Shown piece by piece: positions 1 to 64,000 of a stretch of 64,000 nt of DNA; within the stretch, counting starts at the first letter, position 1, and every line of letters starts with the position of its first letter. Origin of the DNA: Euprymna scolopes (lineage: Eukaryota). Made by a program: the position numbers and the translations under genes. The notes beneath the pieces were generated by a model. The model was not told where the DNA came from. It ran no database searches and saw nothing but the letters and a program-made list of their open reading frames with translations. The DNA lies in NCBI GenBank assembly GCA_053919585.1, contig CM132828.1, one strand, 5' to 3'.

Positions 1-436
1 CAAAATTATAAAACTATTAGATTAAAATTGAGAACTTTTAATTAAACAACGTGAACATTTTATAATGAGTGTTTTCATGAAATGTATTTTTAATAATAAA
101 AAAAGTGAACTTTTTTTTACTTAAACTTCATAAAAAAAAACGTATCCAATATAGAATTTTACTAAAATAATTTTACTATTACAGTATTAAAAAAATTATT
201 TGTAAAAAAAAACTTGTAAATGGTGCAAAAAAATGTTATTAAAAAATACGAAGAAAAGCGCCAATAAAAACATCGTAGACGTATATTATCATTTAAACAG
301 TATATCAATTTAAATATTTAAATTCAGTAAATAAATTTAAATATTTAAATTATGGCCGATTTGGTCTTCCGTACAACGGAATCTTACATCGTTACAATCG
401 CAAGTAAACAAGAAACCTTGCATCTGAAAGATAACC

Positions 437-457
437 TAATAATAATAATAATAATAA
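437..457. repeat. (TAA)n microsatellite, left part; interrupted by a MITE
   Basis: taataataataataataataa at 437-457; the AAT repeat resumes at 641. Confidence 0.95.
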
Positions 458-640
458 GGTATTCCGGCATAAAGCTCGAGACAATAGTCTCTAACCCCCT
501 TTCACAACAAAAGGAACTAATTTCCATATACACCGCTTTTGGTTACTATGGGAACAGCTAATTTTTGTGATGATTCGATTTTTAATAATAAACACATTTT
601 ATTATTTTAAATATTGTCTCGAGCTTTATGCCGGAATACC
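458..640. mobile_element. 183-bp non-autonomous DNA transposon (MITE) with perfect 29-bp terminal inverted repeats
   Basis: GGTATTCCGGCATAAAGCTCGAGACAATA (458-486) is the exact reverse complement of TATTGTCTCGAGCTTTATGCCGGAATACC (612-640). The interior is non-coding. Both flanks read AATAATAA, compatible with a 2-, 5- or 8-bp TSD. Confidence 0.88.
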
Positions 641-688
641 AATAATAATAATAATGATAATAATAATAATAATAATAATAACAATAAC

Positions 689-727
<39 letters not shown>

Positions 728-785
728 AAAAAAGAAATACAACAACAACACCGAAAACAACAACAGCGACAACAACAAACAAAAA
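641..785. repeat. Compound microsatellite (AAT)n-(GAT)n-(AAC)n
   Basis: AAT run 641-688, GAT run ~690-727, degenerate AAC run ~739-780. These runs explain the poly-I/M/N/D/H/S ORFs in the track. Confidence 0.95.
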
Positions 786-830
786 CAAGACAGGAAATAT
801 GAGTTGAAACAATTACATCCAACAACAACA

Positions 831-1738
831 ATAATAATTTTGGTTTTGAGATTAATAGTACATTATTAGTAAATACGTTTGGAGTTGAAATTAATTGTAA
901 AGTAATCGTTAATAAGTTTGGGTTTGAGATTAATAGTATATTATTAGTAAATACGTTTTCAGTTAAAACTAATTGTAAATCAATTGCTAATAATTTTGGT
1001 TTTGAGATTATTAGTACATTTTTAGTAAATACGTTTGGAGTCAAAACTAATTGTAAATCAATCGCTAATCATTTTGGTTTTGAGATTATTAGTATAATTA
1101 GTAAATACGTATCGAGTTGAAATTAATTGTAAATTAATCGCTATCTATTTTGGGTTTGAGATTAATAGTACATTATCAGTAAATACGTTTGGAGTTGAAA
1201 TTAATTGTAAATTAATCGCTAATAATGTTGGTGTTAGATTAATAGTACATTATTAGTAAATACGTTTGGAGTTTAAATTAATTTTAAATCAATCGCGAAT
1301 CATTTTGGGTTTGAGAATAATAGTACATTATTAGTAAATACGTTTNNNNNNNNNNNNNNNNNNNNNNNNNNNNNNNNNNNNNNNNNNNNNNNNNNNNNNN
1401 NNNNNNNNNNNNNNNNNNNNNNNNNNNNNNNNNNNNNNNNNNNNNNNNNNNNNNNNNNNNNNNNNNNNNNNNNNNNNNNNNNNNNNNNNACACAGGAAAT
1501 ATGAGTTGGAACAATGACATCCAGGACATAATTTTGGTTTTGAGATTAATAGTACATTATTAGTAAATACGTTTGGCGTTGAAATTAATTGTAAATCAGT
1601 CTCTATCCATTTTATGTTTGAGATTAATAGTACATTATTAGTAAATAGGTTTGGACTTAAAATTAATTGTAAATTAATCGCTAATAATTTTGGTTTTGAG
1701 ATTAATAGTACATTATTAGTAAATACGTTTGGAGTTGA
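831..1738. repeat. 78-bp tandem repeat (minisatellite), left segments, spanning N-gap 1346-1489
   Basis: Unit approx. TAATAATTTTGGTTTTGAGATTAATAGTACATTATTAGTAAATACGTTTGGAGTTGAAAYTAATTGTAAATTAATCGC repeated head-to-tail; copies here are moderately diverged. Confidence 0.93.
1346..1489. other. Assembly gap or masked run (144 N)
   Basis: Run of n characters. Confidence 0.99.
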
Positions 1739-1936
1739 NNNNNNNNNNNNNNNNNNNNNNNNNNNNNNNNNNNNNNNNNNNNNNNNNNNNNNNNNNNNNN
1801 NNNNNNNNNNNNNNNNNNNNNNNNNNNNNNNNNNNNNNNNNNNNNNNNNNNNNNNNNNNNNNNNNNNNNNNNNNNNNNNNNNNNNNNNNNNNNNNNNNNN
1901 NNNNNNNNNNNNNNNNNNNNNNNNNNNNNNNNNNNN
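1739..1936. other. Assembly gap or masked run (198 N)
   Basis: Run of n characters; it hides the 5' junction of the LINE fragment that follows. Confidence 0.99.
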
Positions 1937-2282
1937 AATGTTGAATGCTCTGACGAACTGCTAGCACTTGTGCCCCCACGACGTGAACACACTCGACAGA
2001 CCCGACAGGCTGCCAAATCCCACCCCACATTTATCAGATCCCTAGATATAAAAGATCTTTCTACTCCAGTAATCTCTTCCCGAGAACAGCTAGACTTTGG
2101 AATTCCATTCCAGGTCCCTGCTTCCATAACTGTACTGAGGTGCAGAAGTTCAAGTACAACGCGAACCAACATCTTGCTGCCCAAATCCCTACATAGTAAC
2201 CCAGTAGTTGTTGCCCCTGATATTAGCCCCCTACACCAAAGAGGCAATGTGCCTTGTATGGGGTGAAAATGTAATAAAAAAA
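1937..2282 (+). mobile_element. 3' end of a non-LTR retrotransposon (CR1/L2-group LINE): ORF2 C-terminus, 3' UTR and A tail
   Basis: With one frameshift it translates to ECSDELLALVPPRREHTRQTRQAAKSHP/HIYQIPRYKRSFYSSNLFPRTARLWNSIPGPCFHNCTEVQKFKYNANQHLAAQIPT* (TAG 2194-2196). The FPRT..LWN..P...FK...N..L pattern is typical of CR1/L2-group ORF2 C-termini. It ends in GGTGAAAATGTAATAAAAAAA and the 78-bp array then resumes. Confidence 0.82.
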
Positions 2283-3470
2283 TATATTGCTAATAATTTT
2301 GGTTTTGAGACTAATAGTACATTATTAGTAAATACGTTTGGAGTTGAAACTAATTGTAAATTAATCGCTAATAATTTTGGTTTTGAGACTAATAGTATAT
2401 TATTAGTAAATATATCTGGAGTTGAAACTAATTGTAAATTAATCGCTAATAATTTTGGGTTTAAGATTAATAGTACATTATTAGTAAATACGTTTGGAGT
2501 TGAAACTAATTGTAATTCAATCGCTAATGATTTTGGTTTTGAGATTAATAGTATATTATTAGTAAATAGGTTTGGAGTTGACACTAATTGTAAATACATC
2601 GCTAATCATTTTGGGTTTGAGATTAATAGTATATTATTAGTAAATAGGTTTGGAGTTGACACTAATTGTAAATTAATCGCTAATCATTTTGGGTTTGAGA
2701 TTAATAGTATATTATTAGTAAATAGGTTTGGAGTTGACACTAATTGTAAATACATCGCTAATCATTTTGGGTTTGAGATTAATAGTATATTATTAGTAAA
2801 TAGGTTTGGAGTTGACACTAATTGTAAATACATCGCTAATCATTTTGGGTTTGAGATTAATAGTATATTATTAGTAAATAGGTTTGGAGTTGACACTAAT
2901 TGTAAATTAATCGCTAATCATTTTGGGTTTGAGATTAATAGTATATTATTAGTAAATAGGTTTGGAGTTGACACTAATTGTAAATACATCGCTAATCATT
3001 TTGGGTTTGAGATTAATAGTATATTATTAGTAAATAGGTTTGGAGTTGACACTAATTGTAAATACATCGCTAATCATTTTGGGTTTGAGATTAATAGTAT
3101 ATTATTAGTAAATACGTTTGGAGTTGAAACTAATTGTAAATACATCGCTAATCATTTTGGGTTTGAGATTAATAGTATATTATTAGTAAATAGGTTTGGA
3201 GTTGACACTAATTGTAAATACATCGCTAATCATTTTGGGTTTGAGATTAATAGTACATAATTAGTAAATACGTTTGGAGTTGAAACTAATTGTAATTCAA
3301 TCGCTAATCATTTTGGTTTTGAGATTAATAGTACATTTTTAGTAAATACGTTTGGAGTTGAAACTAATTGTAAATTAATCGCTATCCATTTTGGGTTTAA
3401 GATTAATATTACATTATTAGTAAATAGGTTTGGAGTTGGAATTAATTGTAAAATAATCACTAATAATTTT
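2283..3470. repeat. 78-bp tandem repeat, right segment (~15 copies)
   Basis: The period is visible as the 26-aa repeat NCKYIANHFGFEINSILLVNRFGVDT in ORF 2208..3260. The core 2570-3250 is nearly homogeneous. The array is cut mid-unit (TAATAATTTT|TG) by the 5' LTR. Confidence 0.96.
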
Positions 3471-3686
3471 TGTAATGTCTTTACCAAATAAAGGGAGACC
3501 ACCGCAGGTGTCACAGGAGTTACGGCCCCTGGCGACATCCGGGGTGGTGGGCAGTCTGATATCCACCGAGCACGATCTTCCTCGTTCGTTTTCTCTCTCT
3601 CGTCAATCTCCGTCCATCCTACAACCTCACTATGGTAATAACCGATATCTAGCAAGTATCGGTTACTTACCATAAGGATTATCACA
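3471..3686 (+). repeat. 5' LTR (216 bp)
   Basis: Starts TGTAATGTC, ends ATCACA; direct repeat of 7963-8182 with 8 substitutions and a 4-bp (CT)2 indel by manual alignment. Confidence 0.96.
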
Positions 3687-3687
3687 T

Positions 3688-3700
3688 TGGCGACAAGGAT
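3688..3700 (+). promoter_or_regulatory. Primer binding site, probably tRNA-Ser(GCU)
   Basis: TGGCGACAAGGAT starts 1 nt after the LTR. The complement of the metazoan tRNA-Ser(GCU) 3' end, from recall, is TGGCGACGAGGAT: 12/13 match, with a CG>CA change. Confidence 0.78.
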
Positions 3701-3780
3701 AGAGTAATTTACAAAAATAGACATAAGAAAACACGAAAAAAAAAACAACAGCAAACAGTCACACGTGTTGCAAAACAAAC

Positions 3781-4674
3781 ATGGCAGCCCTACCTCACTA
3801 CCCGGAATTCAACTGCGAGTCAGAAGCCAAAGCAGCAAGATGGACGAAATACATTACCAGATTGAGGAACTATTTTATCGCCCACGACATAGAGAGCGAT
3901 AAAAGACAAAAAGCAATTTTGCTAACGTTTGTTGGTGAGGCGATGAACGACCTCATTGACGAATTACCAGCCGAACAGACCACACCAGGAGAAAACGAAA
4001 CCCACTTCGACAAACTCGTCTCGGCTGTACAGGCTCATTTCAACCCCCAAAATAACACGGAATACAACTGATTTGTATTCCATAACATCAAACAAACCAC
4101 ACCGAATGTAGAGGACTTCTACCGGAAATTGAAAGAAGCAGCAGCTACATGTCACTTTGCAGACGCAAACGCTGAGATAAAGTCTCAACTGATAACAGGC
4201 TGTTCATCAGAAAAAGTCCGGCAAAAGGGTTTAATAAATTCTAACATGTCACTACACGACTTGATAAATTATGCCGGGACGACGGAAACAATAACAGCGC
4301 ACCTACAACAAATGCGCTTAGAGGACACGACAATACAAACTACTACTGCAGTAGTAAACAAAGTCACGTACGGACAGCGACAGACACGTGACCGTCCCCG
4401 GCAAATTCAGTGCAGGAATTGCAACGGAAAATATCCACATGAACGAGGACCAACGTCTTGCCCAGCATTCCAGAGCCAATGCACTTATTGCCGGAGATGG
4501 GGGCACTTCGCCTCTGTCTGTTTTAGAAAAATGAACGACGAGGACAGACAACGTAGAACAAGTCGTCCTCCACGTCCACAAGTCCAAACCAGCCGCCGAC
4601 CGGTGAACTGCATCGAGGACAACCAGCAGAACTCAACCAGCGGCAGTGACACAGAATATGTGTTTCATACAGGT
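3781..4674 (+). pseudogene. gag: gag region (298 codons) with one premature stop
   Basis: ORFs 3781..4071 and 4129..5451 share a frame and are separated only by TGA at 4069-4071 (likely CGA>TGA; EYN*FVF). Zinc knuckles CRNC-X5-H-X6-C and CTYCRRWGHFASVC (CX2CX4HX4C) at ~4411-4521. Confidence 0.9.
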
Positions 4675-7600
4675 AAGATGAAAAACCTTCCCTGTTTTGA
4701 TATATCTTTTGGCAATAGCCACCAAACGTTCAATGTGTTAGCCGATTCAGGAGCCACTATCAACATTTTGTCTGAAGCAGATTTCAAGTGTTTAAAACCG
4801 ACACCATGTCTCCGACCGACAAAAACTGTGATATCTGGATTTGGGGTCAAGCAAACTACTCCAGTTCTAGGCCAATTTAGGACCCTCCTAGAGTTTGGGG
4901 GCATCTCCTGCCAAGCTAACATACATGTAATAAAAAGCCCAGAAAAACCTATCATTGGCTGGGAAACATGTGAAAAGCTTAAACTTTTATCAGCAAAAAA
5001 GCTCCCAGTTAACCACATCAGCAACTCTGACACACAAATCCCGCAGACAACTCTTAAGCTTTTGGAGGACTATGCAGACCTATTCAATGGCTTAGGTAAA
5101 CTTAAAGAGAAAAAAGTCCATCTGCACATAGATGAAAATATACCACCCATCGCTCAGAGATACCGCAGAGTCCCCTTTCATGTAAGGAAGGACATAGAAG
5201 AGCTAATACAGAAAGACGAGAAACTGGGGGTGATTGAAAAAGCAGAAGGACCAACCCCGTGGGTATCCCCTATTGTGGTGGTACCTAAGAAAGACCAAAG
5301 TAAAATCAGAGTTTGCATTGATATGAGAGCGGCAAACAAAGCTATCAAAAGGGAACGTCACCCTACGCCCACACTTGATGAGCTGAAGGCCATTCTATCG
5401 GGAGCCAGTGTCTTTAGCAAGTTAGACCTCAATCAGGGCTACAACCACTAGCTGAAGAATCCCGATACATTACCACGTTCGCAACACACCTGGGCCTATA
5501 TAGATACAAAAGACTATTTTTCGGTGTCAACTCCGCCAGCGAAATATTTCAGGAAGAGATTAGCCAGGCACTCGCAGGGATTGAGGGAGCCATCAACATC
5601 AGTGATGACATTCTTTGCTTTGGATTGAACCAGCAAGACCACGACGGAAATCTCCGGAAAGTATTTCAACAACTACGCGAAAAAGGCCTAACACTGAATA
5701 GCAGCAAATGTGAATACAACAAGAGGTCATTGGAATTCCTCGGACACACATTCGGTAATGAAGGCATCAGCCCAAGTAACCTTAAAATAAAAACAATCCT
5801 CGAATTACCAGACCCCCAAAACGCATCAGAAGTCAGAAGTTTGTTGGGGATGACCAACTTTTGCGGTGCACAATTCATTTCAGACTACGCAACCCTGACT
5901 CATGAACTGCGTCAGTTAACAAAAAAAAAAACACTCAGTAGTCCTGGACTGAGCACCACACTGAATGTTTAAAAAACCTCAAGGAGGCCTTGAGCAAAGC
6001 ATGCTCACTAGCCTACTTCCACCCTAATAAACATACTGAGATGTATACCGATGCCAGTATTGTAGGCATATCTGCTGTACTATCACAAGACGGGCGGGTA
6101 GTACAATTTGCAAGCCGAGCACTATCCACAGTTGAACAAAGATACTCTCAAACAGAGCGGGAGGCCCTCGCCATCCCGTGGGCATGTGAACACTTTCACA
6201 TATATATCTTTGGGGCCCCATTCACTGTTTATACAGATCATAAGCCCTCAACATCGATCTTTAATAACACCCGCTTCCAACTATCTGCGCGCATTGAACG
6301 TTGGGTTTTGAGAACACAGCCATACAATATGACTGTCACATACCAACCAGGTCATGACAACCCAGCCGACTATCTCAGCCGCCATCCAGTACATCTACCA
6401 CCAAGCAACAGGGAGCAGAAAATAGCGGAGGAGTATATAAACTATATTCTCTCAACGTCGACCCCCAAAGCAATGACAATTGATGAAGTTGCAATGGAAA
6501 CTGCGAAAGACAAGACGCTCACTGCAGTCATTCAAGCCATCCTCACCAACAAATGGCAAGGTGCCAATGACGGCATAAACAAAGCCACGTTTCTCACCCT
6601 ACATGCCAACCGTGATGAACTATCACTAGCACATGAGGACAGTATCATTCTGAAAGGGCGCCGGATAGTGCTACCTGAGACCCTACAAAACAGAGCTGCC
6701 AAAATAGCCCATGCTGGCCATCAAGGCGTCGTGAAATCCACGGCCCTCCTCCGGGAAAAAGTCTGGTTTAAAAACATGCAGCCTTTAGTAGAAGAAAACA
6801 TCAGGAACTGTCACACCTGTCAGATCAGCACTCACAAAACGGCAAGGGAGCCGCAGAAAATGTCCCCACTACCAGCAGCCCCATGGACAGAGGTTAGTGC
6901 TGACTTTGGACATCTCCAGAATGGGAAATATCTTCTTGTTGTCACAGACGAGTACTCACGCTACGTTGTTGTCGATATCCTGGACTCTATCTCAACAAAC
7001 TCGGTCATACTCCGTTTAGACAAGATATTTGCCAAATTCGGGGTACCAGTATCCCTCAAAACAGACAATGGCCCACCATTCAACAGCCATGATTTCAAAA
7101 CCTACGCCTCCGTCACCGGTTTCAGACACAGGAAGATAACACCTCTATGGTCAATGCTGAAACAGAACGCTTCATGCGCACTGTAAAAAAATCCATCAAA
7201 GCCGCCTTAATCAAAGGCCAAAGCTGGAAGCAGGAGCTATTTAAATTCCTGTTAGATTACCGAACGACACCGCACTGCACCACCGGTGTTTCCCCAGCCT
7301 CAATTCTATTTGGCCGGACCATAAAAAACCGCCTGCCACACCTAGTTGCACCTATAGCTGGAGACCATAGTATTAGGGTACGTGACACTCAAGCCAAGAA
7401 AACAATAAAGAAATATGCTGACAGAAAAGTATACGTAAAGCCCAATAATCTGAGTGTGGGTGACACCGTCGTTGTAAAAAGCGACCACACTTCAAAGGCA
7501 CACACCCCTATCAACCTAACCCATTAACCATAACAAAAAAAGGGATCCATGATTACTGCCACACACAAGGACAACCAAATTACAAGAAATGCCAGCTTCT

Positions 7601-7785
7601 TCAAAAAAATCCCTAAGCCACTAAGAAACCTCACACATGACCCACCTGAATACTCTTCATCTGAAGATGAGGGACACATGCATGTGACAGCATCACCAAA
7701 ATCTAAAGAAAACCAGGGACAACACTCTTCAAACCTCAGACGCTCAGGCCGCACAAGACGGCCACCCAAAAGATTTGATTGCTAA
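4675..7785 (+). pseudogene. pol: pol region (protease, RT, RNase H, integrase), in frame with gag, disrupted
   Basis: Protease LADSGATIN (Asp at 4744). RT PWVSPIVVVPK, RVCIDMR, FSKLDL, ESRYITTF, NISDDIL (5595-5615). RNase H TDAS, YSQTEREALA, TDHKP, ADYLSR. Integrase HAGH...CHTC, ADFG, TDNGPPF, AETERF. Basic tail RRSGRTRRPPKRF then TAA 7783-7785. Frameshifts near 5447, 5921-5931 (A run, plus a TAG), 7147 and ~7500-7545. Confidence 0.94.
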
Positions 7786-7945
7786 ATGCTACAAATACCC
7801 CTGTACATAATAATGCATAATTATCATTTTCTTTCCCTTAGGTTGACAGATGCTTCCCTCCAACCCAGCAACGCAAACACTCCAGTCACACCACGCATGA
7901 ACAAACTCCTTGATGAATATAAAAAAAAATTATAAAATAAACTTT

Positions 7946-7959
7946 AAAAAAAAAGAGAG
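7946..7959 (+). promoter_or_regulatory. Polypurine tract
   Basis: AAAAAAAAAGAGAG, 3 nt upstream of the 3' LTR. Confidence 0.85.
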
Positions 7960-7962
7960 CAT

Positions 7963-8182
7963 TGTAATGTCTTTGCCAAATAAAGGGAGACCACCGCAGG
8001 TGTCACAGGAGTTACGGCCCCTGGGGACATCCGGGGTAGTAGTCAGTCTGATATCCACCGAGCACGATATTCCTCGTTCGTTTTCTCTCTCTCTCTCTTC
8101 AATCTCCGTCCATCCTACAACCTCACCATGGTAATAACCGATATCTAGCAAGTATCGGTTACTTACCATAAGGATTATCACA
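7963..8182 (+). repeat. 3' LTR (220 bp)
   Basis: TGTAATGTC...ATTATCACA, direct repeat of 3471-3686. Confidence 0.96.
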
Positions 8183-8491
8183 GATGCTCCGATGAACTAC
8201 AAGTCCTCGTACCCCGTTGACGTAAATACCCCAACACACCCGACAAGCAACTAAGTCCCACCCATACACAGTAGAGATCCCTAGATGTAAGAAAATATTT
8301 TCTTCCTCGACTTTAGAACTCCGTTTTGAGTCCCTGCTTTCCAAACTGTATTGACATGTAGAAGTTTAAGTGTAATGTGAACAGACATCTTGCTGCTCAA
8401 CTCCCTTCCTAGTATCCCTGCAGCTTAACACCTCGAGAATGGCCCGTACATCAAAGTGGCACTGTTCTTTGTGGTGAAAATGAAAAAAAAA
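8183..8491 (+). mobile_element. Second, more degenerate 3' end of the same CR1/L2-group LINE lineage
   Basis: Colinear with 1944-2282 (shared AGATCCCTAGAT, GTCCCTGCTT, ACATCTTGCTGC, GGTGAAAATG plus A tail). Translates in pieces to CSDELQVLVPR..RQATKSHPYTVEIPRCKK..PCFPNCIDM*KFKCNVNRHLAAQLPS*, with stops and deletions. Confidence 0.82.
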
Positions 8492-8538
8492 GGTGAAATC
8501 ACAAACAGAAATGTTGAAAATGTAACAATTCAAATTTA

Positions 8539-11500
8539 TTTACTTGCGTTTACAACAGGTTTGAATTATTTATGCAAAATTAATATATATTTCGTTAATG
8601 TGTCACTGTAGTTAGATGAGCATCTTAAATGTTTGTCTGGTGTTTACTTGCGTTTACAACAGGTTTGAATTATTTATGCAAAATTAATATATATTTCGTT
8701 AATGTGTCATTGTAGTTAGATGAGCATCTTAAATGTTTGTCTGGTGTTTACTTGCGTTTACAACAGGTTTGAATTATTTATGCAAAATTAATATATATTT
8801 CGTTAATGTGTCACTGTAGTTAGATGAGCATCTTAAATGTTTGTCTGGTGTTTACTTGCGTTTACAACAGGTTTGAATTATTTATGCAAAATTAATATAT
8901 ATTTCGTTAATGTGTCATTGTAGTTAGATGAGCATCTTAAATGTTTGTATGGTGTTTACTTGCGTTTACAACAGGTTTGAATTATTTATGCAAAATTAAT
9001 ATATATTTCGTTAATGTGTCACTGTAGTTAGATGAGCATCTTAAATGTTTGTCTGGTGTTTACTTGCGTTTACAACAGGTTTGAATTATTTATGCAAAAT
9101 TAATATATATTTCGTTAATGTGTCATTGTAGTTAGATGAGCATCTTAAATGTTTGTCTGGTGTTTACTTGCGTTTACAACAGGTTTGAATTATTTATGCA
9201 AAATTAATATATATTTCGTTAATGTGTCACTGTAGTTAGATGAGCATCTTAAATGTTTGTCTTGTGTTTACTTGCGTTTACAACAGGTTTGAATTATTTA
9301 TGCAAAATTAATATATATTTCGTTAATGTGTCACTGTAGTTAGATGAGCATCTTAAATGTTTGTCTGGTGTTTACTTGCGTTTACAACAGGTTTGAATTA
9401 TTTATGCAAAATTAATATATATTTCGTTAATGTGTCACTGTAGTTAGATAACCATCTTAAATGTTTGTCTGGTGTTTACTTGCGTTTACAACAGGTTTGA
9501 ATTATTTATGCAAAATTAATATATATTTCGTTAATGTGTCACTGTAGTTAGATGACAATCTTAAATGTTTGTCTGGTGTTTACTTGCGTTTACAACAGGT
9601 TTGAATTATTTATGCAAAATTAATATATATTTCGTTAATGTGTCACTGTAGTTAGATGAGCATCTTAAATGTTTGTCTGGTGTTTACTTGCGTTTACAAC
9701 AGGTTTGAATTATTTATGCAAAATTAATATATATTTCGTTAATGTGTCACTGTAGTTAGATGAGCAACTTAAATGTTTGTCTGGTGTTTACTTGCGTTTA
9801 CAACAGGTTTGAATTATTTATGCAAAATTAATATATATTTCGTTAATGTGTCACTGTAGTTAAATGAGTATCTTAAATGTTTGTCTGGTGTTTACTTGCG
9901 TTTACAACAGGTTTGAATTATTTATGCAAAATTAATACATATTTCGTTAATGTGTCACTGTAGTTAGATAACCATCTTAAATATTTGTCTGGTGTTTACT
10001 TGCGTTTACAACAGGTTTGAATTATTTATGCAAAATTAATATATATTTCGTTAATGTGTCACTGTAGTTAATGAGCATCCTGAATGTTTGTCTGGTGTTT
10101 ACTTGCGTTTACGACAGGTTTGAATTATTTATGCAAAATTAATATATATTTCGTTAATGTGTCACTGTAGTTAGATGAGCATCTTAAATGTTTGTCTGGT
10201 GTTTACTTGCGTTTACAACAGGTTTGAATTATTTATGCAAAATTAATATATATTTCGTTAATGTGTCACTGTAGTTAGATAAGCATCTTAAATGTTTGTC
10301 TGGTGTTTACTTGCGTTCACAACAGGTTTGAATTATTTATGCAAAATTAATATATATTTCGTTAATGTGTCACTGTAGTAAGATGAGCATCTTAAATGTT
10401 TGTATGGTGTTTACTTGCGTTTACAACAGGTTTGAATTATTTATGTAAAATTAATATATATTTCGTTAATGTGTCACTGTAGTTAGATGAGCATCTTAAA
10501 TGTTTGTATGGTGTTTACTAGCGTTTACAACAGGTTTGAATTATTTATGTAAAATTAATATATATTTCGTTAATGTGTCACTGTAGTTAGATGAGCATCT
10601 TAAATGTTTGTCTTGTGTTTACTTGCGTTTACAACAGGTTTGAATTATTTATGAAAAATTAATATATATTTCGTTAATGTGTCACTGTAGTTAGATGAGC
10701 ATCTTAAATGTTTGTCTGGTGTTTACTTGGGTTTACAACAGGTTTGAATTATTTATGCAAAATCAATATATATTTCGTTAATGTGTCACTGTAGTTAGAT
10801 GAGCATCTTAAATGTTTGTCTGGTGTTTACTTGCGTTTACAACAGGTTTGAATTATTTATGCAAAATTAATATATTTCGTTAATGTGTCACTGTAGTTAG
10901 ATGAGCATCTTAAATGTTTGTCTGGTGTTTACTTGCGTTTACAACAGGTTTGAATTATTTATGCAAAATTAATATATTTCGTTAATGTGTCACTGTAGTT
11001 AGATGAGCATCTTAAATGTTTGTCTTGTGTTTACTTGCGTTTACAACAGGTTTGAATTATTTATGCAAAATTAATATATATTTCGTTAATGTGTCACTGT
11101 AGTTAGATGAGCATCTTAAATGTTTGTCTTGTGTTTACTTGCGTTTACAACAGGTTTGAATTATTTATGCAAAATAAATAGATATTTCGTTAATGTGTCA
11201 CTGTAGTTAGATGAGCATCTTAAATGTTTGTCTTGTGTTTACTTGCGTTTACAACAGGTTTGAATTATTTATGCAAAATTAATATATATTTCGTTAATGT
11301 GTCACTGTAGTTAGATGAGCATCTTAAATGTTTGTCTGGTGTTTACTTGCGTTTACAACAGGTTTGAATTATTTATGCAAAATTAATATATTTCGTTAAT
11401 GTGTCACTGTAGTTAGATGAGCATCTTAAATGTTTGTCTGGTGTTTACTTGCGTTTACAACAGGTTTGAATTATTTATGCAAAATTAATATATATTTCGT

Positions 11501-14500
11501 TAATGTGTCACTGTAGTTAGATGAGCATCTTAAATGTTTGTCTGGTGTTTACTTGGGTTTACAACAGGTTTGAATTATTTATGCAAAATCAATATATATT
11601 TCGTTAATGTGTCACTGTAGTTAGATGAGCATCTTAAATGTTTGTCTGGTGTTTACTTGCGTTTACAACAGGTTTGAATTATTTATGCAAAATTAATATA
11701 TTTCGTTAATGTGTCACTGTAGTTAGATGAGCATCTTAAATGTTTGTCTGGTGTTTACTTGCGTTTACAACAGGTTTGAATTATTTATGCAAAATTAATA
11801 TATATTTCGTTAATGTGTCACTGTAGTTAGATGAGCATCTTAAATGTTTGTCTTGTGTTTACTTGCGTTTACAACAGGTTTGAATTATTTATGCAAAATT
11901 AATAGATATTTCGTTAATGTGTCACTGTAGTTAGATGAGCATCTTAAATGTTTGTCTGGTGTTTACTTGCGTTTACAACAGGTTTGAATTATTTATGCAA
12001 AATTAATATATATTTCGTTAATGTGTCACTGTAGTTAGATGAGCATCTTAAATGTTTGTCTGGTGTTTACTTGCGTTTACAACAGGTTTGAATTATTTAT
12101 GCAAAATTAATATATATTTCGTTAATGTGTCACTGTAGTTAGATGACCATCTTAAATGTTTGTCTGGTGTTTACTTGCGTTTACAACAGGTTTGAATTAT
12201 TTATGCAAAATTAATATATATTTCGTTAATGTGCCACTGTAGTTAGATGAGCAACTTAAATGTTTGTCTGGTGTTTACTTGCGTTTACAACAGGTTTGAA
12301 TTATTTATGCAAAATTAATATATATTTCGTTAATGTGTAACTGTAGTTAGATGAGCAACTTAAATGTTTGTCTGGTGTTTACTTGCGTTTACAACAGGTT
12401 TGAATTATTTATGCAAAATTAATATATATTTCGTTAATGTGTCACTGTAGTTAGATGAGTATCTTAAATGTTTGTCTGGTGTTTACTTGCGTTTACAACA
12501 GGTTTGAATTATTTATGCAAAATTAATATATTTCGTTAATGTGTTCTGTAGTTAGATGAGCATCTTAAATGTTTGTCTGGTGTTTACTTGCGTTTACAAC
12601 AGGTTTGAATTATTTATGCAAAATTAATATATATTTCGTTAATGTGTCACTGTAGTTAGATGAGCATCTTAAATGTTTGTCTGGTGTTTACTTGCGTTTA
12701 CAACAGGTTTGAATTATTTATGAAAAATTAATATATATTTCGTTAATGTGTCACTGTAGTTAGATGAGCATCTTAAATTTTTGTCTGGTGTTTACTTGGG
12801 TTTACAACAGGTTTGAATTATTTATGCAAAATCAATATATATTTCGTTAATGTGTCACTGTAGTTAGATGAGCATCTTAAATGTTTGACTGGTGTTTACT
12901 TGCGTTTACAACAGGTTTGAATTATTTATGACAAATTAATATATTTCGTTAATGTGTCACTGTAGTTAGATGAGCATCTTAAATGTTTGTCTGGTGTTTA
13001 CTTGCGTTTACAACAGGTTTGAATTATTTATGCAAAATTAATATATTTCGGTAATGTGTCACTGTAGTTAGATGAGCATCTTAAATGTTTGTCTTGTGTT
13101 TACTTGCGTTTACAACAGGTTTGAATTATTTATGCAAAATTAATATATATTTCGTTAATGTGTCACTGTAGTTAGATGAGCATCTTAAATGTTTGTCTTG
13201 TGTTTACTTGCGTTTACAACAGGTTTGAATTATTTATGCAAAATTAATATATTTTTCGTTAATGTGTCACTGTAGTTAGATGAGCATCTTAAATGTTTGT
13301 CTGGTGTTTACTTGCGTTTACAACAGGTTTGAATTATTTATGCAACATTAATATATATTTCGTTAATGTGTCACTGTAGTTAGATAACCATCTTAAATGT
13401 TTGTCTGGTGTTTACTTGCGTTTACAACAGGTTTGAATTATTTATGCAAAATTAATATATATTTCGTTAATGTGTCACTGTAGTTAGATGACCATCTTAA
13501 ATGTTTGTCTGGTGTTTACTTGCGTTTACAACAGGTTTGAATTATTTATGCAAAATTAATATATATTTCGTTAATGTGTTACTGTAGTTAGATGAGCATC
13601 TTAAATGTTTGTCTGGTGTTTACTTGCGTTTACAACAGGTTTGAATTATTTATGCAAAATTAATATATATTTCGTTAATGTGTAACTGTAGTTAGATGAG
13701 CAACTTAAATGTTTGTCTGGTGTTTACTTGCGTTTACAACAGGTTTGAATTATTTATGCAAAATTAATATATATTTCGTTAATGTGTCACTGTAGTTAAA
13801 TGAGTATCTTAAATGTTTGTCTGGTGTTTACTTGCGTTTACAACAGGTTTGAATTATTTATGCAAAATTAATACATATTTCGTTAATGTGTCACTGTAGT
13901 TAGATAACCATCTTAAATATTTGTCTGGTGTTTACTTGCGTTTACAACAGGTTTGAATTATTTATGCAAAATTAATATATATTTCGTTAATGTGTCACTG
14001 TAGTTAATGAGCATCCTGAATGTTTGTCTGGTGTTTACTTGCGTTTACGACAGGTTTGAATTATTTATGCAAAATTAATATATATTTCGTTAATGTGTCA
14101 CTGTAGTTAGATGAGCATCTTAAATGTTTGTCTGGTGTTTACTTGCGTTTACAACAGGTTTGAATTATTTATGCAAAATTAATATATATTTCGTTAATGT
14201 GTCACTGTAGTTAGATAACCATCTTAAATGTTTGTCTGGTGTTTACTTGCGTTTACAACAGGTTTGAATTATTTATGCAAAATTAATAGATATTTCGTTA
14301 ATGTGTCACTGTAGTTAGATGAGCATCTTAAATGTTTGTCTGGTGTTTACTTGCGTTCACAACAGGTTTGAATTATTTATGCAAAATTAATATATATTTC
14401 GTTAATGTGTCACTGTAGTTAGATGAGCATCTTAAATGTTTGTATGGTGTTTACTTGCGTTTACAACAGGTTTGAATTATTTATGTAAAATTAATATATA

Positions 14501-17500
14501 TTTCGTTAATGTGTCACTGTAGTTAGATGAGCATCTTAAATGTTTGTATGGTGTTTACTTGCGTTTACAACAGGTTTGAATTATTTATGTAAAATTAATA
14601 TATATTTCGTTAATGTGTCACTGTAGTTAGATGAGCATCTTAAATGTTTGTCTAGTGTTTACTTGCGTTTACAACAGGTTTGAATTATTTATGAAAAATT
14701 AATATATATTTCGTTAAAGTGTCACTGTAGTTAGATGAGCATCTTAAATGTTTGTCTGGTGTTTACTTGCGTTTACAACAGGTTTGAATTATTTATGCAA
14801 AATCAATATATATTTCGTTAATGTGTCACTGTAGTTAGATGAGCATCTTAAATGTTTGTCTGGTGTTTACTTGCGTTTACAACAGGTTTGAATTATTTAT
14901 GCAAAATTAATATATTTCGTTAATGTGTCACTGTAGTTAGATGAGCATCTTAAATGTTTGTCTGGTGTTTACTTGCGTTTACAACAGGTTTGAATTATTT
15001 ATGCAAAATTAATATATTTCGTTAATGTGTCACTGTAGTTAGATGAGCATCTTAAATGTTTGTCTTGTGTTTACTTGCGTTTACAACAGGTTTGAATTAT
15101 TTATGCAAAATTAATATATATTTCGTTAATGTGTCACTGTAGTTAGATGAGCATCTTAAATGTTTGTCTTGTGTTTACTTGCGTTTACAACAGGTTTGAA
15201 TTATTTATGCAAAATTAATAGATATTTCGTTAATGTGTCACTGTAGTTAGATGAGCATCTTAAATGTTTGTCTTGTGTTTACCTGCGTTTACAACAGGTT
15301 TGAATTATTTATGCAAAATTAATATATATTTCGTTAATGTGTCACTGTAGTTAGATGAGCATCTTAAATGTTTGTCTGGTGTTTACTTGCGTTCACAACA
15401 GGTTTGAATTATTTATGCAAAATTAATATATATTTCGTTAATGTGTCACTGTAGTTAGATGAGCATCTTAAATGTTTGTCTGGTGTTTACTTGCGTTTAC
15501 AACAGGTTTGAATTATTTATGCAAAATTAATATATATTTCGTTAATGTGTCACTGTAGTTAGATAACCATCTTAAATGTTTGTCTGGTGTTTACTTGCGT
15601 TTACAACAGGTTTGAATTATTTATGCAAAATTAATAGATATTTCGTTAATGTGTCACTGTAGTTAGATGAGCATCTTAAATGTTTGTCTGGTGTTTACTT
15701 GCGTTCACAACAGGTTTGAATTATTTATGCAAAATTAATATATATTTCGTTAATGTGTCACTGTAGTTAGATGAGCATCTTAAATGTTTGTATGGTGTTT
15801 ACTTGCGTTTACAACAGGTTTGAATTATTTATGTAAAATTAATATATATTTCGTTAATGTGTCACTGTAGTTAGATGAGCATCTTAAATGTTTGTCTGGT
15901 GTTTACTTGCGTTTACAACAGGTTTGAATTATTTATGCAAAATTAATATATTTCGTTAATGTGTCACTGTAGTTAGATGAGCATCTTAAATGTTTGTCTG
16001 GTGTTTACTTGCGTTTACAACAGGTTTGAATTATTTATGCAAAATTAATATATTTCGTTAATGTGTCACTGTAGTTAGATGAGCATCTTAAATGTTTGTC
16101 TTGTGTTTACTTGCGTTTACAACAGGTTTGAATTATTTATGCAAAATTAATATATATTTCGTTAATGTGTCACTGTAGTTAGATGAGCATCTTAAATGTT
16201 TGTCTTGTGTTTACTTGCGTTTACAACAGGTTTGAATTATTTATGCAAAATTAATAGATATTTCGTTAATGTGTCACTGTAGTTAGATGAGCATCTTAAA
16301 TGTTTGTCTGGTGTTTACTTGCGTTTACAACAGGTTTGAATTATTTATGCAAAATTAATATATATTTCGTTAATGTGTCACTGTAGTTAGATGAGCATCT
16401 TAAATGTTTGTCTGGTGTTTACTTGCGTTTACAACAGGTTTGAATTATTTATGCAAAATTAATATATTTCGTTAATGTGTCACTGTAGTTAGATGAGCAT
16501 CTTAAATGTTTGTCTTGTGTTTACTTGCGTTTACAACAGGTTTGAATTATTTATGCAAAATTAATATATATTTCGTTCATGTGTCACTGTAGTTAGATGA
16601 GCATCTTAAATGTTTGTCTTGTGTTTACTTGCGTTTACAACAGGTTTGAATTATTTATGAAAAATTAATATATATTTCGTTAATGTGTCACTGTAGTTAG
16701 ATGAGCATCTTAAATGTTTGTCTGGTGTTTACTTGGGTTTACAACAGGTTTGAATTATTTATGCAAAATCAATATATATTTCGTTAATGTGTCACTGTAG
16801 TTAGATGAGCATCTTAAATGTTTGTCTGGTGTTTACTTGCGTTTACAACAGGTTTGAATTATTTATGCAAAATTAATATATTTCGTTAATGTGTCACTGT
16901 AGTTAGATGAGCATCTTAAATGTTTGTCTGGTGTTTACTTGCGTTTACAACAGGTTTGAATTATTTATGCAAAATTAATATATTTCGTTAATGTGTCACT
17001 GTAGTTAGATGAGCATCTTAAATGTTTGTCTGGTGTTTACTTGCGTTTACAACAGGTTTGAATTATTTATGCAAAATTAATACATATTTCGTTAATGTGT
17101 CACTGTAGTTAGATGAGCATCTTAAATGTTTGTCTTGTGTTTACTTGCGTTTACAACAGGTTTGAATTATTTATGCAAAATTAATAGATATTTCGTTAAT
17201 GTGTCACTGTAGTTAGATGAGCATCTTAAATGTTTGTCTGGTGTTTACTTGCGTTTACAACAGGTTTGAATTATTTATGCAAAATTAATATATATTTCGT
17301 TAATGTGTCACTGTAGTTAGATGAGCATCTTAAATGTTTGTCTGGTGTTTACTTGCGTTTACAACAGGTTTGAATTATTTATGCAAAATTAATATATATT
17401 TCGTTAATGTGTCACTGTAGTTAGATGAGCATCTTAAATGTTTGTCTGGTGTTTACTTGCGTTTACAACAGGTTTGAATTATTTATGCAAAATTAATATA

Positions 17501-20500
17501 TATTTCGTTAATGTGCCACTGTAGTTAGATGAGCAACTTAAATGTTTGTCTGGTGTTTACTTGCGTTTACAACAGGTTTGAATTATTTATGCAAAATTAA
17601 TATATATTTCGTTAATGTGTAACTGTAGTTAGATGAGCAACTTAAATGTTTGTCTGGTGTTTACTTGCGTTTACAACAGGTTTGAATTATTTATGCAAAA
17701 TTAATATATATTTCGTTAATATGTCACTGTAGTTAGATGAGTATCTTAAATGTTTGTCTGGGTTTTACTTGCGTTTACAACAGGTTTGAATTATTTATGC
17801 AAAATTAATATATTTCGTTAATGTGTTCTCTAGTTAGATGAGCATCTTAAATGTTTGTCTGGTGTTTACTTGCGTTTACAACAGGTTTGAATTATTTATG
17901 CAAAATTAATATATATTTCGTTAATGTGTAACTGTAGTTAGATGAGCATCTTAAATGTTTGTCTGGTGTTTACTTGCGTTTACAACAGGTTTGAATTATT
18001 TATGAAAAATTAATATATATTTCGTTAATGTGTCACTGTAAGTAGATGAGCATCTTAAATGTTTGTCTGGTGTTTACTTGGGTTTACAACAGGTTTGAAT
18101 TATTTATGCAAAATCAATATATATTTCGTTAATATGTCACTGTAGTTAGATGAGCATCTTAAATGTTTGTCTGGTGTTTACTTGCGTTTACAACAGGTTT
18201 GAATTATTTATGCAAAATTAATATATTTCGTTAATGTGTCACTGTAGTTAGATGAGCATCTTAAATGTTTGTCTTGTGTTTACTTGCGTTTACAACAGGT
18301 TTGAATTATTTATGCAAAATTAATATATATTTCGTTAATGTGTCACTGTAGTTAGATGAGCATCTTAAATGTTTGTCTCGTGTTTACTTGCGTTTACAAC
18401 AGGTTTGAATTATTTATGCAAAATTAATAGATATTTCGTTAATGTGTCACTGTAGTTAGATGAGCATCTTAAATGTTTGTCTGGTGTTTACTTGCGTTTA
18501 CAACAGGTTTGAATTATTTATGCAAAATTAATATATATTTCGTTAATGTGTAACTGTAGTTAGATGAGCAACTTAAATGTTTGTCTGGTGTTTACTTGCG
18601 TTTACAACAGGTTTGAATTATTTATGCAAAATTAATATATATTTCGTTAATGTGTCACTGTAGTTAGATGAGCATCTTAAATGTTTGTCTGGTGTTTACT
18701 TGCGTTTACAACAGGTTTGAATTATTTATGCAAAATTAATATATATTTCGTTAATGTGTCACTGTAGTTAGATGAGCATCTTAAATGTTTGTCTGGTGTT
18801 TACTTGCGTTTACAACAGGTTTGAATTATTTATGCAAAATTAATATATATTTCGTTAATGTGCCACTGTAGTTAGATGAGCAACTTAAATGTTTGTCTGG
18901 TGTTTACTTTCGTTTACAACAGGTTTGAATTATTTATGCAAAATTAATATATATTTCGTTAATGTGTCACTGTAGTTAGATGAGCATCTTAAATGTTTGT
19001 CTGGTGTTTACTTGCGTTTACAACAGGTTTGAATTATTTATGCAAAATTAATATATATTTCGTTAATGTGTCACTGTAGTTAGACGACCATCTTAAATGT
19101 TTGTCTGGTGTTTACTTGCGTTTACAACAGGTTTGAATTATTTATGCAACATTAATATATATTTCGTTAATGTGTCACTGTAGTTAGATAACCATCTTAA
19201 ATGTTTGTCTGGTGTTTACTTGCGTTTACAACAGGTTTGAATTATTTATGCAAAATTAATATATATTTCGTTAATGTGTCACTGTAGTTAGATGAGCATC
19301 TTAAATGTTTGTCTGGTGTTTACTTGCGTTTACAACAGGTTTGAATTATTTATGCAAAATTAATATATATTTCGTTAATGTGTCACTGTAGTTAGATGAG
19401 CATCTTGAATGTTTGTCTGGTGTTTACTTGCGTTTACAACAGGTTTGAATTATTTATGCAAAATTAATATATATTTCGTTAATGTGTCACTGTAGTTAGA
19501 TGAGCATCTTAAATGTTTGTCTGGTGTTTACTTGCGTTTACAACAGGTTTGAATTATTTATGCAAAATTAATATATTTCGTTAATGTGTCACTGTAGTTA
19601 GATGAGCATCTTAAATGTTTGTCTGGTGTTTACTTGCGTTTACAACAGGTTTGAATTATTTATGCAAAATTAATATATATTTCGTTAATGTGTCACTGTA
19701 GTTAGATGAGCATCTTAAATGTTTGTCTGGTGTTTACTTGCGTTTACAACAGGTTTGAATTATTTATGCAAAATTAATATATATTTCGTTAATGTGTCAC
19801 TGTAGTTAGATGAGCATCTTAAATGTTTGTCTGGTGTTTACTTGCGTTTACAACAGGTTTGAATTATTTATGCAAAATTAATATATATTTCGTTAATGTG
19901 TCACTGTAGTTAGATGAGCATCTTAAATGTTTGTCTTGTGTTTACTTGCGTTTACAACAGGTTTGAATTATTTATGCAAAATTATTATATATTTCGTTAA
20001 TGTGTCACTGTAGTTAGATGAGCATCTTAAATGTTTGTCTGGTGTTTACTTGCGTTTACAACAGGTTTGAATTATTTATGCAACATTAATATACATTTCG
20101 TTAATGTGTCAATGTAGTTAGATGAGCATCTTAAATGTTTGTCTGGTGTTTACTTGCGTTTACAACAGGTTTGAATTATTTATGCAACATTAATATATAT
20201 TTCGTTAATGTGTCACTGTAGTTAGATAACCATCTTAAATGTTTGTCTGGTGTTTACTTGCGTTTACAACAGGTTTGAATTATTTATGCAAAATTAATAC
20301 ATATTTCGTTAATGTGTCACTGTAGTTAGATAACCATCTTAAATATTTGTCTGGTGTTTACTTGCGTTTACAACAGGTTTGAATTATTTATGCAAAATTA
20401 ATATATATTTCGTTAATGTGTCACTGTAGTTAATGAGCATCCTGAATGTTTGTCTGGTGTTTACTTGCGTTTACGACAGGTTTGAATTATTTATGCAAAA

Positions 20501-23500
20501 TTAATATATATTTCGTTAATGTGTCACTGTAGTTAGATAACCATCTTAAATGTTTGTCTGGTGTTTACTTGCGTTTACAACAGGTTTGAATTATTTATGC
20601 AAAATTAATATATATTTCGTTAATGTGTCACTGTAGTTAGATGAGCATCTTAAATGTTTGTATGGTGTTTACTTGCGTTTACAACAGGTTTGAATTATTT
20701 ATGCAAAATTAATATATATTTCGTTAATGTGTCACTGTAGTTAGATAACCATCTTAAATGTTTGTCTGGTGTTTACTTGCGTTTACAACAGGTACAATTA
20801 TGTATGCAAAATTAATATATATTTCGTTAATGTGTCACTGTAGTTAGATGAGCATCTTAAATGTTTGTCTGGTGTTTACTTGCGTTTACAACAGGTTTGA
20901 ATTATTTATGCAAAATTAATATATATTTCGTTAATGTGTCACTGTAGTTAGATAAACATCTTAAATGTTTGTCTGGTGTTTACTTGCGTTTGCAACAGGT
21001 TTGAATTATTTATGCAAAATTAATATATATTTCGTTAATGTGTCACAGTAGTAAGACGACTATCTTAAATGTTTGTCTGGTGTTTACTTGCGTTCACAAC
21101 AGGTTTGAATTATTTATGCAAAATTAATATATATTTCGTTAATGTGTCACTGTAGTTAGATGAGCATCTTAAATGTTTGTCTGGTGTTTACTTGCGTTTA
21201 CAACAGGTTTGAATTATTAATGCAAAATTAATATATATTTCGTTAATGTGTCACTGTAGTTAGATGAGCATCTTAAATGTTTGTCTGGTGTTTACTTGCG
21301 TTTACAACAGGTTTGAATTATTTATGCAAAATTAATATATATTTCGTTAATGTGCCACTGTAGTTAGATGAGCAACTTAAATGTTTGTCTGGTGTTTACT
21401 TGCGTTTACAACAGGTTTGAATTATTTATGCAAAATTAATATATATTTCGTTAATGTGTCACTGTAGTTAGATGAGCATCTTAAATGTTTGTCTGGTGTT
21501 TACTTGCGTTTACAACAGGTTTGAATTATTTATGCAAAATTAATATATATTTCGTTAATGTGTCACTGTAGTTAGATGAGCATCTTAAATGTTTGTCTGG
21601 TGTTTACTTGCGTTTACAACAGGTTTGAATTATTTATGCAAAATTAATATATATTTCGTTAATGTGTCACTATAGTTAGATGAGCAACTTAAATGTTTGT
21701 CTGGTGTTTACTTGCGTTTACAACAGGTTTAAATTATTTATGCAAAATTAATATATATTTCGTTAAGGTGTCACTGTAGTTAGATGAGTATCTTAAATGT
21801 TTGTCTGGTGTTTACTTGCATTTACAACAGGTTTTAATTATTTATGCAAAATTAATATATATTTCGTTAATGTGTCACTGTAGTTAGATAACCATCTTAA
21901 ATATTTGTCTGGTGTTTACTTGCGTTTACAACAGGTTTGAATTATTTATGCAAAATTAATATATATTTCGTTAATGTGTCACTGTAGTTAATAAGCATCC
22001 TGAATGTTTGTCTGGTGTTTACTTGCGTTTACAACAGGTTTGAATTATTTATGCAAAATTAATATATATTTCGTTAAGGTGTCACTGTAGTTAGATGAGC
22101 ATCTTAAATGTTTGTCTGGTGTTTACTTGCGTTTACAACAGGTTTGAATTATTTATGCAAAATTAATATATATTTCGTTAATGTGTCACTGTAGTTAGAT
22201 GAGCATCTTAAATGTTTGTCTGGTGTTTACTTGCGTTTACAACAGGTTTGAATTATTTATGCAAAATTGATATATATTTCGTTAATGTGTCACTGTAGTT
22301 AGATGAGCATCTTAAATGTTTGTCTGGTGTTTACTTGCGTTTACAACAGGTTTGAATTATTTATGCAAAATTAATATATATTTCGTTAATGTGTCACTGT
22401 AGTTAGATGAGCATCTTAAATGTTTGTCTGGTGTTTACTTGCGTTTACAACAGGTTTGAATTATTTATGCAAAATTAATATATATTTCGTTAATGTGTCA
22501 CTGTAGTTAGATGACCATCTTAAATGTTTGTCTGGTGTTTACTTGCGTTCACAACAGGTTTGAATTATTTATGCAAAATTAATATATATTTCGTTAATGT
22601 GTCACTGTAGTTAGATGACCATCTTAAATGTTTGTCTGGTGTTTACTTGCGTTTACAACAGGTTTGAATTATTTATGCAACATTAATATATATTTCGTTA
22701 ATGTGTCACTGTAGTTAGATAACCATCTTAAATGTTTGTCTGGTGTTTACTTGCGTTTACAACAGGTTTGAATTATTTATGCAAAATTAATATATATTTC
22801 GTTAATGTGTCACTGTAGTTAGATAACCATCTTAAATGTTTGTCTGGTGTTTACTTGCGTTTACAACAGGTTTGAATTATTTATGCAAAATTAATATATA
22901 TTTCGTTAATGTGTCATTGTAGTTAATGAGCATCTTAAATGTTTGTCTGGTGTTTACTTGCGTTTACAACAGGTTTGAATTATTTATGCAAAATTAATAT
23001 ATATTTCGTTAATGTGTCACTGTAGTTAGATGAGCATCTTAAATGTTTGTCTGGTGTTTACTTGCGTTTACAACAGGTTTGAATTATTTATGCAAAATTA
23101 ATATATATTTCGTTAATGTGTCACTGTAGTTAGATGAGTATCTTAAATATGTGTCTGGTGTTTACTTGCGTTTACAACAGGTTTGAATTATTTATGCAAA
23201 ATTAATATATATTTCGTTAATGTGTCACTGTAGTTAGATGAGTATCTTAAATGTTTGTCTGGTGTTTACTTGCGTTTACAATAGGTTTGAATTATTTATG
23301 CAAAATTTATATATATTTCGTTAATGTGTCACTGTAGTTAATGAGCATCCTGAATGTTTGTCTGGTGTTTACTTGCGTTTACAACAGGTTTGAATTATTT
23401 ATGCAAAATTAATATATATTTCGTTAATGTGTCACTGTAGTTAGACGACCATCTTTAATGTTTGTCTGGTGTTTACTTGCGTTTACAACAGGTTTGAATT

Positions 23501-26500
23501 ATTTATGCAAAATTAATATATATTTCGTTAATGTGTCACTGTAGTTAGATGAGCATCTTAAATGTTTGTCTGGTGTTTACTTGCGTTTACAACAGGTTTG
23601 AATTATTTATGCAAAATTAATACATATTTCGTTAATGTGTCACTGTAGTTAGATAACCATCTTAAATGTTTGTCTGGTGTTTACTTGCGTTTACAACAGG
23701 TTTGAATTATTTATGCAAAATTAATATATATTTCGTTAATGTGTCACTGTAGTTAGATGAGCATCTTAAATGTTTGTCTCGTGTTTACTTGCGTTTACAA
23801 CAGGTTTGAATTATTTATGCAAAATTAATAGATATTTCGTTAATGTGTCACTGTAGTTAGATGAGCATCTTAAATGTTTGTCTGGTGTTTACTTGCGTTT
23901 ACAACAGGTTTGAATTATTTATGCAAAATTAATATATATTTCGTTAATGTGTAACTGTAGTTAGATGAGCAACTTAAATGTTTGTCTGGTGTTTACTTGC
24001 GTTTACAACAGGTTTGAATTATTTATGCAAAATTAATATATATTTCGTTAATGTGTCACTGTAGTTAGATGAGCATCTTAAATGTTTGTCTGGTGTTTAC
24101 TTGCGTTTACAACAGGTTTGAATTATTTATGCAAAATTAATATATATTTCGTTAATGTGTCACTGTAGTTAGATGAGCATCTTAAATGTTTGTCTGGTGT
24201 TTACTTGCGTTTACAACAGGTTTGAATTATTTATGCAAAATTAATATATATTTCGTTAATGTGCCACTGTAGTTAGATGAGCAACTTAAATGTTTGTCTG
24301 GTGTTTACTTTCGTTTACAACAGGTTTGAATTATTTATGCAAAATTAATATATATTTCGTTAATGTGTCACTGTAGTTAGATGAGCATCTTAAATGTTTG
24401 TCTGGTGTTTACTTGCGTTTACAACAGGTTTGAATTATTTATGCAAAATTAATATATATTTCGTTAATGTGTCACTGTAGTTAGACGACCATCTTAAATG
24501 TTTGTCTGGTGTTTACTTGCGTTTACAACAGGTTTGAATTATTTATGCAACATTAATATATATTTCGTTAATGTGTCACTGTAGTTAGATAACCATCTTA
24601 AATGTTTGTCTGGTGTTTACTTGCGTTTACAACAGGTTTGAATTATTTATGCAAAATTAATATATATTTCGTTAATGTGTCACTGTAGTTAGATGAGCAT
24701 CTTAAATGTTTGTCTGGTGTTTACTTGCGTTTACAACAGGTTTGAATTATTTATGCAAAATTAATATATATTTCGTTAATGTGTCACTGTAGTTAGATGA
24801 GCATCTTGAATGTTTGTCTGGTGTTTACTTGCGTTTACAACAGGTTTGAATTATTTATGCAAAATTAATATATATTTCGTTAATGTGTCACTGTAGTTAG
24901 ATGAGCATCTTAAATGTTTGTCTGGTGTTTACTTGCGTTTACAACAGGTTTGAATTATTTATGCAAAATTAATATATTTCGTTAATGTGTCACTGTAGTT
25001 AGATGAGCATCTTAAATGTTTGTCTGGTGTTTACTTGCGTTTACAACAGGTTTGAATTATTTATGCAAAATTAATATATATTTCGTTAATGTGTCACTGT
25101 AGTTAGATGAGCATCTTAAATGTTTGTCTGGTGTTTACTTGCGTTTACAACAGGTTTGAATTATTTATGCAAAATTAATATATATTTCGTTAAGGTGTCA
25201 CTGTAGTTAGATGAGCATCTTAAATGTTTGTCTGGTGTTTACTTGCGTTTACAACAGGTTTGAATTATTTATGCAAAATTAATATATATTTCGTTAATGT
25301 GTCACTGTAGTTAGATGAGCATCTTAAATGTTTGTCTTGTGTTTACTTGCGTTTACAACAGGTTTGAATTATTTATGCAAAATTATTATATATTTCGTTA
25401 ATGTGTCACTGTAGTTAGATGAGCATCTTAAATGTTTGTCTGGTGTTTACTTGCGTTTACAACAGGTTTGAATTATTTATGCAACATTAATATATATTTC
25501 GTTAATGTGTCAATGTAGTTAGATGAGCATCTTAAATGTTTGTCTGGTGTTTACTTGCGTTTACAACAGGTTTGAATTATTTATGCAACATTAATATATA
25601 TTTCGTTAATGTGTCACTGTAGTTAGATAACCATCTTAAATGTTTGTCTGGTGTTTACTTGCGTTTACAACAGGTTTGAATTATTTATGCAAAATTAATA
25701 CATATTTCGTTAATGTGTCACTGTAGTTAGATAACCATCTTAAATATTTGTCTGGTGTTTACTTGCGTTTACAACAGGTTTGAATTATTTATGCAAAATT
25801 AATATATATTTCGTTAATGTGTCACTGTAGTTAATGAGCATCCTGAATGTTTGTCTGGTGTTTACTTGCGTTTACGACAGGTTTGAATTATTTATGCAAA
25901 ATTAATATATATTTCGTTAATGTGTCACTGTAGTTAGATAACCATCTTAAATGTTTGTCTGGTGTTTACTTGCGTTTACAACAGGTTTGAATTATTTATG
26001 CAAAATTAATATATATTTCGTTAATGTGTCACTGTAGTTAGATGAGCATCTTAAATGTTTGTATGGTGTTTACTTGCGTTTACAACAGGTTTGAATTATT
26101 TATGCAAAATTAATATATATTTCGTTAATGTGTCACTGTAGTTAGATAACCATCTTAAATGTTTGTCTGGTGTTTACTTGCGTTTACAACAGGTACAATT
26201 ATGTATGCAAAATTAATATATATTTCGTTAATGTGTCACTGTAGTTAGATGAGCATCTTAAATGTTTGTCTGGTGTTTACTTGCGTTTACAACAGGTTTG
26301 AATTATTTATGCAAAATTAATATATATTTCGTTAATGTGTCACTGTAGTTAGATAAACATCTTAAATGTTTGTCTGGTGTTTACTTGCGTTTGCAACAGG
26401 TTTGAATTATTTATGCAAAATTAATATATATTTCGTTAATGTGTCACAGTAGTAAGACGACTATCTTAAATGTTTGTCTGGTGTTTACTTGCGTTCACAA

Positions 26501-29500
26501 CAGGTTTGAATTATTTATGCAAAATTAATATATATTTCGTTAATGTGTCACTGTAGTTAGATGAGCATCTTAAATGTTTGTCTGGTGTTTACTTGCGTTT
26601 ACAACAGGTTTGAATTATTAATGCAAAATTAATATATATTTCGTTAATGTGTCACTGTAGTTAGATGAGCATCTTAAATGTTTGTCTGGTGTTTACTTGC
26701 GTTTACAACAGGTTTGAATTATTTATGCAAAATTAATATATATTTCGTTAATGTGCCACTGTAGTTAGATGAGCAACTTAAATGTTTGTCTGGTGTTTAC
26801 TTGCGTTTACAACAGGTTTGAATTATTTATGCAAAATTAATATATATTTCGTTAATGTGTCACTGTAGTTAGATGAGCATCTTAAATGTTTGTCTGGTGT
26901 TTACTTGCGTTTACAACAGGTTTGAATTATTTATGCAAAATTAATATATATTTCGTTAATGTGTCACTGTAGTTAGATGAGCATCTTAAATGTTTGTCTG
27001 GTGTTTACTTGCGTTTACAACAGGTTTGAATTATTTATGCAAAATTAATATATATTTCGTTAATGTGTCACTATAGTTAGATGAGCAACTTAAATGTTTG
27101 TCTGGTGTTTACTTGCGTTTACAACAGGTTTAAATTATTTATGCAAAATTAATATATATTTCGTTAAGGTGTCACTGTAGTTAGATGAGTATCTTAAATG
27201 TTTGTCTGGTGTTTACTTGCATTTACAACAGGTTTGAATTATTTATGCAAAATTAATATATATTTCGTTAATGTGTCACTGTAGTTAGATAACCATCTTA
27301 AATATTTGTCTGGTGTTTACTTGCGTTTACAACAGGTTTGAATTATTTATGCAAAATTAATATATATTTCGTTAATGTGTCACTGTAGTTAATAAGCATC
27401 CTGAATGTTTGTCTGGTGTTTACTTGCGTTTACAACAGGTTTGAATTATTTATGCAAAATTAATATATATTTCGTTAATGTGTCACTGTAGTTAGATGAG
27501 CATCTTAAATGTTTGTCTGGTGTTTACTTGCGTTTACAACAGGTTTGAATTATTTATGCAAAATTAATATATATTTCGTTAATGTGTCACTGTAGTTAGA
27601 TGAGCATCTTAAATGTTTGTCTGGTGTTTACTTGCGTTTACAACAGGTTTGAATTATTTATGCAAAATTGATATATATTTCGTTAATGTGTCACTGTAGT
27701 TAGATGAGCATCTTAAATGTTTGTCTGGTGTTTACTTGCGTTTACAACAGGTTTGAATTATTTATGCAAAATTAATATATATTTCGTTAATGTGTCACTG
27801 TAGTTAGATGACCATCTTAAATGTTTGTCTGGTGTTTACTTGCGTTTACAACAGGTTTGAATTATTTATGCAAAATTAATATATATTTCGTTAATGTGTC
27901 ACTGTAGTTAGATGAGCATCTTAAATGTTTGTCTGGTGTTTACTTGCGTTCACAACAGGTTTGAATTATTTATGCAAAATTAATATATATTTCGTTAATG
28001 TGTCACTGTAGTTAGATGACCATCTTAAATGTTTGTCTGGTGTTTACTTGCGTTTACAACAGGTTTGAATTATTTATGCAACATTAATATATATTTCGTT
28101 AATGTGTCACTGTAGTTAGATAACCATCTTAAATGTTTGTCTGGTGTTTACTTGCGTTTACAACAGGTTTGAATTATTTATGCAAAATTAATATATATTT
28201 CGTTAATGTGTCACTGTAGTTAGATGACCATCTTAAATGTTTGTCTGGTGTTTACTTGCGTTTACAACAGGTTTGAATTATTTATGCAAAATTAATATAT
28301 ATTTCGTTAATGTGTCACTGTAGTTAATGAGCATCTTAAATGTTTGTCTGGTGTTTACTTGCGTTTACAACAGGTTTGAATTATTTATGCAAAATTAATA
28401 TATATTTCGTTAATGTGTCACTGTAGTTAGATGAGCAACTTAAATGTTTGTCTGGTGTTTACTTGCGTTTACAACAGGTTTGAATTATTTATGCAAAATT
28501 AATATATATTTCGTTAATGTGTCACTGTAGTTAGATGAGTATCTTAAATATGTGTCTGGTGTTTACTTGCGTTTACAACAGGTTTGAATTATTTATGCAA
28601 AATTAATATATATTTCGTTAATGTGTCACTGTAGTTAGATGAGTATCTTAAATGTTTGTCTGGTGTATACTTGCGTTTACAATAGGTTTGAATTATTTAT
28701 GCAAAATTGATATATATTTCGTTAATGTGTCACTGTAGTTAATGAGCATCCTGAATGTTTGTCTGGTGTTTACTTGCGTTTACAACAGGTTTGAATTATT
28801 TATGCAAAATTAATATATATTTCGTTAATGTGTCACTGTAGTTAGACGACCATCTTTAATGTTTGTCTGGTGTTTACTTGCGTTTACAACAGGTTTGAAT
28901 TATTTATGCAAAATTAATATATATTTCGTTAATGTGTCACTGTAGTTAGATGAGCATCTTAAATGTTTGTCTGGTGTTTACTTGCGTTTACAACAGGTTT
29001 GAATTATTTATGCAAAATTAATACATATTTCGTTAATGTGTCACTGTAGTTAGATAACCATCTTAAATGTTTGTCTGGTGTTTACTTGCGTTTACAACAG
29101 GTTTGAATTATTTATGCAAAATTAATATATATTTCGTTAATGTGTCACTGTAGTTAGATGAGCATCTTAAATGTTTGTCTGGTGTTTACTTGCGTTTACA
29201 ACAGGTTTGAATTATTAATGCAAAATTAATATATATTTCGTTAATGTGTCACTGTAGTTAGATGAGCATCTTAAATGTTTGTCTGGTGTTTACTTGCGTT
29301 TACAACAGGTTTGAATTATTTATGCAAAATTAATATATATTTCGTTAATGTGTCACTGTAGTTAGATGACCATCTTAAATGTTTGTCTGGTGTTTACTTG
29401 CGTTTACAACAGGTTTGAATTATTTATGCAAAATTAATATATATTTCGTTAATGTGTCACTGTAGTTAGATGAGCATCTTAAATGTTTGTCTTGTGTTTA

Positions 29501-32500
29501 CTTGCGTTTACAACAGGTTTGAATTATTTATGCAAAATTAATATATATTTCGTTAATGTGTCACTGTAGTTAGATGACCATCTTAAATGTTTGTCTGGTG
29601 TTTACTTGCGTTTACAACAGGTTTGAATTATTTATGCAAAATTAATATATATTTCGTTAATGTGTCATTGTAGTTAGATGAGCATCTTAAATGTTTGTCT
29701 GGTGTTTACTTGCGTTTACAACAGGTTTGAATTATTTATGCAAAATTAATATATATTTCGTTAATGTGTCACTGTAGTTAGATGACAATCTTAAATGTTT
29801 GTCTGGTGTTTACTTGCGTTTACAACAGGTTTGAATTATTTATGCAAAATTAATATATATTTCGTTAATGTGTCACTGTAGTTAGATGAGCATCTTAAAT
29901 GTTTGTCTGGTGTTTACTTGCGTTTACAACAGGTTTGAATTATTTATGCTAAAATTAATATATATTTCGTTAATGTGTCATTGTAGTTAGATGAGCATCT
30001 TAAATGTTTGTCTGGTGTTTACTTGCGTTTACAACAGGTTTGAATTACTTATGTAAAATTAATATATATTTCGTTAATGTGTCACTGTAGTTAGATGAGC
30101 ATCTTAAATGTTTGTCTGGTGTTTACTTGCGTTTACAACAGGTTTGAATTATTTATGCAAAATTAATATATATTTCGTTAATGTGTCACTGTAGTTAGAT
30201 GAGCATCTTAAATGTTTGTCTGGTGTTTACTTGCGTTTACAACAGGTTTGAATTATTTATGCAAAATTAATATATATTTCGTTAATGTGTCACTGTAGTT
30301 AGATGAGCATCTTAAATGTTTGTCTGGTGTTTACTTGCGTTTACAACAGGTTTGAATTATTTATGCAAAATTAATATATATTTCGTTAATGTGTCACTGT
30401 AGTTAGATGACCATCTTAAATGTTTGTCTGGTGTTTACTTGGGTTTACAACAGGTTTGAATTATTTATGCAAAATTAATATATATTTCGTTAATGTGTCA
30501 CTGTAGTTAGATGAGCATCTTAAATGTTTGTCTGGTGTTAACTTGCGTTTACAACAGGTTTGAATTATTTATGCAAAATTAATATATTTCGTTAATGTGT
30601 CACTGTAGTTAGATGAGCATCCTAAATGTTTGTCTGGTGTTTACTTGCGTTTACAACAGGTTTGAATTATTTATGCAAAATTAATATATATATGTCGTTA
30701 ATGTGTCACTGTAGTTAGATGAGCATCTTAAATGTTTGTCTGGTGTTTACTTGCGTTTACAACAGGTTTGAATTATTTATGCAAAATTAATATATATTTC
30801 TTTAATGTGTCACTGTAGTTAGATGAGCATCTTAAATGTTTGTCTGGTGTTTACTTGCGTTTACAACAAGTTTGAATTATTTATGCAAAATTAATATATA
30901 TTTCGTTAATGTGTCACTGTAGTTAGATGAGCAACTTAAATGTTTGTCTGGTGTTTACTTGCGTTTACAACAGGTTTGAATTATTTATGCAAAATTAATA
31001 TATATTTCGTTAATGTGTCACTGTAGTTAGATGAGCATCTTAAATGTTTGTCTGGTGTTTACTTGCGTTTACAACAGGTTTGAATTATTTATGCAAAATT
31101 AATATATATTTCGTTTATGTGTCACTGTAGTTAGATGAGCATCTTAAATGTTTGTCTGGTGTTTACTTGCGTTTACAACAGGTTTGAATTATTTATGCAA
31201 AATTAATATATATTTCGTTAATGTGTCACTGTAGTAAGATGAGCATCTTAAATGTTTGTCTGGTGTTTACTTGCGTTTACAACAGGTTTGAATTATTTAT
31301 GCAAAATTAATATATATTTCGTTAATGTGTCACTGTAGTAAGATGAGCATCTTAAATGTTTGTCTGGTGTTTACTTGCGTTTACAACAGGTTTGAATTAT
31401 TTATGCAAAATTAATATATATTTCGTTAATGTGTCACTGTAGTTAGATGACCATCTTAAATGTTTGTCTGGTGTTTACTTGCGTTTACAACAGGTTTGAA
31501 TTATTAATGCAAAATTAATATATATTTCGTTAATGTGTCACTGTAGTTAGATAACCATCTTAAATGTTTGTCTGGTGTTTACTTGCGTTTACAACAGGTT
31601 TGAATTATTTATGCAAAATTAATATATATTTCGTTAATGTGTCACTGTAGTTAGATGAGCATCTTAAATGTTTGTCTGGTGTTTACTTGCGTTTACAACA
31701 GGTTTGAATTATTTATGCAAAATTAATATATATTTCGTTAATGTGTCATTGTAGTTAGATGAGCATCTTAAATGTTTGTCTGGTGTTTACTTGCGTTTAC
31801 AACAGGTTTGAATTATTTATGCAAAATTAATATATATTTCGTTAATGTGTCACTGTAGTTAGATAACCATCTTAAATGTTTGTCTGGTGTTTACTTGCGT
31901 TCACAACAGGTTTGAATTATTTATGCAAAATTAATATATATTTCGTTAATGTGTCACTGTAGTTAGATGAGCATCTTAAATGTTTGTCTGGTGTTTACTT
32001 GCGTTTACAACAGGTTTGAATTATTAATGCAAAATTAATATATATTTCGTTAATGTGTCACTGTAGTTAGATGAGCATGTTAAATGTTTGTCTGGTGTTT
32101 ACTTGCATTTACAACAGGTTTGAATTATTTATGCAAAATTAATATATATTTCGTTAATGTGTCACTGTAGTTAGATGAGCATCTTAAATGTTTGTCTGGT
32201 GTTTACTTGCGTTTACAACAGGTTTGAATTATTTATGCAAAATTAATATATATTTCGTTAATGTGTCACTGTAGTTAGATGAGCATCTAAAATGTTTGTC
32301 TGGTGTTTACTTGCGTTTACAACAGGTTTGAATTATTTATGCAAAATTAATATATATTTCGTTAATGTGTCACTGTAGTTAGATGAGCATCTTAAATGTT
32401 TGTCTGGTATTTACTTGGGTTTACAACAGGTTTGAATTATTTATGCAAAATCAATATATATTTCGTTAATGTGTCACTGTAGTTAGATGACAATCTTAAA

Positions 32501-35500
32501 TGTTTGTCTGGTGTTTACTTGCGTTTACAACAGGTTTGAATTATTTATGCAAAATTAATATATATTTCGTTAATGTGTCACTGTAGTTAGATGAGCATCT
32601 TAAATGTTTGTCTGGTGTTTACTTGCGTTTACAACAGGTTGGAATTATTTATGCAAAATTAATATATATTTCGTTAATGTGTCATTGTAGTTAGATGAGC
32701 ATCTTTAATGTTTGTCTGGTGTTTTCTTGCGTTTACAACAGGTTTGAATTATTTATGCAAAATTAATATATATTTCGTTAATGTGTCACTGTAGTTAGAT
32801 GAGCATCTTAAATGTTTGTCTGGTGTTTACTTGCGTTTACAACAGGTTTGAATTATTTATGCAAAATTAATATATATTTCGTTAATGTGTCACTGTAGTT
32901 AGATGAGCATCTAAAATGTTTGTCTGGTGTTTACTTGCGTTTACAACAGGTTTGAATTATTTATGCAAAATTAATATATATTTCGTTAATGTGTCACTGT
33001 AGTTAGATGAGCATCTTAAATGTTTGTCTGGTATTTACTTGGGTTTACAACAGGTTTGAATTATTTATGCAAAATCAATATATATTTCGTTAATGTGTCA
33101 CTGTAGTTAGATGAGCATCTTAAATGTTTGTCTGGTGTTTACTTGCGTTTACAACAGGTTTGAATTATTTATGCAAAATTAATATATATTTCGTTAATGT
33201 GTCACTGTAGTTAGATGAGCATCTTAAATGTTTGTCTGGTGTTTACTTGCGTTTACAACAGGTTGGAATTATTTATGCAAAATTAATATATATTTCGTTA
33301 ATGTGTCATTGTAGTTAGATGAGCATCTTTAATGTTTGTCTGGTGTTTTCTTGCGTTTACAACAGGTTTGAATTATTTATGCAAAATTAATATATATTTC
33401 GTTAATGTGTCACTGTAGTTAGATGAGCATCTTAAATGTTTGTCTGGTGTTTACTTGCGTTTACAACAGGTTTGAATTATTTATGCAAAATTAATATATA
33501 TTTCGTTAATGTGTCATTGTAGTTAGATGAGCATCTTAAATGTTTGTCTGGTGTTTACTTGCGTTTACAACAGGTTTGAATTATTTATGCAAAATTAATA
33601 TATATTTCGTTAATGTGTCACTGTAGTTAGATGACAATCTTAAATGTTTGTCTGGTGTTTACTTGCGTTTACAACAGGTTTGAATTATTTATGCAAAATT
33701 AATATATATTTCGTTAATGTGTCACTGTAGTTAGATGAGCATCTTAAATGTTTGTCTGGTGTTTACTTGCGTTTACAACAGGTTTGAATTATTTATGCTA
33801 AAATTAATATATATTTCGTTAATGTGTCATTGTAGTTAGATGAGCATCTTAAATGTTTGTCTGGTGTTTACTTGCGTTTACAACAGGTTTGAATTACTTA
33901 TGTAAAATTAATATATATTTCGTTAATGTGTCACTGTAGTTAGATGAGCATCTTAAATGTTTGTCTGGTGTTTACTTGCGTTTACAACAGGTTTGAATTA
34001 TTTATGCAAAATTAATATATATTTCGTTAATGTGTCACTGTAGTTAGATGAGCATCTTAAATGTTTGTCTGGTGTTTACTTGCGTTTACAACAGGTTTGA
34101 ATTATTTATGCAAAATTAATATATATTTCGTTAATGTGTCACTGTAGTTAGATGAGCATCTTAAATGTTTGTCTGGTGTTTACTTGCGTTTACAACAGGT
34201 TTGAATTATTTATGCAAAATTAATATATATTTCGTTAATGTGTCATTGTAGTTAGATGAGCATCTTAAATGTTTGTCTGGTGTTTACTTGCGTTTACAAC
34301 AGGTTTGAATTATTTATGCAAAATTAATATATATTTCGTTAATGTGTCACTGTAGTTAGATGACAATCTTAAATGTTTGTCTGGTGTTTACTTGCGTTTA
34401 CAACAGGTTTTAATTATTTATGCAAAATTAATATATATTTCGTTAATGTGTCATTGTAGTTAGATGAGCATCTTAAATGTTTGTCTGGTGTTTACTTGCG
34501 TTTACAACAGGTTTGAATTATTTATGCAAAATTAATATATATTTCGTTAATGTGTCACTGTAGTTAGATGAGCATCTTAAATGTTTGTATGGTGTTTACT
34601 TGCGTTTACAACAGGTTTGAATTATTTATGTAAAATTAATATATATTTCGTTAATGTGTCACTGTAGTTAGATGAGCATCTTAAATGTTTGTCTGGTGTT
34701 TACTTGCGTTTACAACAGGTTTGAATTATTTATGCAAAATTAATATATATTTCGTTAATGTGTCACTGTAGTTAGATGAGCATCTTAAATGTTTGTCTTG
34801 TGTTTACTTGCGTTTACAACAGGTTTGAATTATTTATGTAAAATTAATATATATTTCGTTAATGTGTCACTGTAGTTAGATGAGCATCTTAAATGTTTGT
34901 CTGGTTTTTACTTGCGTTTACAACAGGTTTGAATTATTTATGCAAAATTAATATATATTTCGTTAATGTGTCACTGTAGTTAGATGACCATCTTAAATGT
35001 TTGTCTGGTGTTTACTTGCGTTTACAACAGGTTAGAATTATTTATGCAAAATTAATATATATTTCGTTAATGTGTCATTGTAGTTAGATGAGCATCTTAA
35101 ATGTTTGTCTGGTGTTTACTTGCGTTTACAACAGGTTTGAATTATTTATGCAAAATTAATATATATTTCGTTAATGTGTCACTGTAGTTAGATGAGCATC
35201 TTAAATGTTTGTCTGGTGTTTACTTGCGTTTACAACAGGTTTGAATTATTTATGCAAAATTAATATATATTTCCTTAATGTGTCACTGTAGTTAGATGAG
35301 CATCTTAAATGTTTGTATGGTGTTTACTTGCGTTTACAACAGGTTTGAATTATTTATGCAAAATTAATATATATTTCGTTAATGTGTCACTGTAGTTAGA
35401 TAAGCATCTTAAATGTTTGTCTGGTGTTTACTTGCGTTTACAACAGGTTTGAATTATTTATGCAAAATTAATATATATTTCGTTAATGTGTCACTGTAGT

Positions 35501-38500
35501 TAGATGAGCATCTTAAATGTTTGTCTGGTGTTTACTTGCGTTTACAACAGGTTTGAATTATTTATGCAAAATTAATATATATTTCGTTAATGTGTCACTG
35601 TAGTTAGATGACCATCTTAAATGTTTGTCTGGTGTTTACTTGCGTTTACAACAGGTTTGAATTATTTATGCAAAATTAATATATATTTCGTTAATGTGTC
35701 ACTGTAGTTAGATGAGCATCTTAAATGTTTGTCTGGTGTTTACTTGCGTTTACAACAGGTTTGAATTATTTATGCAAAATTAATATATATTTCGTTAATG
35801 TGTCACTGTAGTTAGATGAGCATCTTAAATGTTTGTCTGGTGTTTACTTGCGTTTACAACAGGTTTGAATTATTTATGCAAAATTAATATATATTTCGTT
35901 AATGTGTCACTGTAGTTAGATGAGCATCTTAAATGTTTGTCTGGTGTTTACTTGCGTTTACAACAGGTTTGAATTATTTATGCAAAATTAATATATATTT
36001 CGTTAATGTGTCACTGTAGTTAGATGAGCATGTTAAATGTTTGTCTGGTGTTTACTTGCGTTTACAACAGGTTTGAATTATTTATGCAAAATTAATATAT
36101 ATTTCGTTAATGTGTCACTGTAGTTAGATGACAATCTTAAATGTTTGTCTGGTGTTTACTTGCGTTTACAACAGGTTTGAATTATTTATGCAAAATTAAT
36201 ATATATTTCGTTAATGTGTCACTGTAGTTAGATGAGCATCTTAAATGTTTGTCTGGTGTTTACTTGCGTTTACAACAGGTTTGAATTATTTATGCAAAAT
36301 TAATATATATTTCGTTAATGTGTCACTGTAGTTAGATGAGCATCTTAAATGTTTGTCTGGTGTTTACTTGCGTTTACAACAGGTTTTAATTATTTATGCA
36401 AAATTAATATATATTTCGTTAATGTGTCATTGTAGTTAGATGAGCATCTTAAATGTTTGTCTGGTGTTTACTTGCGTTTACAACAGGTTTGAATTATTTA
36501 TGCAAAATTAATATATATTTCGTTAATGTGTCACTGTAGTTAGATGACCATCTTAAATGTTTGTATGGTGTTTACTTGCGTTTACAACAGGTTTGAATTA
36601 TTTATGCAAAATTAATATATATTTCGTTAATGTGTCACTGTAGTTAGATAACCATCTTAAATGTTTGTCTGGTGTTTACTTGCGTTTACAACAGGTTTGA
36701 ATTATTTATGCAAAATTAATATATATTTCCTTAATGTGTCACTGTAGTTAGATGAGCATCTTAAATGTTTGTATGGTGTTTACTTGCGTTTACAACAGGT
36801 TTAAATTATTTATGCAAAATTAATATATATTTCGTTAATGTGTCACTGTAGTTAGATAAGCATCTTAAATGTTTGTCTGGTGTTTACTTGCGTTTACAAC
36901 AGGTTTGAATTATTTATGCAAAATTAATATATATTTCGTTAATGTGTCACTGTAGTTAGATGACCATCTTAAATGTTTGTATGGTGTTTACTTGCGTTTA
37001 CAACAGGTTTGAATTATTTATGCAAAATTAATATATATTTCGTTAATGTGTCACTGTAGTTAGATGACCATCTTAAATGTTTGTCTGGTGTTTACTTGCG
37101 TTTACAACAGGTTTGAATTATTTATGCAAAATTAATATATATTTTGTTAATGTGTCACAGTAGTTAGATGACAATCTTAAATGTTTCTCTGGTGTTTACT
37201 TGCGTTTACAACAGGTTTGAATTATTTATGCAAAATAATTATATATTTCGTTAATGTGTCACTGTAGTTAGATGAGCATCTTAAATGTTTGTATGGTGTT
37301 AACTTGCGTTTACAACAGGTTTGAATTATTTATGTAAAATTAATATATATTTCGTTAATGTGTCACTGTAGTTAGATGAGCATCTTAAATGTTTGTCTGG
37401 TGTTTACTTGCGTTTACAACAGGTTTGAATTATTTATGCAAAATTAATATATATTTCGTTAATGTGTCACTGTAGTTAGATGACCATCTTAAATGTTTGT
37501 CTGGTGTTTACTTGCGTTTACAACAGGTTTGAATTATTTATGCAAAATTAATATATATTTCGTTAATGTGTCATTGTAGTTAGATGAGCATCTTAAATGT
37601 TTGTCTGGTGTTTACTTGCGTTTACAACAGGTTTGAATTATTTATGCAAAATTAATATATATTTCGTTAATGTGTCACTGTAGTTAGATGACCATCTTAA
37701 ATGTTTGTATGGTGTTTACTTGCGTTTACAACAGGTTTGAATTATTTATGCAAAATTAATATATATTTTGTTAATGTGTCACAGTAGTTAGATGACAATC
37801 TTAAATGTTTCTCTGGTGTTTACTTGCGTTTACAACAGGTTTGAATTATTTATGCAAAATTAATATATATTTCGTTAATGTGTCACTGTAGTTAGATGAG
37901 CATCTTAAATGTTTGTATGGTGTTTACTTGCGTTTACAACAGGTTTGAATTATTTATGCAAAATTAATATATATTTCGTTAATGTGTCACTGTAGTTAGA
38001 TGACCATCTTAAATGTTTGTCTGGTGTTTACTTGCGTTTACAACAGGTTTGAATTATTTATGCAAAATTAATATATATTTCGTTAATGTGTCATTGTAGT
38101 TAGATGAGCATCTTAAATGTTTGTCTGGTGTTTACTTGCGTTTACAACAGGTTTGAATTATTTATGCAAAATTAATATATATTTCGTTAATGTGTCACTG
38201 TAGTTAGATGACCATCTTAAATGTTTGTATGGTGTTTACTTGCGTTTACAACAGGTTTGAATTATTTATGCAAAATTAATATATATTTTGTTAATGTGTC
38301 ACAGTAGTTAGATGACAATCTTAAATGTTTCTCTGGTGTTTACTTGCGTTTACAACAGGTTTGAATTATTTATGCAAAATTAATATATATTTCGTTAATG
38401 TGTCACTGTAGTTAGATGAGCATCTTAAATGTTTGTATGGTGTTAACTTGCGTTTACAACAGGTTTGAATTATTTATGTAAAATTAATATATATTTCGTT

Positions 38501-41500
38501 AATGTGTCACTGTAGTTAGATGAGCATCTTAAATGTTTGTCTGGTGTTTACTTGCGTTTACAACAGGTTTGAATTATTTATGCAAAATTAATATATATTT
38601 CGTTAATGTGTCACTGTAGTTAGATGACCATCTTAAATGTTTGTCTGGTGTTTACTTGCGTTTACAACAGGTTTGAATTATTTATGCAAAATTAATATAT
38701 ATTTCGTTAATGTGTCATTGTAGTTAGATGAGCATCTTAAATGTTTGTCTGGTGTTTACTTGCGTTTACAACAGGTTTGAATTATTTATGCAAAATTAAT
38801 ATATATTTCGTTAATGTGTCACTGTAGTTAGATGACCATCTTAAATGTTTGTATGGTGTTTACTTGCGTTTACAACAGGTTTGAATTATTTATGCAAAAT
38901 TAATATATATTTCGTTAATGTGTCACTGTAGTTAGATGAGCATCTTAAATGTTTGTATGGTGTTTACTTGCGTTTACAACAGGTTTGAATTATTTATGCA
39001 AAATTAATATATATTTCGTTAATGTGTCACTGTAGTTAGATAAGCATCTTAAATGTTTGTCTGGTGTTTACTTGCGTTTACAACAGGTTTGAATTATTTA
39101 TGCAAAATTAATATATATTTCGTTAATGTGTCACTGTAGTTAGATGAGCATCTTAAATGTTTGTATGGTGTTTACTTGCGTTTACAACAGGTTTGAATTA
39201 TTTATGCAAAATTAATATATATTTCGTTAATGTGTCACTGTAGTTAGATGAGCATCTTAAATGTTTGTCTGGTGTTTACTTGCGTTTACAACAGGTTTGA
39301 ATTATTTATGCAAAATTAATATATATTTCGTTAATGTGTCACTGTAGTTAGATGAGCATCTTAAATGTTTGTCTGGTGTTTACTTGCGTTTACAACAGGT
39401 TTGAATTATTTATGCAAAATTAATATATATTTCGTTAATGTGTCATTGTAGTTAGATGAGCATCTTAAATGTTTGTCTGGTGTTTACTTGCGTTTACAAC
39501 AGGTTTGAATTATTTATGCAAAATTAATATATATTTCGTTAATGTGTCATTGTAGTTAGATGAGCATCTTAAATGTTTGTCTGGTGTTTACTTGCGTTTA
39601 CAACAGGTTTGAATTATTTATGCAAAATTAATATATATTTCGTTAATGTGTCACTGTAGTTAGATGAGCATCTTAAATGTTTGTCTGGTGTTTACTTGCG
39701 TTTACAACAGGTTTGAATTATTTATGCAAAATTAATATATATTTCGTTAATGTGTCACTGTAGTTAGATGACAATCTTAAATGTTTGTCTGGTGTTTACT
39801 TGCGTTTACAACAGGTTTGAATTATTTATGCAAAATTAATATATATTTCGTTAATGTGTCACTGTAGTTAGATGAGCATCTTAAATGTTTGTCTGGTGTT
39901 TACTTGCGTTTACAACAGGTTTGAATTATTTATGCAAAATTAATATATATTTCGTTAATGTGTCACTGTAGTTAGATGAGCATCTTAAATGTTTGTCTGG
40001 TGTTTACTTGCGTTTACAACAGGTTTGAATTATTTATGCAAAATTAATATATATTTCGTTAATGTGTCATTGTAGTTAGATGAGCATCTTAAATGTTTGT
40101 CTGGTGTTTACTTGCGTTTACAACAGGTTTGAATTATTTATGCAAAATTAATATATATTTCGTTAATGTGTCACTGTAGTTAGATGAGCATCTTAAATGT
40201 TTGTCTGGTGTTTACTTGCGTTTACAACAGGTTTGAATTATTTATGCAAAATTAATATATATTTCGTTAATGTGTCATTGTAGTTAGATGAGCATCTTAA
40301 ATGTTTGTCTGGTGTTTACTTGCGTTTACAACAGGTTTGAATTATTTATGCAAAATTAATATATATTTCGTTAATGTGTCACTGTAGTTAGATGACAATC
40401 TATAATGTTTGTCTGGTGTTTACTTGCGTTTACAACAGGTTTTAATTATTTATGCAAAATTAATATATATTTCGTTAATGTGTCATTGTAGTTAGATGAG
40501 CATCTTAAATGTTTGTCTGGTGTTTACTTGCGTTTACAACAGGTTTGAATTATTTATGCAAAATTAATATATATTTCGTTTATGTGTCACTGTAGTTAGA
40601 TTAGCATCTTAAATGTTTGTATGGTGTTTACTTGCGTTTACAACAGGTTTGAATTATTTATGCAAAATTAATATATATTTCGTTAATGTGTCATTGTAGT
40701 TAGATGAGCATCTTAAATGTTTGTCTGGTGTTTACTTGCGTTTACAACAGGTTTGAATTATTTATGCAAAATTAATATATATTTCGTTAATGTGTCACTG
40801 TAGTTAGATGAGCATCTTAAATGTTTGTATGGTGTTTACTTGCGTTTACAACAGGTTTGAATTATTTATGTAAAATTAATATATATTTCGTTAATGTGTC
40901 ACTGTAGTTAGATGAGCATCTTAAATGTTTGTCTGGTGTTTACTTGCGTTTACAACAGGTTTGAATTATTTATGCAAAATTAATATATATTTCGTTTATG
41001 TGTCACTGTAGTTAGATGAGCATCTTAAATGTTTGTATGGTGTTTACTTGCGTTTACAACAGGTTTGAATTATTTATGCAAAATTAATATATATTTCGTT
41101 AATGTGTCATTGTAGTTAGATGAGCATCTTAAATGTTTGTCTGGTGTTTACTTGCGTTTACAACAGGTTTGGATTATTTATGCAAAATTTATATATATTT
41201 CGTTAATGTGTCACTGTAGTTAGATGAGCATCTTAAATGTTTGTATGGTGTTTACTTGCGTTTACAACAGGTTTGAATTATTTGTGCAAAATTAATATAT
41301 ATTTCGTTAATGTGTCACTGTAGTTAGATGACCATCTTAAATGTTTGTCTGGTGTTTACTTGCGTTTACAACAGGTTTGAATTATTTATGCAAAATTAAT
41401 ATATATTTCGTTAATGTGTCATTGTAGTTAGATGAGCATCTTAAATGTTTGTCTGGTGTTTACTTGCGTTTACAACAGGTTTGAATTATTTATGCAAAAT

Positions 41501-44500
41501 TAATATATATTTCGTTAATGTGTCACTGTAGTTAGATGAGCATCTTAAATGTTTGTCTGGTGTTTACTTGCGTTTACAACAGGTTTGAATTATTTATGCA
41601 AAATTAATATATATTTCCTTAATGTGTCACTGTAGTTAGATGACAATCTTAAATGTTTGTCTGGTGTTTACTTGCGTTTACAACAGGTTTGAATTATTTA
41701 TGCAAAATTAATATATATTTCGTTAATGTGTCACTGTAGTTAGATGAGCATCTTAAATGTTTGTCTGGTGTTTACTTGCGTTTACAACAGGTTTTAATCA
41801 TTTATGCAAAATTAATATATATTTCGTTAATGTGTCACTGTAGTTAGATGAGCATCTTAAATGTTTGTCTGGTGTTTACTTGCGTTTACAACAGGTTTGA
41901 ATTATTTATGCAAAATTAATATATATTTCGTTAATGTGTCATTGTAGTTAGATGAGCATCTTAAATGTTTGTCTGGTGTTTACTTGCGTTTACAACAGGT
42001 TTGAATTATTTATGCAAAATTAATATATATTTCGTTAATGTGTCACTGTAGTTAGATGAGCATCTTAAATGTTTGTCTGGTGTTTACTTGCGTTTACAAC
42101 AGGTTTGAATTATTTATGCAAAATTAATATATATTTCGTTAATGTGTCATTGTAGTTAGATGAGCATCTTAAATGTTTGTCTGGTGTTTACTTGCGTTTA
42201 CAACAGGTTTGAATTATTTATGCAAAATTAATATATATTTCGTTAATGTGTCACTGTAGTTAGATGACAATCTTAAATGTTTGTCTGGTGTTTACTTGCG
42301 TTTACAACAGGTTTGAATTATTTATGCAAAATTAATATATATTTCGTTAATGTGTCATTGTAGTTAGATGAGCATCTTAAATGTTTGTCTGGTGTTTACT
42401 TGCGTTTACAACAGGTTTGAATTATTTATGCAAAATTAATATATATTTCGTTAATGTGTCACTGTAGTTAGATGAGCATCTTAAATGTTTGTCTGGTGTT
42501 TACTTGCGTTTACAACAGGTTTGAATTATTTATGCAAAATTAATATATATTTCGTTAATGTGTCACTGTAGTTAGATGAGCATCTTAAATGTTTGTCTTG
42601 TGTTTACTTGCGTTTACAACAGGTTTGAATTATTTATGTAAAATTAATATATATTTTGTTAATGTGTCACTGTAGTTAGATGAGCATCTTAAATGTTTGT
42701 CTGGTGTTTACTTGCGTTTACAACAGGTTTGAATTATTTATGCAAAATTAATATATATTTCGTTAATGTGTCACTGTAGTTAGATGACCATCTTAAATGT
42801 TTGTCTGGTGTTTACTTGCGTTTACAACAGGTTTGAATTATTTATGCAAAATTAATATATATTTCGTTAATGTGTCATTGTAGTTAGATGAGCATCTTAA
42901 ATGTTTGTCTGGTGTTTACTTGCGTTTACAACAGGTTTGAATTATTTATGCAAAATTAATATATATTTCCTTAATGTGTCACTGTAGTTAGATGAGCATC
43001 TTTAATGTTTGTATGGTGTTTACTTGCGTTTACAACAGGTTTGAATTATTTATGCAAAATTAATATATATTTCGTTAATGTGTCACTGTAGTTAGATGAG
43101 CATCTTTAATGTTTGTATGGTGTTTACTTGCGTTTACAACAGGTTTGAATTATTTATGCAAAATTAATATATATTTCGTTAATGTGTCACTGTAGTTAGA
43201 TAAGCATCTTAAATGTTTGTCTGGTGTTTACTTGCGTTTACAACAGGTTTGAATTATTTATGCAAAATTAATATATATTTCGTTAATGTGTCACTGTAGT
43301 TAGATGACCATCTTAAATGTTTGTATGGTGTTTACTTGCGTTTACAACAGGTTTGAATTATTTATGCAAAATTAATATATATTTCGTTAATGTGTCACTG
43401 TAGTTAGATGACCATCTTAAATGTTTGTCTGGTGTTTACTTGCGTTTACAACAGGTTTGAATTATTTATGCAAAATTAATATATATTTCGTTAATGTGTC
43501 ACTGTAGTTAGATGAGCATCTTAAATGTTTGTCTGGTGTTTACTTGCGTTTACAACAGGTTTGAATTATTTATGCAAAATTAATATATATTTCGTTAATG
43601 TGTCACTGTAGTTAGATGAGCATCTTAAATGTTTGTCTGGTGTTTACTTGCGTTTACAACAGGTTTGAATTATTTATGCAAAATTAATATATATTTCGTT
43701 AATGTGTCATTGTAGTTAGATGAGCATCTTAAATGTTTGTCTGGTGTTTACTTGCGTTTACAACAGGTTTGAATTATTTATGCAAAATTAATATATATTT
43801 CGTTAATGTGTCACTGTAGTTAGATGAGCATGTTAAATGTTTGTCTGGTGTTGTCTTGCGTTTACAACAGGTTTGAATTTTTTATGCAAAATTAATATAT
43901 ATTTCGTTAATGTGTCACTGTAGTTAGATGACAATCTTAAATGTTTGTCTGGTGTTTACTTGCGTTTACAACAGGTTTGAATTATTTATGCAAAATTAAT
44001 ATATATTTCGTTAATGTGTCACTGTAGTTAGATGAGCATCTTAAATGTTTGTCTGGTGTTTACTTGCGTTTACAACAGGTTTGAATTATTTATGCAAAAT
44101 TAATATATATTTCGTTAATGTGTCACTGTAGTTAGATGAGCATCTTAAATGTTTGTCTGGTGTTTACTTGCATTTACAACAGGTTTGAATTATTTATGCA
44201 AAATTAATATATATTTCGTTAATGTGTCATTGTAGTTAGTATAGCATCTTAAATGTTTGTCTGGTGTTTACTTGCGTTTACAACAGGTTTGAATTATTTA
44301 TGCAAAATTAATATATATTTCGTTAATGTGTCACTGTAGTTAGATGACCATCTTAAATGTTTGTATGGTGTTTACTTGCGTTTACAACAGGTTTGAATTA
44401 TTTATGCAAAATTAATATATATTTCCTTAATGTGTCACTGTAGTTAGATGAGCATCTTAAATGTTTGTATGGTGTTTACTTGCGTTTACAACAGGTTTGA

Positions 44501-47500
44501 ATTATTTATGCAAAATTAATATATATTTCGTTAATGTGTCACTGTAGTTAGATAAGCATCTTAAATGTTTGTCTGGTGTTTACTTGCGTTTACAACAGGT
44601 TTGAATTATTTATGCAAAATTAATATATATTTCGTTAATGTGTCACTGTAGGTAGATGACCATCTTAAATGTTTGTATGGTGTTTACTTGCGTTTACAAC
44701 AGGTTTGAATTATTTATGCAAAATTAATATATATTTCGTTATGTGTCACTGTAGTTAGATGAGCATCTTAAATGTTTGTCTGGTGTTTACTTGCGTTTAC
44801 AACAGGTTTGAATTATTTATGCAAAATTAATATATATTTCGTTAATGTGTCACTGTAGTTAGATGAGCATCTTAAATGTTTGTCTGGTGTTTACTTGCGT
44901 TTACAACAGGTTTGAATTATTTATGCAAAATTAATATATATTTCGTTAATGTGTCACTGTAGTTAGATGACCATCTTAAATGTTTGTATGGTGTTTACTT
45001 GCGTTTACAACAGGTTTGAATTATTTATGCAAAATTAATATATATTTCGTTAATGTGTCACTGTAGTTAGATGACAATCTTAAATGTTTGTCTGGTGTTT
45101 ACTTGCGTTTACAACAGGTTTGAATTATTTATGCAAAATTAATATATATTTCGTTAATGTGTCACTGTAGTTAGATGAGCATCTTAAATGTTTGTATGGT
45201 GTTTACTTGCGTTTACAACAGGTTTGAATTATTTATGTAAAATTAATATATATTTCGTTAATGTGTCACTGTAGTTAGATGAGCATCTTAAATGTTTGTC
45301 TGGTGTTTACTTGCGTTTACAACAGGTTTGAATTATTTATGCAAAATTAATATATATTTCGTTAATGTGTCACTGTAGTTAGATGACCATCTTAAATGTT
45401 TGTCTGGTGTTTACTTGCGTTTACAACAGGTTTGAATTATTTATGCAAAATTAATATATATTTCGTTAATGTGTCATTGTAGTTAGATGAGCATCTTAAA
45501 TGTTTGTCTGGTGTTTACTTGCGTTTACAACAGGTTTGAATTATTTATGCAAAATTAATATATATTTCGTTAATGTGTCACTGTAGTTAGATGACCATCT
45601 TAAATGTTTGTATGGTGTTTACTTGCGTTTACAACAGGTTTGAATTATTTATGCAAAATTAATATATATTTCGTTAATGTGTCACTGTAGTTAGATGAGC
45701 ATCTTAAATGTTTGTATGGTGTTTACTTGCGTTTACAACAGGTTTGAATTATTTATGCAAAATTAATATATATTTCGTTAATGTGTCACTGTAGTTAGAT
45801 AAGCATCTTAAATGTTTGTCTGGTGTTTACTTGCGTTTACAACAGGTTTGAATTATTTATGCAAAATTAATATATATTTCGTTAATGTGTCACTGTAGTT
45901 AGATGACCATCTTAAATGTTTGTATGGTGTTTACTTGCGTTTACAACAGGTTTGAATTATTTATGCAAAATTAATATATATTTCGTTAATGTGTCACTGT
46001 AGTTAGATGAGCATCTTAAATGTTTGTCTGGTGTTTACTTGCGTTTACAACAGGTTTGAATTATTTATGCAAAATTAATATATATTTCGTTAATGTGTCA
46101 CTGTAGTTAGATGAGCATCTTAAATGTTTGTCTGGTGTTTACTTGCGTTTACAACAGGTTTGAATTATTTATGCAAAATTAATATATATTTCGTTAATGT
46201 GTCACTGTAGTTAGATGAGCATCTTAAATGTTTGTCTGGTGTTTACTTGCGTTTACAACAGGTTTGAATTATTTATGCAAAATTAATATATATTTCGTTA
46301 ATGTGTCATTGTAGTTAGATGAGCATCTTAAATGTTTGTCTGGTGTTTACTTGCGTTTACAACAGGTTTGAATTATTTATGCAAAATTAATATATATTTC
46401 GTTAATGTGTCACTGTAGGTAGATGAGCATCTTAAATGTTTGTCTGGTGTTTACTTGCGTTTACAACAGGTTTGAATTATTTATGCAAAATTAATATATA
46501 TTTCGTTAATGTGTCATTGTAGTTAGATGAGCATCTTAAATGTTTGTCTGGTGTTTACTTGCGTTTACAACAGGTTTGAATTATTTATGCAAAATTAATA
46601 TATATTTCGTTAATGTGTCACTGTAGTTAGATGACAATCTTAAATGTTTGTCTGGTGTTTACTTGCGTTTACAACAGGTTTGAATTATTTATGCAAAATT
46701 AATATATATTTCGTTAATGTGTCACTGTAGTTAGATGAGCATCTTAAATGTTTGTCTGGTGTTTACTTGCGTTTACAACAGGTTTGAATTATTTATGCAA
46801 AATTAATATATATTTCGTTAATGTGTCACTGTAGTTAGATGAGCATCTTAAATGTTTGTCTGGTGTTTACTTGCGTTTACAACAGGTTTGAATTATTTAT
46901 GCAAAATTAATATATATTTCGTTAATGTGTCACTGTAGTTAGATGAGCATCTTAAATGTTTGTCTGGTGTTTACTTGCGTTTACAACAGGTTTGAATTAT
47001 TTATGCAAAATTAATATATATTTCGTTAATGTGTCATTGTAGTTAGATGAGCATCTTAAATGTTTGTCTGGTGTTTACTTGCGTTTACAACAGGTTTGAA
47101 TTATTTATGCAAAATTAATATATATTTCGTTAATGTGTCACTGTAGGTAGATGAGCATCTTAAATGTTTGTCTGGTGTTTACTTGCGTTTACAACAGGTT
47201 TGAATTATTTATGCAAAATTAATATATTTCGTTAATGTGTCACTGTAGTTAGATGAGCATCCTAAATGTTTGTCTGGTGTTTACTTGCGTTTACAACAGG
47301 TTTGAATTATTTATGCAAAATTAATATATATATGTCGTTAATGTGTCACTGTAGTTAGATGAGCATCTTAAATGTTTGTCTGGTGTTTACTTGCGTTTAC
47401 AACAGGTTTGAATTATTTATGCAAAATTAATATATATTTCGTTAATGTGTCACTGTAGTTAGATGAGCATATTAAATGTTTGTCTGGTGTTTACTTGCGT

Positions 47501-50500
47501 TTACAACAAGTTTGAATTATTTATGCAAAATTAATATATATTTCGTTAATGTGTCACTGTAGTTAGATGAGCAACTTAAATGTTTGTCTGGTGTTTACTT
47601 GCGTTTAACAACAGGTTTGAATTATTTATGCAAAATTAATATATATTTCGTTAATGTGTCACTGTAGTTAGATGAGCATCTTAAATGTTTGTCTGGTGTT
47701 TACTTGCGTTTACAACAGGTTTGAATTATTTATGCAAAATTAATATATATTTCGTTTATGTGTCACTGTAGTTAGATGAGCATCTTAAATGTTTGTCTGG
47801 TGTTTACTTGCGTTTACAACAGGTTTGAATTATTTATGCAAAATTAATATATATTTCGTTAATGTGTCACTGTAGTAAGATGAGCATCTTAAATGTTTGT
47901 CTGGTGTTTACTTGCGTTTACAACAGGTTTGAATTATTTATGCAAAATTAATATATATTTCGTTAATGTGTCACTGTAGTAAGATGAGCATCTTAAATGT
48001 TTGTCTGGTGTTTACTTGCGTTTACAACAGGTTTGAATTATTTATGCAAAATTAATATATATTTCGTTAATGTGTCACTGTAGTTAGATGACCATCTTAA
48101 ATGTTTGTCTGGTGTTTACTTGCGTTTACAACAGGTTTGAATTATTAATGCAAAATTAATATATATTTCGTTAATGTGTCACTGTAGTTAGATAACCATC
48201 TTAAATGTTTGTCTGGTGTTTACTTGCGTTTACAACAGGTTTGAATTATTTATGCAAAATTAATATATATTTCGTTAATGTGTCACTGTAGTAAGATGAG
48301 CATCTTAAATGTTTGTCTGGTGTTTACTTGCGTTTACAACAGGTTTGAATTATTTATGCAAAATTAATATATATTTTTTTAATGTGTCATTGTAGTTAGA
48401 TGAGCATCTTAAATGTTTGTCTGGTGTTTACTTGCGTTTACAACAGGTTTGAATTATTTATGCAAAATTAATATATATTTCGTTAATGTGTCACTGTAGT
48501 TAGACGACCATCTTAAATGTTTGTCTGGTGTTTACTTGCGTTCACAACAGGTTTGAATTATTTATGCAAAATTAATATATATTTCGTTAATGTGTCACTG
48601 TAGTTAGATGAGCATCTTAAATGTTTGTCTGGTGTTTACTTGCGTTTACAACAGGTTTGAATTATTTATGCAAAATTAATATATATTTCGTTAATGTGTC
48701 ATTGTAGTTAGATGAGCATCTTAAATGTTTGTCTGGTGTTTACTTGCGTTTACAACAGGTTTGAATTATTTATGCAAAATTAATATATATTTCGTTAATG
48801 TGTCACTGTAGTTAGATAACCATCTTAAATGTTTGTCTGGTGTTTACTTGCGTTCACAACAGGTTTGAATTATTTATGCAAAATTAATATATATTTCGTT
48901 AATGTGTCACTGTAGTTAGATGAGCATCTTAAATGTTTGTCTGGTGTTTACTTGCGTTTACAACAGGTTTGAATTATTTATGCAAAATTAATATATATTT
49001 CGTTAATGTGTCATTGTAGTTAGATGAGCATCTTAAATGTTTGTCTGGTGTTTACTTGCGTTTACAACAGGTTTGAATTATTTATGCAAAATTAATATAT
49101 ATTTCGTTAATGTGTCATTGTAGTTAGATGAGCATCTTAAATGTTTGTCTGGTGTTTCCTTGCGTTTACAACAGGTTTGAATTATTAATGCAAAATTAAT
49201 ATATATTTCGTTAATGTGTCACTGTAGTTAGATGAGCATCTTAAATGTTTGTATGGTGTTTACTTGCGTTTACAACAGGTTTGAATTATTTATGCAAAAT
49301 TAATATATATTTCGTTAATGTGTCACTGTAGTTAGATGAGCATCTTAAATGTTTGTATGGTGTTTACTTGCGTTTACAACAGGTTTGAATTATTAATGCA
49401 AAATTAATATATATTTCGTTAATGTGTCACTGTAGTTAGATGAGCATGTTAAATGTTTGTCTGGTGTTTACTTGCATTTACAACAGGTTTGAATTATTTA
49501 TGCAAAATTAATATATATTTCGTTAATGTGTCACTGTAGTTAGATGAGCATCTTAAATGTTTGTCTGGTGTTTACTTGCGTTTACTACAGGTTTGAATTA
49601 TTTATGCAAAATTAATATATATTTCGTTAATGTGTCACTGTAGTTAGATGAGCATCTAAAATGTTTGTCTGGTGTTTACTTGCGTTTACAACAGGTTTGA
49701 ATTATTTATGCAAAATTAATATATATTTCGTTAATGTGTCACTGTAGTTAGATGAGCATCTTAAATGTTTGTCTGGTATTTACTTGGGTTTACAACAGGT
49801 TTGAATTATTTATGCAAAATCAATATATATTTCGTTAATGTGTCACTGTAGTTAGATGAGCATCTTAAATGTTTGTCTGGTGTTTACTTGCGTTTACAAC
49901 AGGTTTGAATTATTTATGCAAAATTAATATATATTTCGTTAATGTGTCACTGTAGTTAGATGAGCATCTTAAATGTTTGTCTGGTGTTTACTTGCGTTTA
50001 CAACAGGTTGGAATTATTTATGCAAAATTAATATATATTTCGTTAATGTGTCATTGTAGTTAGATGAGCATCTTTAATGTTTGTCTGGTGTTTTCTTGCG
50101 TTTACAACAGGTTTGAATTATTTATGCAAAATTAATATATATTTCGTTAATGTGTCACTGTAGTTAGATGAGCATCTTAAATGTTTGTCTGGTGTTTACT
50201 TGCGTTTACAACAGGTTTGAATTATTTATGCAAAATTAATATATATTTCGTTAATGTGTCATTGTAGTTAGATGAGCATCTTAAATGTTTGTCTGGTGTT
50301 TACTTGCGTTTACAACAGGTTTGAATTATTTATGCAAAATTAATATATATTTCGTTAATGTGTCACTGTAGTTAGATGAGCATCTTAAATGTTTGTCTGG
50401 TGTTTACTTGCGTTTACAACAGGTTTGAATTATTTATGCAAAATTAATATATATTTCGTTAATGTGTCACTGTAGTTAGATGAGCATCTTAAATGTTTGT

Positions 50501-53500
50501 CTGGTGTTTACTTGCGTTTACAACAGGTTTGAATTATTTATGCTAAAATTAATATATATTTCGTTAATGTGTCATTGTAGTTAGATGAGCATCTTAAATG
50601 TTTGTCTGGTGTTTACTTGCGTTTACAACAGGTTTGAATTATTTATGTAAAATTAATATATATTTCGTTAATGTGTCACTGTAGTTAGATGAGCATCTTA
50701 AATGTTTGTCTGGTGTTTACTTGCGTTTACAACAGGTTTGAATTATTTATGCAAAATTAATATATATTTCGTTAATGTGTCACTGTAGTTAGATGAGCAT
50801 CTTAAATGTTTGTCTGGTGTTTACTTGCGTTTACAACAGGTTTGAATTATTTATGCAAAATTAATATATATTTCGTTAATGTGTCACTGTAGTTAGATGA
50901 GCATCTTAAATGTTTGTCTGGTGTTTACTTGCGTTTACAACAGGTTTGAATTATTTATGCAAAATTAATATATATTTCGGTTATGTGTCATTGTAGTTAG
51001 ATGAGCATCTTAAATGTTTGTCTGGTGTTTACTTGCGTTTACAACAGGTTAGAATTATTTATGCAAAATTAATATATATTTCGTTAATGTGTCACTGTAG
51101 TTAGATGACAATCTTAAATGTTTGTCTGGTGTTTACTTGCGTTTACAACAGGTTTTAATTATTTATGCAAAATTAATATATATTTCGTTAATGTGTCATT
51201 GTAGTTAGATGAGCATCTTAAATGTTTGTCTGGTGTTTACTTGCGTTTACAACAGGTTTGAATTATTTATGCAAAATTAATATATATTTCGTTAATGTGT
51301 CACTGTAGTTAGATGAGCATCTTAAATGTTTGTATGGTGTTTACTTGCGTTTACAACAGGTTTGAATTATTTATGTAAAATTAATATATATTTCGTTAAT
51401 GTGTCACTGTAGTTAGATGAGCATCTTAAATGTTTGTCTGGTGTTTACTTGCGTTTACAACAGGTTTGAATTATTTATGCAAAATTAATATATATTTCGT
51501 TAATGTGTCACTGTAGTTAGATGAGCATCTTAAATGTTTGTCTTGTGTTTACTTGCGTTTACAACAGGTTTGAATTATTTATGTAAAATTAATATATATT
51601 TCGTTAATGTGTCACTGTAGTTAGATGAGCATCTTAAATGTTTGTCTGGTGTTTACTTGCGTTTACAACAGGTTTGAATTATTTATGCAAAATTAATATA
51701 TATTTCGTTAATGTGTCACTGTAGTTAGATGACCATCTTAAATGTTTGTCTGGTGTTTACTTGCGTTTACAACAGGTTAGAATTATTTATGCAAAATTAA
51801 TATATATTTCGTTAATGTGTCATTGTAGTTAGATGAGCATCTTAAATGTTTGTCTGGTGTTTACTTGCGTTTACAACAGGTTTGAATTATTTATGCAAAA
51901 TTAATATATATTTCGTTAATGTGTCACTGTAGTTAGATGAGCATCTTAAATGTTTGTCTGGTGTTTACTTGCGTTTACAACAGGTTTGAATTATTTATGC
52001 AAAATTAATATATATTTCCTTAATGTGTCACTGTAGTTAGATGAGCATCTTAAATGTTTGTATGGTGTTTACTTGCGTTTACAACAGGTTTGAATTATTT
52101 ATGCAAAATTAATATATATTTCGTTAATGTGTCACTGTAGTTAGATAAGCATCTTAAATGTTTGTCTGGTGTTTACTTGCGTTTACAACAGGTTTGAATT
52201 ATTTATGCAAAATTAATATATATTTCGTTAATGTGTCACTGTAGTTAGATGAGCATCTTAAATGTTTGTCTGGTGTTTACTTGCGTTTACAACAGGTTTG
52301 AATTATTTATGCAAAATTAATATATATTTCGTTAATGTGTCACTGTAGTTAGATGAGCATCTTAAATGTTTGTCTGGTGTTTACTTGCGTTTACAACAGG
52401 TTTGAATTATTTATGCAAAATTAATATATATTTCGTTAATGTGTCACTGTAGTTAGATGAGCATCTTAAATGTTTGTCTGGTGTTTACTTGCGTTTACAA
52501 CAGGTTTGAATTATTTATGCAAAATTAATATATATTTCGTTAATGTGTCACTGTAGTTAGATGAGCATCTTAAATGTTTGTCTGGTGTTTACTTGCGTTT
52601 ACAACAGGTTTGAATTATTTATGCAAAATTAATATATATTTCGTTAATGTGTCATTGTAGTTAGATGAGCATCTTAAATGTTTGTCTGGTGTTTACTTGC
52701 GTTTACAACAGGTTTGAATTATTTATGCAAAATTAATATATATTTCGTTAATGTGTCACTGTAGTTAGATGAGCATGTTAAATGTTTGTCTGGTGTTTAC
52801 TTGCGTTTACAACAGGTTTGAATTATTTATGCAAAATTAATATATATTTCGTTAATGTGTCACTGTAGTTAGATGACAATCTTAAATGTTTGTCTGGTGT
52901 TTACTTGCGTTTACAACAGGTTTGAATTATTTATGCAAAATTAATATATATTTCGTTAATGTGTCACTGTAGTTAGATGAGCATCTTAAATGTTTGTCTG
53001 GTGTTTACTTGCGTTTACAACAGGTTTGAATTATTTATGCAAAATTAATATATATTTCGTTAATGTGTCACTGTAGTTAGATGAGCATCTTAAATGTTTG
53101 TCTGGTGTTTACTTGCGTTTACAACAGGTTTGAATTATTTATGCAAAATTAATATATATTTCGTTAATGTGTCATTGTAGTTAGATGAGCATCTTAAATG
53201 TTTGTCTGGTGTTTACTTGCGTTTACAACAGGTTTGAATTATTTATGCAAAATTAATATATATTTCGTTAATGTGTCACTGTAGTTAGATGACCATCTTA
53301 AATGTTTGTATGGTGTTTACTTGCGTTTACAACAGGTTTGAATTATTTATGCAAAATTAATATATATTTCGTTAATGTGTCACTGTAGTTAGATAACCAT
53401 CTTAAATGTTTGTCTGGTGTTTACTTGCGTTTACAACAGGTTTGAATTATTTATGCAAAATTAATATATATTTCCTTAATGTGTCACTGTAGTTAGATGA

Positions 53501-56500
53501 GCATCTTAAATGTTTGTATGGTGTTTACTTGCGTTTACAACAGGTTTGAATTATTTATGCAAAATTAATATATATTTCGTTAATGTGTCACTGTAGTTAG
53601 ATAAGCATCTTAAATGTTTGTCTGGTGTTTACTTGCGTTTACAACAGGTTTGAATTATTTATGCAAAATTAATATATGTTTCGTTAATGTGTCACTGTAG
53701 TTAGATGAGCATCTTAAATGTTTGTCTGGTGTTTACTTGCGTTTACAACAGGTTTGAATTATTTATGCAAAATTAATATATATTTCGTTAATGTGTCACT
53801 GTAGTTAGATGAGCATCTTAAATGTTTGTCTGGTGTTTACTTGCGTTTACAACAGGTTTGAATTATTTATGCAAAATTAATATATATTTCGTTAATGTGT
53901 CATTGTAGTTAGATGAGCATCTTAAATGTTTGTCTGGTGTTTACTTGCGTTTACAACAGGTTTGAATTATTTATGCAAAATTAATATATATTTCGTTAAT
54001 GTGTCACTGTAGTTAGATGAGCATCTTAAATGTTTGTCTGGTGTTTACTTGCGTTTACAACAGGTTTGAATTATTTATGCAAAATTAATATATATTTCGT
54101 TAATGTGTCATTGTAGTTAGATGAGCATCTTAAATGTTTGTCTGGTGTTTACTTGCGTTTACAACAGGTTTGAATTATTTATGCAAAATTAATATATATT
54201 TCGTTAATGTGTCACTGTAGTTAGATGACAATCTTAAATGTTTGTCTGGTGTTTACTTGCGTTTACAACAGGTTTTAATTATTTATGCAAAATTAATATA
54301 TATTTCGTTAATGTGTCATTGTAGTTAGATGAGCATCTTAAATGTTTGTCTGGTGTTTACTTGCGTTTACAACAGGTTTGAATTATTTATGCAAAATTAA
54401 TATATATTTCGTTTATGTGTCACTGTAGTTAGATGAGCATCTTAAATGTTTGTATGGTGTTTACTTGCGTTTACAACAGGTTTGAATTATTTATGCAAAA
54501 TTAATATATATTTCGTTAATGTGTCATTGTAGTTAGATGAGCATCTTAAATGTTTGTCTGGTGTTTACTTGCGTTTACAACAGGTTTGAATTATTTATGC
54601 AAAATTAATATATATTTCGTTAATGTGTCACTGTAGTTAGATGAGCATCTTAAATGTTTGTATGGTGTTTACTTGCGTTTACAACAGGTTTGAATTATTT
54701 ATGTAAAATTAATATATATTTCGTTAATGTGTCACTGTAGTTAGATGAGCATCTTAAATGTTTGTCTGGTGTTTACTTGCGTTTACAACAGGTTTGAATT
54801 ATTTATGCAAAATTAATATATATTTCGTTTATGTGTCACTGTAGTTAGATGAGCATCTTAAATGTTTGTATGGTGTTTACTTGCGTTTACAACAGGTTTG
54901 AATTATTTATGCAAAATTAATATATATTTCGTTAATGTGTCACTGTAGTTAGATGACCATCTTAAATGTTTGTCTGGTGTTTACTTGCGTTTACAACAGG
55001 TTTGAATTATTTATGCAAAATTAATATATATTTCGTTAATGTGTCACTGTAGTTAGATGAGCATCTTAAATGTTTGTATGGTGTTTACTTGCGTTTACAA
55101 CAGGTTTGAATTATTTATGTAAAATTAATATATATTTCGTTAATGTGTCACTGTAGTTAGATGAGCATCTTAAATGTTTGTCTGGTGTTTACTTGCGTTT
55201 ACAACAGGTTTGAATTATTTATGCAAAATTAATATATATTTCGTTAATGTGTCACTGTAGTTAGATGAGCATCTTAAATGTTTGTCTTGTGTTTACTTGC
55301 GTTTACAACAGGTTTTAATTATTTATGTAAAATTAATATATATTTCGTTAATGTGTCACTGTAGTTAGATGAGCATCTTAAATGTTTGTCTGGTGTTTAC
55401 TTGCGTTTACAACAGGTTTGAATTATTTATGCAAAATTAATATATATTTCGTTAATGTGTCACTGTAGTTAGATGACCATCTTAAATGTTTGTCTGGTGT
55501 TTACTTGCGTTTACAACAGGTTTGAATTATTTATGCAAAATTAATATATATTTCGTTAATGTGTCATTGTAGTTAGATGAGCATCTTAAATGTTTGTCTG
55601 GTGTTTACTTGCGTTTACAACAGGTTTGAATTATTTATGCAAAATTAATATATATTTCGTTAATGTGTCACTGTAGTTAGATGAGCATCTTAAATGTTTG
55701 TCTGGTGTTTACTTGCGTTTACAACAGGTTTGAATTATTTATGCAAAATTAATATATATTTCCTTAATGTGTCACTGTAGTTAGATGACAATCTTAAATG
55801 TTTGTCTGGTGTTTACTTGTGTTTACAACAGGTTTGAATTATTTATGCAAAATTAATATATATTTCGTTAATGTGTCACTGTAGTTAGATGAGCATCTTA
55901 AATGTTTGTCTGGTGTTTACTTGCGTTTACAACAGGTTTTAATTATTTATGCAAAATTAATATATATTTCGTTAATGTGTCACTGTAGTTAGATGAGCAT
56001 CTTAAATGTTTGTCTGGTGTTTACTTGCGTTTACAACAGGTTTGAATTATTTATGCAAAATTAATATATATTTCGTTAATGTGTCATTGTAGTTAGATGA
56101 GCATCTTAAATGTTTGTCTGGTGTTTACTTGCGTTTACAACAGGTTTGAATTATTTATGCAAAATTAATATATATTTCGTTAATGTGTCACTGTAGTTAG
56201 ATGAGCATCTTAAATGTTTGTCTGGTGTTTACTTGCGTTTACAACAGGTTTGAATTATTTATGCAAAATTAATATATATTTCGTTAATGTGTCATTGTAG
56301 TTAGATGAGCATCTTAAATGTTTGTCTGGTGTTTACTTGCGTTTACAACAGGTTTGAATTATTTATGCAAAATTAATATATATTTCGTTAATGTGTCACT
56401 GTAGTTAGATGACAATCTTAAATGTTTGTCTGGTGTTTACTTGCGTTTACAACAGGTTTGAATTATTTATGCAAAATTAATATATATTTCGTTAATGTGT

Positions 56501-59500
56501 CATTGTAGTTAGATGAGCATCTTAAATGTTTGTCTGGTGTTTACTTGCGTTTACAACAGGTTTGAATTATTTATGCAAAATTAATATATATTTCGTTAAT
56601 GTGTCACTGTAGTTAGATGAGCATCTTAAATGTTTGTATGGTGTTTACTTGCGTTTACAACAGGTTTGAATTATTTATGTAAAATTAATATATATTTCGT
56701 TAATGTGTCACTGTAGTTAGATGAGCATCTTAAATGTTTGTCTGGTGTTTACTTGCGTTTACAACAGGTTTGAATTATTTATGCAAAATTAATATATATT
56801 TCGTTAATGTGTCACTGTAGTTAGATGAGCATCTTAAATGTTTGTCTTGTGTTTACTTGCGTTTACAACAGGTTTGAATTATTTATGTAAAATTAATATA
56901 TATTTCGTTAATGTGTCACTGTAGTTAGATGAGCATCTTAAATGTTTGTCTGGTGTTTACTTGCGTTTACAACAGGTTTGAATTATTTATGCAAAATTAA
57001 TATATATTTCGTTAATGTGTCACTGTAGTTAGATGACCATCTTAAATGTTTGTCTGGTGTTTACTTGCGTTTACAACAGGTTTGAATTATTTATGCAAAA
57101 TTAATATATATTTCGTTAATGTGTCATTGTAGTTAGATGAGCATCTTAAATGTTTGTCTGGTGTTTACTTACGTTTACAACAGGTTTGAATTATTTATGC
57201 AAAATTAATATATATTTCGTTAATGTGTCACTGTAGTTAGATGAGCATCTTAAATGTTTGTCTGGTGTTTACTTGCGTTTACAACAGGTTTGAATTATTT
57301 ATGCAAAATTAATATATATTTCCTTAATGTGTCACTGTAGTTAGATGAGCATCTTAAATGTTTGTATGGTGTTTACTTGCGTTTACAACAGGTTTGAATT
57401 ATTTATGCAAAATTAATATATATTTCGTTAATGTGTCACTGTAGTTAGATAAGCATCTTAAATGTTTGTCTGGTGTTTACTTGCGTTTACAACAGGTTTG
57501 AATTATTTATGCAAAATTAATATATATTTCGTTAATGTGTCACTGTAGTTAGATGACCATCTTAAATGTTTGTATGGTGTTTACTTGCGTTTACAACAGG
57601 TTTGAATTATTTATGCAAAATTAATATATATTTCGTTAATGTGTCACTGTAGTTAGATGACCATCTTAAATGTTTGTCTGGTGTTTACTTGCGTTTACAA
57701 CAGGTTTGAATTATTTATGCAAAATTAATATATATTTCGTTAATGTGTCACTGTAGTTAGATGAGCATCTTAAATGTTTGTCTGGTGTTTACTTGCGTTT
57801 ACAACAGGTTTGAATTATTTATGCAAAATTAATATATATTTCGTTAATGTGTCACTGTAGTTAGATGAGCATCTTAAATGTTTGTCTGGTGTTTACTTGC
57901 GTTTACAACAGGTTTGAATTATTTATGCAAAATTAATATATATTTCGTTAATGTGTCATTGTAGTTAGATGAGCATCTTAAATGTTTGTCTGGTGTTTAC
58001 TTGCGTTTACAACAGGTTTGAATTATTTATGCAAAATTAATATATATTTCGTTAATGTGTCACTGTAGTTAGATGAGCATGTTAAATGTTTGTCTGGTGT
58101 TGTCTTGCGTTTACAACAGGTTTGAATTTTTTATGCAAAATTAATATATATTTCGTTAATGTGTCACTGTAGTTAGATGACAATCTTAAATGTTTGTCTG
58201 GTGTTTACTTGCGTTTACAACAGGTTTGAATTATTTATGCAAAATTAATATATATTTCGTTAATGTGTCACTGTAGTTAGATGAGCATCTTAAATGTTTG
58301 TCTGGTGTTTACTTGCGTTTACAACAGGTTTGAATTATTTATGCAAAATTAATATATATTTCGTTAATGTGTCACTGTAGTTAGATGAGCATCTTAAATG
58401 TTTGTCTGGTGTTTACTTGCGTTTACAACAGGTTTGAATTATTTATGCAAAATTAATATATATTTCGTTAATGTGTCACTGTAGTTAGATGAGCATCTTA
58501 AATGTTTGTCTTGTGTTTACTTGCGTTTACAACAGGTTTGAATTATTTATGTAAAATTAATATATATTTCGTTAATGTGTCACTGTAGTTAGATGAGCAT
58601 CTTAAATGTTTGTCTGGTGTTTACTTGCGTTTACAACAGGTTTGAATTATTTATGCAAAATTAATATATATTTCGTTAATGTGTCACTGGAGTTAGATGA
58701 CCATCTTAAATGTTTGTCTGGTGTTTACTTGCGTTTACAACAGGTTTGAATTATTTATGCAAAATTAATATATATTTCGTTAATGTGTCATTGTAGTTAG
58801 ATGAGCATCTTAAATGTTTGTCTGGTGTTTACTTGCGTTTACAACAGGTTTGAATTATTTATGCAAAATTAATATATATTTCGTTAATGTGTCACTGTAG
58901 TTAGATGAGCATCTTAAATGTTTGTCTGGTGTTTACTTGCGTTTACAACAGGTTTGAATTATTTATGCAAAATTAATATATATTTCCTTAATGTGTCACT
59001 GTAGTTAGATGACAATCTTAAATGTTTGTCTGGTGTTTACTTGCGTTTACAACAGGTTTGAATTATTTATGCAAAATTAATATATATTTCGTTAATGTGT
59101 CACTGTAGTTAGATGAGCATCTTAAATGTTTGTCTGGTGTTTACTTGCGTTTACAACAGGTTTTAATTATTTATGCAAAATTAATATATATTTCGTTAAT
59201 GTGTCACTGTAGTTAGATGAGCATCTTAAATGTTTGTCTGGTGTTTACTTGCGTTTACAACAGGTTTGAATTATTTATGCAAAATTAATATATATTTCGT
59301 TAATGTGTCATTGTAGTTAGATGAGCATCTTAAATGTTTGTCTGGTGTTTACTTGCGTTTACAACAGGTTTGAATTATTTATGCAAAATTAATATATATT
59401 TCGTTAATGTGTCACTGTAGTTAGATGAGCATCTTAAATGTTTGTCTGGTGTTTACTTGCGTTTACAACAGGTTTGAATTATTTATGCAAAATTAATATA

Positions 59501-62500
59501 TATTTCGTTAATGTGTCATTGTAGTTAGATGAGCATCTTAAATGTTTGTCTGGTGTTTACTTGCGTTTACAACAGGTTTGAATTATTTATGCAAAATTAA
59601 TATATATTTCGTTAATGTGTCACTGTAGTTAGATGACAATCTTAAATGTTTGTCTGGTGTTTACTTGCGTTTACAACAGGTTTGAATTATTTATGCAAAA
59701 TTAATATATATTTCGTTAATGTGTCATTGTAGTTAGATGAGCATTTAAATGTTTGTCTGGTGTTTACTTGCGTTTACAACAGGTTTGAATTATTTATGCA
59801 AAATTAATATATATTTCGTTAATGTGTCACTGTAGTTAGATGAGCATCTTAAATGTTTGTATGGTGTTTACTTGCGTTTACAACAGGTTTGAATTATTTA
59901 TGTAAAATTAATATATATTTCGTTAATGTGTCACTGTAGTTAGATGAGCATCTTAAATGTTTGTCTGGTGTTTACTTGCGTTTACAACAGGTTTGAATTA
60001 TTTATGCAAAATTAATATATATTTCGTTAATGTGTCACTGTAGTTAGATGAGCATCTTAAATGTTTGTCTTGTGTTTACTTGCGTTTACAACAGGTTTGA
60101 ATTATTTATGTAAAATTAATATATATTTCGTTAATGTGTCACTGTAGTTAGATGAGCATCTTAAATGTTTGTCTGGTGTTTACTTGCGTTTACAACAGGT
60201 TTGAATTATTTATGCAAAATTAATATATATTTCGTTAATGTGTCACTGTAGTTAGATGACCATCTTAAATGTTTGTCTGGTGTTTACTTGCGTTTACAAC
60301 AGGTTTGAATTATTTATGCAAAATTAATATATATTTCGTTAATGTGTCATTGTAGTTAGATGAGCATCTTAAATGTTTGTCTGGTGTTTACTTACGTTTA
60401 CAACAGGTTTGAATTATTTATGCAAAATTAATATATATTTCGTTAATGTGTCACTGTAGTTAGATGAGCATCTTAAATGTTTGTCTGGTGTTTACTTGCG
60501 TTTACAACAGGTTTGAATTATTTATGCAAAATTAATATATATTTCCTTAATGTGTCACTGTAGTTAGATGAGCATCTTAAATGTTTGTATGGTGTTTACT
60601 TGCGTTTACAACAGGTTTGAATTATTTATGCAAAATTAATATATATTTCGTTAATGTGTCACTGTAGTTAGATAAGCATCTTAAATGTTTGTCTGGTGTT
60701 TACTTGCGTTTACAACAGGTTTGAATTATTTATGCAAAATTAATATATATTTCGTTAATGTGTCACTGTAGTTAGATGACCATCTTAAATGTTTGTATGG
60801 TGTTTACTTGCGTTTACAACAGGTTTGAATTATTTATGCAAAATTAATATATATTTCGTTAATGTGTCACTGTAGTTAGATGACCATCTTAAATGTTTGT
60901 CTGGTGTTTACTTGCGTTTACAACAGGTTTGAATTATTTATGCAAAATTAATATATATTTCGTTAATGTGTCACTGTAGTTAGATGAGCATCTTAAATGT
61001 TTGTCTGGTGTTTACTTGCGTTTACAACAGGTTTGAATTATTTATGCAAAATTAATATATATTTCGTTAATGTGTCACTGTAGTTAGATGAGCATCTTAA
61101 ATGTTTGTCTGGTGTTTACTTGCGTTTACAACAGGTTTGAATTATTTATGCAAAATTAATATATATTTCGTTAATGTGTCATTGTAGTTAGATGAGCATC
61201 TTAAATGTTTGTCTGGTGTTTACTTGCGTTTACAACAGGTTTGAATTATTTATGCAAAATTAATATATATTTCGTTAATGTGTCATTGTAGTTAGATGAG
61301 CATCTTAAATGTTTGTCTGGTGTTTACTTGCGTTTACAACAGGTTTGAATTATTTATGCAAAATTAATATATATTTCGTTAATGTGTCACTGTAGTTAGA
61401 TGACAATCTTAAATGTTTGTCTGGTGTTTACTTGCGTTTACAACAGGTTTGAATTATTTATGCAAAATTAATATATATTTCGTTAATGTGTCATTGTAGT
61501 TAGATGAGCATCTTAAATGTTTGTCTGGTGTTTACTTGCGTTTACAACAGGTTTGAATTATTTATGCAAAATTAATATATATTTCGTTAATGTGTCACTG
61601 TAGTTAGATGAGCATCTTAAATGTTTGTATGGTGTTTACTTGCGTTTACAACAGGTTTGAATTATTTATGTAAAATTAATATATATTTCGTTAATGTGTC
61701 ACTGTAGTTAGATGAGCATCTTAAATGTTTGTCTGGTGTTTACTTGCGTTTACAACAGGTTTGAATTATTTATGCAAAATTAATATATATTTCGTTAATG
61801 TGTCACTGTAGTTAGATGAGCATCTTAAATGTTTGTCTTGTGTTTACTTGCGTTTACAACAGGTTTGAATTATTTATGTAAAATTAATATATATTTCGTT
61901 AATGTGTCACTGTAGTTAGATGAGCATCTTAAATGTTTGTCTGGTGTTTACTTGCGTTTACAACAGGTTTGAATTATTTATGCAAAATTAATATATATTT
62001 CGTTAATGTGTCACTGTAGTTAGATGACCATCTTAAATGTTTGTCTGGTGTTTACTTGCGTTTACAACAGGTTTGAATTATTTATGCAAAATTAATATAT
62101 ATTTCGTTAATGTGTCATTGTAGTTAGATGAGCATCTTAAATGTTTGTCTGGTGTTTACTTACGTTTACAACAGGTTTGAATTATTTATGCAAAATTAAT
62201 ATATATTTCGTTAATGTGTCACTGTAGTTAGATGAGCATCTTAAATGTTTGTCTGGTGTTTACTTGCGTTTACAACAGGTTTGAATTATTTATGCAAAAT
62301 TAATATATATTTCCTTAATGTGTCACTGTAGTTAGATGAGCATCTTAAATGTTTGTATGGTGTTTACTTGCGTTTACAACAGGTTTGAATTATTTATGCA
62401 AAATTAATATATATTTCGTTAATGTGTCACTGTAGTTAGATAAGCATCTTAAATGTTTGTCTGGTGTTTACTTGCGTTTACAACAGGTTTGAATTATTTA

Positions 62501-64000
62501 TGCAAAATTAATATATATTTCGTTAATGTGTCACTGTAGTTAGATGACCATCTTAAATGTTTGTATGGTGTTTACTTGCGTTTACAACAGGTTTGAATTA
62601 TTTATGCAAAATTAATATATATTTCGTTAATGTGTCACTGTAGTTAGATGACCATCTTAAATGTTTGTCTGGTGTTTACTTGCGTTTACAACAGGTTTGA
62701 ATTATTTATGCAAAATTAATATATATTTCGTTAATGTGTCACTGTAGTTAGATGAGCATCTTAAATGTTTGTCTGGTGTTTACTTGCGTTTACAACAGGT
62801 TTGAATTATTTATGCAAAATTAATATATATTTCGTTAATGTGTCACTGTAGTTAGATGAGCATCTTAAATGTTTGTCTGGTGTTTACTTGCGTTTACAAC
62901 AGGTTTGAATTATTTATGCAAAATTAATATATATTTCGTTAATGTGTCATTGTAGTTAGATGAGCATCTTAAATGTTTGTCTGGTGTTTACTTGCGTTTA
63001 CAACAGGTTTGAATTATTTATGCAAAATTAATATATATTTCGTTAATGTGTCACTGTAGTTAGATGAGCATGTTAAATGTTTGTCTGGTGTTGTCTTGCG
63101 TTTACAACAGGTTTGAATTATTTATGCAAAATTAATATATATTTCGTTAATGTGTCACTGTAGTTAGATGACAATCTTAAATGTTTGTCTGGTGTTTACT
63201 TGCGTTTACAACAGGTTTGAATTATTTATGCAAAATTAATATATATTTCGTTAATGTGTCACTGTAGTTAGATGAGCATCTTAAATGTTTGTCTGGTGTT
63301 TACTTGCGTTTACAACAGGTTTGAATTATTTATGCAAAATTAATATATATTTCGTTAATGTGTCACTGTAGTTAGATGAGCATCTTAAATGTTTGTCTGG
63401 TGTTTACTTGCGTTTACAACAGGTTTGAATTATTTATGCAAAATTAATATATATTTCGTTAATTTGTCACTGTAGTTAGATGAGCATCTTAAATGTTTGT
63501 CTGGTGTTTACTTGCATTTACAACAGGTTTGAATTATTTATGCAAAATTAATATATATTTCGTTAATGTGTCATTGTAGTTAGTATAGCATCTTAAATGT
63601 TTGTCTGGTGTTTACTTGCGTTTACAACAGGTTTGAATTATTTATGCAAAATTAATATATATTTCGTTAATGTGTCACTGTAGTTAGATGACCATCTTAA
63701 ATGTTTGTATGGTGTTTACTTGCGTTTACAACAGGTTTGAATTATTTATGCAAAATTAATATATATTTCCTTAATGTGTCACTGTAGTTAGATGAGCATC
63801 TTAAATGTTTGTATGGTGTTTACTTGCGTTTACAACAGGTTTGAATTATTTATGCAAAATTAATATATATTTCGTTAATGTGTCACTGTAGTTAGATAAG
63901 CATCTTAAATGTTTGTCTGGTGTTTACTTGCGTTTACAACAGGTTTGAATTATTTATGCAAAATTAATATATATTTCGTTAATGTGTCACTGTAGGTAGA
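8539..64000. repeat. 104-bp satellite DNA array, ~530 head-to-tail monomers, running off the window end; candidate centromeric or pericentromeric satellite
   Basis: Consensus TACTTGCGTTTACAACAGGTTTGAATTATTTATGCAAAATTAATATATATTTCGTTAATGTGTCACTGTAGTTAGATGAGCATCTTAAATGTTTGTCTGGTGTT (unit starts 8541, 8645, 8749). Most monomers differ from it by 0-3 changes. One orientation throughout, no insertions seen, no ORFs in the track. Confidence 0.99.

What the first reader, a model, noticed from the sequence alone, without database searches (positions are those of the whole stretch)
4665..7850. Predicted whole-pol intron: a Gypsy element apparently built to make a Gag-only spliced mRNA
Seen in sequence: gag and pol are in one frame, with no programmed frameshift or stop at their boundary. 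Exactly at the Gag/protease boundary (EYVFHT-G) is a near-consensus 5' splice site, CAG|GTAAGA (GT at 4673-4674). 56 nt after the pol stop is a near-consensus 3' splice site, TTTTCTTTCCCTTAG|G (AG at 7840-7841), in an otherwise A/C-rich strand, with CATAAT branch-like motifs ~20-35 nt upstream. Joining 4672 to 7842 gives ACA G|GT TGA: the same Gly codon is rebuilt and a stop follows at once, so the product is a clean 298-codon Gag and the RNA keeps the PBS, PPT and LTR ends. Established: single-ORF elements need excess Gag, and splicing supplies it in Ty1/copia elements (Drosophila copia, Arabidopsis EVADE). Inference: this Mag-like Ty3/Gypsy family does the same by excising all 3169 nt of pol. 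I do not know of a description of this for the group but cannot search the literature. This copy has a stop in gag, so the mechanism would apply to active family members.
Basis: partly seen in the sequence, partly recalled or inferred. Interest (0 to 1): 0.85.

Follow-up and report, generated by a model that had tools for sequence, protein, structure and literature searches.

The report
Possible Gag-only splice in cuttlefish retrotransposon
A young, abundant retrovirus-like jumping gene in a cuttlefish-type genome carries its two strongest splice signals exactly where cutting out the whole enzyme gene would leave a message for the coat protein alone, but I could not test whether the cell uses them.

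Summary
CAG|GTAAGA (GT 4673-4674) lies three codons after the conserved YVF motif that ends Gag. A 13-base pyrimidine run plus AG|G (AG 7840-7841) lies 56 nt after the pol stop. Joining them rebuilds a Gly codon followed at once by TGA.

The host element is a 4.7-kb single-ORF Ty3/gypsy LTR retrotransposon. It has at least 54-83 near-identical copies in a 5.9-Gb mollusc genome.

- **For splicing:** under a generic splice matrix the two sites rank first of about 150 GT and about 285 AG. Older subfamilies in the same genome keep the donor, the acceptor and an immediate stop (TGA becomes TAA). PolyA RNA runs hold both gag and pol.
- **Against:** the closest relatives whose DNA I could read (55-67% protein identity) lack both sites. 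Forty full-length relatives show no shared donor-acceptor design. The genome holds no copy with the spliced junction.
- **Not tested:** the one read-mapping call was lost to a filter, so no junction read was sought.

Splicing for Gag supply is known in Ty1/copia elements. I found no description for Ty3/gypsy. Verdict: a well-founded, cheaply testable prediction, about 45% likely to be real.

The parts
3471..3686 (+). 5' LTR (TG...CA, 216 nt). AATAAA lies at 3487-3492.
   Evidence: Direct repeat with 7963-8182 at 94-95% identity; sequence read.
3688..3699 (+). Primer-binding site TGGCGACAAGGA, one base after the LTR.
   Evidence: Read. Nearly the same PBS occurs in distant relatives L085 and L172.
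3781..4672 (+). gag: Retrotrans_gag domain and CCHC knuckle (4480-4521), ending three codons after the conserved EYVF motif. This copy has an in-frame TGA at 4069-4071.
   Evidence: Translation; Pfam PF03732; lineage alignments.
4670..4678 (+). Candidate 5' splice site CAG|GTAAGA (GT 4673-4674), phase 1, inside codons Thr-Gly-Lys.
   Evidence: Rank 1 of 147-154 GT. The exact 27-mer occurs in 54 copies. Kept in three subfamilies.
4673..7841 (+). Candidate 3169-nt intron covering all of pol: protease DSG at 4744-4752, then RT, RNase H and integrase. Pol stop TAA at 7783-7785. This copy has several frame breaks.
   Evidence: Pfam RVT_1, RT_RNaseH, Integrase_H2C2, rve; translation; tblastn against an open copy.
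7827..7841 (+). Candidate 3' splice site: 13-nt pyrimidine run followed by AG (7840-7841).
   Evidence: Rank 1 of 282-286 AG. Longest pyrimidine run in the element. 65 copies within 3 mismatches.
7842..7846 (+). GT completing the Gly codon, then TGA (7844-7846), the stop of the predicted spliced Gag ORF.
   Evidence: The older subfamily has TAA at the same place.
7946..7959 (+). Polypurine tract (A9 GAGAG), three bases before the 3' LTR.
   Evidence: Read.
7963..8182 (+). 3' LTR (220 nt). No target-site duplication: flanks are ATTTT and GATGC.

Best explanation
The element is a young single-ORF Ty3/gypsy LTR retrotransposon. I think part of its full-length transcript is spliced from 4672 to 7842.

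- Splicing would remove protease, reverse transcriptase, RNase H and integrase as one 3.17-kb intron.
- The remaining mRNA, probably about 1.3-1.5 kb (an estimate), would encode the complete 298-residue Gag.
- Gag would end three residues after the conserved YVF motif, with a stop 2 nt past the junction. The stop would therefore sit in the last exon, which I infer shields the mRNA from nonsense-mediated decay.
- This would supply the excess of capsid protein that a gag-pol fusion frame cannot give. Unspliced RNA would serve as the genome and the Gag-Pol message.

Shown: the sites, their rank, the reading-frame outcome, their persistence in subfamilies, and expression of unspliced polyA RNA. 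Inferred: that the spliceosome uses the sites, and that the product matters to the element.
For: - The sites are exactly as described, and the join gives Gly then TGA.
- Both are the top-scoring sites of their kind in the element.
- A pair this strong in the right order arose in 0.3% of composition-matched random elements.
- Sites this strong are rare in 40 relatives: 4 donors of 7 or more in 164 kb of ORF, and 1 acceptor of 8 or more.
- gag-pol is a single frame in many copies, so some device for extra Gag is needed.
- The donor lies at the natural end of Gag. The YxF motif is conserved across the lineage. Several Gag-only ORFs in relatives stop right at it.
- Three subfamilies that differ at nearby synonymous sites all keep ACAG|GTAAGA.
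- The older subfamily's acceptor variant, found in 4 copies, keeps the tract (one purine), has TAA in place of TGA in all 4, and keeps AG in 3.
- PolyA and oligo-dT RNA runs of two studies hold the family.
- Precedent for the logic: copia, EVADE and BARE1 (PMC5580714, PMC3735527, PMC12786077).
Against: - No junction read was looked for, because the tool call was lost.
- No genomic copy carries the junction, for either subfamily or with any other acceptor.
- Relatives at 55-67% protein identity have no donor at the homologous place and no comparable acceptor.
- In 36 independent relatives, donor-like motifs in the Gag-protease linker exceed the rest of the ORF about four-fold. Shuffling the codons of the linker already gives half of that (5 seen against 2.6 expected, P = 0.12; at a laxer cut-off 12 against 5.5, P = 0.01).
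- Thr-Gly-Lys is also kept at the protein level in the Acanthosepion relatives, so coding constraint may explain the donor.
- Near-optimal sites are unusual for an element that must keep much of its RNA unspliced.
- The whole pol region is assembled from polyA RNA.
- The branch-point match is weak.
Confidence: 0.45

Rival explanations
1. Coincidence. The donor is a by-product of the codons for Thr-Gly-Lys in a Lys/Gly/Arg-rich linker. The acceptor-like tract is an accident of the 3'UTR. The transcript is not spliced there to any meaningful extent.
For: - The closest readable relatives lack both sites.
- There is no joint donor-acceptor pattern in 40 relatives, and early stops after a virtual join occur at about the chance rate.
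- Linker codon composition alone yields donor-like strings.
- No spliced retrocopies exist.
- The finding was picked out of a very large scan, so rare coincidences are expected.
- Within-family invariance is uninformative, because the copies are 96-100% identical.
Against: - Both sites are rank 1 in the element.
- The joint chance is about 0.3% before position is considered.
- Positions, phase and immediate stop all fit.
- The design persists in older subfamilies, with a stop-preserving change.
Confidence: 0.35
2. The sites are used, but not as an adaptation for Gag supply. Splicing is instead a cost or a host handle. A large cryptic intron would destroy genomic RNA, or mark the transcript for small-RNA silencing, as reported for the cryptic intron of fission-yeast Tf2 and for stalled spliceosomes in Cryptococcus.
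For: The sites are strong. The precedent is summarised in PMC7175516. The design is absent from relatives, which suggests it is dispensable.
Against: - The family is very successful, with at least 54-83 young copies.
- It kept the sites through subfamily turnover.
- The product would be a clean, complete Gag, which a mere accident need not give.
Confidence: 0.1
3. Only the 5' site matters. U1 snRNP bound at CAG|GTAAGA protects the A-rich transcript from premature cleavage and polyadenylation without splicing. The pyrimidine tract is unrelated.
For: The sense strand is 35% A. The donor is conserved in three subfamilies. This reading rests on general knowledge of U1 'telescripting' and on no test made here.
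Against: It does not explain the top-ranked acceptor, its placement just after pol, or the preserved stop.
Confidence: 0.05

Closest known systems
Drosophila copia 2-kb spliced RNA (Ty1/copia; Yoshioka 1990, as cited in PMC5580714)
   Same: Single gag-pol ORF. An intron of about 3 kb removes pol and leaves a Gag-only mRNA that keeps both ends of the element.
   Different: A different superfamily (Pseudoviridae, with integrase before RT). In copia the splice is shown experimentally. Here it is only predicted.
Arabidopsis EVADE shGAG and barley BARE1 (Ty1/copia; PMC5580714, PMC3735527, PMC12786077)
   Same: Splicing near the gag end gives a stop soon after the junction and an mRNA dedicated to Gag.
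   Different: In EVADE the intron covers only the protease and is coupled to premature termination. Its sites are conserved across many copia families. Here the whole of pol is removed and the sites are not conserved outside this genome's subfamilies.
C. elegans Cer1 (Ty3/gypsy; PMC10309623)
   Same: An animal Ty3/gypsy element with no stop between gag and pol, whose genomic RNA carries working splice sites.
   Different: The five-exon spliced mRNA encodes CERV, an export factor built from parts of gag plus a 3' ORF. It does not encode Gag alone. The element here has no 3' ORF.
Plant Ogre elements (Ty3/gypsy; cited in PMC12786077)
   Same: A Ty3/gypsy element in which splicing sets the balance of products.
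   Different: The Ogre intron lies between protease and RT and must be removed to make Pol. The logic is the reverse of the one proposed here.
Tf1/Tf2 of fission yeast and Steamer-like elements of bivalves (PMC7175516, PMC8905726, PMC10974842)
   Same: Elements of 4.7-5 kb with one ORF of about 1330-1376 residues. Steamer-like elements have the same two zinc-finger arrangement in Gag.
   Different: No Gag-only splice is described for them. Tf1 is translated as a single polyprotein. The Steamer PBS (TGGTGTCAGAAG) differs from the one here.

Membership tests
Ty3/gypsy (Metaviridae) LTR retrotransposon | Two LTRs ending TG...CA, a PBS next to the 5' LTR, and a polypurine tract next to the 3' LTR | tested here: met
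   LTRs at 3471-3686 and 7963-8182. PBS at 3688-3699 and PPT at 7946-7959, read. No target-site duplication at this copy.
Ty3/gypsy (Metaviridae) LTR retrotransposon | Domain order Gag (CCHC), protease, RT, RNase H, integrase | tested here: met
   Pfam Retrotrans_gag, RVT_1, RT_RNaseH, Integrase_H2C2 and rve in that order. DSGA protease motif.
Mag / Steamer-like lineage | gag and pol fused in one ORF | tested here: met
   No stop or shift at the boundary in most copies. Relatives are single ORFs of 1300-1400 residues.
Mag / Steamer-like lineage | RT phylogeny placing it with Mag, SURL and Steamer reference elements | not tested
Relatives are named 'K02A2.6-like' in sea urchin, oyster, abalone and coral records.
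Mag / Steamer-like lineage | Steamer-type PBS (TGGTGTCAGAAG, per PMC8905726) | tested here: not met
   The PBS here is TGGCGACAAGGA.
Retroelements with a Gag-only spliced mRNA (copia / EVADE / BARE type) | A 5' splice site at or near the end of gag, a 3' splice site downstream, and a stop soon after the join | tested here: met
   In silico only.
Retroelements with a Gag-only spliced mRNA (copia / EVADE / BARE type) | The spliced RNA is observed | not testable with these tools
The protein and contig look-ups returned nothing from this species.
Retroelements with a Gag-only spliced mRNA (copia / EVADE / BARE type) | Splice sites conserved among related families | tested here: inconclusive
   Kept in three subfamilies of this genome. 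Absent from relatives at 55-67% identity. No shared pattern in 40 relatives.

The most novel reading that the evidence does not exclude
This cuttlefish family would be the first Ty3/gypsy (Metaviridae) element shown to solve the Gag-excess problem as Drosophila copia does, by treating all of pol as one intron. That would be an independent, recent invention within one host lineage. As an extension, the pol-less LTR-gag elements and Gag ORFs that stop exactly at the YxF motif in distant relatives (L172, P0330, P0217) would be reverse-transcribed copies of such spliced Gag mRNAs.
Probability: 0.4. Interest if true: 0.65.

Novelty: new variant of a known kind. Interest (0 to 1): 0.5.

Why it matters
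How single-ORF LTR retrotransposons obtain far more Gag than Pol is settled for only a few models: splicing in copia, EVADE and BARE, and other means in Tf1. For the large marine-invertebrate group of single-ORF Ty3/gypsy elements, which includes the Steamer-like elements linked to transmissible clam leukaemia, I found nothing described.

A confirmed whole-pol intron would show convergent evolution of the copia strategy in the other superfamily. It would also give annotators a signature to look for, and it would explain Gag-only transcripts or proteins seen in cephalopod data.

The prediction is unusually easy to test, because the family is expressed and the junction sequence is unique.

Tried and rejected
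- **Read mapping.** No read-level test was therefore possible.
- **Indirect RNA evidence.** The look-up of sequencing runs showed only that RNA runs hold gag and pol words about equally. That says nothing about splicing.
- **Genome letters.** I could not read the 3' ends of diverged families in this genome, except through short pattern searches.
- **Acanthosepion relatives.** The best comparative test is therefore missing.
- **Junction searches.** The junction 22-mer has no hit in JGI metagenomes. This means little.
- **Viral contigs.** No relatives were found.
- **Parent of L172.** The search for the full-length parent of the pol-less element L172 found nothing closer than 65%. I could not show that its boundary is a splice junction.
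- **P0003 (Acanthosepion, 328 aa).** This is a single-exon ORF that runs past the donor position, so it is not a spliced form.
- **Earlier notes.** Notes of this scan on this genome say nothing about splicing of this family.
- **U-box idea.** I considered that the pyrimidine tract could be a U-box beside the PPT, as in L087. I dropped this because here it lies 105 nt from the PPT.
Full report
**What is there.** The stretch lies in a 4.7-kb LTR retrotransposon at 3471-8182.
- The LTRs are 216 and 220 nt long and 94-95% alike.
- A PBS (TGGCGACAAGGA) starts at 3688, and a polypurine tract ends three bases before the 3' LTR.
- The coding part gives Retrotrans_gag, a CCHC knuckle, a DSGA protease motif, RVT_1, RT_RNaseH, Integrase_H2C2 and rve. 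This is the Ty3/gypsy order.
- This copy is broken. It has a TGA at gag codon 97 (4069-4071) and several frame breaks in pol.
- It has no target-site duplication. It sits between a 78-nt satellite and, about 350 nt beyond the 3' LTR, a 104-nt satellite.

**The observation.**
- CAG|GTAAGA has its GT at 4673-4674.
- The pol stop TAA is at 7783-7785.
- A 13-nt pyrimidine run (7827-7839) is followed by AG at 7840-7841, then G.
- Joining 4672 to 7842 rebuilds GGT, and TGA follows. In copies without the gag stop the product is a 298-residue Gag.
- The CATAAT motifs are at the stated distance but match a branch-point consensus only loosely.

**The family.** The genome is 5.9 Gb in 925 contigs.
- RNA runs that hold the element are labelled mollusc or invertebrate.
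- The nearest proteins are from the cuttlefish Acanthosepion pharaonis, at 73-82% identity.
- The exact 27-mer around the donor occurs 54 times. A 32-mer occurs 83 times within three mismatches, and the acceptor 28-mer 65 times.
- The best 40 copies are 96-100% identical to the window copy.
- In most of 30 copies the frame runs from gag into protease with no stop or shift. In four it stays open over all roughly 900 codons that the loci cover.
- The donor is unchanged in 28 of 30 copies and the acceptor with its TGA in 30 of 30. With copies this young, that says nothing about selection.

**Strength of the sites.** The numbers are therefore approximate and not host-specific.
- The donor ranks first of 147-154 GT and the acceptor first of 282-286 AG.
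- In 1000 first-order Markov imitations, 17% had a donor this good, 3.7% an acceptor this good, and 0.3% both in the right order.
- Relatives serve as an empirical null. In 164 kb of ORF there were 4 donors of 7 or more and 1 acceptor of 8 or more. In 7.2 kb of 3'UTR no acceptor reached 8.
- Position, phase and the immediate stop make chance less likely still.
- This finding was selected from a very large scan, however, so a rare coincidence cannot be excluded on statistics alone.

**Expression.** PolyA and oligo-dT RNA-seq runs from two studies hold 59-68% of the sampled words of gag and 67-69% of those of the putative intron. Both values are close to those in runs of unrecorded kind, some perhaps DNA. 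Unspliced polyadenylated RNA therefore exists, and the family is expressed. The junction test is feasible for anyone who can map reads. I could not do it.

**Retrocopies.** None exists.
- A 38-mer across the junction has no match within three mismatches.
- A degenerate 29-mer covering both subfamilies has no match either.
- The exon end followed by anything other than G gives only one point mutant and two matches at the chance level of the control.
- This weighs mildly against abundant, packaged spliced RNA. Spliced retroviral RNAs are often poorly packaged, so the result is not decisive.

**Comparison within the genome.** Pattern searches that print the matched letters revealed older subfamilies.
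- Copies with GTA TTT or GTA TTC in place of GTG TTT at the Val and Phe codons all carry ACAG|GTAAGA. Individual decayed copies show scattered changes.
- Fetched examples are 87%, 74.5% and 71% identical to the window copy over about 200 nt. The first two keep the donor intact.
- Four diverged copies share an acceptor variant with one purine in the tract and TAA instead of TGA. Three of the four keep AG. The stop after the join was thus preserved through a change.
- This is modest positive evidence. I estimate roughly a four-fold likelihood ratio from the stop alone.

**Comparison outside the genome.** A search with Gag-protease-RT found hundreds of single-ORF polyproteins of 1300-1400 residues. 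They come from snails, abalone, oysters, corals, sea urchins and many environmental contigs. I obtained DNA for 86 relatives, of which 40 are full length.
- The five closest (55-67% identity: L086, L087, L088, L089, L171) have no usable GT at the homologous place and no comparable acceptor after pol.
- L090 has a perfect AAG|GTAAGT eight codons before the protease DSGA. It has only a weak acceptor and no early stop.
- Pooled over 36 independent relatives, donor-like motifs scoring 5 or more occur at 0.62 per kb in the knuckle-to-DSG linker against 0.16 per kb elsewhere.
- Shuffling the linker's codons already gives 2.6 against 5 observed (P = 0.12). At a cut-off of 4 the figures are 5.5 against 12 (P = 0.01).
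- There is no joint excess of good donors with good acceptors, and early stops after a virtual join occur at about the chance rate.
- The design is therefore not ancestral to the lineage. If real, it arose within the cuttlefish branch.

**A side observation that bears on the idea.** A Gag profile search gave 37,529 hits, many of Gag-only length.
- Several end exactly at the YxF motif: P0322 ...EEGYVF, P0217 ...DDEYEF, P0330 ...DPDYMF.
- P0322 lies on a 1738-nt DNA contig (L172). The contig has an LTR end, the same type of PBS, gag, TAG directly after YVF, 57 nt, and then a purine run and an LTR-like start. It has no protease or RT in any frame.
- P0330 has no pol gene called within 3.5 kb downstream.
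- This is what a reverse-transcribed Gag-only mRNA would look like. It is equally what a deletion derivative or a domesticated gag would look like.
- The full-length parents were not found.
- Gag-only LTR elements are already known for copia families (PMC12477816).

**Literature.**
- Oberlin et al. call the splicing strategy unique to and conserved in Ty1/copia. They found no conserved splicing in Arabidopsis Ty3/gypsy. They cite the roughly 3-kb copia intron (PMC5580714).
- A 2025 review lists EVADE and BARE1 for the short-Gag isoform, and Ogre and Cer1 as the other spliced LTR elements (PMC12786077).
- The spliced sunflower elements are also copia (PMC7730604).
- Cer1 is a Ty3/gypsy element without a gag stop whose spliced mRNA encodes CERV, not Gag (PMC10309623).
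- Papers on Steamer-like elements describe a single ORF and no sense-strand splicing (PMC8905726, PMC10974842).
- I found no description of a Gag-only splice in Ty3/gypsy. The library does not cover most subscription journals.

**Verdict.** It lacks the one piece of evidence that matters, and it is not backed by conservation outside this genome.
- About 45%: the sites are used and yield a Gag-only mRNA.
- About 35%: coincidence.
- About 15%: the sites are used for some other reason.
If true, this would be a new variant of a known kind, namely the copia solution reinvented in a Ty3/gypsy element.

Noticed in passing
window 832-3470 and 8539-14000+: The element has no target-site duplication (flanks ATTTT and GATGC). 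It lies between a 78-nt satellite on the left and a 104-nt satellite that starts about 350 nt to its right. An inverted copy, 100% identical over the 601 nt compared and 2.2 Mb away on the same contig (L002), shares the left-flank satellite, which suggests a segmental duplication rather than a separate insertion.
   Followed up: partly
L172 1-1738 (metagenome contig); proteins P0322, P0330, P0217: Distant relatives include Gag ORFs that stop exactly at the conserved YxF motif. One of them is a pol-less LTR-PBS-gag-57 nt-PPT/LTR-like element. These could be retro-copied spliced Gag mRNAs, deletion derivatives or domesticated gag genes. Their full-length parents were not found.
   Followed up: partly
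window 3487-3492 and 7979-7984: AATAAA lies only 17 nt into each LTR. If it is the polyadenylation signal, U3 would be very short or R would start almost at the LTR edge. L090, a transcript-like contig of a relative, also ends about 10 nt after an AATAAA.
   Followed up: no
window 3688-3699; L085 ~28-44; L172 ~57-69: The PBS TGGCGAC(A/G)AGGAT is shared by family members and by relatives with only about 31-35% Gag identity. It differs from the published Steamer PBS. The lineage seems to keep a single tRNA primer, which I did not identify.
   Followed up: no
L090 1157-1165: A relative from a Logan contig has a perfect AAG|GTAAGT eight codons before the protease DSGA. It is the best donor among all 40 relatives, but it has no matching strong acceptor or early stop.
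   Followed up: partly
proteins P0331 and P0332 (Diadema antillarum RefSeq models): Two sea-urchin gene models of a related element are identical up to a few residues before the DDEYSF motif. One then continues into protease, while the other ends after a different 23-residue tail. This could be an annotated splice near the Gag end or simply two different copies.
   Followed up: no
window 1346-1489 and 1739-1936: Two runs of N (144 and 198 nt) lie inside the 78-nt satellite. I left them as they are.
   Followed up: no
L087 4507-4540: In one relative a T-rich run ending in AG lies directly against the polypurine tract, like a U-box. It scores as a strong acceptor, so such tracts can mimic 3' splice sites in LTR elements.
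   Followed up: no
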